This document shows, piece after piece, positions 1-64,000 of a stretch of DNA of 64,000 nucleotides (within the stretch, counting starts at the first letter, position 1; every line of letters starts with the position of its first letter). This DNA is from Octopus vulgaris (Eukaryota). The notes below the pieces were generated by a model. That model was given only the letters and a program-made list of their open reading frames with translations. It was not told where the DNA came from and searched no databases. The stretch spans positions 3,906,001 through 3,970,000 of the forward strand of contig OX597829.1 of assembly GCA_951406725.2 (NCBI GenBank). The letters run 5' to 3'. The translations under genes and the position numbers were made by a program.

Positions 1-106
1 TATATATATATATATATATTAATATATATATATCTGTATATATATGTATGTATGTATTTATATATATATGTATATATGTATGTATGTATGTATTTATATA
101 TATATA

Positions 107-141
<35 letters not shown>

Positions 142-180
142 GTATATATATGTATGTATGTATGTATTTATATATATATA

Positions 181-215
<35 letters not shown>

Positions 216-242
216 GTATATATATGTATGTATGTATGTATG

Positions 243-273
<31 letters not shown>

Positions 274-359
274 CTGTATATATATGTATATATGTATGTA
301 TGTATTTATATATATATTATATATATATATCTGTATATATATGTATATATGTATGTATG

Positions 360-402
<43 letters not shown>

Positions 403-570
403 TTATATATATGTGTGTGTGTGTATATATATGTATTTATATATATATGTGTGTGTGTGTATATATATGTATCTATCTATATATTTATATGTATATATAT
501 GTGTGTGTGTGTGTGCATAAAGTGTGTGTGAATATATATATATATTTATATATATATATACACATGTATA
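1..570. repeat. Compound (TA)n/(TATG)n/(TG)n microsatellite
   Basis: Almost pure alternating TA/TG units; the overlapping Y/I/V/C-rich ORFs are artefacts. Confidence 0.97.
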
Positions 571-637
571 TAGGCATATATTTTCTACCTTACTCTTTAC
601 AGAGAACTAGAGAGATAGGTGCATAGAATTATATGTA

Positions 638-680
<43 letters not shown>

Positions 681-969
681 ATATACATAAACATACGCAT
701 ATACACACTGGTGCACATTTATGCGCATATATATATATTTCTGGATATAATATGTATTCACCAGTTTACATGCACACGCGTGCAGAAACATACACAGAAC
801 CATGCATTATTCACACTGAGATATGGGCGTAGATTTCGTCGAAATATGGACGGAAATATCGATATAAATGTATGCGTTTGTTATTTGATAACTAGGTCTT
901 ATCTCTTATGTATATATATGTTTGTCATAAATTTACATCTATCTGTCTGTCTCTCTGTCTATCTATATA

Positions 970-972
970 CGT

Positions 973-1044
<72 letters not shown>

Positions 1045-1049
1045 ATGTA

Positions 1050-1086
<37 letters not shown>

Positions 1087-1107
1087 GTGTGTGTGTATGT
1101 GTGTATG

Positions 1108-1138
<31 letters not shown>

Positions 1139-1213
1139 TTATATGTATGTATGTATGTTTATATGTATGTATGTTTATATATGTATGTGTATGTTTATAT
1201 ATGTATGTATGTT

Positions 1214-1248
<35 letters not shown>

Positions 1249-1500
1249 GTGTATATATATATATATATGTATGTGTATATATATATGTATGTATGTGTGT
1301 GTATGTGTATATATATATGTATGTATGTGTGTGTGTGTATATATATATATATATGTGTATATGTGTATATGTATATATATATAGGTATATATACACACAC
1401 ACACATATATATATATATATGTATATATATACACATATACGTGTGTGCGTCTGTGTATATTTATATACATACACACTCTCATGTATGCGCACATTTACAC
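970..1500. repeat. Compound (CA)n/(TA)n/(TATG)n microsatellite
   Basis: Direct inspection. Confidence 0.95.
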
Positions 1501-3270
1501 ATATATCTATCCAAACGCACTCAGTAGTTCTGTACTGATATAGGTTCATTTATTGGAATTATGTCCATTTGGATGTGTGGACTTAATCTACGTCAGACAT
1601 TAAAAAGAAAATTTGTCCTAAATACTGAGGCAATTAGAGAAAGGAAATACGTTAATCTGCCTTCGTTTAATTATAATTTGTTAGATTTAATCATTTTACT
1701 AATAATTAGAAAGAATTATGTCGTGATATTAATAAAAACAACAACCTTACGTAATAAACTTTCATATGGCCTATCAAATTGTGTCTGTGTACGTTTACGG
1801 GTGTGTGGTTCTTAAGAATCTTGCTTTACATCCTCGTGGTTTTGGGTTCGCTCTTTGAATTGTGGGGCAGTCCTTGTGAGAGAATTTGCCAAGTGGAAAT
1901 TGTGTGGAATACTTTCGTGTGTATGTTTGTATGTCTTCGTATTTTTATGAGACTCTGCCGTTAGACAACAACTGTTAGTTTGTTCACATTCCCGCAAACT
2001 AGCTGTTCGACAAAAGATAAAAATAACCAGGCTTAGAAGGAGAATAGATTGGGAGTGATATCTAAGGCCTTTGGAGGTGGTACCCAGCATGACTGCCATC
2101 CACTATCTGAAAGATGTAATGTGCATGCATACACACACACACACACATCCTTAATTCATACACTGCAAACGATCGTGATATCCGGAACTGTAAATATCTG
2201 CAAGACTTTCTTAAGATTTAAAGGATGATGAACGAAACATGACGCTTTTCTTTACAATCTTATTAACAAGTAGGTGCCTGGTCAATTTTTTTTTCTAAGT
2301 TGAAAAGGGAAAGAGAAGAACATATATACATGTACGACACTTATTATTTCGTCCTTTGATTTCACATATGGTTTCTGTTGTTTTGCTCTGTGTTAGTTCC
2401 GATCGTGACACTTAATGTTACGGGTTGCTCCACTTGTGGCTACTCCTTATGATTTCTCTTTCTTTCATTTCCAAAGTAATAGGATATAGTGAAAGGATTT
2501 TAGCTGGGGTTTTTTTTATCACTTCGTGAAGTTTTCTTAATGCCATTGAAGATGGCGTAATTAGCTTTCTTCATTTGAATGAAATTAGAAGACATTATCG
2601 ACAATATGGTTAAGGTAGAAGTCAAGTTCCCTTACTAAATAAATACACGTACGGTTTTGTTTCACATATGTAATATGGTGAGGTGAAAAACTCCTATTAA
2701 TTGAGGTTCACCTTTGGAAATAGTTGACAATAACTGCTTCTATGGACTTCGAAACGTAGGAACAAGAAGCCCTGAAAATAAGGGAAAGTCAATTGATCTG
2801 GATATAAGTGGCATTAGATTTACTTCAGGAATTCCTCCATGTCCGTCGAGTATATAACATATGAGAGAAAGGCAAAATAGAATTCACGAAATTCCTTACT
2901 AATACTACAATCGTTTCGACCCATCGTAAAACGGTCCCTCACGGATGACATTCTGTACGACTTTTCAAAAAGATCCCTCGCTCATTAAACTCGGTTTTGC
3001 ATAGTCCGTTTATTAATGCATTTCGATATTTGCCTGTAGCTGAATGTGTAGAGAGGAGATCAGAGTTTTGAACGACTTGGAATGAAGTACAGTTCTCTGT
3101 ATTGGTGATGAATCATAAATATAATACGTGTATATGAATTCATAATATGTTAAGACAGATTACTAGGCACATCTGCACTGAATGATGCACCACAACTAGT
3201 TGTATCGAATATCACCCGCGAGGGACCAGGATAGATCGAAACGGTCGCAGTGATTAATAATCGCGCGCGC

Positions 3271-3327
<57 letters not shown>

Positions 3328-3329
<2 letters not shown>

Positions 3330-3912
3330 TTACTTGAAATATATTCGTCACGTATTTCAACTGCTAAAGGCAAAAACCCTGCAGTTACCGTGGAGAGAAA
3401 GAATCTCTCTTATGGTAAAAAGGTGTAAAAATACCCCGTTTGTTCAGTCTCGCCCTCTCTCGGGAAACTGAGATATCGATGTTTCGGGTTTGTTGACTCT
3501 TGTCGATCAGATGTACCTGAGAGGGGCAACCCTGAACGAACCGACAAAAGTTATAAGCTTTATATATAATTCAGCCAACACATTGACTGAGATGCGCTAG
3601 AAGATCGCCCGATCGAGATAAATAACGAAGTAATGGCGCTAAGCAGTGTTTACGTATAATCACAATTTAGGTTAGTTGAAATATATTTGTCACATATTCC
3701 AACTGCTAAAGGCAAATACACTGCAGTTACCGTGGAGAAAAAAAATCTCTCTTATGGTAACAAGGTGTGGAAACACGTCGTTCGTTCAGTGTCGTCCTCT
3801 CTCGGGAATCTGAGACATCAATGTTTTCACACCTTTTTACCATAAGAGAATTTTTCTTCACGGTAAGTGCAGTGTATTTGCCTTTAGCTGTTGAAATATG
3901 TGACAGACATAT
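3328..3912. mobile_element. Direct plus inverted repeat unit, resembling a Penelope-like pseudo-LTR arrangement
   Basis: 3328-3484 is repeated directly at 3670-3825. 3822-3912 is the reverse complement of about 3681-3775. The unit starts at a (TA)n tract. Confidence 0.55.
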
Positions 3913-4146
3913 GTGTTATATTTGTGTGTGTGTGTGTGTTTTATATGTATATTATGCGTATTTATATGTCAGAGGCGACTCCAGGTCATCCGCGTAACTC
4001 GGGCTCATCACAGATGTTGCATAAGACACATGCCTACTCGAAGATTTTCACGTTTTCCCGCTTTATTTCTAGCCCCAAATGACTTATTTTTATATCTAGA
4101 ACTATATATATAATATACATATACGCGCGCGCACACATATAATATA

Positions 4147-4377
4147 TATTTCTTTATTACCCACAAGGGGCTACACACAGAGGGGACAAACAAGGACAGA
4201 CAAACGAATTAAGTCGATTACATAGACCCCAGTGCGTAACTGGTACTTAATTTATCGACCCCGAAAGGATGAAAGGCAAAGTCGACCTCGGCGGAATTTG
4301 AACTCAGAACGTAGCGGCAGACGAAATACGGCTATGCATTTCGCCCGGCGTGCTAACGTTTCTGCCAGCTCGCCGCC
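4147..4377 (-). mobile_element. tRNA-derived SINE family A, full length
   Basis: Minus strand reads ggcggcgagctggcagaaacgttagc...gagttcaaattcc (A/B-box-like head), then gaggtcgactttgcctttcatcctttcggggtcgataaa (Nin/Deu-like core). Near-identical copies occur elsewhere in the window. Confidence 0.9.
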
Positions 4378-4428
4378 TTAACACACATATAATATATATA
4401 CATTTACATACATACACACACACACATA

Positions 4429-5115
4429 TAGGGTGAGATGGGTAAATTGTCGCTGTTTTATATATTTTGCGCATGCACATTGTGTGTTTTTCGTTTTGTT
4501 GATTACAAGTATAATAGGGCCTCGTCTGTGAGAAACATAGCCCCACGACGCAGTTCACTCCGTCATAAATTTGGAAACGACATGCTGTATTGCTTGGCAT
4601 TCACACCGGAAGTTTCAATACGTGCATGATACCGAGAGTGATAAAAATCAAACATCCAGTCAACATCATGTTGTTTGGAGTGATCGCTAGTGATGGTGTC
4701 GTTATGCTTCCATTCATCTTCCAACACTGCCTCAGACTCAACACGGAGGCCTACATCAAGTGCCTGGAGGAGGTCAAGAGGGTGGTTGCTAGAAGCCCTT
4801 ATGTCTGGCAACAGGACTCTGCACCATGCAACACACGCAGGAGAACCCAGTCATGGCTGTCAGACAATTTCTGCGACTACATCACTCCTAACATCTGGCC
4901 TCCTAACTCTCCAGACTGCAACCCCCTTGATTATTATGTGTGGGGCGCAGTTGAGCAAGAGACCAACAAAACTCCTTGTAACATCAAAGAGGAACTGAAG
5001 GCAAGGATTATGGCAGCATTCACCAACTTAAACAAGGATACCGTCCAGAAGAGTTGCAGGAGATTCTGAAGTCGTCTGGCGGCCGTGGTTGATGCCAATG
5101 GCGATTTTATTGAAT
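4429..5115 (+). mobile_element. Tc1/mariner transposon remnant, DD37D (maT-like) catalytic domain
   Basis: ORF 4590-5069 contains YVWQQDSAP...WPPNSPDCNPLDYYVWG, with 37 residues between the second and third Asp. The N-terminal part is missing. Confidence 0.88.
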
Positions 5116-5324
5116 GAATTTACTCTTTAGTATTTCAAGATATTTTTATGTAATATTGGTATTCTTTTTGTTCTCTGTTTTATAAGGGAGTACCTAAGCA
5201 AAATAACACATCAAGTTGCGTTCGTCTATTTTGACACAGAAAGATAAACTTAGCTGTACATTTATACTGTATCATTGAGCTAGTAGACATTATATGTAAG
5301 AGACATAAGACTTGTCAGTCCGCT

Positions 5325-5470
5325 CTGTGGAGCCGGCGGACAAATTGGAAGAGGCATTACCCTGGAGGATGGTAAGGGAGATGCGCTGGAACAGTCACTC
5401 CGTCTCATGGGGCTCGCACTTGCGGACAGCTCCGACATTAGTGAGCAGGGCTGTAGTCCGGGAGGCCAGA
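5325..5470 (-). mobile_element. CRE-clade-like non-LTR retrotransposon C-terminal remnant
   Basis: Minus strand translates LLTNVG...EPHETE*LFQRISLTILQGNA, matching the FQRIS.AI.RGNA motif that ends CRE-type ORFs; it has an in-frame stop. Confidence 0.55.
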
Positions 5471-6398
5471 AAGGAAAATAAAATCAATGATATTAAAATG
5501 TAGACTGGGTACTAAAAACCATTCAGTGTGTTGTCGTCATTGAAGTTGGAACAGACAAATATTATAACTCAATTCCTAATTAACACTAGGAATGCAGGGA
5601 AGCAGAGCTGTTATCAACAAAGCTGCATTGTTTAGTTACTGACATGGCGAGCAGTCAAATGATAGCCTGTAAAGCACTCCCTCTTTGACCTGGAAAATAC
5701 CTACATTTGCTGAGGTAAATAATTTCACTTTCATAGGATCCTGGATTTGGAAAAGCATCGACATTTCTTAAGTGAAGTTTTTAAGAGTGATTATGAATTA
5801 TAAACAGAAATTCGATTTATTTATTTATTTGAAAGTTTTCAGGTACACTTCTACAGCTATCGACTTGTGGGTTCTCACCACAACCACTACAAAATTAAAT
5901 GTGGTGAAGAAGGGCCTTAATTTGGCACAAAAGTAATTGTGTCGTATTTACTGTTAATAGTTTTAACTCTAATTACAGCTCAGACTGTTTAGTCATGTTA
6001 CTTGATTTTCCGAGCTGAATCTTGTGTATCATGTTTCCTTGTCTGGAGATCCGGGTGGGTAACAGCTCGTATTGGTCGTCCACAAACCACGTGACTAACT
6101 GGGATACTGTTTGAAGGGTTACCCGGATAACCTGAATATATACCAACAAATGGTGGATGCAGTCACTCGATGCAACGGTGCATGGCCCCACTTCTGACTT
6201 GATGTTTTTTCAATACCGATATGATAGGAACTAAAATTATCCCATTTTGTACAGGTCATGTTAGTTATTTTTACATTTTAAACATCAACCTGAGAACTTT
6301 TATTTACTAGTTTTATGAATAATCTCATTTTATCAGTTTTCCATCCAAGTATGTTTCATATGTGAGACCTAAGTGTTGATTACCTCTGTGTGTGTGTG

Positions 6399-6475
<77 letters not shown>

Positions 6476-7210
6476 CTTTAATTATTTTCCGTTGTTTATC
6501 CTCTGATCAAACTTGATCGAACATACTCATAATCATCAAAGACATTCTTACTGGTTATTTTCTAATACAGTGTATTCTGAGATTATCTTCTTCAATGTGG
6601 CTTTCCTCTTTATTTATTTATTTATTTAAAAAAAAAAAGACTAGATTTGGTTTGATATTCGCTGCTATGGCAAACCAGGTCGACCTGCCATGATAGAAAT
6701 AATATCTTTGTACATAAAAATGTATTCCTAGACAGGTTGCATCAGAAACAAAGACAGAATGGTCACAGGGGACTGGATGCTTTTTTTTTATTACAACCCT
6801 TCGTAACCCTAACCCTTACCCTAACATGGAGCAGAAAACCTAGTATTTTTTAGGGTTTTTTTTTTTTTTAAATTCACTACGTGCAATGAAAGAGTATTCA
6901 TCGATCTGAGATGGATTAAATAATCTGCAAAATATTGGGTATTCATTATATCGATCACTTCGAAACCTGTTCGATCTTTCTGTAAATATTGACCGTGTAC
7001 CTTCTGAACAGAAAACATTTTACAAAATGTATTTGGATTACGCAGTCAGAAAGTACAAATTCCCTTCTTTGCCTCTCAAACTATCGGTTTCACTCGAAAA
7101 TTTTAATTCAATGGCTTTGTACTGACTGCCCTCGTCACATTAATTCGCATAAACCCCACTGCCGAACCATGTACACACATAGGTACAACTACGCGCAAGT
7201 ACACATACGT

Positions 7211-7279
<69 letters not shown>

Positions 7280-8223
7280 CGCGCGTAAAGAGCAAGAGAG
7301 AGATACAAGCGGAAAATACAAATATATTGGTATATAAATACTCTCTCATATACGCACATCTATATCGTGTATGCATTTTATCTATCTGTCTATCAACACA
7401 CACACACACACACGTTGAAGTAGACAATTAGAGCACGGTGCAGTCTTGCGAATCGTTGGATCTTATTAAGCCGTCCATGTCACGCATCATAGACGTTAAA
7501 ATGTGACGATAATCTTTGTACATAGAGTGGAGTGTCTTTACCCGATAGTCTGTGTCATTATTGCTTGCATACTCGTTATTTGAAATATATCCTTTCTTGC
7601 TAGTTTAAACACGATGCACTTTAACAAAGTTATTGAAAATACTATAAAACAACATGTAACTATGTAATACATAACCATAAAATCAGAAGGCATGAAAGGT
7701 GAATTTATTAACCACATGATGTCCATAGCTTTACTGCCTTCACTATGGAAGAAATTATGCGTACTTGTTTGCATTAATATGTATGCTCAGCATTATATAA
7801 TACAATTGTTTATTCATAAATTAATGCAAATAAAGAAAGCTAAGCTCATCAGATAAACCAGAACATCACGGTTACACCAATAATTTAACCTTAAATATGT
7901 ACACATTTCCCTCTTTATACATTATAACATATGAAAGACCGAAACTGTTCATAATTAGATTGATTTCGTCGGTTCGGTAATAGTAAAGCTATATCAAATA
8001 AGTTAAAGTGCTAGATAGAAAATTAGGGAATTGACAATTGTGATAGTTGCGCGACTTTCTGAACCCATATATATATATATATACATACATACATACATAC
8101 ATATATATAAGTTGAGTAAAAATTTAGATTCAGATGAATATGATACTTAAATTGAGGCACCAGAATTTAGTATGGTTATTATCCATACAATTTCAAAGTA
8201 AGGTGTGTGTTTGTGTGTGTGTG

Positions 8224-8272
<49 letters not shown>

Positions 8273-8379
8273 TTATATAAATAAAGATAAAATCGTTAAT
8301 TTAAAAATAAAATAACGATTTTATCAAGTGGTCAGCATTGAATAAAAATAACCTTCAAAGATAATAATTATTAAAATTA

Positions 8380-8522
8380 AAATTAGGGTATCTACGAGAT
8401 ACCACCATGCTGAATATAGCAGCCATGGTCTGACTTTAAAACCACTGACAAATAAGGTGGTTTTAGAGTCAGATCATGGCTGCTATTTTCAGCATGGTGG
8501 TATCTCGTAGATACCCTAATTT
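8380..8522. repeat. Long inverted repeat (about 66-bp arms, 11-nt spacer)
   Basis: aattagggtatctacgagataccacc...aaaaccac / gtggtttt...ggtggtatctcgtagataccctaatt; three mismatches counted by eye. Confidence 0.93.
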
Positions 8523-8543
8523 ATAATTATATATATATATATA

Positions 8544-8921
8544 GGAGCACTCCGTCGGTTGCGACGATGAGGGTCCCAGCTGATACGATCAACGGAACAG
8601 CTTGCTCGTGATATTAACGTGCAAGTGGCTGAGCACTCCACAGACACGCGTACCCTTAACGTAGTTCTCGGGGATATTCAGCGTGACACAGAGAGTGACA
8701 AGGCTGGCCCTTTGAAATACAGGTACTAGAGAAACAGGAAGAAAGAGCGATAGAAAGTTGTGGTGAAAGAGTACAGCAGGGTTCACCACCATCCCCTGCC
8801 GGAGCCTCGTGGAGCTTTAGGTGTTTTTGCTCAATAAACACTCACAATGCCCGATCTGGGAATCGAAACCGCGATCCTCCGACCGCGAGTCCGCTGCCCT
8901 AACCACTGGGCCATTGCGCCT

Positions 8922-8924
<3 letters not shown>
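8544..8924 (-). mobile_element. tRNA-derived SINE family C inserted in (TA)n
   Basis: Minus strand starts ggaggcgcaatggcccagtggttagggcagcggactcgcgg...ggtttcgattccc (A box, B box), followed by a non-tRNA body. Flanked by (TA)n on both sides. Confidence 0.85.
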
Positions 8925-9005
<81 letters not shown>

Positions 9006-9384
9006 CAATAATGCCATACATTTTTATTTACCAATGCTAGATAACCGTACTTAATGTCCTTAAGATGTGGGCGGTAGACGCAAAGGTCATTATGAGTTAC
9101 CAGAACTATGATATTCTACTGGTTCTTGTCTTCTAGCTCGTATAGGGTTGAGCGTATTTGACGAAGGACAGTCAACAGCGGGTTGAGCATCACTGTTATG
9201 TATAGGTGAAACTACTGGAGCAGGTTTTATGCAATTTGGTTATAAGAATTAATCGTTGTTCAATTGTTTTCGGATATCACTTCCAGATAAGGCTGGAAGA
9301 TGTTAGTTAAAGAATATCAGTTCCTACTGTCCAATCAATGTGCGAACACACACACACACACGCACACGCACACAAACACACACG

Positions 9385-9463
<79 letters not shown>

Positions 9464-9958
9464 GCAAAATATATATCATTGCTAGTAAACTGTTATGTTA
9501 TGCTAATTGACTTTTGTTGGGTAGAAAAATGAGCAATGAATTTAGCAATGGAGAAACAAAAAAAAGATAGAAGCCTCTGAGATGTGGACATTTTTGCAGA
9601 CTGGGCAGAATAAGCTAAATAAGACAGAGTAACAAACACTGGAGCACGAGAAAAGCCGAAGGCCCAAAAGCCCAAAAGCCCAAAAGCCCACCTATCGTTG
9701 AGAACCAAGTCTGCAAAGCTGCCGTTTTTATGCATACGAAGCGTTTCTGAGTCATTGTCCAAGACCATCCTGGCAGGAAGTATGGGGGAAGAGAGCGAGA
9801 GACCGTGAAAATACATTTGTGAAATGACAATGTCAAAGAATAGAGTGAAAACAAGAGCCCGGACTGATCGTATGCATGTAACAGATAGGGAACTGAAGTC
9901 TTGGACAAAGCCGAGCCGTGAGCACAGGGTGGCCAGCTCTTTGCTATACGTTTGCATA

Positions 9959-10200
9959 TCTTTTGCTTCTTACTTGCTTCAGTCATTGAACTGCGGCTAT
10001 GTTGGGGTGCTGTCTCGAAGGGGGTTTTAGTCAAATAAATATACCGTAATACTTCTTTGTATTTTTTAAAAAAGTCTGGTGTTATTCTATAGGTCCCTTT
10101 CGCCAAACCGCTCAGATTACGGGGACGTAAACAAACCAACGGCGGTTGTCAAGCTATGTCGGAGGACAAGCTCGCGTGTGCGCACACACGCAACGGACTT
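9959..10200 (-). mobile_element. SINE family B, 3' half (degenerate)
   Basis: Matches the ttcagtcatt...gccaaaccgct...ggggacgtaaac segment of the other family B copies. Confidence 0.7.
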
Positions 10201-10214
10201 CTATCTATCTATCT

Positions 10215-10254
<40 letters not shown>

Positions 10255-10373
10255 GTAATTAACCGGACACTATTTCCTTCTATTACTTCGATACCATTTC
10301 TCACCTTTCAGTCCACAATCCTTTTCATTTCTTTCTTTCTTTTCTTCTACTTTGAACTGAGAACATCGAGCAC

Positions 10374-10464
<91 letters not shown>

Positions 10465-10530
10465 AATGAAATGTCTTGCCCAAGGTTCAGCCTAACTATT
10501 GACCACGAGTTAAGCTATTTTTGAGAAATA

Positions 10531-10755
10531 TTAACCCTTTAGCATTTAAACCGGCCGCCATATCAAGCTCAAATATTTTACATGTTTTATGTTCAAACGG
10601 GGCAAATCCGACCTCGCACACCGACCAGGTAATGTCATTTTGACTAATAAACAATCTCATTAACGAGATGTCAACGCTACATGATAATACGTGATTAATT
10701 CAAAACATAAAGAATAAATAGGTTTAGCAGAGTGATCTGAACGCTAAAGGGTTAA
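10531..10755. mobile_element. piggyBac-type MITE
   Basis: TTAA-CCCTTTAGC ... GCTAAAGGG-TTAA termini (TTAA TSD, CCC end). A second copy lies at 47012-47243. Confidence 0.8.
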
Positions 10756-11289
10756 GCAATGATTATTTAACAGTATATAACACTAAATCACTGAGGTAAA
10801 TTACTCAGAGACGTCATCTGCATGAATAACAATAGTTAAGTTAGTGTTGTTAACATAACCTGATGTAGTAAACATAAGGATTCTAATTGTAAGGAATGAT
10901 GTAATATGAAAAAAATATATATATTACATCAATGTTTATGTTAATAGTTTCGACATGAGCGATAATTCTGTGCATATCTGTTCTACTTAAGCTCCTTAGT
11001 TAAAGAAAGACTCCGCTGTATTTGCAAAAGAAATTAATGGCGAGAGAATCCTCTGCGTAGATATTGTCGCTTTTGTGTTTGTGTGTATACAGATGCATTG
11101 TGTGAGAAGGAGAAGGGGGGGGAGAGTGGTAATGATAACTGGATAAACAAACGCATGCACGAACAGAAAAAAAGAGAAAATTTGTTTGAAATTGCCACTT
11201 GAGGAAGAAATGGATTGGGGGGGGGGGGGGATGAATAGAAAGAAAGAAAAAAAGAGAGAGGTGTGATGGAAGTAAAGAATGGTTATGGA

Positions 11290-11316
11290 TATAGATAGAG
11301 ATAGATAGAGAGGGAG

Positions 11317-11367
<51 letters not shown>

Positions 11368-11473
11368 GAGGGAGAGAGAGATAGATAGATAGATAGATAG
11401 ATAGATAGTTAGATAGATAGATAGATAGATAGATATAGATGATAGAGAGAGAGAGAGATTGATAGAGAGATTG

Positions 11474-11504
<31 letters not shown>

Positions 11505-11518
11505 TCGATAGAGAGATT

Positions 11519-11558
<40 letters not shown>

Positions 11559-11665
11559 TTGATAGAGAGAGAGAAAGGTTGATAGAGAGATTGATAGATA
11601 GAGAGATAGATAGAGATAGGTGATATTGAGATAGATATTGAGATAGACAGACAGACAGACAGACA
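11290..11665. repeat. (GATA)n/(GA)n/(GACA)n microsatellite
   Basis: Direct inspection. Confidence 0.95.
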
Positions 11666-12254
11666 AGGCACATACTCTCCCTCTCTCGAACACACACTCT
11701 GATTGCGGCCGCGTTACACGTTTCTCTCCAGTCTCATTTATTTCTCGTTACAAGACCCACTTCAGTTGGTGGTCGTGAGTTTCCTCATGCATGTCAAGAA
11801 CGAAGCGAAATAATAATGGAAAAAAAATAGAGAGAGGGAGAGAGAGAAAAGAAAGCAATGAAAATAATAATAATAACCACTCGTGCGCGACCGTAATACA
11901 CTTGAGTAAGGAACGTACAAATGGCAATAGAAAAGTGATTTTCAAGTTGAGCGCCTTTTTTCGCCGAAAGATGATCTTTCCGTTGAAATCGACTTGAAGA
12001 TAACCATTCTAACCCACCACTCCTTCTCTCTCTCTCTCTCTCTTTTTTCTCTCTCTCTTTTCTCTCTCACTCTCTCTCTCTCCATCTCTCTGCACTTATG
12101 CAAAAATACTCTTGATAATGAAACAGACCATAGCTTTAATGACTTAATTCTACGATTTACACGCTCAGAGAGAGAATGAGAGAGAGAGGGAGAGAGAGAG
12201 AGAATATTTACCCATACACTATCAAGTTTTATGGTGTATTTAATTTTTTCTTTG

Positions 12255-12309
<55 letters not shown>

Positions 12310-12567
12310 CATACATATATATATACACACACATATTTATATATATATACATGCATATATATATACATACATATATATATATATACACACACACACACAT
12401 TATATATATATATATATATACACATATATATATACATATATATATATACACATATATATACATATATATATACATATTTATATATATATACATATATATA
12501 TACATATATATATATATACATACATATACATATATATATATATATATATATACATATATATATACAT

Positions 12568-12608
<41 letters not shown>

Positions 12609-12617
12609 CATATACAT

Positions 12618-12650
<33 letters not shown>

Positions 12651-12666
12651 ATACATACATATACAT

Positions 12667-12760
<94 letters not shown>
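12255..12760. repeat. (TA)n/(CA)n compound microsatellite
   Basis: Direct inspection. Confidence 0.95.
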
Positions 12761-12763
<3 letters not shown>

Positions 12764-13260
12764 TACGCGCGCGCACATACAAGAGGAAGAGAGAGAGAGA
12801 TAGAGAGAGAGGAACAAAAGAGAGGAAGTGTGTGCAGCAGTCGTTGTTGTATTTGGATGGCAGGCCTGGACGTTTACTTTATTAAACTTACTGGACCACA
12901 ACGGTTGTCCGCTTCAGAAATGACAGCAGATCATGCCCTGCCGCTCTGTAATTGTAAATTGGAATTCTCTTGGGAACGAGAAGAAGAAACGCATGCGAAA
13001 GACGAACGTAGGTTCGTTCGTTGTGCGTTGGAATAACCGATCGCTGCACACATCGTAGAATAAATAGCGTTACCGTGAAACTGCTTGTGATTCATATGAA
13101 ATCGATATTTTATATCACATGTGTAGTGTAATCACATTAATATAGAGCAGAGCGGTGTAGCGGGGAGCGACTTAATCTCATGTGACTGAATTTTAAATGG
13201 CATCTCAAAATGCATTTGGGACTCTATACACGGAAAACAGGCGCTTGTTCAAACACAAAA

Positions 13261-13374
<114 letters not shown>

Positions 13375-14109
13375 TTAATAATTTAAACGCTTAACTTTTG
13401 GTTGTGATTACGTTTCCAGCATCTAAATCTCAATTGCAGAAAACTTAATCATTGTGGGTTTTTATTACGCACAAAATGACCCGCTCACGGTGGTTGGTTT
13501 TTTATGGTATTTTTTGCTGGATATTTATAAGGAAAATACCCATTTTTTTCTCTCCACAAAAATACCCCTCCCCCCCATAGATGTCTAACCGACCTTCCTG
13601 CACTGTCTTCTCAATATTCAAAGCTGTTATATACTTCTTCCGTTCGTTTTTCTGGTATTGTATGGACCTTATTTTTCATCTATTCCTACATCCTCGCTAT
13701 ATGATATTAGGAAATGGATAGGTGGGAAAAACTGAACCAAAACCGAGTGACAGCCAGTTTGATTGTTGTTGGGGAGAGACATTTGTGCTCCAGGGAGAAA
13801 TTTAGATATGGATGCATGATAATTTGTATGTCTCAAATATATCCAGATGGATAATGCTTTCAGAATCTGGATAGTTTAAAATAAATAAAGAATAAATCGA
13901 AGTAGACACACTAATCTAGGAATCCATGAGTTTAGGACATTATTTTTAGCTTCCTAATTTCGAATTCACTATTATTTTGCTTGGTAGACGGCGCAGTTTT
14001 TTATTTTCGTTTTTGGAGCCGTGTATGTGACCAACTTCTTTGACACTGGTTTCAAATGTCTGCGAAGTGTTGTATACAGCACTTCGCAAATATCTCCTTC
14101 GGATAAAAC

Positions 14110-14360
14110 CAATAATTCCATCAGAATAATGCTCAGTCACATACAGCGAGGATGATATTCCAAAGGCTGGAGTAGTTTGAATGGGAAACGATGCCCCACC
14201 CATCATATTCGCCGGACATTGTTCCTTCTGATTATCGTTTGGACGGAAAAAATATGAATTCTGTAGACGAAGCCAGAACAGTACTTGAGCATTTTTCATT
14301 ACGGATTTTAAATGAACTTTATCGTAATTTTGAAAAGTAAAAGTATGAAAAAGCTGCATT
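14110..14360 (+). mobile_element. mariner DD34D transposase C-terminal remnant
   Basis: From 14116: FHQNNAQSHTA...LE*FEWETMPHPSYSPDIVPSDYRL, a degenerate HHDNARPH / HPPYSPDLAPSDY with 34-residue spacing and an internal stop. Confidence 0.8.
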
Positions 14361-14394
14361 ATTTATGGGATGACCCAATATATGTGTGTGTGTG

Positions 14395-14605
14395 TTTGTC
14401 CTCCCCACCCCACCCCGTCGATTGACAACTGATGATGATGTGTTAATGCTCCCTTAATGTAGCGGTTCGGCAAATGAAACCGATAGAATAAGTACTAGGC
14501 TTACAAAGAATAAATCCTGGGGTAGATTTCTTCGACTAAAAGCCCTTTGAAGCGGTGCTCCAGCATGGCCGCACTTAAATGACGGAAACAAATGAAAGGA
14601 TAAGA
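14395..14605 (+). mobile_element. SINE family B, 3' half
   Basis: agcggttcggcaaa...gatagaataagtactaggcttacaaagaat...gcggtgctccagcatggccgca. Confidence 0.8.
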
Positions 14606-14749
14606 TATTCTTAAATTCCATTAGTTCTCAGTTATCTGACTGGTAATCTACTTATTGCCATGCCTCCAAAATAATAATACTTGAAGACACTTGGCCAAGG
14701 TGTCACTAAACCCATACACACACACACACACTGAAAGGTACTAACGTGT

Positions 14750-15820
14750 GTGCGCGCCGGCACCCGTTGGAGTTTCGTTTTCACCGAACGCATCGAGCAG
14801 ACGCATTACATTAAGTTTTGCCAAAAGAGTGGTGATACTCAAGCTCAAACCAGCCAGCAAATTCGACTGGCCTTTGGCTATTATAACCAGATCAAGGATT
14901 GGTTGAACCACTTCAAACATGGCTGCACCTCAGTGGTGAACGTGATGCGTTCAGGCAGGCCATCTACAATGGCGAAACGAGGAACCGATTGGAAAAGTTC
15001 AGCGAATAATCATGGAAGACCGTTCTGTAACAATCGAGGAAATTGCTCACGAATAAGCACGGGATCAGTGCATTCCATTTTAAGGGAGGATTTGTGCATG
15101 CGGAGAGCGTCTGCGAAATTCGTCCCCCGAGGTGCTGGCGGAACAGCTCCTCGGCAACTCCGCGTGGAAATTGTTCTGGATATGTTGGACTGTGACTTTA
15201 TGACTTTATCACTGGTGATGAGACATGGCTTTGTGGTCTCTGCTCGTTGCGTTCGATCATCTTGCGTGGAAAAGAAAAATCCGACGAGTGCGCGCGACAC
15301 GTATATACTCTAGGCGTAAAAGTCAGGAACTGCTGTACCTTACCAGCGCGAAAATGTTCACGCATGCGCTGGAAGGGTGGCGTCATCTCCCGCACAAAGG
15401 ATTTTGCTCATGTAGAATTAGTTTTAGTATAAACTAGATACGGATCTTTTCGGTTTGACCGGCAGTTTTTAACATAATTTCTAGGTAACTAAAAATTTTA
15501 AACTTCGTATACTGGTAGAATGTGTTTATAAAACATCTTTTTCTCTTGGCTTTATTGAGAAAATTCTATAGTTTGTAAGATATTTGTTGTTTTTTTTCTT
15601 CAATTTCAACCAATCAATGACCGTCTATTGAGGTGAAAACATTCTGTGCCGTATGAATATGTCCCTCGTTTAAGAAACTGATTGGGTTTATTTACATTTG
15701 TGAAGAAAAAAAGATACCCTTCCTAGGGTCAATATTATGGGTGACAATTTCATATGACACCTCTAGAAAAAACTGCCGTTCAAACCGAAAAGATCCCCGG
15801 ATACTTTTTGAACGCACCTT
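14750..15820 (+). mobile_element. mariner transposon remnant (HTH region to first catalytic Asp), interrupted by a MITE
   Basis: RIEQTHYIKFCQK...RSGRPST, SVHSILREDL.MRRASAKFVPR and FITGDETW (15206-15229) lie in shifted frames. A TIR-like ccggatactttttgaacgcacct is at 15797-15820. Confidence 0.8.
15442..15796 (+). mobile_element. MITE family M1 (GGATCTTTTCGGTTTGA TIRs; Merlin-like)
   Basis: About 27-bp TIRs; diverged 8-bp TSD ctagatac/ccggatac; internally deleted relative to the 58506 copy. Confidence 0.85.
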
Positions 15821-16635
15821 GTGTGTGTGCGTGAATGTTTGTGCGCGCGTGCGTATAAATAGCCTCGCGGATTAACAGTGGAAATTGAAGTAATTATTGT
15901 AACTTAACTTCTATTAAAGAAAACAACAAACAAACAAACAACATAGAACTCATTCAAAAAATACGCAACGCATATTCTTATTTAGCTCCAGAGCAATGAA
16001 ATTGAGCAAATCTTCAAAGACACTCCAACAATAACCATCGCGTCCTCTCAGACACAGTTTACCTCAGACAGTATTATCTGTTATTTCTTTCTTGCTTTTA
16101 AGACAATAGTTTCCGATTTGAGAGTGATTTAACTACTATTTCTAACAGTTCAGGCAATAATATAGAGATATTAGTTCACTGGTTTAGCACGTGTGTCTTT
16201 ATTATAAATATTTTCTAAAACGTGTGGTAAGTAATAATAGCAGCGGCAGGCTTTCAGATGATATCAAATCCATAATGGTTAGCTTTGTCTTACTGTGATA
16301 CTCATGAGATAATAATACACCGACAGAGATATCAAAACATGGTGACTTGGTCGTAAATTATTTGTAAGAGAGGAAAAATGTAGAAACTACATACACCGCA
16401 ACATTGTAATGATAAATCAACTAATCCCACATAAAACACACAGCTGTAAATATCTCGGGGATTTCAAACGAACATAAAATAAAGGGTCTGGAAACGTTTT
16501 TTTTTAAACAGGAGTGGGATGTTTCACTCAGTCTACCCCACCACAACAAACGCATATCTGCAACATACATGCGTGTGTGTGTGTGTGTGTGTGTGTGTAT
16601 GTATATATGTATGTGTGTGTGTATATATATATATA

Positions 16636-16698
<63 letters not shown>

Positions 16699-16711
16699 AT
16701 ATGTATGTATG

Positions 16712-16742
<31 letters not shown>

Positions 16743-16747
16743 ATATC

Positions 16748-16859
<112 letters not shown>

Positions 16860-16929
16860 AACATAAACATCTTAATGGAGAGAAGATAAATTATTGAGTC
16901 AAAGAAACGAAGATAGTTTGTAGGGTGTT

Positions 16930-16966
<37 letters not shown>

Positions 16967-17478
16967 TAAATGCTTGCACGCACACATATACACAAGCGTC
17001 TACTTGCACATATATATTCCACACAAAAATATGAAAAACGGAAAGCTGTCTCAAAACAGGGAAGAAATCAGATATGACAGACAAACCTTCAACCATTTAC
17101 ATGTAGAATCTAAGTTGATGCACAAACGTAGACACACCTGCTATTGTTCAGTCCCCAGACCATACCTAATTCATTAGCCTTATAATCAAAGGTATTCCAG
17201 GTGTGACTATCCTGTTTTGGGTTGTAAGCATAGTATATATACCAGTCGTATACTCGTGCCATCAAAAAACGACGGCATTTTAAAATGAAGAACCTAAAAC
17301 TACTATTTTATGGATGTGTATTGATATAACCTACATTCCATGTATTTAATAGTCAATCGTTACAACACACCATATTTTGCCAGGCTGCATGAAAGTCCAT
17401 TTACCAAAAGTAGAATATTTTGTCAATAATCAACGCAGTGATGCACTCCATACAGATGTTTCATAATAGCATATCTCC

Positions 17479-17525
<47 letters not shown>

Positions 17526-17701
17526 GATATATATATATATATATGAAAAGAGAGAGAGAGATGTTACAGTGAAACATCACTATATAGCATTTTTTATTCA
17601 ATATACGATCACTGTATATTTTCTATAATTAATATAAATGAGTTTCCGTCTAAAATATACTATAACTTTAATGTACTAGAATATACTTATTTGCAACAGC
17701 C

Positions 17702-17747
<46 letters not shown>

Positions 17748-17750
<3 letters not shown>

Positions 17751-17932
17751 CTTTATTTAAAAGCAGCAGAAATTTAACAAAAGCTGTTACTCGGAGTTTC
17801 ACGTTCCCGTTCGTCCGACGAACGGTAACGTGTGTTACATTTCTGCTGCTTTTAAATAAGGCATATTACTCTACCTCTGGTATTTGAGTACTCTTTTTTC
17901 CACCTTGTTTCACATTTATGTGTTTACTCCGG
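17748..17932. mobile_element. Head-to-head inverted short repeat centred on a hammerhead-like motif
   Basis: Outer arms ttatttaaaagcagcagaaat / atttctgctgcttttaaataa; inner arms cacgttcccgttcgtc / gacgaacggtaacgtg; flanked by (TA)n. Confidence 0.7.
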
Positions 17933-18040
17933 TATATATATATAATTTTCAAATACTGTACAGTACATTGAGCATAATTTAAACATTCCTTCAGAAATCC
18001 CCCCTTTTTTTTTTGTAAACATAATTGGAATGATATCTTT

Positions 18041-18093
<53 letters not shown>

Positions 18094-18392
18094 TTCACGA
18101 ATAATTAAGTAGCTCTCTTATTACGATTTTTTTCTTCTTTTTTTGTGTGTGAAGAATCTGTTTCCAATTAGATTCCTTTAATCATCGCTTCTTTTTATGT
18201 ACAACCGCAGACAATTCTTAATTCTAGTATGTACTGGTAAGTCAGTACACACACACACACACACACGTATGCACACGACGGTAGTTTGTTATGGAAGATA
18301 AAGATAATAAGCGTTGTGTATTTTCGTTTCCAGTTCTACAATTGAACTACGCGATGAAAAGAAACGTGTAGGCAATAAGTGGAACTGAAAAG

Positions 18393-18445
<53 letters not shown>

Positions 18446-18447
<2 letters not shown>

Positions 18448-18808
18448 CGCAGGAGTGGCTGTGTGGTAAGTAGCTTGCTAACCAACCACATGGTTCCGGG
18501 TTCAGTCTCACTGCGTGGCACCTTGGGCAAGTGTCTTCTGCTATAGCCCCGGGCCGACCAATGCCTTGTGAGTGGATTTGGTAGACGGAAACTGAAAGAA
18601 GCCTGTCGTATACGTGTATTTGTGTGTATATGTTTGTGTGTCTGTGTTTGTCCCTCTACCATTGCTTGACAACCGATGCTGGTGTGTTTACGTCCCCGTT
18701 ACTTAGCGGTTCGGCAAAAGAGACCGATAGAATAAGTACTGGGCTTACAAGAATAAAGGCGGTGCTCCAGCATGGCCGCAGTCAAATAACTGAAACAAGT
18801 AAAAGAGT
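18446..18808 (+). mobile_element. tRNA-derived SINE family B, full length
   Basis: ggcgcaggagtggctgtgtggtaag...gggttcagtc (A/B boxes), ccttgggcaagtg (CORE-like), internal TG tract, conserved 3' tail. Confidence 0.9.
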
Positions 18809-19850
18809 ATAGGGTCGTGTATGTGCTTGTGGTTTTGGTGAAAAGGGGGCGGGAGAATTTGCAATGTACATTTTTTGTGTAAGTGTGCTGTCGAATATTG
18901 TTTTCCACAGTATCTAGTCGATTAGAACTAGAATGAAAGGTGTTACAGCCGTGGCCATCCCTTTTATAGTTATCACCATGTTGCCTAAGAGATTTTGTGG
19001 TTATTTCTAGCAGATCCAGAAACCTCTTATAGGCGCCTACATTACTTGTTATATGCTCTTTCTTTACTATAGAATATAATAATTGTGTGTCTGTGCGGTG
19101 GCGATGGTGGGGACGTTTCATCTGTTACTAATTTTCACTCACTGAAGTTTACAGTCGCCCAGTATTTAGCCATACACATTTTTATACACATTCACCAACG
19201 AGTAAAGTCTCTACGACCTATTAGCATCAATAAACGCTATTTCTCAAATTACACCTTTCTGTCCGAGGAAATGTTCCATTGCATCACGTAATGTGGTCTT
19301 GAATACATTAGTGCGAATTAGAGGGATGCGTCACGACAGGAATGCCTTTGATATCTTAAGGTCCTTGCTCGATGGGACTTGATCTGAAACTAAACAGCAA
19401 CATGTATTAATGTGGGCAGCGTGTGTGTTTGTTTGTGTGTGTGTGTGTGTGTGTGCAGGGTGGGTGGATGAAAACATTTAAAGATGGCCCAGAAATACGC
19501 CAATTCCAACGTTAAGAGAAATTGCAGTTAACGTTTAGAATGAAGTGTATTTAATAATGGTAAGTATTCAGACGTTAATTGTGTGGTGGGGGGAAAAGAC
19601 AATATTAGTTGATAACTAATAGTGTTTTAATTATATAAGCAAGTACAGGTGGAAGCGATAGCTTTGCACAGGTTTCTGTATTATTAAATATCTTCAGATA
19701 ATCACAGACTAGATGTAAGTCATTATCTTACCACTAACTTGAGTGAAAAATGACAATATTGATATATTAGAAGCTGGGAAACTATTCTTCAGAATGTTAC
19801 AGATTTGGGTGAAAGAGTCAACAGAATCCTTTTACTTCTAAAATGAGCAT

Positions 19851-20249
19851 TCTTTTACTTTTTTACTTGTTCCAGTGACTTGAATGCGGCCATGCTGGAG
19901 CACCGCCTTTAGTCGAGCAAATCAACCCTTGGACTTATTCTCTGTAAGCCTAGTTCTTATTCTATCGGTCTATTTTGCCAAACCACTAAGTTACAGGAAT
20001 GTAAGCACACAACCATCGGTTGTCAAGTGATGTTGGTGGAGGAGGAGGGGGGAGCAAACACAGACACACAAACATACACACACACTCACACACACACATG
20101 TATATACGATGGGCTTCTTTCAGTTTCCGTCTACCAATTCCACTCACAAGGCTATAGTAGAAGACACTTGTCCAAGGTGCCACGCAGTGGGACTGAACCC
20201 GGAACCATGTGGTTGGTTAGCAAGCTACTTACCACACAGCCACTCCTGC
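19851..20249 (-). mobile_element. SINE family B, full length
   Basis: Reverse complement of the 18446 family. Confidence 0.88.
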
Positions 20250-20551
20250 ATTGATTATAAAATTATAAAAAAAACAAAACAACAATTTTTACGTTAATTA
20301 GTTACATATAATAATATATCAGCAGAAATCAACAGTCGGACTATTGTTAAGGGTGCATGCGTAAAGGGTAGAACGCGAAGACATTCAAATTCAATAAATG
20401 CTGTTTGGGTATATGCAGGTAGATATCTGTGTGTGTATAAGATATACAATAAGTAATATTTCTTGTTGAGTACGTGACGGCGGTTAATTGTTCTTAACAC
20501 TCACTGCTCGCTCGTCTTTTTATTCGAAGTTAGTCACTACCACCACCAATA

Positions 20552-20552
<1 letters not shown>

Positions 20553-20632
<80 letters not shown>
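20553..20632. repeat. (ACT)n microsatellite
   Basis: Direct inspection. Confidence 0.95.
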
Positions 20633-22267
20633 TTGACAATAACACCAGCAACAATAGTAATATAATGATGATGATAATCCCTCTTATAAGCTAACACGCA
20701 AACACTGCAGCCTGAGGCACCGGTTAAAGTTATCTTCCTTTGATGTTTAAACTGTTGTCGTTTGTTTCAGGGCAATATGGACCACTTACTATTATTATCA
20801 TTTTATTGATGCCATTGTTCTTTTCGTTTTCCTCAGTTCATTAAGGAGTCTTTCATTAAATCTAAATAATTGTCAATGTACACCAACACTTGAGATGTCA
20901 CGTTATTGTTTTTACGTGGGAGTGACTACAGACAGAGGCTGTAGCCAAAACACCAGTCTTTTGTGTGCTGTATATATATATATATATACTGATAGCGCAG
21001 TCCTATGATCAAAAGCGACCCGGCAATGGCCATCTATCCATTGTTATTTTCAGGTAATGCACCAAAGGACAATTATTTATATTGTACCTTTTAAAGACGG
21101 TTTGAGGAAAATTTGGTTGCTTTTCTTAGGACGTCGAACGACAAACGGCATAGAAGGTACTTCGTTAGCTCGAATACCCACGGTAATTAATTAATTAATT
21201 AACAGTAGTTAATTATTATAATTAGCAACACGCTTAAATGTCACATTGTTGTTCATAAAATGCGAGAACATGTTATATGATGAGTACACCACCCGTTAAC
21301 ACAGCCTTCATCTTTGGTACATGTATTGTTGAACCCTGGAAAGCTTTCAGATTAACCTTGAAAGATCGATTGCAGAATAACGAAAGACTCCAAATACAAC
21401 TCATTCTCTACAGGATCGCTTTTACCTTTTGCAAGTCGCCAACACTCGATTTTTTGTTGTTGTTTTTATTTATTTATTTATTTACTTTTTGAAAAAAATC
21501 TTGTCTGTTGGGCCTGAGTGTTGATTTTGGTAAATTGGTCATTTACAATCTTTGTTTAAATCCTACCAACTTAACTTTATCTTTCATGGTCATTCGGTGG
21601 GGTTAATAAAGTAAGAAGCGGCCATGTCGGTATGGAAATCTAATAAGTCTACGTAAAACCCAAAATGTGAGGTCTTGTCGCGATATAAATAAAATCGTTA
21701 TGGTCATAAACACTCTCACATCACCGAAAACTTGGTCACTGAATCTGATGTACCAAACTCTGTCATTAACATTTATTATTTTACCCTCACGGCCTAACTT
21801 TAAAACTATTGATTAATACTCCTCGTTATTCATTTAAATATTGCATGTTAATTACATTGATCTTTTAACTTTAGGAGTTAAATGAAAACTTTGTAGGTGA
21901 GGTAGTAGCGCATGTAATCACTAAGATTTGATGCAGCCAATCCGAAGTTCCTGTCTTCAATGATGATGAGGGGAATAATGATGAAGATGACCATCATTGT
22001 AGCGGCGGCAGTTTTGAAGGGCGGGGCTTTAGCCGATCGAATCAATAATTTCAGTAGTTGACTGGTTCTTTATTTTATCAAGCTGATCTTGGCATAATTT
22101 CAACGTAAACTTACAAGCTGGAACTGAATACCGCGAAGTATTTTGTCAATGCTTTGACGATTCTGCTAATTGGCTCCAAGGTTGTGGAACTCGTACGTTG
22201 AAACATTTAGAATATGAAGACACTTCGAGTGAGAGTGACAACTGTCTCAGTTAACTAATTACACTTA

Positions 22268-22476
22268 ACTCTTTTACTTGTTTCAGTCATGTGACTGTGG
22301 CCATGCTGGAGCACCGCCTTTAGTCGATCGAGCAAATCGACCCCAGGACTTATTCTTTGTAAGCCTAGTACTTATTCTATCGGTCTCTTTTGCCGAACCG
22401 CTAAGTTACGGAGACGTAAACACACCAGCATCGGTTGTCAAGCAATGTTGGAAGGTCAAACACACACACACACACG

Positions 22477-22564
<88 letters not shown>

Positions 22565-22727
22565 CGACGGGCTTCTTTCAGTTTCCGTCTACCATATCCA
22601 CTCACAAGGCTTTGTTCGGTTCGAGGCTATAGTAGAAGACACTTGCCCAAGGTGCCACGCAGTGGGACTAAACCCGGAACCATGTGGTTGGTAAGCAAGC
22701 TACTTATCATACAGACACTCCTACGCC
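22268..22727 (-). mobile_element. SINE family B, full length with expanded internal (CA)n(TA)n
   Basis: Reverse complement of the 18446 family. Confidence 0.9.
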
Positions 22728-23066
22728 TATTAGTTCAATTAGTTTTATATCATTGGTGGGCGCGTTATTAGTGTGTTCGTGGTGGAAAGAACGATAGAGC
22801 AATAGACTAAAACTTCTTCATTATTAGCGACTACCCTCCATTTTCTTAGTTCGACTCTAACTAAAGTTGATTTAGAAAAAGTAGCATCTTAGAAATGACA
22901 GCTTTGGTTTCGATACCGGGTTTTTAGCCTTCTGCCGCTAAAGGTGTTTGTTATCAATGAGAAGACCTATGATTGAAAACTTTCTAGCCATAACCATCCC
23001 ATCGGTTTTTTCTAGGATTGCATTATCCAGTGTGTCGCTCGTTCATGATGGTGTGGTGTGGTTTAA

Positions 23067-23298
23067 GGCGGTGAGCTGGCAGAAACGTTAGCACGACGGG
23101 CGAAATGCTTAGCAGTATTTCGTCTGCCGCTACGTTCTGAGTTCAAATTCCGCCGAGGTCGACCATGCCTTTCATCCTTTCGGAGTCGATTAAATAAGTA
23201 CCAGTTATGTACTGGAGTCGATGTAATCGACTTAATCCGTTTGTCTGTCCTTGTTTGTCCTCTCTATGTTTAGCCCCTTGTGGGTAGTAAAGTAATAG
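23067..23298 (+). mobile_element. SINE family A, full length
   Basis: ggcggtgagctggcagaaacgttagc...; imperfect flanking duplication ggtgtggtgtggtttaa / ggtatggtgtgatttta. Confidence 0.9.
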
Positions 23299-24258
23299 GT
23301 ATGGTGTGATTTTAGGAAATCTGGCTCCTGTTTCTAACATCCACATCAAACCTCACTATTTGCCATTAAAGAGGCACCTGTATGGTTTTGGTTATTCTTT
23401 GGTCCAGATCAGCCCCGATTGTGTAAAAGTATAATCAAAGACATTGCAGCCGTAAACATTTGGTTATCAGAGACTACATTGTCAAATGAATTCTTCGGAT
23501 CTTGTCCACATTTCCTTTTAATGATGTTTTATTGTGACGAATGTTGTAGAACCAAACGATTTAGTCAGTTGAGTTAATTTCGGTTCTGAATTGAAACTAA
23601 ATTCCATACTTTGAGAGCAGAGATCAACATCGTGTCATCAAATCCGTTGTATCATAAATTTTCCGTAACTGTGTTCTTTTGTCACGAAGACTACTTTTAC
23701 AGCAATGTTTCGCGACGTAGTAAGCTTTCTTCACTCATGTAAATGTGAGATTATGTAACCGTCCTTTAAAAACAAAATACAAAAACGAATTAAATTAAAA
23801 ATGAATCGACAGAGGATAGTTTTTATCTGCAGTTGGCAGAAACGATGAAAGCCAGAATGCCGAACTAAAAGACATTTAAATATTCAGTTTCTGACGTTTA
23901 TGATGAAATGAACTGATATGCTGCCCAGTTCAAATTTGTCTTCATTCCAATGAGTGCTTCAAAATGAAGTTACCAATAATATATTAGACCCAGTAGCAAT
24001 TCAGCAGGAAAACATAAGTAAATGCACACATCCTTCTGAGATAGGATATCATTGTGTGAATATATATCATTGTGTGTGTGTGTGTGTGTGTTTGTGTACA
24101 TTTATACACTTATTTATGCGTGTGTATGTGTTTGTGTATATGTGTGTGTGTGTGTGTATGTATATATGTATAAATATATATATATATATGTGTGTGTGTG
24201 TATATGTATATATATGTATATATATGTGTGTGTGTATATGTATATATATGTATATATG

Positions 24259-24293
<35 letters not shown>

Positions 24294-24522
24294 GTATATG
24301 TATATATGTATATGTATATATATATATTTGTGTATATATATATATACATAATGTGTATGTATGTATATATATATATATATATACATAAATAATGTGTATA
24401 TATCAAAGAATGCATATATGTGCATGAGTTTGTATATATTTACATACATATGTCTTTATATACAAATACAATTCACATATATTTATATATATATATACAC
24501 ACACAAACACACACACACACAT

Positions 24523-24942
24523 TATGTGAAAAAAAACAGCCTCAGTACGCTGGAAGATAGTACCCCTCTTCCAAAAGTACGGCTCCCTCACAGATAGTCC
24601 AACCAGGATCAGTGAGGTACTGAATGACCGGTTCAAAAGTGTCTTTACCACCCCGTTGGAACACAGACAAGTGAACGAACCAGTGGACAGCTTTGCCGCC
24701 TCACCTATACCCAGCCAAGCATTTACGATGGAATACATCGACATAAGCGAAGAAGATATACTACTAGCCTTAGATGAGGTGGACGCAAGCTCAACTGCTG
24801 GTTCTGATAGTTTTCCAGCAATCCTCCTCAAATCATGTAAGCAAGCCCTGGCAAAACCCCTCCAGATTCTCTTTCAGAGCTTTCTTGCAAATGGCAGACT
24901 GCCCAGCAAGCTGAAGGAGGGCATGATATGCCCAATCCATAA
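24523..24942 (+). mobile_element. CR1-group LINE ORF2 fragment (region just upstream of the RT core)
   Basis: EVLNDRFKSVFT...[52 protein letters not shown] resembles the GPD...LK...LA.PL..LF..SL..G..P..WK.A.V.PI.K motif. Both ends run into microsatellites. Confidence 0.85.
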
Positions 24943-25565
24943 ATGTATGTATATATACGTATATATGTATATGTGTGTGTGTATATATATATACGTATAT
25001 ATATATGTGTGTGTGTGTATATATATATACGTATATATATATATGTGTGTGTGTGTATATATATACATATATATATACACACGTATATATTGTTCGCACG
25101 CTCGCGCGCGCGCACACGCAAAGCCACCTTTTGAATAATCGTAGCAGAACAGCCATCCTAGTTTTGTTAATGCTGAAGACATGCCAAATGTCTTCAGCAG
25201 ACAGCGCAAAAGGCAAGGGTTTGAGGTGATAAAAACAAGTTATTTAAAATTCATAGTCTGTTTTGTACCTTATATTATGCACAACTTTGTCGGCTCCTAC
25301 GTAATACACTCTGCATTGAAATGGGTCCTACATAAGGTTTAGTTAAGTTATACTTTCACAGGGATAGCGAAGTAAGAGGTCCTGGATTGAAGAGTAAAGC
25401 ACCTCTACATGTCTCACCATGTCTGTATGACATACACACATACATATGCGTACAAACAACTCTTTGTGCCATACTCTACACACTCCTTATATACGTGTAT
25501 ATGTATAAATGAAATGTATGTGTGTGTGTATGTATATATGTGCGGGTAATCTGTGTCTGTGTATG

Positions 25566-25655
<90 letters not shown>

Positions 25656-26180
25656 CATACACGCATAATATGTGTGTGTGTGTCTATGTATGCATGGAAA
25701 CTATTTTCATGTGTACATAACAAACGAGTCTACGTATGTGTCACACATGGGTGCGCGTATGTGCACGCGTGTCTCTATGAATCAGTGGGAAAGGAATACA
25801 CGGATGACAAATTCCTTCAGTGAATTCCACAATGACATTGATGGGCAAAGAAATTTGTTTTCTCCTTTCTTGTATTTTATGTTGGGGGCGAAAGAGAAAC
25901 GAAATCAACAAATGTTGGTTCCCTTTGATACTTCACCCACTGAAATCCTTCAGATAAATAAATAAAGAAAGAAAGAACAACAGAAACAAGCAATTTCAGC
26001 TCAAAAATTGTGCCACTTAATAACGAAGTTTACCAACCAAAGCCAAAACGGAGATATTTCTAGAAAGTCTATTAAGGTTGCCATATTTCTTTCATATTAC
26101 TTGCGCTCTCTCTCTCTCCCTCCTTCTCTTTCTACCCGCTTTCTCTCCCCCCTCTCCTTTTCTCTCTCTCTCTCTCTCTA

Positions 26181-26215
<35 letters not shown>

Positions 26216-27178
26216 GGTTCTCTGCCAAAGTGAAAGAGAGGATAGAAAAATAATCGAGCTTAAAATGTCCCCTAAGCAATTTCAACAGTGCTGGTTCATT
26301 TGTCATTTGCATGTAATTTAAATAATTGTTACACGTCCTTCCTACAACCCCTACTCCTGAACGAAAAAACCATTTCGTCGAAAACATTAAGCAGATGGTA
26401 ATATTTATGACAGTATTGTGGGGATTGGAAAATAAATAAAAGTCGCCATTGTAACTTAATAGGAAACCCTATCAAGTTTTATCACCCATATGAATACTTA
26501 TCGCCGTTGTCGAATACAGTGGTTAATATTACAAAAGCAATTAGTTTATTTGTCTTGATCTCTGTGTAATGATTCCAGCAACAACTTGAAACGTTTTGTA
26601 GGAAAACTTACAGACAAGTAAGTTACAAATGAATACAGAAAACATCTAATTTTACCATTTTAGAGCTTTTAAAGTTCACACCCTTCCCTCTTACCACACC
26701 AAAACCTCCATAGTTTTTCAAGTATCCCAACTTAATCTTGTTCTCTCGATGCTATCAACAAGAGGACCTGATAACTGAAATACTAGAATATAATACTAAG
26801 CTACAAATATATTAAACGTATTGGCAATCAAATCTGTTGAAGGGAAATATAAATTTGAACTGTTCTTCCTCTCCACGTCCTCAACACATCAGTCCCCACA
26901 TGCACCTCACTGGACATAAAGCAGGAGAAATTTTGAAGTTTTGCTGTTGACGGACGGACAGATGGGGGTGGGGGGTACACACACACACACACACAAATAC
27001 TAACGCACGCAAATGCAAAATGGTAGGTGCAACTTGTGAGTGCGCATACGCATCTACATGCATGCATATGTATACTTCTGGTGTGTGCTGGCGTATGTGA
27101 GTGTGTATATATATATATGTATGTATTTCTATACACACATACACATACTAGTTTGAAGGTACGATGTGTCACTATATC

Positions 27179-27410
27179 CTATTTCTTTACTACCCACAAG
27201 AAGCTAAACACAGAGAGGACAAACAAGGACAAACAAAGGGATTAAGTCGATTACATCGACCCCAGTGCGTAACTGGTACTTAATTTATCAACCCCGAAAG
27301 GATGAAAGGCAAAGTCGACCTCGGCGGAATTTGAACTCAGAACGTAACGGCAGACGAAATACGGCTACGCATTTCGCCCGGCGTGCCAACGTTTCTGCCA
27401 ACTCGCCGCC
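27179..27410 (-). mobile_element. SINE family A with TSD
   Basis: gtgtcactatat duplicated at 27166-27177 and 27414-27425. Confidence 0.92.
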
Positions 27411-27448
27411 TTCGTGTCACTATATATCCAGAAGCACGAGGGTGAGAG

Positions 27449-27497
<49 letters not shown>

Positions 27498-28455
27498 TCC
27501 TTTAGCATGTTGATGACTGTCTATAATATATCTAACTGGAAAACAGTGGGCTCCTCCGTAGGTAATTATTCCCAAGTAATAGGGGATAAAATGTCACTGG
27601 AAATATTTAACTTCTACAAGGGATAGGGTTTTACCGCTGGACAAATTAATCTTCTGCCAGAGTAACAGATTCGAAACTAAGCAAATCAGCGGGAGGGTCA
27701 TTCAACAGAATAGATAAAACAACAACAGTGTTTACACTAGTTGTTGTCAGTGAACGCTCTCTATATCAGACTGAACTCATACATTTATAAAGAGAGATCA
27801 GTCTATAATTTAAAGAAAGAAAAGGCAAGATTTTTTAGAGGGGACTCTGTGTGTGTATGTGTGTACACGCGCGCGTAAACTTAAAATGTATTTATAAGCT
27901 TCCAGTAGATTCTCTTACTCTATAGCAGTATTTGAGAATCAGTGTGTGTGAAATTCAAAACAACCTTTGATAACAACAGTTACTGATAAGTCAGAGTTCA
28001 TTTAAAAGGAGTAGGTGACGAACCATAGTCAGCCATGTTAGTCTTCATTTCTGTATCTCGGTCGTACACCAAAAAAAAAGGGAAAAAAATGTTACTTAGA
28101 CAACGTATTTGTTTCGCCGAAACAATAATTAAAAAGAATAGGAAAGTGTTTATTACTGAAAATTGAATCCGGTTCGTGTATTTATTTTCCTTTAAAATCC
28201 AACGATTTAATTTGCAAAATACAACAAATAATGATTTAATATGAATATAGTAATGAAAAATATTGTAAGAGACATATAAAGTAAGTAGTGGCTTGTGAAT
28301 AATATCTATGTAACTGTGGAATCGACAAGAGTAAAAGTTAAAGTTTTGAACCCTGAGTGGAATCTTATCATTTGTCACTTAACTAAAGAACACTTAGTAC
28401 TGGATACTTGAACTTGTCTGCAGATATGAAAGTACCATGAAATTGTACACAATAC

Positions 28456-28686
28456 CTATTTCTTTACTACCCACAAGGGGCTAAACACAAAGAGGACTAA
28501 CAAGGACAGACAAACGGATTAATTCGATTACATGACCCCAGTGCGTAACTGGTACTTATTTAATCGACCCCGAAAGGATGAAAGGCAAAGTCAACCTCGG
28601 CGGAATTTGAACTCAGAACGTAGCGGCAGACGAAATACGGCTACGCATTTCGCCCGGCGTGCTAACGTTTCTGCCAGCTCGCCGCC
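28456..28686 (-). mobile_element. SINE family A with 13-bp TSD
   Basis: attgtacacaata at 28442-28454 and 28694-28706. Confidence 0.92.
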
Positions 28687-28869
28687 TTCTGATATTGTAC
28701 ACAATATCAGAAGAAGCAAGACTAAAAAATAAAAAAAATAAAAAAAAGGACGATGTTAAAGATGGTCGGGATTGGGGCGCATCTAAATGAAACAGAAGAA
28801 ACCATTGTGAAATTGAGAAGGCAACACAAATGAAAAGCACAAACCAAATCAAATGGAGTCTCAGAGCTC

Positions 28870-29480
28870 TAATGGATAAATAAGACTATTACATAGCAAA
28901 CATCCTACAAAGGCCAGTGATCTTGATGCTGTTGATCCATCAGTGACTGGCTGCGCCTTGTCTTAAATCTGAAACAGGAAGTTTCATTGTTGCTGCTCAG
29001 GATTTGTGCCTGCTCGCAAGAAATTAGGGAGAGTTTACGAAAAAAACAGAAGACGAAGACAGGTGGTGTAGGAAACAAACAGATGTATTAGTATAACGCT
29101 CAGGAATAGAAAGTCTTTTACATTTCGAGCCTACGCTCTTCTACAGAAAGGGACACAGAAAAAAAAAAAACAAGGAGAGAAAAAAATTACCTCGTCAATA
29201 TTCTTTAAAACGGTGTTGATCTTAACTGCTGCTTTTGTGGTACAACCAGAGAAACAATTGACCACTTCATCTCTGGATGCTCTATGTTAGCCTGAAATAA
29301 ATATATTCCGCCATGATAGACTTGGACACTATTCGAATTGGATGTATGACCTAAGAACTAGTGAGAGTATAAGCTTGCCAAAGTGGTAGAAAATAAAGAA
29401 GTCACCATTCTTTGAGACTTCAGTATTCGATCTGGTTGAAGTTATTTACGTCAGTAGACCAGATATTGTGGTAAAATCGA
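28870..29480 (+). mobile_element. R4/Dong-like (RLE-type) non-LTR retrotransposon remnant
   Basis: LKSETGSFIVAAQDLCLLARNY (from 28962), CCHC knuckle CCFCGTTRETIDHFISGC (from 29227), and IL*DFSI...RPDIVVK resembling the RLE PD motif. Interrupted by an insertion at about 29027-29189. Confidence 0.78.
29027..29189 (-). mobile_element. Short repeat (family H2) carrying a hammerhead-like motif, inserted in the LINE remnant
   Basis: Homologous in reverse to 50060-50262; aaatta is repeated at both junctions. Confidence 0.7.
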
Positions 29481-30621
29481 CACATCAATCCCTGCAGATT
29501 GCAAAGCCAAGATTTGTGGTATCTAACAACAACTTTACCTGTAATCACCGACACTCTTAAATAACATGATCAAATACCAGGAAACCCCAAAACATCATGT
29601 CCATCCTCTAAGAAAATCAATATCTGAATCTTTTAAACTCTTTCAAAATAACAAATTTTAGAACAAATTTTTAATAAAATCTTAATACTTGATATTTGGT
29701 CTCTTTTCCCTGGAATATATCATTGTTACTCATGAATATCACCCACAATAAAACGACCATCTTGTTTTTTTTTTTTTTTTACGTACGGTCTCTGGTTGAA
29801 ACTTAAAATATCTTGTATAAACTAAAGCAACAACAACAATAATAATAATTGTTTCAAATTTTGGCTCAAGGCCAGCATTTTTGAGATAAAAAAATTAAGT
29901 CGATTACATTGACCCCGATGTTTGACTAACCCCGAAAAATGAAAGTTGACCTCGGCGGGATTTCAGCACCGAAGTTAAATAACCGAAACTAATAACATTT
30001 TCTCTGATGCCATAATGATTCTGTCAGCTTGCCACCTCAATAATAATAATAATAATAATAATAATATTTTACAGAACTTTGAATTGATATTCACTAACAA
30101 GGTTTCGCTCAAATATGATTAGCAGTTAAGCCTAATATGCTACACTGCCATGTATATATTTTAAAAATCCTCGGATGAAAAATATCCGTCGGAATTTCCC
30201 CTCCTTTCCCCCTCCCCCCTACCGAAACACTAGCAATAAAAGACAAAGCAGCAACAACGGCAAGGAACGTTGGTTTGTGAATATTATACAATATATGATA
30301 GACACTATCAAAACTGTCAGACAGAAAATAACGGAAGTAGAAAAAAATATAAAATATAAACATGCAAAAAAAGAAACAAAAGACTTTTCCTGTAAGTTGG
30401 TTTGTCTTAGAAGGAGAAATCTTCGATATGCAAGATTAACTTTTAAGACTTAGGTAGACAGTCAAATAACGTAGACAGCCAAATTTATGATATCAATATA
30501 CTTTATAACATTCTTTAAAAACATAGCGCTCATTTTGTATACGCCCATTAGGTGTATTTTTAGATAGACTGACAAGATTATGTTACACTAGTCGAAAAAG
30601 CAAATACAATTGGAAGGGTCC

Positions 30622-30683
<62 letters not shown>

Positions 30684-31187
30684 ACGTGTGAATGTCGTGT
30701 ATGTGTATCGCCCTTTAGATCGCTTTATAAATTCCTTATGTGAAACATAGAACAAACCCGAAACTTCTAAGCAACGTTTGTTGTGACGCAAATTTAAGAT
30801 AGAAATTTGAACTCAGTGACAGCTGTTTAATGGCCATGTGAGTAAGTTCTTTAAATTTGCATCATTTCATTCGTCGCGAGCAGTCCCCCCCCCCCCCTGC
30901 CCCCTGTAAAAAATGCATGAATTCTACAGTTATCCTCATTTTCTCTTCTGCTCTATAGTTTATTTGTACTTGATCAAAAGAAATTAAATTGATAGAAACA
31001 GAAAAAAAAAAAAAAAAACCCCCAGTTAAAGACCGTTATTATGTTTTAAATTCTCTTGGCTGATCAGTTGTGGTTGTTGTTATTTGACTCTAGGTCAGAA
31101 CAGAACTATGATCAAAAATGTTCAAGCGTTAATAATATCAATCTTAATTTCAGACGTTACACACATCTATAATAATAATAATAATAA

Positions 31188-31400
31188 TGGCTTCAAATTT
31201 TGGCACACTGCCAGCAATTTCTGGGGAGGGAGTAAGTCGATTGCATCGAATCCAGTGCTCAACTGCTACTTATTTTTTTGATCCCTTAAGGATGGAAAGC
31301 AAAGTCGACTTCAAAGAAATTTGAACTCAGAACGTAGCAACGGACGAAATGCCGCTAAGCATTTTACCCGGCGTGCTAACGATTCTACTAGCTCGCTGCA
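31188..31400 (-). mobile_element. SINE family A, degenerate, flanked by (AAT)n
   Basis: aaggatggaaagcaaagtcgac...ttgaactcagaacgtagc...cccggcgtgctaac. Confidence 0.75.
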
Positions 31401-32332
31401 CTAGTAATAATAATAATAATAATAATAACAATCCTTTCTACTACGGGCACAAGGCCTGAAGTCTGGGGTGGGGGGAACACCTGTGCTACTCTGGTACTTA
31501 TTTCATCGACCCTGAAAAGACGAATGACAGTGTTTTCCTCGGTGGAATTTGAACTCCGAACGCAAAGCTAGAAGAAATGCCACTACGCATTCACATAGTC
31601 AATCATTGTGTAAAATATTACACAGTAGTTATCCCCGTGCCGTAAAAAATGACGGCTAATTCTAGTATTTTATATATGAATATAGATGGTAAATCAAATT
31701 AATACATTTGTCAATGTTATCTAGTGGTTTGTCTTTTGAGATGTGCCATCGATCATAGTTTGTTATTGAAAGAAATCTGGTTCACACATACATTCACATA
31801 CTTCCCTTGTACACGTACACACATACACACGTATACCCATACAGAGTTGAAACGCTGTTTGATTTTTCTTTTCATCGTTGAATATTCACCATCCCACTTT
31901 CATTGCGCACACACATACAAACATTCATATACTTCCCTTTTGTATACGCACACATATACTCACACAGAGTTGAAACGCTCCCACTACCATTCTGTCATCA
32001 CCCCGTCCTTCCTTATTCATCTATCACCCCTTCTTTTCTCATTCATATGTTCTGACGGAGAAAAACATAAGAGTATTATTATAGTAGATTATCGTTTTTT
32101 TACAGACGCGCTAGAATGCTGTTGTCCGGGAAAGAAGGCAGTCGTTAGTTTAAAAGGTCCATTTCAACTCCGTTTTGTTGCTGTCTTTTCCATCCTAAAT
32201 GGAGATAAGAGATGGTGGCGAAGGGATTATACTAATCCTGTATAAATTCATTATTTCAAACACATTGTTTATTATTATAACATAGATAAATTTTATTTTT
32301 TTAATTCTTAGAACATTACTTGATGTTTATTA

Positions 32333-32392
32333 ACCGTGGTTAAGAACGCGGGATACTAACCCCAAGATTCCGAGTTCGATTCCAGGCAGTGA

Positions 32393-32431
<39 letters not shown>

Positions 32432-32610
32432 CAACATCGTAAAATACCTTAGGAATGAGAACCCAGGTTGGAAATTTCCCCAAGACACCTGATGAAGGCT
32501 GGAGGGTCTATCAGCCGAAACGCTGTGTTAACAACAAACAAGATGAGGACAAATATCCGTCAAATGTAAATAATGTAAATAATTCCTCATCTCTCAAATA
32601 TAGAACTGTA
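32333..32610 (+). mobile_element. tRNA-headed SINE (family D) containing a hammerhead-like motif
   Basis: gtggttaag (A-box-like), gagttcgattcc (B box, 32372-32383), (AAT)n linker, then an HHR-like motif at 32484-32529. Confidence 0.75.
32484..32529 (+). ncRNA. Minimal type-I hammerhead-like motif (cleavage triplet degenerate in this copy)
   Basis: GACAC-CTGATGA-a-GGCTG-loop-CAGCC-GAAAC-gct-GTGTT. Stems I and II pair, but the expected NUH triplet reads GCT. Confidence 0.6.
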
Positions 32611-32707
32611 ATATTTGTATTTGTCTATGTCGTTCATTTACTAGACACTAGCTACTGAGTTATTTTTCTTAGCTCATTTCTGTTTCGATTATATATAAAT
32701 GTGTGTG

Positions 32708-32755
<48 letters not shown>

Positions 32756-33066
32756 ACGTTTATCTGCGTGTGTATTTATGTCTGTGCGTAATGTATGAAT
32801 GAATCAGTTCTCTTAATTTTCTTTAAAAATTAGCAAGTAAATTCAGCAACAGTCTGTAATCTGTCCTTTAATAATTATAATTATTTCTCTTTCGTTAATT
32901 AAACGCGGCTTACAATAAAATTTTAATGGGAAAGTTTAACAATTCGAGTTTAAAAAAAGCAAAAAGAAAAAACTTTTTTCTCATAACATAATTATAAAAA
33001 ATAATGAAAATAATTTGTTTCTGCTTTACTTCGATAATTACATGCTCACATACGATAGTGTGTGCA

Positions 33067-33140
<74 letters not shown>

Positions 33141-33305
33141 TGGTGTATACGTATGTTTGTGTGTGCGTGTGTAAATATATGCATATATGTAGGTATAGAT
33201 GCATGTTTACATGTATGTAAATATACATATATGTATACAATCATGTATATATATTTGTATTTGTTTACGTATGCATACATATACTTGGTATATATGTTTT
33301 AGTTT

Positions 33306-33533
33306 GCGGTGAGCTGGCAGAAACGTCAGCGCGCCGGGCGAAATGCTTAGCAGTATTTCGTCTGCCGTTACGTTCTGAGTTCAAATTCCGCTGAGGTCGA
33401 CTTTGCCTTTCATCCTTTCGGGGTCGATGAAATAAGTACCAGTTACGCACTGGGGTTGATATAATCGACTTCATCTGTTTGTCTGTCCTTGTTTGTCCTC
33501 TCTATGTTTAAGCCCCTTGTGGGGAGTAAAGAA
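33306..33533 (+). mobile_element. SINE family A with 16-bp TSD
   Basis: atatatgttttagttt at 33290-33305 and 33534-33549. Confidence 0.92.
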
Positions 33534-33762
33534 ATATATGTTTTAGTTTTATATATATGTAATTTGTATGAATGTATTTATCCATCCATCTAAACAAACA
33601 AACACACACACACACGCAGGTACACATATACACCCAAAAGTGTGTTTCAACCCAATATTTACTTGCTGTTATTTATAGCTTTATGTGTCTACTTCGAGAC
33701 TCAATTCCAAAAGAGAATCATGTGTGTATTCATGAATTTATTTATGTACTTATATATGTATG

Positions 33763-33814
<52 letters not shown>

Positions 33815-34589
33815 TGGGCTCCGTTTGGGCAGGCATCTAAAAATGTTTGTGCATCTTGATGCTGACATAAGTTCCTTACTTTTCCTGAAGAGAAGGCGGC
33901 ATAATGCACTCCTTATTCCTTCGAAACATATGTCGAAAATAAAATATAGGAATTTTGTTAATTCGTCATTCAACTCCATTCTTTCATTTATTTGTATTCA
34001 AAAAAACACACAAATTTCCACACGATAGCACGTGATCTCTGCCCTAGGCATGTAGCTTCAACCGTGTTTTTCTGACGTGAATTTGCTACCCAGGTATCGG
34101 TTAACCGAATTATCCATAATAAGATAATTCATTCAACTACTCAATATATATATATATATATAATATGCGTTCGTATGGGAGAGACAGGTGGGGAGGAGAA
34201 AGAAAGAGTTGGTGTATGTACATTTATGTATGTTTGTTTATGCGATGTGAATGGTGATACTTTTTTGACGAAAGCAACGCATTTATGAGCATCAGGCGAA
34301 CGTAGGCAACGATTGAATGTCGTCGTCATTTGAACTTGGAACTTAAATGACATGTACCATAAAGCTATTTTCATCTGCCTTTGGTACCGACTTCGGCAAT
34401 CCACCCCTCAGGACGTTCACTCCTGGTACGCTGGTATAATTTTTATGAATAGCGTCTCTATGTGCATGTTCTATAATATTTGTTTCGTCTTGCTTTCTAT
34501 GCCTGTTCTATTAACCAGCTACAAATTTCATCATTAACACCATGTGTTTTTGAGATTGTAGATGGAGCAATTTTATTGTCAAAAGAACG

Positions 34590-34624
<35 letters not shown>

Positions 34625-35149
34625 AAAAACAACAACGTTCATCATGATAGTGTGATTCGACGGGTAGTTTTCTTGCTCTACCACTTACTGGATTCCTGTT
34701 TGGTATCGTGTTATATACGTCACAGTGTTGTTGACTGTGAAAATTGTTAATTATTTTCGATAGTATGCTTGAAACGAAACTTTGCTGTCTCTGACTTAAT
34801 CTACGCATGGCAAAATTGACTTCCAGCCGTGACCATCATCACCCCTTTCTGTATGTCATAGGCTATCTCCGCCTGCATTATTCCATGTGGAACCCTGCTC
34901 TTTTTAAAAGGTTCTGATATGATGTAAATTTAGCTGTTAATCCTAGCAGGTTAAGGGTCCTCATGGAGAATCCCTTCTTCAGCTTCTGTTTCATGATGTC
35001 TTCGTAGTTTTAGCTCCTCAGTATATTAAATATAGGACAACGTTAGCATTACTGACGTTGCTGTTTTGCTTAGGTCGGCTTTGATTGAGTAGACACACAC
35101 ACGGTCAAAGTTATTCTACTCGTAACGATCTTGTTATTGTTGCTGTTGT

Positions 35150-35205
<56 letters not shown>

Positions 35206-35206
35206 T

Positions 35207-35249
<43 letters not shown>

Positions 35250-35550
35250 TTGTAGGTCATTATATAACCTGCTGAGGCTGGTGACACTTTAGTCAATTGA
35301 CATTTGTTTATTTAAAAGCAATCAACTTAAGAGTTAATAATCTAGAGGCTGGACAATTAAATACAAATTTGTGTTGCTGTTTTATGATTACTTTATTTTT
35401 AATCAGTGAAATGTGATAAACAACGACTACGGAAGTGTTTGCGCGCGCAAGCGCACTTACACACACACACACAACACAACACACACAAATACACACACGG
35501 TTCAGCATCGAATAAGTTTACATAGTTAAACAAAGCGGAAATTGCTAATT

Positions 35551-35588
<38 letters not shown>

Positions 35589-35593
35589 TATTG

Positions 35594-35906
35594 GTGCCGG
35601 TGTGGCTGTGTGGTAAGAAGTTCACTTCCCAACCACATGGTTCCGAGTTCAGTCCCACGGCGTGCCATCTATGACAAAGCATTTTGAAAAGAAGCCGTAT
35701 CATATGCAGGTGTTTGTCTCCTACCCCCACCGCTTAAGAATCTGTTGGTTTGTTTACGTCACCTTAATTTAGCAGTTCGCCAAAAGAGGCTAATAAAATA
35801 GTACCAGATTAATAAAAAATAAGTATTGAAGTTGACTTGTTCGACTAAACCCTTCCAGACGGTGCTCCCAAATATGGCCATTGATTGAAACAAGTAAAAG
35901 TTAAAA
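35594..35906 (+). mobile_element. SINE family B, degenerate
   Basis: gtggctgtgtggtaagaag...ccacatggttccgagttcagtccc ... cggtgctccca. Confidence 0.75.
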
Positions 35907-35925
35907 GCTATATAACGGGTTAAAT

Positions 35926-36028
35926 TTTAAGGGCCCACATTTAAAAAAAAATTCTGCCAAACATCCTCAGAGATCTGCAAGATGTAAATGTAAAAGTTTT
36001 TCAAAGAATGTTTGGACAAATTTCTACC
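35926..36028 (+). mobile_element. CR1-like LINE ORF2 extreme C-terminal remnant
   Basis: FKGPHL / ILPNILRDLQDVNVKVF / KECLDKFL across two frameshifts; resembles the GP.LFN.LP..LR.....FK..LD.FL tail. Confidence 0.5.
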
Positions 36029-36182
36029 ATAAGGCGGCAGGAGACGCAAAGAAGACCGGTTCCATTCAATTCGCTTCTTTAACAGAAACGATACAGAAAA
36101 GAAAACTAATTGCACTGAAAGGCGGTGCCCCAGCATGGCCTCAGCCTCTGACTGAAACCAGTAAAAGATAAAAGAGCGCGCG

Positions 36183-36242
<60 letters not shown>

Positions 36243-36338
36243 TTACTGTTCCGTTATTGGTGGAGTCAGCAAAAAAAAAAAAAAAAAGGTATTCCATTCA
36301 GTGAGAGATAGATATCATTTAATATACAGAGTATTTAA

Positions 36339-36555
36339 GGCGTCGAGCTGGCGGGATTGGTAGCACGCTGAGCAAACGCTTAGCAACATTTCTTCCCTCT
36401 TTACGTTCTGATTTCAAATTCCACCGTGGTTGATTTTACCTTTCATCCTTTCGATGTCGATAAAATGAGTACCATTTTATCGAGCGCTGGGGTGGAAGTG
36501 ATTGACTTATACCCTCCCGCGAGAATGCTGGCCTAGTGCTAAAATTTGAAATCAG
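36339..36555 (+). mobile_element. SINE family A, degenerate
   Basis: ggcgtcgagctggc...ttcaaattccaccgtggttgattttacctttcatcctttcg. Confidence 0.78.
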
Positions 36556-37531
36556 TATATACAGTATTTAAAAAAAGAGCCACTAATAGTTTCATGCTGT
36601 GGTAACCCAATAAATGAACATTTTTGTTGTCTTCACTGCAGGAAACTGATAGTAGCTCATATTTAAGTACTGTGTATATTAAATGATATATATATATATT
36701 ATATCATGCATGTTGTATACACACACACGCGTGTGCATTCTCAATCTGTGTATAATATACATCGTGGAAAGATGGACGTACAGTGTTAAAAAACTAGAAA
36801 TATATATCAGTAGTAGGCTGAAACTGTTCAGCAATGGTATTTACTTTGCTAAAAACGGGTTTCTCTCCGATTTTGTTTTAAAAAGCTCACTTTGCAACCA
36901 TGAGGTTTCGTGTTCAATCCTGATGCGTGCCTCTTGAGCGAGTGACTTTACTACATACAGCGCGGGTTAACCAATTCCTTGTGAGTTTATTTGATAGACA
37001 GAAACTCTGTGTGTGTGTGTGTGTGTATGTTTTGCTTGACAACCGGTGTTGGTTTATTTACGTCCGTTTACGTGAAACACGTAAACGACTCGATGCAATG
37101 CATGTTACCTTACACACCTGCCAGACCTGTTGATAAGAAATGCCTTGGGCGTTGGGCTTAAGACTGAGCTGGGAATTGAGTAAGCTTCCTAGTTTGTATC
37201 TGAATTGCATACATCACGTTTAAGATACGTTGCTGCTGCTGCATTTGTAACATTTGCTTCTTAGAATTTTAATTTTTCGACCCTTGGTCAAGACATTCCC
37301 GAACAAATCTGTTCAAACGGGTCCTTTATATGTGTGCGGCGCACGTGTTCGTTTGCAGTGTGTGTGTGTGTGTGCTTGTGTGTGTAGTAGTGAGACTGAG
37401 GAACGACTACTGTATTGTCAAAGTTGCGTTGATATTCGTCTGTGCTCTCCATTTCACATCCGCTTCTCTCTCGTTTTTGCCTTACTCTGCCAGTCCGTCA
37501 ACTCATTCGCTCCCACTCACCCCCTCACTCT

Positions 37532-37580
<49 letters not shown>

Positions 37581-37789
37581 CATTATCTGTTTTTTCTCTG
37601 CTATTACCCTCTCTCTCTCTCTCTCTCTCTTTCTCTTTCTCTCTCTCTCTCCCCTTATGTTATCTTCCATTTCATACCACAACTCCTGTAATTATGTTGT
37701 AGATGCATTTCCTCTTCCTTCCTTATTACATCTCCAGTGAAACGAACGTTGTTTCATATGAACACTTGCATGATGTGACTGACTCAGCC

Positions 37790-37830
<41 letters not shown>

Positions 37831-38147
37831 AATAATGATAATAATAATGATAATAATAATAATAATAATAATGATGATGATGATTTCCTTTCGGAACCTC
37901 CGAGAAAAATCACCAGAGTGTGGTTAAATGCTTTCTCGAAATTGTCCTAATTTTTATTAGGTTGAGTGATTCTGAAGCCCGCATTGAATAGCTTCTTTAT
38001 CTGGAAAGCAATTATTTTCAATGACTTTTCATATTCACAAAGCATTCCCGACCTCGTGTCTAACCTTGCCGCTCCGTTCCGTCAACCACTGCACTTCAAT
38101 CAGTGCCGTAGCTTTTTTTCCCCCCGCGCGCGTGCGTGCGTGTGTAC

Positions 38148-38178
<31 letters not shown>

Positions 38179-39743
38179 TGTGCGTGCGTGATCATCCTAT
38201 GCCAACATCACCATTGCCGCCGCCGCCACCACCCAACTCGCCTGCTGTAACGCAAACATGACGAGTTTAGAGGAGGTTAGAGTACTTCAATTGCCACGTT
38301 GCCTGTCAAAATAAACATGCAGTTGGTGTAAGCCGGGTGACTATTTTTTCACCCCTGCCTATTTACTACAATGATGCTGTTTCCACGTAATTTCGTGACC
38401 GAACCCCGGTCCAGTATGTTGTGCGCGTGTGAATGAATATCTCTGCAGCTGTTCATGGAGATGTTTTGATTACATGAACAAGAGAATTTATCAGTAATAT
38501 CTTCAGTTTATTTCATTTTTTTTCAAGGTGATGATTCTTATCGTTACAATCTTAAATAAACAAATAAAAATAAAACTTAAAGCTACTCTATGCTAACAAG
38601 GAATTCCTAATGTTCTCTGTCAACCTGCAAGAAATAGCAACCAAATCTCTCTCTAATCACATTTCATCTTTATAAAAAGAAAGCATATTCGATAGCATGG
38701 TCTTAGTGAACTGTGTCTAGAGAAAAGGCGTGTTTGGTCGTGGCCTTTGGTCGTTGGTCTACTGATTCAGAGCTGAGCTGGCGTTAATAACTTTCCCAAA
38801 ACTCTTCCACGCACATTTATGATTATTTCGATTTTTACAATTTTATTGGAAAACGTGTTTATGTGTAACCTTTGAGTCCTTAACCGTTTCCTTAGAAACA
38901 ACACTCAGTAAATAAAATATTTATTAGACTCTTCTACTGTAAATACAACCTCTTTGAGTCACTGTCTTGTAACTGTAACTTTTAACCAGAGTACCCTATC
39001 AGTTTGTGTTCAGCTCACCTCGGATGCTCTGGGTCTAAGTTACCACCACGTCCTCTTATTAGTCAGTAAGCAGTTGTGGCCAGTCTCTTGCCCATCACCT
39101 CCACGATTACAGCTCAACTATCATCGTTTTTTTTTACAGAACCAACAAACTGCACTTCCCGTTTCTCCCTCCAAACTTACGAGCATCTATCTTCCTCCTC
39201 TCTTCATGCCAATCTTTTTTTTTTTTTAGTTTAACGCGATTGAATAGTAGAAACACTATAGCACCACACTAGATACTGCACAGTGTTTCGTTCTTGTGTG
39301 TGTTGCATTCATCATAAAATAAGTAACAGTAGTAGACATGTACTGGAATCGTAGCAAGTAGCTAATCTATTTGCCTAGAAATATGTGACTTCTCATCATT
39401 ATGAAAAATGAACCCCCATGTTTCATGGATTAGGTGGAAATAAAACCGAAACATGTAGTCTACAGTTTTCTGGATTTTTTTTTTTAATACGATTTTGTCC
39501 CAGACAAGACTTAAGGCCACTGTAGCGTAAGGGGCTACACAGAAGAAAAGGAGTGGGCCTACAAATTCTAAAATACGTTAAAGGACTGAATATCATAGAC
39601 GAGAGGAAAACAAGACGATGGTAATGAGTTCCATTGAGCAGTAGTTTTAAAAAAAATCTATTACAGTAAAAGGGAAGCTCAACTAAGAAACGATTATTTA
39701 GGAATTCTCTTAGCACTACTTCGACAAGGACGAGGAAGTTTGT

Positions 39744-39787
39744 ACTTTGCTGATGAGGTCATAATTATACCGAAACGTATCCGAGGT
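39744..39787 (+). ncRNA. Minimal type-I hammerhead ribozyme motif
   Basis: ACTTTG-CTGATGA-GGT(cataattat)ACC-GAAAC-gt-ATC-CGAGGT. Stem I is 6 bp with two G.U pairs; stem II closes with the canonical G-C. Confidence 0.65.
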
Positions 39788-39819
39788 TGCATCCCTACCG
39801 AAATGATTAAAATAATATT

Positions 39820-40222
39820 CGAACTTTTCTGTTTGAACGGCAGTTTTTTCTAGCGGTGTCATATGAAATTTTCACCCATAATTATGACCCTAGAATCGAT
39901 ATATTCCATTTCAATCTGTTTTAGGGTTAGGGGTGGGGGAAGGGTATCTTTTTTTCTTCACAAATGTAAATAAACCCAATCTATTTCTTAAACGAGGGAC
40001 ATATTCATACGGCACAGAATGTTTTCACCTCAAATAGACGTCATTGATTGGTTGAAATTGCAGAAATTGAAGAAAAAGAACAACAAATATCTTACAGAAT
40101 TTTCTCAATAAAGCCAAGAGAAAAAGATGTTTTATAAACACATTCTACCAGTATACGAAGTTTAACATTTTTTAGTTACGTGGAAATTATGTTAAAAACC
40201 GCCGTTCAAACCGAAAAGATCC
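39820..40222 (-). mobile_element. MITE family M1 (Merlin-like), inverted copy
   Basis: Same TIRs; exact 8-bp TSD ataatatt (39812-39819 and 40223-40230). Confidence 0.9.
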
Positions 40223-40958
40223 ATAATATTTTTAATATTATTCCCTGTGTAATTATTTCTAAATATTTCTGTTGATCTCTCTTTAAACCGACTCAATTGT
40301 AAACAATTTAGTTCGTAGCTTGATTGTTTTATATTTTCCAAGTTCCCCCGAACGTAAAATTCGTTATATAACTGGTGAAACGCAATACATGGAATTAGTA
40401 AGCATGTGCATGAGAAGGCCACAGGAATCGGAAAGAAAACCGAAAAGCGGAGAGGGGAAAGTCTAGCGAAATGGCAGACAGGTGGCTGCATATTCATTGT
40501 AAGGTTTCTTTCTACAGTGTCACGGCTTGTTTCAAGTAAAGCTACATCGAAAGAAGAGGCAGTGTGTTTTCGCTGGCGATGGATATCTTTTCTACTTCCT
40601 TTTGTGCTCGTTGAGTGGCTTGTTAGTTACAATAGTAGCTTTACTTCGTTATTGTTATCTTCGCGCTTTCCGTCAAATTTGTAATTATTGAATTGCTGGT
40701 ATGTTTAATGAAGTAGAAGTTGTTTTGTTTTGTTTTGGGTTTTTTTGCTCTTGTTTTTGTTTTGTCCTTACTTGTATTCTATTTTTGATTTTTCTTGGAG
40801 AGGCAGTCAGCAACCCTATGAGTTAATAGTTACGATGTCTGCCTCCCTTTTTATTTCTCTTAAGAATTACAATGTTCGGATGACTGGCTATCTTATCCTT
40901 TGGGATTAGCGAGATGCCAGTTTGAGGTCAAGCATCTCTTTTATGTTTTTGTTTTGTC

Positions 40959-41092
<134 letters not shown>

Positions 41093-41199
41093 ATGCTTCA
41101 ATTTAAGAGAAACTCTGAGAAGCCTCTGATTTTCTTTCATAATCTTGAAATACGAAATATTACTTTGTGTCTGTGTGTTTATGTTCTATATACATTAAT

Positions 41200-41231
<32 letters not shown>

Positions 41232-41386
41232 TGTATGTATGTATGTATGTATGTATATATATATATATACACACACATATATATATATATAAATGATATA
41301 CTATGTACAATATATATATTATACATTATATATACTATATGACTATATGTATGTATGATACACACACACACGCACACACACACACA

Positions 41387-41522
41387 CGACATGCTTCTTT
41401 CAGTTTCCATCTACTAAGTCCACTCACAAGGTTTTGGTCGGCCCGAAGACACTTGCCCAAAGTCTGAATCCGGAACCATGTGGTTGGTAAGCAAGCTACT
41501 TACCACACAGCCACTCCTTGCG

Positions 41523-41523
<1 letters not shown>
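41387..41523 (-). mobile_element. SINE family B, 5' half
   Basis: ggaaccatgtggttggtaagcaagctacttaccacacagccactcc. Confidence 0.8.
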
Positions 41524-41562
<39 letters not shown>

Positions 41563-41567
<5 letters not shown>

Positions 41568-41990
41568 CATATGTACATATATACATATATATATATATAT
41601 GTACATATATATATATATATATGTACATATGTACATATATATATATAACATATGTACATATATATATATATATAACATATGTACATATATATATATATAA
41701 CATATGTACATATATATATATATAACATATGTACATATATATATATATATAACATATGTACATATATATATATAACATATGTACATATATATATATATAA
41801 CATATGTACATATATATATATATATATATATCATATGTACATATATATATATATAACATATGTACATATATATATATATAACATATGTACATATATATAT
41901 ATATATATACATATGTACATATATATATATATAACATATGTACATATATATATATATAACATATGTACATATATATTATATAACATATAT
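41563..41990. repeat. Minisatellite, unit TAACATATGTACA(TA)n
   Basis: More than a dozen repeats of a palindromic core separated by variable TA runs. Confidence 0.9.
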
Positions 41991-43020
41991 CCATATTTAT
42001 AATATATAATACTATATACATAACATATATATAATATAATATATTATAATTTTATAATATATGTGTGTGTGTGTATACACAAACACACGTTACCTTTCTC
42101 TATTTTTTCTTCTTACTGTCTTTTTTTTTTCTTTCCTTCTGTTTTTCACTGTTCATTATGCCCCGGGGCCAAACTCTAGAAGCCAGGTTAATGTTTCCAG
42201 AGAGCGCCTCTCTCGTCGGCAACCAAGTAAACTTCCATATTTACGTCCTTCATATATTTTGTAATTCTATTTATGCTGTCCATTATCCAATTCCTAGTAA
42301 CATATTGTTCATTATCTTGTCTGCCGTCTTCTCTTTTCTTCCATTCTTACCCCTGTGTGTGTGTTTTGTTTTTTTTTTCCTTTTCTTTGTATGTCTTTAT
42401 TGTCTCCCTCTTTTGCCGACTTCCTACAATGTCCGCCATGTTCTTCACTCTTTTAAAACAAAATAAATCAGACCGAGCAATGGCGGCTAATAAGAGCCAC
42501 TTGGCTGATTATAATTTGATATACCTCCATTACTTTAATGGAAGCGTATGACTGCGCCGCTCTATTAATGTATTCGGAGTGTGTTAGCTACAAAGGAACA
42601 TAGCAATCCTCCTTACGCCACTTATCCACGTACGTAGTGTCTTTGTTTTTAGAAGCCCCATCCACGCCCACCCCCGCGCATGTGTGTGTGTGTGTATATG
42701 TTTTGCAAACGCGCGTGCGCGCGGGGACATTTATGTGTGTATGTACCGGCATAGATATAAACCCATCTTAACACGAATTAAGAATTATGCTATCAAAATT
42801 AGGATTCAGTTTCTTTCGATGGATATGTGTAACTGTTCAGTGCACTTACATACACGCTCACATACATACACACACACACACACACACATGTATACATATA
42901 CTTACAGATATATGCATACACTCACACATTCGTACATGCATTCACAAATATAAATATATACATGCATACACACGTATATACATTCATATACATATTCTTC
43001 AATTATATATATATATATAT

Positions 43021-43249
43021 ATTTCTTTACTGCACACCAGGGGCTAAACTTAGAGGAGACAAACAAGGACAGACAAAGGGATTAAGTCGATTACATCGAC
43101 TCCAGTGCGTAACTGGTATAATTTATCGATCCCGAAAGGATGAAAGGCAAAGTCGACCTCGGCGGAATTTAAACTCGGAACGTAACGACGAGCGAAATAC
43201 CGCTAAGCATTTCGCCCGGCGTGCTACCGTTTCTGCCAGCTCGCCGCCT
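43021..43249 (-). mobile_element. SINE family A
   Basis: Reverse complement of the family A consensus, ending tcgccgcc. Confidence 0.88.
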
Positions 43250-43575
43250 ACGGTAGTGTTAGCTTCTGTTGATGTAAAAACCATGAGAGCAATGTGAAAA
43301 TGCACCTTAAGATTTAGTCACACAATAAATATAAGGTGTACTGGGAAGGAACCGACGAATTCTATTCGATTAGATCACAAGCTGTGACAAAAGAACTTTG
43401 TCAAACCAATATAACTAATTAGTAATCAAATTGATTAATTTTATAAAACTGAAGCGAAATACCAAAAGGCTTTTTCAAGTGAATGTATGGTCTTTCCAGA
43501 ATCCCTTAAAATTCATAACAAACTTCTGTTTTAGAAAATCACTATTTTTAAATCTCACAACAAGAGATATTCAAC

Positions 43576-43826
43576 AACAGTGCTTTGGAGTAAAGATTGT
43601 TTGCCAACATAACATGGCAGTCCTGGTTTAGGACGAATGTTGTTGTAATTTAGCCACAGGAGTCTAGGGTTGCTAGATTCCCTTATTCGAAAATGTAAGG
43701 ACACAGATCGTGTCATATAGCCAGCTGGAGACGATGTCTCCTGGGGCTAAATTACAGCAACGTTCATCCTAAACCAGGACTGCCATGTTATGTGTTGGCA
43801 AACAATCTTTACTCCAAAGTTCTGTT
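43576..43826. mobile_element. Element with an inverted duplication (about 87-bp arms) around a structured core related to the HHR element at 60027
   Basis: 43576-43662 is the reverse complement of 43738-43826. 43663-43755 aligns with 60069-60180. Confidence 0.75.
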
Positions 43827-43969
43827 TGTTGGGAGTTTACTGACAAAACACTGTTCTTGCTTCTCTTTCTTTAATTACTATACTTGGAAAACATTGAGCA
43901 GCATTAACATAAAGTTTGAAAACTAATATATCATTTAAATAATAATGCCTAATTTCACTAAATTTTATT

Positions 43970-44044
43970 TTAACTATTTTTTTCTTCTTTTTTTACAGGT
44001 AAGTGATACGAATTATTTCCGAAATTGTCTATTGGAAGGTAAGT
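43970..44044 (+). other. Candidate recursive splice site (3'ss abutting 5'ss) with a 40-nt RS-exon/microexon
   Basis: Long polypyrimidine tract, then tacag|GTAAGT (AG at 43997-43998), 40 nt, and gaag|GTAAGT (44039-44044). ctaat/cactaaa branch-like motifs lie upstream. Confidence 0.6.
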
Positions 44045-44584
44045 GTTTGTGTTTTATTTAAATATAATATTGTTCCGTTGAAGTCGGACATATAAGGTTG
44101 TCTCCATTATCGTTATTATATTTGGAGTTGTTTACTGTAAGATTAAGATAATTCTATGTCTGCCATCTTATCAATAGAGCGACACTTAATACGCTTGTTG
44201 TGCTTGGCTCTTGCTAATGAACAACTCATCCAGCTTCGTTTTGTCGTAAATAAATAAAATCCGAGACTATAACAACATTTATGTTTCCATTTCGTTATTT
44301 TACGAAAACAGAATAAATAAAATAAAGTAAAAAATTAAAAAAGAGACAAACTAAAGGAAAATTCTTGGCATTTATCCACTAAATCGTTTCTTTTTCTCTT
44401 ATTCTTTATTCGTGAAATGATTTTAAAAATAAGTAATTCATTACTTTTTCAGCTATGCTGTATTTAAATTTTAACATACAATTTTCCTTCACTTTGTCAT
44501 GATTCCACTTTATCGCTGTTTGCATTTCGGTTCCGTTTCCTTCTCTCTTTCTTTTTTCTTTTCTTTTTTTTCTTGCTTTTCTTT

Positions 44585-44615
<31 letters not shown>

Positions 44616-45091
44616 TTAGAAAATCAGTTTCTGTTTCACGTTTCCTTTTTCTTTCAGTATCTTTTTTCATTTCACTTCTTCAATAATAACGAGATTGGCC
44701 ACACTCAAACACCAATGTCTTGTGTTAAAAATATTTTAAAAAATATTTTCTGAAATATTTTCGAAATTGTAAAGGTCGATAAAGCCAATTTCTCTAGAAA
44801 TAATAATTAAAGGAAAATTAAATCAACTCCCAAATAAAAGTGTGATACAGAAATTAGGAAAAGGGTTTATCATAAACGAAACAATTTGATTAGATAATGC
44901 TTTTGTTTTTTTAATGAAGGAAAAGATCGGATCTAAAATAATGGCGGGATCCTCGGTAACTTTAAAAGATGCAACATACATAAGTACACACATTCATTAG
45001 GGAAGCAATGGGGAAAAGATGTATTACTTTCACCAGAAGGCAAAGCACAAACTATGTGTTTACATAAACGGGCGCATAATAATGGTGTTCA

Positions 45092-45457
45092 TCTCTATAT
45101 GTAAACGGCAAAATGTCTGTGTGTGTGTGTATCCTTTATACAAATCCACAATTATTCAGCTAGAGAGCTCGCACTTTCTATGGTCATTCAAAACCGTCCA
45201 AGGGTGGCCGTGCACTTCTTTACATTTCCCCAGTCACCCCGCAAAGCCATTAAAAAATCAATAGAAGTGACTTTTTTGTGAATTTTCTATCCAAAACCCA
45301 ATCAAAATGCCTGAAACTTGATACGCCAATTGAATGCCAGCTAGCTGTATGTGATTGGTCGGAGATTTGGACAGTACTCGCGTGTATGTGCGCACGCACG
45401 CAGCTGTATATGCATGCACTAGCACTATGACCCGGCGTTGCCGGGTCATAGTGCTAG
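45092..45457 (+). mobile_element. Non-autonomous Helitron
   Basis: A|TC start (tctctatatgtaaacggc), GC-rich subterminal hairpin and CTAG|T end, no TSD. Its 5' end resembles that of the 51633-52146 element. Confidence 0.75.
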
Positions 45458-46274
45458 TCATATCTATTTCAATAAGTAATTGCTTAGATTTCATTTGTAT
45501 TTTTGGTTATTAATATCGTAAGAATCTCCCTCGCTTTATACGATTTCAATTTACATGGCAACTACTAACATCATCTGCTGTGGAAACCGAGGGTTAATTG
45601 AATTTCTCATTTTTGAATCATTTTTCTTTTACAGCAGCTTATTGAACATTAATATGTCTTGAATGAATGAATAAAATATTTTCAGACCTTGTTTATTTTC
45701 ATACTTTCTCGAAACGTAGACCATAATTATCTAAAATACTCGGCAAACCTGTTAACGCTGTTTTTAGGTGAAATGCTTGGTCATAATTGCATGTTTGCCG
45801 GGTGAAATATTGTGCTCTGTTATAGTTATTACTTAAATAAACCTTGAGTAACGATAGCGAGAAAGAAATTAATGCTGTGTTGCTTAGTGTTTCAAAGATG
45901 ACTGCTTCGCTGATACAGTAAGAAGTTCTAAGCTTAGGTTTATGTATTAAACGCACAATATTCCTGGTCAAAGGCGGGAATCTTAGCGCCAGTCGGTGGA
46001 CATTTTGTATGGATTGTCCTTGGACCGGAAACTGTCTGGATGTTTGCAACAGAGTAGCCTCTGTTAAAAAATGTCCGGGAATTTATTGAGGAAGAGTAGT
46101 TATTTGGATTGATCCCAGTACAACTCATTTTCTTTCTTACTTTAAACTCACCTTGAGAAACAGACCAATAATCAGTCCCTTCTAACTTCTATGTTTTATG
46201 CTCTTATTTTAATTTTTTTTTTAACAATTACCATTTTCCACTTTTCTTCATTTCTACCTTTAGTTATGATTTTT

Positions 46275-46460
46275 ACGTAATCCTTGCTCTTGGTACAATC
46301 TCATGATGTTCCCATGTAGTGCTTGATTTTCATACAACCCCATGATGTTCCCACGTGGCCCTTGGTCTTCGTACAACCGCATGAATTTTCCACATGATCC
46401 TTGATCTTCAAACAACCCGAAGATGTCCCCATATGGTCTTTGGTTTTCGTTCAATCCCAT
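46275..46460 (-). repeat. 39-bp tandem repeat (about 5 units), in frame in an ORF giving a 13-aa repeat
   Basis: GDIFGLFEDQGSC/GKFMRLYEDQGPR/GNIMGLYENQALH/GNIMRLYQEQGLR in ORF 46260-46562. Confidence 0.85.
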
Positions 46461-47011
46461 TGCTGTATTCGCGAAAGAGCTTCTTGGACTATCCTGCCAG
46501 CCTATCGCATGGTTCATAAATTCCAGGTGATTAATCTGGAGTTCCTTCTTCAGGTCAAACATCGCTTTGGTTCTTTCCTGAGAACGGCTTTGACCAGTGA
46601 CTAACGTATACGTCTCGCTTTCTATTCTTGTTTCTTTAGCAAGAAAGGTCTAAACGCCGATGAATTGCTCCTACAACCCTCTACTCTAAATTTGGGGATG
46701 AAATTTGTATTAATAGTTGTTTACTTTAACATGCTCACAAACAATCAGTAGCTGCCAGTCTTTGTGACTTTAGGGAAGAACTCCTGCAATACATAGGAAT
46801 CTTGCTATATTATTAGTATGAAACGGCGAGGTTTACTACGGCTAGAAATTTTAATCTGGTTCCCTATATTTTATTCCGGTTATCTCTTAGTGAGGCTTGC
46901 AATATTACCATTGTCAACCAAATCTTCAAATTATACCCTAGCATATTATCAGATAATGAAGACGTCGTCAGTTACACAAAATGGATTGTCTTTGATTGTA
47001 GGCTCCCTCAA

Positions 47012-47243
47012 TTAACCCTTTAGCATTCAGATTACTCTGTCCTATGTGATACTTATTTATTCACATTGTTTTGAATTAATCATGCATTGTCTCATAGTTT
47101 CGAGATTTCAATGAGATGATTGCTTATTTGTAGAAAGATAAATTTAGACTGGTAGTTCCAAGAGGCCCGAGTTGGCTGGCATGAACATGATGTAGATGGG
47201 ATGTTTTGGCCAGATAAGGTTGGTTTAAATGCTAACGACTTAA
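47012..47243. mobile_element. piggyBac-type MITE, second copy (inverted, one TIR decayed)
   Basis: ttaaccctttagcattcag ... tttaaatgctaacgacttaa; the interior is similar to the reverse complement of 10531-10755. Confidence 0.7.
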
Positions 47244-48690
47244 AGCTGGTCTGAGACTAAACAACAATAAATACGAAGACAGCACTTCTTCCTATTTTTC
47301 TGAAGAAAGTCTGCCAGTACTTGCTTCGGTCTAGTAAACAACTGCAAATTATCGAGTTACGTATATGATGCCAGACAAATATTCCCCGAATTAATAGTTA
47401 CAACTGATGTTGTGTTGTTCACTTAGTGATTGCAACAACATTGAAAGTTATACTCAATTAAATCGAACCCAGTATTTACTCTGGTACTTATTTTATCGAT
47501 CTATATGTGTCGAGTGGAATAGGTCTAACTCTGGAGAAGTGGAACGTAACACCAAATACCACAAGGTATCCATAGCACCGATTTTGTTTTTAACTGAATG
47601 CAGGATTAACCTTTTTTTTCTTATAAGAGCTTGAAATCAATTTCTCTATATTACTTTCCAATACGGAACGTCTATGTAGCCACTCTAACTGCTAGAAAAA
47701 GCAGCCAAACCTTCCCCAAGTACCAGTTTGTTGTTTAACCCCCCATGATCGTGCAGATTTGTTATCAAAAAATATTGAAGCCGTAAAATTCTTTTTGTAT
47801 AGTGAAGGCGACAAAATACAAAATGCTTTAAAAATAATGAATAAAATAGTAGCGTGTGGTTCGGGAAAAATTTAGCTGTTATTTCATCCAGCGGGAGTGA
47901 CGCGTAAAGACCCGCCCATTCAGTGGTTCGGTTGGTTGTTCAATACCCTATCATCTTTATTTGCCTTATCAAGCTCTCATAAATTATTATAATCGCTGAT
48001 AAACAACAACTCCTGTATCTTCCATTTTGTTTGGGTTTTTTTCTCAATGGATAGCAGACGTTATTGATATGGGAGATGATACTGTTGCTGAACGTGTTAA
48101 ATATTGTTGTTAGACATTAAGGTATCTAAAAATGGAAGGGGTTGGCAAACTACGGTCGTTTTTAAAAGTTATAGCATGTAATTGCAATTATTGTGCTGTA
48201 GAATAAAGAGTGACTGTACGGTGGTGGTGGTGGTGGTGGCGGTGGTGTTTTTGGAGTCTGGAAGTGGCAGACGTAGAGGATGTAGTGGAAGATAAATGGA
48301 CTGACTGGGTGTAGTGCAAGTAAATTCTGTGGAAATTGCAAGTCTGAGGTATTAATTAAATGCTTTCACCCACCATTTACTCTTCATTTTGTTTTATGCT
48401 ATAATGTCAGTTTGATTATAGAGTTCAATGATTGATTGCAGTCTCTTCATTCTGTTCCTTCGAACCCCCCCCCACCTCTCTCTTACTCGGTTTCGCCATA
48501 TTTATTTATTTATCGTCTGGTCAATCATTTCTTTACGTGTCAAGGAGGAGACACTTTCCAACATATTCTTACATCCATTTATTTGGACTAGAAATGATGC
48601 TTCTATTCGACACTAAAAAGAATGGCATTTTGCATGTGATAATACGATTACACATATACTCCCCGCGCTCTCTCTCTCTCTCTCTTTCTT

Positions 48691-48734
<44 letters not shown>

Positions 48735-49067
48735 TTGAAGTGAAAAATATTTTTTTATGTACGATATTTGATGGCATATAGACTCACTTTTTTTTTTCCC
48801 TCAAAAAATATTTCTAAAAGTCACTCCGAGTCTTGTGTAAGGAAAATGGGTCTATATTCCATGCTTTAATGCACTAAAATCTGGTGGGGAGGGTTCCTGT
48901 TTCCTAAGTATTCGCTGCTGAAATTGAAATGCATCTAGTACTCCCATGCTTCTTTTGTGCCATAAAATATAATAAATGTTTATAGAATCACCCTTTCATT
49001 GTTTCCCTTCAACTTTCTCATTTTATTTTCATCTCTTCAATAATGAGGAAGACCCGCTCCTCTAAAC

Positions 49068-49417
49068 CAGTGGTTTTCAACCATTTTTTAAAAACCTACG
49101 GATCCCTTTGATTATTATTTTGTTCACTGATGATTCTTTCAAAGTTCTTATTTTGATTTTCATCCATTCACTTGTGTAGGCTTCTAGTAGAACTCTCGCA
49201 GAGAACATGTTTCAGTGACCAAAAATCATGTTGACCTAAGTAAAAACATTCTACAGAACCTGTATCTTGTAATAAATACATCAAAAGTAAAAGTTTTTCA
49301 TGGACTCTTAAAATACTACGGCGAATCCCCCAATTTACTATTTTGCTTGTGTGGACGCCCCCCCCCCCATCTTATATGGACCTCCAGGGATCGTATGGAC
49401 CCTAGTTGAGAACCATT
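49068..49417. mobile_element. hAT-type MITE
   Basis: cagtggttttcaac ... gttgagaaccat termini with tctaaac repeated on both flanks. Similar ends occur at 59071-59084 and 61277-61292. Confidence 0.65.
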
Positions 49418-49580
49418 CTAAACTAACATTTTGTATTAGAAATATATTTAATGATTTGTTAAATATTTTCGAAATTCTGAAGTCAAGAAAACCGATTTCT
49501 TTTGAAATGATAATTAAAAAGCATGAAATCAATTCCCAAAATAGAATGTGTTTTACAGGAACTAGAAAAAAAAGTTGGGG

Positions 49581-49755
49581 CACCGCCTTGAATTCTTAGT
49601 CGAATGGATCAGCCCTGGTACTCATTTTTAACCCTAGTATTTCTATCAGTCTCTTTTGCCAAACCGCTAGTTTACAGAGACGCAAAGACACCAGTTGTCA
49701 AGCGATAGCGAGGGTACCCAAGTACACATACACACACACACACACACGTACACAC

Positions 49756-49805
<50 letters not shown>

Positions 49806-49875
49806 GACCTCTTTCTGTTTCTATCTACCAAATTCACTCACAAGGCTTTGGTCGGCCGAGGTTATAGTAGCCTCT

Positions 49876-49931
<56 letters not shown>

Positions 49932-50044
49932 CTTGCTTCGCAGCCACATGATTCCAAGTTCAGCCCCACTGTGTGGCAACTTGGCAAATATCTTCTATTA
50001 TTGCCTCGAGCCGACCAAAAGCGTTGTGAGTGTATTTGGTAGAC
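49581..50044. mobile_element. Two SINE family B fragments in opposite orientation around (TA)n
   Basis: 49581-49870 on the minus strand; 49930-50044 on the plus strand. Confidence 0.7.
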
Positions 50045-50059
50045 AATCGCTAAACATTT

Positions 50060-50262
50060 TTTTACTCTCTCCGTTTCTTTGCATTTTTATTTCTTTAAAC
50101 CTTCTCATTCCGTTTTTCTCCCCTCCCCTTAATCTTTTCTGTCGAAAACCGTAGGCTCGAAACGTCAAAGACTTTTCCATTCTTCTCGAGCGTTAACGTA
50201 ATACACCTGCTTGTTGTTCCTTCACCTGCCTTCGTCTTTTGTTTTCTGTAAATTCGAACTAA
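50060..50262 (+). mobile_element. Short repeat (family H2) with a hammerhead-like motif at 50134-50170
   Basis: ctttt-CTGTCGA-aaacc-gtag-gctc-GAAAC-GTC-aaag; homologous to 29027-29189. Confidence 0.7.
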
Positions 50263-50866
50263 TACATATACGCATGCGCGCGCGTGTGTGTGTGTGTACA
50301 CTCTGCCCAACGTATTGAGTCCTATATCAGATAATGTTTGTGCTATTTTGAATGTATTATTTTCTAATATACACTACTGGGCAATTCTTATGATACAATG
50401 AAAAGCAGTTCCGTTTAGGATCGAATCCTAGAGGACAGGGCTGCGAAACGAGTTTGAAGAAAACAAAACAAGCATTAACCTAGTGCAGGTGCCCCAGCAT
50501 GACCACCACCACTCTCTCTGAAACAGATAATAGAATAACAGAATGCTCAAGTATTTGTGCGAGATTACAAAAATGGTAGATCGATGAAATTTTATCCCCA
50601 AGTCCAAATTTTGCTGGCACGAATTCTGCCTTTCCGTTCACTGACAAGTTATTTAAAAATAAGTGTTCAATGGCTACTTAATCATCGACTATTACTGTCT
50701 TTGACTCCTCCCTGTACACGTGCACGCTTCAGATATTGATTTCTTTTTTTTTGTTTTTGTTTTGTTTCTTCGCAACATTTGCTTTCACTGGAAGAGCAAT
50801 TTAGTTGCTCTTCTGATGATATCGATATTGTTTCTCAACCTTAAAAATTGGGCCAACTTGCTATTT

Positions 50867-50928
<62 letters not shown>

Positions 50929-51117
50929 TGTTGTGTCTGGGGAGAGTCATTTTCTTTTTGTGCCTTATAATTTTACACACCCACCGCTAAAATTTCCACT
51001 TATTTCTTATTTTTATTTTCCTAAAATTTTCGTTGCGTCTTTGCAACCTTTTCAATAGTCAATACCATTGCTTCAACACACGAACTCACATAAAGAATCT
51101 TGCAAACCAAATTCCAA

Positions 51118-51178
<61 letters not shown>

Positions 51179-51632
51179 AAAGTGAGGATGTATATTGTTT
51201 TATTTTGTTGGATTTGGATATTCCTATTTATGTAGTTAATAAATAATATGAATTGGTAATATCTGTAAGTCGATATGAATCACGACTATAAGATACCCGG
51301 TTTTGGTTAAACTGCACCGCAAAATGTGGGAGTAGCTAGGAATCTAAATCGTAGGAGACAGACACACAACCTTACTTTTATATATAAAGATATATAAATA
51401 TATATATCATGTCCATTCTCCGATGTGGTTAAGTATCTCATGATATCTTTATTTATAGCTGAGGTTGGAGTGGTGTCAGAATCGTTAGAGCACCGGACAG
51501 AATGCATTTCGTTCAGCTCACAGCCTTTTACTCCTCCGGGGTCAATAAAGTACTGGGATGAATGGTATCAGTTAAACACTCTTCCAAAATTGTAGGAGGC
51601 CCTTTGCCTAGATTAGAAACAGTTATTTATAA

Positions 51633-52146
51633 CTAGCAGCATAGCCCGGCATTTCCCGGGTATGTAAGAGCCCCTGGAGCAGACATGATGCTCGCAGTGA
51701 ATTTTTAAAAAATTCCTGCCAATTTGTGAGAAATATTGTTGAAAATATGTCATCTTGAATTTGAACGCGATTTCCCAAAATGGCATGATTTTATCGATTT
51801 TGTCTGATGGTAAGGTATTGCATGGAAAACTAACGTCAGAATTAAGTTTCTTAGGGTAACATTAAGCTTCACCATGAGTTTGGTGAAAATCGATTGCAAG
51901 TTGCGAAAACTACAACAGAAAATGTATTGCAAATAAAAAGCTTAGATTCTCGACCCCATGTCGAATTTATTGATTTTTTCAGAACTGGGGGAACTTTTCA
52001 AAATTTTCGCTGCGTTAGTTTTGAATTATGACATTGGGCTATGTGTGTGTCAAGTTTCATCAGAATCGGTTGAAAGCCGTGGTCAGAGTGACGGTACAAC
52101 CTGACAGACACACAGACAGACAAACTGCCGTTTATATAGAGAGAGA
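51633..52146 (-). mobile_element. Non-autonomous Helitron
   Basis: Minus strand: A|TCtctctctatataaacggc... with internal (GACA)-like repeats, a cccgggaaatgccggg hairpin and a CTAG|T terminus. Confidence 0.82.
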
Positions 52147-52787
52147 TTACAGCAAAAAAAATGTTTAGTCGGGTTTAAAATGGTTAAATGTCTCCTTCAT
52201 TTAACGATCGGGTTTCGAATCTTGCTAGGGTTCACTATACTTTCCTGAGTGTTCATCCTGATATTTGTGTTAGTTGCATCCATCTTGGGTCCCGACTCCA
52301 ATTGCGCCATTATGTTCACTCCTGTCCAATCCAGTCTACTTTATTCCTCGATCTCCTCAGGGCTCAGCAAAATATTGGCATCGATGTTTGCACATAGATT
52401 TCTTGGAGGTGGTGCCCTAAACATTCCCCAGAGCAATGACCAAAATCAGTAAAAAGACAATAATATAAACCGATTCGCGGTAGAAATGATATTGCTTTTT
52501 AAAGCCATCACTACCGCCATCGCAAAACTGCAACCGTGACAAAACGAGTCAATGAGAAAGCGTCTGTGTAGTTGCTAGAAATAGCAGCCAAATTCCTCAC
52601 ATCGGACTCTACCGTCTTAAAAAAATATTGTTGGTAAAAAGAGGATAGCTTTATAAAAAGTTAGGATGAATAAGTTTAGAAACCTCTTTACTTCATAAAT
52701 ATGCTCGATAGGGCCTGCAACAACAAAACTTACATCTAGTTAGACTAAATAGGAATATATGTATGTTTACATAAATACATGCCGGAT

Positions 52788-52793
52788 TATCTA

Positions 52794-52868
<75 letters not shown>

Positions 52869-53194
52869 GCCTGTCCGTGTCTGTCTGTCTGTCTGTCTGT
52901 CTATCTGTCTGTCTATCAGTCTATCTGTCTGTCTATCTATCTGTCTGTCTGTCTATCCGTCTATCTGTCTGTCTGTCTGTCTATCCGTCTGTCTGTCTGT
53001 CTATCCGTCTGTCTGTCTGTCTATCCGTCTGTCCATCTATGTAGATGTCTGTCTGTCTATATATCTGTCTGTCTGTCTATCCGTCCGTCTATCTATCTGT
53101 CCTTCTATCTATCTATCTATCTGTCTGTCTGTCTATCTGTCCGTCTATCTATATATCTGTCTGTCTGTCTATCTGTCTGTCTTCCTATCTATCC

Positions 53195-53237
<43 letters not shown>

Positions 53238-53270
53238 CCCCTCTCTCTCTCTATCTATCTATCTATCTAT
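52788..53270. repeat. (CTGT)n/(CTAT)n microsatellite
   Basis: Direct inspection. Confidence 0.96.
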
Positions 53271-53661
53271 TTATGCTAAATTTATAAAAACAATTTGTTA
53301 TAGACTGAGAGAATAACAATATATTTTTTTTCTGCTAAAGTACCTGTTTATTATTTACCTATCAGCTTGTATGTATATGTGTGTGTGTGTGTTTAGTTGA
53401 ACACGGTTATAGTTATCAAAATTAATGCGTCCCAAACTCTGAAGTTCAAAATTAATGAAAATTATCTGCTCCGGATATTGTTATCGAAATTTTCGAGTAA
53501 ACCGCTACACACCTACATACATACATACATACTTATACATACATGCATACATATGTTCACTTACCTGCATTCATTCATACATACATACATTCCATACTTG
53601 CACACAGACACACACGTATCAATCTGAATATATAGAAATGTATGTTTATGTGTGTGTGTGA

Positions 53662-53699
<38 letters not shown>

Positions 53700-53715
<16 letters not shown>

Positions 53716-54016
53716 AAATTTATATACATAAATATTTTGTGAGTGTGTGTGTGTAAATTTATATACATAAATATTTTGTGAGTGTGTGTGTGTAAATTTA
53801 TATACATACACATTTTGTGTGAGTGTGAGTGTATATATATATGTGTGTGTGTATAAATTTATATACAAACATATTTTGTGTGTGAGTGTATATATATATA
53901 TGTGTGTTAGTGTGTGTGTAAATTTATATACATACATATTTTGTGTGAGTGTGTGTATATATATGAGTGTGTGTGTGTAAATTTATATACATACACATTT
54001 TGTGTGAGTGTGAGTG

Positions 54017-54060
<44 letters not shown>

Positions 54061-54150
54061 AGTGTGTGTGTAAATTTATATACATACATATTCTGTGTGT
54101 GAGTGTGTGTGTAAATTTATATACATTCATATTTTGTGTGTGTGTGTGTA
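53700..54150. repeat. Minisatellite, unit GTGTAAATTTATATACATACATATTTTGTG(TG)n
   Basis: About eight units of variable length. Confidence 0.88.
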
Positions 54151-54651
54151 TATATATGAGTGTGTGTGTGTGTGCGTGTGTGTGTGTGTGCCTTGTGTAT
54201 ATACGTAGCTATTTATATTTTGCATTATATACCGATATAACTCTATAACAGATGGACAATACTCCGTTCGCCTTAGAAGATTTTCTTTCTTTTATTGCTG
54301 TTGTTGTTAGTTTTTTTAATCCACTTAAGCTCTAATAAGATTGTTCAATTGATGTTTTAAAGGCGCTTACCATTCACATCCACCAGCCTCTTATGTTCCT
54401 TTCACCACCCACCACCACCCACCCCCGCTCTGTCCCCTTTCCTTTTTTCCCCTTCTTGTCAAAACAGGAGAAAACCCTCTTAAACAAATGCGCGCGCGCG
54501 CACGCGCGTGTGTGGTTAGAGAAATCTGCTTCGCAATCACATGGGTTGCTGGTTCGCTCTTTGCATGTTCTCTTGGTTTGTAGAAGTTACATCCTCGAGT
54601 TGATCTGATCAGTCTGTGGGATTCGGTAGACGGAAACTGTGTTGAAGCTCG

Positions 54652-54699
<48 letters not shown>

Positions 54700-54864
54700 C
54701 TGAATAGAGAGGACTCTTTTAAATTGTGTGTCGTTCAAATCATGGAGCGGCACCGATGTTTTTGAGTAAACTCTTGGAGGTTCTTCAGCACTGCACAGAC
54801 TAAAGATTGAAACCAACATTGTGTATGTGTGTGAGTGTGTGTGTGTGAGTGTGTGTGAGTGCGT

Positions 54865-54917
<53 letters not shown>

Positions 54918-55464
54918 TGTTTGTGTGTGAGTGTGTGTATGAGTGTGTGTTTGTGTGTATGTGTGTGTGAGTGTATGTATGTGTGTGTGTCTGTGTGTAT
55001 CTATACATTCATGTTTCACAACTTATTTATTCCTGTAACAGAAGCGGCACTTTAAGGCCTTTAATTTGACCCCCACCCACCCCCACCCCCTCTCTCTCCG
55101 CTTCCTCCTTCACTCTCTTGTTGTTTATCTTCTTCGTTTACTTTATTCTTCTGTCTTTCATTCTGATCAATTTCCATGAAATGTGATTCAGGATTATCAG
55201 TTCCCATGACCAAACACCACCTTCGCCGCCGCCGCCGCCGCCGCATCCTCCGGCACATTTCGCCGTGTGTGCGTGCGTGCGTATGTGACGCGCGGATTTG
55301 TTTTTGTTTCGTTTCGCGGAGGCAACTTTTCGTAGTGCATAAATAAATACATCAGTCTTGAAAGGAGGTGGGGACAAAAAAAAAAAAAGGTACAATAACA
55401 TATTCCTCCTATACACTCACTTTCTCTGTCCCTTTCCCCCGTTCTCTCTCTCTCTCTTTTTGTG

Positions 55465-55501
<37 letters not shown>

Positions 55502-56187
55502 ATATATTTATATTACAAATAAGAAAATGAAGAAACAAGTTTAGTTTGTTCATCAACTTTCGGATATTAGAAAGTTGGATTATTTATTCATTCAACAAAA
55601 TGAGAACCTCAATAGCATACATATATATCTTATAATTCAATACATATAAGATAAGAATACAAGTTATAAAAATCAATATAAATTATTGAAATCATTAAAA
55701 TCACTTCTTACAGCTGTTTCAGCCTATGGCTAAAAGTCGATTCTGCCGATTAAAAACATTGCATGTAAGCATGTATAAATATATATATCTTCTTTCTTTT
55801 AACACATCTATACGTTCATTCTGCATTACATGCGTAAATATGTATGTATGTGTCTTTTTGAATGTATGCATATGTGTATACATATATAATGTGCATGCGT
55901 TACATGTATATGTGACATACGCTATGTATATAGGTATATATTTTTCATACATATGCAAATATGTGCATGCAGATTTCGTATGTATATCATATATATACGA
56001 AAATATATGTATTTCGTGTGTATACGTGTGTAGGTGTCTATATGCATTCACGATTATATGTGGATGTACAATTTAAATATATATATATATATATATATAT
56101 GTAATTTGTGTGTGAGCAAAGGTACGTTACGTAGACGTATTTCATGTGTATGCGTAATGTGTGTGTGTTTATATATATTTATTTATT

Positions 56188-56243
<56 letters not shown>

Positions 56244-56980
56244 CGTGTATGTACACCCGTATGGATACTGACACACACTCACTAATACGTTTTTAAACTC
56301 GTTTAAATATCAATTACATATTGTTTTAAAGTATAGATACTCGCCAGAATCAACACACACACACACACACACATCTTGCTATTGGAAGTGATAGGATCAG
56401 TATAGTTTTGAAGGTTATGCTTTGAAGTTTTCTTGTAGAGAGATGGGTTTAATCAATATTGATTCTTATTTTTAACACTAAAGTATTATTTATGAATTAT
56501 TAGTGGCTTATTTACTACGTTGACCCCCAAAGCGTGTGTTTCTCTAAGTCCTATTGACTCCTAGAAATGTGAAGGTAAATTTGATCTTCATGAATGTGAC
56601 TTCGTTACGTAAAAGAATACACGTACACACTCACACACAGGCCAAATCAAAAATATAACAACAAAAAAATGAGGATGAAACGTCAATTAGACATAAACGA
56701 TAAATCTATTAGATTGATGTCCGGTGAAAGTTTTAAGTGGGGAAATAGGAGTGGAAATAACGTTTCGAGTATGGCTCTTCGTTGGAAAGAGAAAAAAGAC
56801 CAGAGGGGAGTTGAAGGAGGCTATATACACACACACACACTCTCTCTCTCTCTCTCTGCATCTCTCTCTTTCTCTCATCAATAGTTATCCGGACTGTTGC
56901 CATAATAACAAATCTAAAGCACGCAGAGTGAAGCCACTTGGCGCAGATTGCCCTTAAAGATTGTTGTACATGTGCACTAA

Positions 56981-57648
56981 GTTTTAACGTTCTAGCTCAC
57001 TTTCGCTGTTTACAGCAGTGCTTGGAAGGAACATGTGTAGCATATGATCGTCGCATTGACCATGACAGAGAAAGTTGTCATGGCGAAACCTGCTCAGAGA
57101 CCTACGCAAAGTTGCAGAAAGTGTATGGAGAGGAGTGTATGAGCTGCATACAAGTGTACGAGTGGTTCAGACGTTTCCAAGATGGCCCCAAAAATGTCGA
57201 TATTGATGAACGTTCTAGGAGACCCGCAACCAGCAGAACTGAGAAAAACATTGCAGTTGTGCGTGCAGCTGTGAGGGGAAAACCGTCGAATCACCATCCG
57301 TGAGTTATTAGAGGATGTACAGATTAGTTATGGTTCAGTTTAGTCCATTATCACTGAAGATTTGGGTATGAGAGGTGTGTCTTCTAAGTTTGTGCCCAAA
57401 CTGCTTTCAGCTGACCAAAAAGACACTAGGGCTTCAGTTGCACAAGATCTCCTTGATTGTATCCAGAAAGATTAAAAGCTTTTGAAAACTTTGCGTAGGC
57501 CGCTGAGCAGGTGTCGCCAAGCTTTTGGCAAAATCTGATGCAGATTCTCTACTCAACTTTCTGTCATGGTCAATACGACGACCACACTTTACACATCTTC
57601 ATTCCAAGCGCTATTGTAAACAGCGGATGTGAGCTAGAACATTAAAAC
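56981..57648 (+). mobile_element. Internally deleted mariner derivative with about 95-bp inverted ends
   Basis: ETYAKLQKVYGEECMS..QVYEWFRRFQDG..DDERS.RP, then RRITIREL...EDLGMR.VSSKFVPKLL. 56981-57077 is inverted at 57554-57648. Confidence 0.85.
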
Positions 57649-58505
57649 GTATAAAGTGAGCGAATATACGCGTATATGTCAAAAAAGAGTTTATAATAGA
57701 CGAAGGAACTCGTTTGCTGTCGATTTTGGCGAGTCTATCTTTTGATGAGTTAACTCGCCAGAGATAGAAAAAAAAACGTTCTCGGTCAAAACGCATATAT
57801 TCGTTTCTGCCGGGTAAGGGGTTAAGCTTGTCGTTCTTACGTAACTTAAGAAGGGACTGTTACGGTTTCGTCCATAGACTGCGCGTGACTGGATTTAAGT
57901 TTTGTCATAATAAGCAGATCAGTGGCTTGAAGTGTGTGCGTGTGTGTAGTGTGTAGTGTGTGTGTGTGTGTTTTCAATGTGTGTAGTTTCAGCTGAGAAG
58001 CACTTGACCAACAGACGTGGTGAAGAGAATGAGCAGAAGAAACAGAGAAGCGACAGAGTAATATATTTTTGGATTTTAGAATTCTCTGCACGGTTTTTAA
58101 TCTGCAAGCATTGAAGTAGATTGGTCGAAAGGTGCCTGACAACACACTTTGCTTTTGATGTTTCGGTTTTAGAATAAAAATGCTGTGGCAGAAGGGAATC
58201 TGTGGAGCTATTATCTTTTTAAAGTTAGAAGGCTTTAACGTTAGTAAGAAAGTCAACATATTTTCATGAATGTGACGTAAGTGATATCTAAGACCCAGTG
58301 TTCGGTGATGAAGTTAGTTAATTCTGAATTAACATGTCGTTTTGCTTATCCAGAATCAATGTGTCCTTACTTTTCCCCTTAGACGCTTGGGTGTGATTTT
58401 AGTGCTGTTATTTGGCTGCTATTTCTTGCAGGTTGGTTTTGGGACCCTTTTGATTTTTATTTTACTTAAGTAGACACTCAGAGCCATTCTATGTTTAAAA
58501 AATCC

Positions 58506-58914
58506 GGATCTTTTCGGTTTGAACGGCAGTTTTTAACATAATTTCTAGGTAACTAAAAAATTTTAAACTTCGTATACTGGTAGAATGTGTTTATAAAACA
58601 TCTTTTTCTCATGGCTTTATTGAGAAAATTCTATAGTTTGTAAGATATTTGTTGTTTTTCTTCTTCAATTTCTGCAATTTCAACCAGTCAGTGACGTCTA
58701 TTGAGGTGAAAACATTCTGTGTCGTATGAATATGTCCCTCGTTTAAGAAGCAGATTGGGTTTATTTACATTTGTGAGGAAAAAAATATATCCTCCCCCCA
58801 CCCCTAACCCTAAAACAGATTGAAATGCAATAGATCGATTCTAGAGTCATAATTATGGGTGACAATTTCATGTGATACCGTTAGAAAAAACTGCCGGTCA
58901 AACCGAAAAGATCC
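58506..58914 (+). mobile_element. MITE family M1 (Merlin-like), most complete copy
   Basis: GGATCTTTTCGGTTTGA...TCAAACCGAAAAGATCC; exact 8-bp TSD aaaaatcc (58498-58505 and 58915-58922). Confidence 0.92.
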
Positions 58915-59795
58915 AAAAATCCTATTTATTTTTATAATTAGATATTGTTAGGAATTGTATAAAGGATTGCTTAAATAGTGTGTGCATTGTAGAAGTATAA
59001 ACAATTTATTGTAGATGAGTTTTAACAGCAAAATCGTATATGGAACCCCGCGAGGACCATAAAGACCTCAGTTCAGAACCACTGCTGTAAATAGTCTCTC
59101 GTTAAATGGCTACGTAACTGTAATGTACTAAGGTTAAACAGGAATAATTGGTTTTATAAATAAATTCCAGCTTAGAAATGTTGTTCTTGAGTGCACGTGA
59201 GAGAGAGAGAGAGAGAGAGATGTAAAGAAATCGATATCGAAAGTGAAGTAGAAATAAATATGTTAGTCTCATCCATAAACTATTTCAAGATTTATTTTTG
59301 TGCTGAAGTATCATTATGATTAATATTTATTGGAGTATTTACGACAAGCAAATACATCAAATAACAGGCAATGATAGATAGACAGGCACATAGACAGATA
59401 AATTGACAGGTGTGTGTGTGTGTGTGTGTATGGACATATATGTGTGTATGTATGTATGTAGATAGGTTGGTTGGTTGATCGATAGAAGATTTGAAGAACC
59501 GAAAAAACGGACTTCGGTTACAGTTGAACTCGAAACGAACAACATTTTGGTTATTTAATTTGTTGAAACAACGCGAACGGCTGTTGTTGTTGTTGTTGTT
59601 GTTGTTGCTGCTGCTGTTGTTGTTATTGGTGGTAGTAGTGGTGGTGGTGATGATGGTAGTGGTCTTGTTTTTTTTTTTGTCTATAGATTTCTTTTTCTCT
59701 CTTTTCCATTCCAATTACTTGAGTGTTCTTCGGTCTTATCTTATATTTTCAGAAATCTTCCTTATTACATTGAGATATGGAAAAAGTTTTCCTCC

Positions 59796-59860
<65 letters not shown>

Positions 59861-60026
59861 CTACGTACTTACCTGATCTACATAATCGATTATCTGTAAA
59901 TTGGTTCTAAACTTCCTGTTTACAAAAAAAAGAAGATTAAGATGGAAATTTGCTCTCAATCAATACTCCGTTTATTTATTTATTTTTTTTATTTTTCACT
60001 TCATTTATTTATTTCACTATATTGTT

Positions 60027-60075
60027 ACCCTGGACTGATGACGGGCAAGACCCAGAAACATGCATGTCTTCGGGT
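60027..60075 (+). ncRNA. Type-I hammerhead ribozyme with palindromic stem III
   Basis: ACCCtGGA-CTGATGA-cGGG(caaga)CCCa-GAA-ACATGCATGT-C-TTCGGGT: intact CUGAUGA and GAAA core, GUC triplet at 60066-60068, perfect palindrome ACATGCATGT. Confidence 0.78.
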
Positions 60076-60868
60076 GCTAATCCTAGCTGGTGGGGGTGCT
60101 TGCCTCCCCTTCGCAAATATAAGGACACAGGAAATGTGTCAAAGCCGACAGGAAGCGTCGATGCTTCCTAGGGCTAAATAGCGGTGGTGTAATTCCCTTT
60201 ACGGCACACTCACGTTATGTTGACAGTATACAACCACTCTATCGCTCCACCACCACTCATGTCTCTTTGAGACATTTACAAATTCAATATTTCTAATTCA
60301 TTTATATCGATTTATCGATATGACTGTGTGTGTGTGTGTGTGGCATGTATGTGATCAAGACAGCTGAAACTTTGCAAATCTTTACTCTGAATTGGTTTCT
60401 AATTGTTTGCTTGTGAGAGCGAGAAAGAAAAGGAGGTGAGTGTGTCTTGTCGGGCGCTGCTCAAGCTAAAGAAAAAAATTCCGGTGTAGACGTCCCTTGA
60501 CGAATGTGAGAATGTTTAGGTAGAAAGCAACACATCATCCAATCGTTATTGGCTGCAGAGGATTTCTTGGGAGTGGTACGAGGTGATGGTTATAGTCGCT
60601 GGGTTTGACTCATTAGGAAACAAATATCGCCATGAAAGATAACCGAGCCACAAAATTCGGTTAAAATGTGATGAGGAAAAGAGGGCAGATTGTGGTATGC
60701 GTCTCAAATAGAGCTGTTAAATTGAGGACCTGGAACGAGACTCATGCTCTCTTGATAACCTCATAAGTCTGCTAATGTCCGATATGTGGAGTTTTGAATT
60801 GGTAGCATTTGCAACTTCAAATTGCTTCCAAATTACACAGACACCCCCCACACACACACATACCTACC

Positions 60869-60929
<61 letters not shown>

Positions 60930-61129
60930 CTCAACATCTACTTCGGAGTACTCTTTCTTTCCCCGTCTTCTCACTCAGTTGTATGTAATATCCATTTCTC
61001 TTTTTTTATAGATGAGCACAGGTGGATAAGTTTACCTTGATGTTTAATTAAAAAATAGCAAGAATTTATAAGAAGTATTGACTCGAAGATCGGAAACGAA
61101 GAAAAAAAAAAAACAATAATGATAATGGT

Positions 61130-61272
61130 TTCTAATTTTGACACAAAGCCAGTAGTTTGCGGGTCGGGACAAATCGATTAAATTGAACCCAGTGCCCAAC
61201 TGGTGCTTATTTTATCGACCCCGAAAGGATGAAAGGCAAAGTCAATCTCGATAGAAATTGAACTCAGAGCGT
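61130..61272 (-). mobile_element. SINE family A, partial
   Basis: ttatcgaccccgaaaggatgaaaggcaaagtc...aactcaga. Confidence 0.8.
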
Positions 61273-61306
61273 AGAGCAGTGGTTTTCAACCAGGGTTCCG
61301 CGGAAC

Positions 61307-62424
<1,118 letters not shown>

Positions 62425-62735
62425 CGAGTACAGGACACCACAAATAAACGTAGAACACAACGAGAGACGAGAACATAAAATCAAACAAGGAAACGGACTT
62501 TTTTTAAACAACGAAAAAACAGAGTACAGGACAAACAATACAAGGAAAATACCCCTTCATCAGCTGTCCCTGGTTCGACTCAAAGTGTGTTTCGAAGGTA
62601 AGGACAGAACACAGTCGAAACAATCCTTCCTGCAAAAGGAATTAAATAAAATTCTTTTGCAGAGGGGTAAAACAAGTGACAAAAACAGGACCTAAAAACA
62701 ATACAAATGAAGATAAAACAGTACAATAAAACTGT

Positions 62736-62787
<52 letters not shown>

Positions 62788-63055
62788 TGTTCTTCCAAAA
62801 TCTGCTATTGTTGGAATAGCTCATAGCTTTTGAAGGATACTTTTTGTGTAAAACCATCTGTTTAAGACTTCACAGTTAATATAGAAGAGGAGAAAAAGCA
62901 ACAAAATACCTATAATAATTAGTAATATGGTTGTGATACATGTTCCTAGTGTACCCTTATCAGACGAGTAGTCTTGATGGGTGTATAGTGCTTTGTATAT
63001 TTGTACACCAGTGTCAATTTGATGACATGCATTGCTCTCTCACTCAATGATGATG

Positions 63056-63092
<37 letters not shown>

Positions 63093-63356
63093 CAATAATG
63101 ATGATGATAATGGTAATAATAATGATGATGTTAATAATAATAATGATGATAATAATAATAATAATAATAATAATAATGGTAGAAGGCCAACAATTTCGAG
63201 GGAGTGGGTAAATCAATTGCATTCAGTTTGACCTTAATTTATCGATTCCGTAAGGATGAAAGGCAAATAATAATGAGAAGAGTGAAACACTGGGCTCGAT
63301 GTAATCGACTTGCCGCCTCCCCACAAATTTTAGGCCTTGTATTTATAATAGAAAGG

Positions 63357-63391
<35 letters not shown>

Positions 63392-63406
63392 TACTACAAA
63401 TACTAA

Positions 63407-63520
63407 GGCGATGAGCTGGTAGAATTGTTAACACGCCGGGCGGAATGCTGCTAAACATTTCGTCCGTCTTTACGTTCTGTGTTCAAATTCCGCCGAGGTC
63501 GACTTTGCATTTCATCCATT
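63407..63520 (+). mobile_element. SINE family A, 5' part
   Basis: ggcgatgagctggtagaa...gttcaaattccgccgaggtcgactttgc. Confidence 0.78.
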
Positions 63521-63625
63521 CTTTTTCGTTTCTGCCAGCTCGCCACTTTCATGATAATGATGATGATGATTAATAGTACTTATCTTTTAAATATGTGGAT
63601 CGATCTTTCAGGTTGTTTGTGTGTG

Positions 63626-63938
63626 AGGCTATGTGGCAAGCATCTTGCTTCCCAACCACATGGTTCCGGGTTCAGTATCACTGCGTGATACCTTGAACAA
63701 GTGTCTTCTACTATAGCCTCGGACTGACAAAAACCTGCGTTTGTCCCCCACCATCACTTGAGAACTGGCGGTGATGCGTTTACGTCCCCCGTAACTTAGC
63801 GATTCGGCTAACAATAAGTACCAGGTTTTTTAAAAACAAAACAAGTACTAGAGTTGATATATTCGACTAAAAAAAAAAAAAATTCTCCAGGGCGGTGCCC
63901 CAGCACGGCCGCAAACTAATGACTAAAACAAGTTAAGA
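63626..63938 (+). mobile_element. SINE family B, degenerate
   Basis: ccaaccacatggttccgggttcagt...tttacgtcccc...ggcggtgccccagca. Confidence 0.8.
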
Positions 63939-64000
63939 GATTTAAAAAAAACAAAAAGATATACGCGTGCGCGTATATGTCGGAATGAATCAATGTTCCT

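Follow-up and report, generated by a model that had tools for sequence, protein, structure and literature searches.

Non-LTR retrozymes of animals are described as short, low-GC tandem units without a reading frame (about 350-390 bp in mussels), in which each unit carries a type I hammerhead with a short palindromic stem III and is predicted to form a highly self-paired circle, and which occur in thousands of candidate copies; circular RNA and self-cleavage have been demonstrated for them, and the sections of that report used here name Penelope only as a strong candidate for their mobilisation (PMC7229834). Hammerheads have been reported in the repeats of Penelope-like elements (PMC4209133), and an origin of animal retrozymes from such repeats has already been published, as the work on vertebrate retrozymes, found as monomers, dimers and multimers, concluded a Penelope-derived origin from co-occurrence and repeat homology in 35 genomes of vertebrates, insects and coral (bioRxiv 10.64898/2026.07.22.740005).

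Penelope-like elements are described as insertions with a head-to-head 5'-truncated inverted arm, duplications of 8-13 bp, and AT-rich or microsatellite targets (PMC11167929, PMC8557442, PMC3846280), and the tail of their pseudo-LTR architecture is often on one end only (PMC8557442; PMC3846280). For the Poseidon element of Anolis, the enzyme in vitro used two internal start sites 3' of the hammerhead, extended both target strands and required a region lying just 3' of the hammerhead, while the ribozyme cut was dispensable; none of the RNA reads reported there had an end at the cut, and the enzyme acted mainly on uncut RNA (PMC11167929). The movement of retrozymes and the origin of inverted one-tailed Penelope insertions are presented in the respective reports as open questions (PMC7229834; PMC8557442).

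Here we analysed a window of 64,000 nucleotides of the Octopus vulgaris genome (contig OX597829.1), in which two loci belong to a hammerhead repeat family of about 350-360 nt tandem units. The family is very probably a non-coding non-LTR retrozyme that travels as a passenger, relying on a Penelope-like element for reverse transcriptase and endonuclease. No literature was found on octopus hammerhead repeats or on counts of short and long arms; supplements and repeat libraries could hold these families. The main text of one octopus repeat paper does not contain the word 'ribozyme', and its repeat library could likewise hold them (PMC13282606).

Results

Two subfamilies of one tandem hammerhead unit

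The preliminary description of the window had claimed that the sequence from 43,663 aligns with the sequence behind a predicted hammerhead cut at 60,068, and this homology held. The local alignment of 43,663-43,755 with the sequence behind 60,068 scored 85.5, compared with 30.2 +/- 5.0 for shuffled sequences (0 of 2,000 dinucleotide shuffles reached the score), and BLAST aligned the two copies with 74% identity over 72 nt (E 1.4e-4). No third homologous site near this score was found in the window. The hammerhead with its predicted GUC cut was also present in the sequence as described (Table 1); Rfam returned no match at gathering score for the whole window, and none up to E 5 at 59,900-60,400.

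The whole genome (2.8 Gb, 227 contigs) was searched for relatives. DNA searches gave 1,370, 2,305 and 2,724 first-look candidates for subfamilies A, B and C, respectively, with 40 scored each, and a pattern search gave 456 matches, most of the first 100 listed belonging to subfamily D, with none in the reversed control. Pattern searches also yielded further lineages beyond A-D, again with zero matches for the reversed patterns. The tandem periods were 350, 353, 360 and 360 nt in A, B, C and D, within the 150-400 nt that characterise units of non-LTR retrozymes. Three hammerhead cores lie 350 nt apart in one A locus (L005), the B unit spans 349-353 nt, and arrays of 3 to 10 units were found, those of the young subfamily D, with copies 97-100% identical, reaching up to 10 units. 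A and B were colinear across the whole unit, with 231 of 338 aligned letters identical (68%), and identity in all six pairs among A-D was 57-68%. The copies at 43,663 and 60,068 are thus two subfamilies, A and B, of one tandem unit of about 350 nt with a predicted type I hammerhead.

The hammerhead core and stems I-III were present in A-D, stem I (CTGTG/CACAG in subfamily A) being double-changed at all four predicted pairs. Core variants occurred in C and D (seen at L151 1520-1565, L159 1415-1460, L240 and L243 1300-1345): subfamily C has a U3/A8 swap, like the coding family of locus L127, and a C residue at core position 4 was shared by D, one further lineage and a coding family. The units, with a GC content of 0.38-0.46, had neither a protein-coding frame nor an LTR, PBS or PPT layout (PBS and PPT judged by eye), and the predicted unit circles folded at z -5.0 to -5.9 (60 shuffles per circle). 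The sequence 5' of the hammerhead belonged to the preceding unit and not to a reading frame, and the reverse transcriptase plus GIY-YIG frame of autonomous Penelope-like elements was absent from this family, which is not an autonomous element. Assembled contigs of three runs presumed to be RNA and one unlabelled run covered the unit, ends, strand and circles not being readable from such contigs. Judged by sequence, the family carries every testable feature of non-LTR retrozymes, self-cleavage being a prediction.

Layout of the insertion at 43,519-43,827

The insertion around 43,663 consists of two 5'-truncated arms of subfamily A placed head to head (Table 1), the upstream one being the inverted copy that had been noticed earlier. 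That it was retrotransposed is supported by the 13-bp target duplication on its flanks.

Table 1. Features of the two copies in the window; unit positions are numbered from the predicted hammerhead cut.
Feature	Position	Strand	Remarks
Left target-site duplication	43519..43531	+	13 bp, 1 mismatch vs right copy
Inverted arm, subfamily A	43532..43662	-	Unit positions +97 to +225; outer end is the distal 'tailed' 3' site
Junction filler between two 5'-truncated arms	43663..43664		4 nt, or 2 nt should the two letters that follow be templated as they are in locus L002
Forward arm, subfamily A	43665..43814	+	Unit positions about +24 to +174; ends at proximal 3' site; without hammerhead
Predicted hairpin GACAC/GTGTC of conserved module	43700..43714	+	Helix 1: 97% of cells paired, 3/5 pairs double-changed
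Predicted two-tier hairpin	43719..43748	+	Outer AGCC/GGCT, inner GGAGAC/GTCTCC; helices 2 and 3: 92% paired each; 4/5 inner pairs double-changed
Predicted hairpin TGCCA/TGGCA (helix 5)	43781..43801	+	About 14 nt upstream of proximal 3' end
Right target-site duplication	43815..43827	+	13 bp, pairs with 43519..43531
Type I hammerhead motif, subfamily B	60027..60075	+	Predicted GUC cut between 60068 and 60069; palindromic stem III
Solo subfamily B copy	60027..60297	+	Unit positions -42 to about +229; 5'-truncated upstream of hammerhead; distal 3' end
Hairpin module, subfamily B version	60124..60175	+	Sequence, alignment to A, lineage covariation

The forward copy had been described as starting within about 2 nt of the ribozyme cut. 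Its 5' start was instead located at +24 to +26 after the predicted cut of its own subfamily. The word GGGTGCT is present twice in the 60,068 copy, at 60,072 and at 60,094, and the copy was misread as cut-ended because it had been aligned to the wrong one; the optimal alignment places its start on the second word, with a shift of 22 nt relative to 60,072. The proposed pairing of TCTAGGGT with ACCCTGGA is possible on paper, with seven Watson-Crick pairs and one G.U pair as read from the sequence. The earlier reading of the locus as a reverse-transcribed insertion of a ribozyme-cut RNA is therefore retained in its first half, but not in the cut 5' end.

5' ends are scattered around the predicted cut

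The ends were surveyed in 120 loci (108 unique) that represent the best-scoring few dozen of thousands of candidates, including 60 fetched with 3'-part queries against bias, with locus L045 as the reference for B numbering. The pile-up of 5' ends immediately after GUC that had been expected was not observed: starts within -2..+3 were seen for 7 of 107 A segments and 1 of 71 B segments, and the remaining starts in A and B ranged from -922 to +299, the kind of dispersion that had been named beforehand as contrary evidence. As the 5' starts are scattered, with 8 of 178 at the cut, the predicted hammerhead cut does not set the 5' end of the insertions, nor does it do so in the 43,663 copy. Within the range -60..+25, 8 of 68 pooled starts fell at the cut when 4.7 were expected (p 0.10); the values were 7/45 for A alone (p 0.035, uncorrected), 3/20 for A in the unbiased set (p 0.16) and 0/7 for the in-range ends of C and D. 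A few copies started exactly at +1 (L064, L116), and a minority of copies with cut-ended templates is possible. Locus L064 (1447-2054) contains two opposed A segments, both starting exactly at +1 and with related flanks, possibly one cut-ended insertion that was later duplicated.

3' ends fall at two fixed positions

The 3' ends formed two clusters, at +165..185 or +212..238, which took in 163 of 178 segments (96/107 in A, 67/71 in B). The corresponding ends lay at about +175 and +235 in C and at +178 and +222 in D. The 3'-part queries end near +170 to +178, so that shorter 3' ends are under-sampled; a matching two-site pattern came from the second cluster and from partner arms, for which there had been no selection. 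A coding GIY-YIG Penelope-like family of the same genome had two end sites, separated by about 30 nt, which accounted for 8 of 9 ends. The two fixed ends (about +174 and about +225) are the Penelope 'tail' signature, in line with the two internal start sites of the anole enzyme (PMC11167929).

Duplications of at least 8 bp, mostly 11-14 bp, flanked 39 of the 62 inverted insertions of A and B, four of these duplications being (TA)n runs, whereas 20 mismatched controls gave 0-4. At the 3' end, an adjoining (TA)n or (CT)n run was seen in 1 of 96 cases in A, 22 of 67 in B, 19 of 23 in C and all 13 in D. This difference in target choice between subfamilies may reflect different partner endonucleases.

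Paired arms carry the same source variant

An adjacent inverted arm was found at 44 of 58 A loci and 17 of 50 B loci. A total of 81 head-to-head pairs in A-D was compared, after merging the duplicate L181 and the split L175/L179 and excluding L161 and L172 as truncated or rearranged. Both ends were clustered in 68 pairs, among which 63 combined a short-ended with a long-ended arm (p 3e-14), four were short+short and one was long+long. The arms overlapped or abutted at 56 of the 81 junctions, and 22 junctions carried 1-15 extra bases.

Sharing of sequence variants was higher within loci than between loci in A (38 pairs, p 0.006), B (15 pairs, p 0.0005) and C (7 pairs, p 0.004), and the 8 pairs of D had 3 differences in 1,282 sites within loci vs 129 in 8,879 between them (exact p 0.0003). 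In 35 of 63 pairs it was the short-ended arm that had the greater 5' reach, demonstrating that it is not a fold-back copy of the long-ended one. The two arms represent the same source variant, copied as two separate cDNAs. The shared variants, together with the presence of one end at each site, point to two primings on one RNA source; we infer that both arms came from one RNA molecule on which the enzyme acted as a dimer. The variants might also be shared through a single source locus active at a time, or through conversion between the arms.

A separate case of inverted structure was seen at L264 (690-3027), where a 928-nt inverted duplication with 99% identity contains an inverted retrozyme insertion of another lineage.

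A covarying hairpin module lies downstream of the hammerhead

Covariation was evaluated in 13 related lineage representatives, each single-copy, in a sequence-only alignment with five helices drawn from the A and B folds. Over these lineages 86% of cells were paired and 12 of the 24 pairs were double-changed, which was reached by none of 500 shuffles, the slid controls giving at most 5 pairs. Helix 4 was weak (64% of cells paired). RNAalifold applied to 20 copies of A-D independently returned hammerhead stems I and II and the downstream hairpins, with 15 of 29 pairs double-changed. These models support covariation of the hairpins across lineages, in agreement with the conserved multi-hairpin module proposed at the outset, including the compensatory change in the inner hairpin (GGAGAC/GTCTCC vs GGAAGC/GCTTCC), which was present and supported across the 13 representatives. 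Among the stems said to be kept in both copies, GACAC/GTGTC and AGCC/GGCT were present and likewise supported, but CCTT/AAGG was rejected, as 235 of 500 shuffles paired equally well and one of its G residues also belongs to the GACAC stem. In the context of the unit, the CCTT/AAGG stretch was predicted in all of A-D to pair with -60..-87, in a rod prolonging stem I.

The module is likely to serve as a recognition signal for the reverse transcriptase, a role suggested by its position, which matches the region that the anole enzyme needs. The preliminary description had seen in it no described family; the element that carries it is of a described kind, a non-LTR retrozyme or non-autonomous Penelope-like element.

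Search for a coding partner

Penelope-type reverse transcriptase frames linked to the module, which had been suggested as something to look for, were not found. In a GIY-YIG search that favours one clade, 150 of 6,136 candidates were scored and 50 of 148 matches (30 + 20 loci) were examined; none of these 50 loci held a coding element sharing the module, and the matches there were separate retrozyme insertions nearby. The 212 further loci examined with a Penelope protein profile contained no linked Penelope frame, only neighbouring or interrupted remnants. At L117 (1252-1626) a B copy is joined head-to-head to a GIY-YIG fragment. It was rejected as a partner and is regarded as an insertion into an older Penelope-like remnant, because the GIY-YIG frame resumes on the other flank (judged by eye). 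The retrozyme matches beside coding elements in L139/L151, L243 and L257 were also separate insertions.

One coding Penelope-like family (L127, L132 and others) has many open frames of 781 aa, near-identical copies and (TA)n ends, and is likely to have been active recently; its repeat is without the module. For a 597-aa piece of L127, the homologues listed were only close relatives with 52-70% identity, and no solved structure was found.

Discussion

The results can be accommodated in a scheme in which the tandem arrays would be transcribed and the hammerhead would cut the multimers to unit length, permitting circles to form, the cut leaving the insertion ends unset. A Penelope-like enzyme would bind the hairpins immediately downstream of the hammerhead and nick both target strands about 12-13 bp apart. 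Each of the two internal sites, proximal and distal, on the same RNA source would then give rise to one cDNA; both cDNAs would stop at random and be joined via short overlaps or a few filler bases. The insertion at 43,519-43,827 would be one product of such a two-priming route.

A return to the preliminary reading, in which reverse transcription of the 43,663 copy ran to the 5' end of a hammerhead-cut RNA, takes its strongest form as a template jump from subfamily A RNA to the cut end of a subfamily B RNA. The first letters of the copy do resemble the +1 start of one B variant (L104), and the exact +1 copies mentioned above show that such ends occur. However, the closest other A copy (L002, the top non-self match among 40 scored) matches from 43,665 at +24, leaving only two letters to be accounted for, the 5' ends of the family are dispersed, and the uncut anole RNA, without reads at the cut, is a working substrate (PMC11167929), which together leave this reading hardly credible. 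An equally slight probability is given to a LINE-dependent, SINE-like passenger or to a DNA element of the foldback type. LINE-type priming is also compatible with target duplications and 5' truncation, as foldback elements are with inverted repeats, but subfamily A shows no poly(A) or simple-repeat tail at its 3' ends, these ends are internal to the tandem unit at two fixed positions, and the outer ends of the inverted arms are unequal and fixed. Somewhat better placed, though still very improbable, is the view that there is no independent passenger and that an autonomous Penelope-like element left these copies behind as solo terminal repeats or 5'-truncated stubs. Their end structure matches that of autonomous elements, and vertebrate retrozymes derive from such repeats (bioRxiv 10.64898/2026.07.22.740005); against this stand the previous unit found upstream of the hammerhead in place of a frame, the multi-unit arrays and the 212 loci without a linked reading frame.

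The rival with the most weight, which we nevertheless consider unlikely, concerns the inversion step only and leaves the family assignment untouched: the inverted arms could result from self-priming or fold-back of one cDNA, or from an antisense template, in place of two primings. Such an origin has been proposed for Penelope elements of rotifers (PMC3846280), the arms do share variants, and some junctions are symmetric (L163, L165). On the other hand, neither arm contains the other, as seen from the 5' reach of the short-ended arms, and extension of both strands was obtained in vitro with the anole enzyme (PMC11167929). Two primings thus remain our preferred account of the inversion. Its fullest version reads the insertions as genomic traces of a mechanism that uses two sites on a single template, with a dimer of the Penelope enzyme, one retrozyme RNA held by its hairpin domain and the target nicks primed at two internal sites, and has in our estimate an even chance of being correct. 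If it is, two-site priming would explain why only one arm of inverted Penelope insertions has a tail, the covariation map of 13 lineages would offer a first model of how the RNA signal is structured, and differences in target choice between subfamilies would mark switches of the partner enzyme.

The octopus family resembles the animal non-LTR retrozymes in unit size, low GC, hammerhead type, predicted circle and candidate copy number, circular RNA and self-cleavage being demonstrated for the latter and predicted for the former; its insertion ends carry the Penelope signature directly, where Penelope had been named as a candidate (PMC7229834). With Poseidon and the pseudo-LTR/tail architecture it shares two internal 3' ends past the hammerhead and the one-arm tail (PMC11167929; PMC8557442, PMC3846280), and with Penelope-like elements in general the inverted arm, the length of the duplications and the type of target (PMC11167929, PMC8557442, PMC3846280). 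It differs from them in the absence of the RT/GIY-YIG frame, in a hammerhead of canonical and not minimal size, and in a tail of about 45-60 nt as opposed to 30-40 nt; the two ends are found 174 and about 225 nt beyond the cut, whereas the first site of the Anolis element lies at 85-92 nt (PMC11167929). It is like the vertebrate retrozymes in the Penelope connection and in multimeric units, and where that work used co-occurrence and repeat homology, the present one uses insertion ends, arm pairing and downstream structure (bioRxiv 10.64898/2026.07.22.740005).

The family belongs to a known kind of element, and its evidence speaks against hammerhead cutting as what defines insertion ends. The end signatures tie a retrozyme to the Penelope route, and the near-obligate short+long rule together with the shared variants makes the two-priming model directly testable. 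The compact covarying candidate RNA signal comes with a young subfamily, D, that is suited to in vitro work. The one-ended tail was already known; the shared variants between arms and the 5' reach of the short arm are added here.

Other features of the window were observed near the insertion. The region 43,040-43,250 is a dispersed repeat that recurs in many of the fetched loci and that we take to resemble an octopus SINE. On the plus strand at 43,980-44,045, a pyrimidine tract is followed by AG, about 40 nt and GTAAGT, possibly a small exon, and the insertion at 43,519-43,827 would therefore be intronic. The minus strand at 46,260-46,649 contains an open frame of 129 residues with about five 13-residue repeats (39-nt tandem).

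Follow-up and report, generated by a model that had tools for sequence, protein, structure and literature searches.

The question raised by the 60-kb region of this locus is whether a hammerhead ribozyme motif heads a mobile element there and, if so, what kind of element it is, how it was inserted, and whether the motif can be expected to cleave. The window, i.e. the whole 64,000-nt stretch of Octopus vulgaris DNA that was analyzed, is AT-rich, microsatellite-rich animal DNA with many dispersed repeats and mariner-type relics; its SINE-like repeats may resemble those of octopus. Tc1/mariner-type transposase relics are located at 4569–5117 and 56932–57303 (DDE_3 weak, E 0.0037; HTH_48, E 1e-7). 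A MITE-like element with 28-bp terminal inverted repeats occurs twice, at 15442–15796 and 58506–58914, and a near-perfect fold-back element is located at 8372–8531.

The extent of the element was read from contigs of four public runs aligned at 80% likeness to positions 59860–60324 (2338, 3827, 469, and 59 contigs placed). Contig cover began in the bin 60020–35, at about 60026, and ended near 60298; the depth over the left flank was 0 in all four runs. By this cover, the hammerhead-headed element spans 60026–60298 of the + strand (273 bp), and not 60027–60250 as proposed by an earlier, sequence-only reading. Its GC content is 47%, against 20% in its left flank. Cover of the element next to a bare left flank indicates that it is a copy of a high-copy family. 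The 27 contigs with loose ends behind 60298 disagree with one another there (agreement 0.46), which fits a common 3' end located in unrelated flanks. Single contigs spanned the hammerhead into the body (contig records 1–3 and 25), and the table of local rearrangements contained one go-back of about 40 nt within the element. Summed depth over the hammerhead core was 2% (run X1) and 8% (run X7) of the body peak and rose from 5' to 3', in keeping with 5' truncation of family copies; summed depth is not equal to copy number, and dips also result from changes private to the 60-kb copy, from divergence, and from heads that cannot be aligned. Comparison of the flanks of 60026–60298 revealed no clear target-site duplication, and a 9-nt AT-rich flank match located 17 nt from the left end was not accepted as one. 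The runs containing this stretch carry four organism codes and belong to 9 studies, with at most 0.67 of its words in any run. Contigs give no level, strand, or ends, so that no expression was deduced from the two runs with family contigs guessed to be RNA; the different depth ratio across the cut site in the runs guessed to be RNA is explained by the mix of subfamilies. The features discussed below are the following.

60026–60298, + strand: whole insertion, read as a 5'-truncated copy of a high-copy repeat (contig cover, GC, flanks).
60026–60028, + strand: UAC bulge of stem I; the distal stem I arm found upstream in the family is absent in the 60-kb copy.
60029–60074, + strand: stem I, 6 bp (60029–34 with 60069–74), from the descriptor; U.G at 60031/60072, U-A in most of the family.
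60035–60058, + strand: core CUGAUGA, stem II (three G-C pairs, 5-nt loop, C.A at its base), and GAAA, from the sequence.
60058–60068, + strand: palindromic stem III and GUC triplet, with the predicted cut after 60068 (sequence, duplex energy).
60089–60175, + strand: body hairpins A (about 60089–109), B (60124–140), and C (60143–175), from folding z scores; B and C also in the 43.7-kb copy.
60206–60227, + strand: hairpin D, 7 bp in the family majority, two pairs broken in the 60-kb copy (contig letters, loose ends).
60255–60298, + strand: terminal tail of about 44 nt with hairpin E (60259–275), from loose ends behind 60254 and 60298 and from alignment with the 43-kb copy.
43663–43831, + strand: second, diverged body copy lacking the hammerhead, 5'-truncated at the equivalent of about 60090 (BLAST, local alignment).
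43531–43662, – strand: inverted, further truncated copy with a full tail, adjoining the 5' end of the second copy (arm complementarity, tail alignment).

The motif at 60026–60075 contains the parts of a type I hammerhead (CUGANGA core, GAAA, NUH triplet, and stems I to III in type I order). CUGAUGA is located at 60035–41, GAAA at 60055–58, a 10-nt palindrome at 60058–67, and GUC at 60066–68, where the sequence-only reading had placed an intact core, triplet, and palindrome. The C-A closing pair that it had reported for stem II corresponds to C60042 opposite A60054, a mismatch in place of the 10.1–11.1 pair or, on an alternative reading, extra nucleotides flanking a G-C pair. With this mismatch allowed and a stem I of at least 4 bp, the descriptor matched twice in the window (33885 and 60035) and in none of 150 local dinucleotide shuffles. 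Owing to the C.A mismatch, the 60035 motif fails the strict descriptor, whose only match in the window is at 33885; the claim that the 60-kb motif is the best hammerhead in the window is thus arguable. Stem III had been proposed to close on a 2-nt loop as a monomer or to form 10 bp as a dimer. A dimer is indeed possible (palindrome duplex of –13.3 kcal/mol), but it is not forced, as 3 bp with a 4-nt loop fits the monomer.

The ribozyme of the 60-kb copy is predicted to be weak. Its distal stem I arm appears to have been lost by 5' truncation inside its own ribozyme, stem I contains a U.G pair, and the fold of lowest predicted energy (–14.8) differs from the hammerhead, which scores –6.7, with the proximal stem I pairs formed in less than 1%. 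For these reasons weak activity is expected and the copy is probably weak or inactive, although the folding program ignores the contacts of the hammerhead core and its preference is not decisive. We regard efficient cleavage by this copy as rather unlikely. Rfam reported no family at the gathering threshold anywhere in the window. At E ≤ 10, positions 59950–60320 gave no hammerhead model and two chance matches, and the best 150 of 397 matches in the whole window were exclusively driven by microsatellites. Pattern scans for the motif gave no match in viral contigs, metagenome contigs, or prokaryote genomes. Cleavage is documented for natural hammerheads in which a U.U mismatch occupies the base of stem II (PMC7229834, PMC3088659), and invertebrate retrozyme hammerheads with 2-bp stems cleave as monomers (PMC7229834, PMC7761336); eight of nine predicted Xenopus retrozymes gave no cleavage product (10.64898/2026.07.22.740005).

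The ribozyme is probably better in the family than in the 60-kb copy. The substitution 60072 G>A, present in 96–100% of depth in four of four runs, gives stem I a U-A pair in place of U.G and thus six regular pairs. In run X7, 15 contigs extend beyond 60026 by a loose end (median 19 letters, agreement 0.66), which was compared by eye with 60076–60097. Read in this way, the low-agreement consensus would pair at 19 of its last 22 letters (18 with the letter of the 60-kb copy at 60080), with two G.U pairs, two bulges, and one 2×2 loop, leaving UAC as a bulge. The family ribozyme accordingly looks extended and retrozyme-like, with a 6-bp stem I, a UAC bulge, and a long distal stem whose arm was identified by eye. 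This arm, absent from the 60-kb copy, would close the stem I bulge for a tertiary contact between loop 1 and loop 2. A loose end before 60089 (22 contigs, agreement 0.78) contains the 3' half of a different hammerhead, consisting of a 6-nt palindrome, GUC, and another 6-nt stem I strand, followed by the same U-GC and the common body. The restoration of U-A, the pairing of the upstream arm, and the presence of a second head on the same body suggest that the family ribozyme is under selection. Among the best 40 of 68 other-letter rows, none fell in 60020–60068, and, judging from the change counts per run, C>G is excluded at 60042 in all four runs, as are A>G and A>T at 60054 in run X1. C.A at 60042/60054 is thus probably the majority state of the heads that align, i.e. 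a subfamily state; a hidden C>T at 60042 in family heads would be compatible with the listed rows.

The enrichment of the window in hammerhead relics was assessed with a second descriptor. Three motifs with a perfect core were obtained (32489, 33885, and 60035; mean of 0.02 and maximum of 1 in 100 shuffles), and four if one core mismatch was allowed (addition of 29146; shuffle mean of 0.48, maximum of 3). The window is enriched in hammerhead relics: the comparison with shuffled controls that had been suggested as a check gave, at the scale of the window, 3–4 motifs against 0.02–0.48 expected. The density is lower than the proposed one motif per 8 kb, since 3–4 motifs pass, about one per 16–20 kb. 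Among the seven other motifs proposed, those at 29.1 and 32.5 kb, with a mismatch in the core or the palindrome of each, were recovered by the relaxed descriptor, the one at 39.7 kb only if stem I was not demanded, and the remaining four by none. The motif at 33880–33943 (+ strand) has a perfect core, a 5-bp stem II with a long loop, an 8-nt palindromic stem III, GUC, and a 5-bp stem I; its region folds no better than shuffles. At 62563 (– strand), CUGAUGA is followed by a short G-rich/C-rich stem with no GAAA in place, a likely broken hammerhead relic. A near-perfect fold-back at about 17750–17870 contains a decayed hammerhead-like motif on the – strand between its arms.

Downstream of the hammerhead, the three hairpins previously named were found in the sequence. 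The description of the element as highly structured holds for 60089–60180 (z = –3.6, 0 of 200 shuffles) but not for 60161–60298 (z = –0.95); for the whole element, z was –2.3 on the + strand and –2.2 on the – strand. Folding of the two window copies yields hairpins B and C in each; hairpin A is not in the lowest-energy fold of the 43-kb copy. Double-sided changes between the window copies were observed twice in hairpin C and, by inspection, once each in D and E, which, with two copies only, is support rather than a covariation test. Contig letters at 60205, 60208, and 60209, in hairpin D, differ from the 60-kb copy in 85–99% of depth, and the equivalent of D in the 43.8-kb copy has 5 bp. The tail 60255–60298 is likely to be the start region of reverse transcription.

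The element appears to be non-coding, as had been claimed. A 47-codon frame begins at the ATG of the core (60038). Coding from this ATG was rejected on the basis of the flat distribution of the 39 listed substitution sites over codon positions (11/16/12), the frame-breaking indels of 1, 2, and 5 nt segregating at 60198–205 in the contigs, and the lack of a Pfam match in the frames of the element. No Pfam match to a PLE (Penelope-like element) reverse transcriptase or to GIY-YIG was obtained in the element or among the 26 window frames scanned.

The second copy, at 43663–43831, matches the 60-kb body with 74% identity over 72 nt by BLAST, and its local alignment score of 117 exceeds the maximum of 74 in 500 shuffles. 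Two further candidate copies, at 4.6 kb (score 86.5) and 54 kb (score 78), were discarded, because the alignments were gappy and involved a transposase relic and low-complexity DNA. The arms of the 43-kb copy are 93–94% complementary, with 75 nt between them. The alignment of the tail (60255–60300) with the outer part of the left arm has a score reached by 3 of 2000 shuffles, against 1031 of 2000 for the right arm, to which the tail does not align. The arm-to-arm alignment contains a 13-nt gap. The right arm may retain a deleted remnant of the tail, so that the one-sidedness concerns only the complete tail of about 40 bp. For that complete tail, the 43-kb copy has the 30–40-bp tail at one end only that is characteristic of PLE insertions. 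The common 3' end and variable 5' truncation of such insertions were found in the contig cover and in the alignment of the 43-kb copy. Their third mark, an adjacent inverted 5'-truncated copy, was found in the 43-kb copy and in 8 of the 11 joints listed from contigs, and is absent from the 60-kb copy. Downstream of the 43-kb copy, at 43976–44050 (+ strand), a pyrimidine tract and AG directly precede one GTAAGT, and GTAAGT occurs again about 38 nt further on. We take this to resemble a site of recursive splicing containing a short cryptic exon; if so, the region would belong to a long intron on the + strand.

The 8 inverted joints, which connect opposite strands, all involve different pairs of places; the three others are skips, and no joint of a 3' end to a head (head-to-tail) is present among the 11 listed. 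The offsets of the inverted joints are 78, 132, 99, 186, 78, 156, 75, and 78, so that four of eight fall within 4 nt (chance of 0.004–0.016 under three after-the-fact nulls), and the 75-nt spacer of the 43-kb copy adds to the cluster. A spacer of 75–78 nt in head-to-head insertions may be regarded as a weak lead. Its generality did not extend to other repeats. A repeat at 3328–3484 and 3670–3912, present as a partial direct copy plus an inverted pair and possibly a PLE-type insertion, gave 76 by seed chain at 3.7 kb, but its arms extend inward and leave about 46 nt. The inverted repeat at 8.4 kb has about 11 nt between its arms. The lower place of each joint was read, from the joint table, as the start of the direct copy. 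Two of the eight lower places, 60069 and 60071, coincide with the predicted cut and weakly hint at cleaved templates. Two other starts, at 60026, equal the end of the 60-kb copy itself and may reflect the edge of the reference.

Taken together, the motif above chance, the repeat nature of the element, the common 3' end, the variable 5' ends, the head-to-head copies, and the one-sided complete tail speak for a reading, which we consider quite probable, of 60026–60298 as one copy, truncated at its 5' end, of a high-copy non-coding repeat with a type I hammerhead motif at its head. The likely agent of insertion is a PLE reverse transcriptase/endonuclease, and the ribozyme is probably weak or inactive here. 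Insertion of the PLE type is proposed because the inverted arm and one-sided full tail of the 43-kb copy reproduce the published PLE layout. As to the source of these copies, we somewhat favor a short non-autonomous unit. A PLE protein would bind the hairpin-rich RNA downstream of the hammerhead, cut AT-rich DNA, and prime reverse transcription at either end of the tail (near 60254 or near 60298). Copying toward the 5' end would mostly halt within 100–250 nt, and a second cDNA or a fold-back would often add an inverted, shorter copy. For the 60-kb copy, reverse transcription would have proceeded just past the ribozyme core. In the source RNA, the extended hammerhead would cut after the equivalent of 60068, as a monomer or as a dimer formed through the palindrome, and thereby trim or release the RNA.

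The source could instead be the terminal repeat (pLTR end) of an autonomous coding PLE, the end of the ORF being located upstream of the lost arm, an alternative that we consider plausible, if on balance doubtful. Most PLE insertions are 5'-truncated solo termini (10.64898/2026.07.22.740005), the anole PLE has a hammerhead about 100–200 nt upstream of the start of reverse transcription (PMC11167929), and canonical hammerheads occur in some plant PLEs (PMC4209133). However, the anole ORF starts inside the hammerhead (PMC11167929), whereas the 47-codon frame from 60038 has no coding signal. Animal canonical hammerheads have, moreover, been reported mostly in retrozymes.

A further possible source is a solo monomer of a classical non-LTR retrozyme, whose tandem units would be transcribed, cut by the hammerhead, circularized by a host ligase, and re-inserted from circles. 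Such an origin is unlikely in our judgment, even though the motif resembles an extended canonical-type hammerhead with a 6-bp stem I and a long distal stem that pairs with itself by eye. The 273 bp, 47% GC, and non-coding status, figures of one truncated copy and not of a full unit, compare with 150–450 bp and less than 50% GC for retrozymes (PMC7229834). Solo monomers are common (10.64898/2026.07.22.740005), and the two joint starts at the predicted cut also weakly point this way. On the other hand, no second unit adjoins either window copy, the 3' flanks are heterogeneous in addition to the missing head-to-tail joint, and most of the contig cover lacks the ribozyme. The retrozyme-like reading of the locus therefore stands for a hammerhead-headed, non-coding, multi-copy repeat of retroelement type with a link to PLEs, and not for a tandem unit. 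A minority of tandem arrays could exist elsewhere in the genome, 360 further loose-end rows lying beyond those listed. This alternative overlaps with PLE-mediated insertion of a non-coding repeat if a retrozyme uses PLE machinery.

A MITE-like DNA transposon or a SINE placed next to a hammerhead by chance is highly improbable: the 43-kb copy alone, with arms of about 90 bp, does resemble a MITE, but the inner arm boundaries differ in all eight inverted joints, an inverted arm is lacking in the 60-kb copy, hammerhead and body are joined within single contigs, and a tRNA-like head was looked for and not found. A chance motif in non-coding DNA is hardly credible, since the failed strict descriptor, the lack of an Rfam hammerhead match, and the non-hammerhead lowest-energy fold are set against 0 matching shuffles of 150, the stem I restored at the family level, and the second independent head.

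Returning to the PLE-inserted non-coding repeat, its closest counterparts are PLE insertions, for which an adjacent inverted truncated copy and a tail complete at one end have been described (Craig et al., 2021, PMC8557442), the tail being located between two internal start sites of reverse transcription downstream of the hammerhead (Frangieh et al., 2024, PMC11167929). In the latter work, both strands of AT-rich DNA are cut, and insertion in vitro does not depend on hammerhead cleavage (PMC11167929). As in the descriptions of these insertions (PMC8557442, PMC11167929), the octopus family combines a structured 3' end downstream of a hammerhead with variable 5' truncation, an inverted truncated neighbor copy, a 30–40-bp tail complete at one end, and an AT-rich site. 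Unlike those PLEs, no ORF starting in or after the hammerhead was found, the ribozyme is extended and not minimal, and the element is known from truncated copies alone. Published animal PLE hammerheads are of the minimal type and carry one extra base after A9 (PMC4209133, consensus in its supplement). The element shares with the published ones a G-C pair that follows the extra nucleotide after A9, a palindromic stem III, and large dispersed families (PMC4209133). The animal PLE hammerheads usually have a long stem II and a short stem I (PMC4209133), which argues against our favored reading, since the octopus motif has a short stem II (3 bp), a 6-bp stem I with a bulge and, in the family, a long extension, and an additional A before GAAA that is missing from the published consensus.

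The resemblance to metazoan non-LTR retrozymes (Cervera and de la Peña, 2020, PMC7229834; Li et al., 2026, 10.64898/2026.07.22.740005), resides in a canonical-type type I hammerhead, a non-coding sequence of a few hundred bases with less than 50% GC, and dispersed monomers. The element differs from them by the lack of tandem units in the window and among the listed joints, the PLE-type scars, the 10-nt palindrome of stem III, and a C.A mismatch in place of the U.U of axolotl HHR_Amex2, which still cleaves weakly with a mismatch at the base of stem II (PMC7229834). The 60-kb element also resembles the Schistosoma mansoni Sm-alpha hammerhead, with which it shares a 6-bp stem I followed by a UAC bulge, a C...A loop II, and a palindromic stem III. 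Unlike Sm-alpha, a tandem, promoter-bearing SINE-like repeat (PMC6765202), it displays no visible promoter.

The locus itself is mostly ordinary debris, hammerheads in PLE ends and in retrozymes being well described across invertebrates. Relics from several PLE families are the norm in invertebrate genomes (PMC4209133, PMC7229834), and 235 Rfam hammerhead hits were reported for a squid genome (PMC6962438). Penelope-like elements account for 6.83% of the Octopus vulgaris genome, and the available portions of that report and its supplement do not mention ribozymes (PMC13282606). Our literature search found no description of the 60-kb family; repeat libraries, outside that search, may carry it under a generic name. 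Retrozymes have been argued to derive from pLTRs (Li et al., 10.64898/2026.07.22.740005). According to reviews, animal retrozymes show no motif revealing an autonomous partner (PMC7761336), and support for PLEs as this partner consists so far of co-occurrence and phylogeny (10.64898/2026.07.22.740005). We tentatively raise, as the less probable of our proposals, a non-autonomous family combining an extended hammerhead of the retrozyme type (natural C.A at the base of stem II, interchangeable heads) with PLE insertion scars and a fixed ruler of 75–78 nt (four of eight joints and the 43-kb copy). If true, it would provide structural evidence for the open proposal that PLEs mobilize animal retrozymes. 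If the parent is non-coding, the tail and inverted arms would link PLE integration to an element with a canonical hammerhead, and a spacer of constant length would limit the ways in which head-to-head copies could be made by the PLE protein. The element appears to insert like a PLE terminus and to carry a ribozyme that looks like that of a retrozyme, and its family should be useful as a test case for the link between PLEs and retrozymes.
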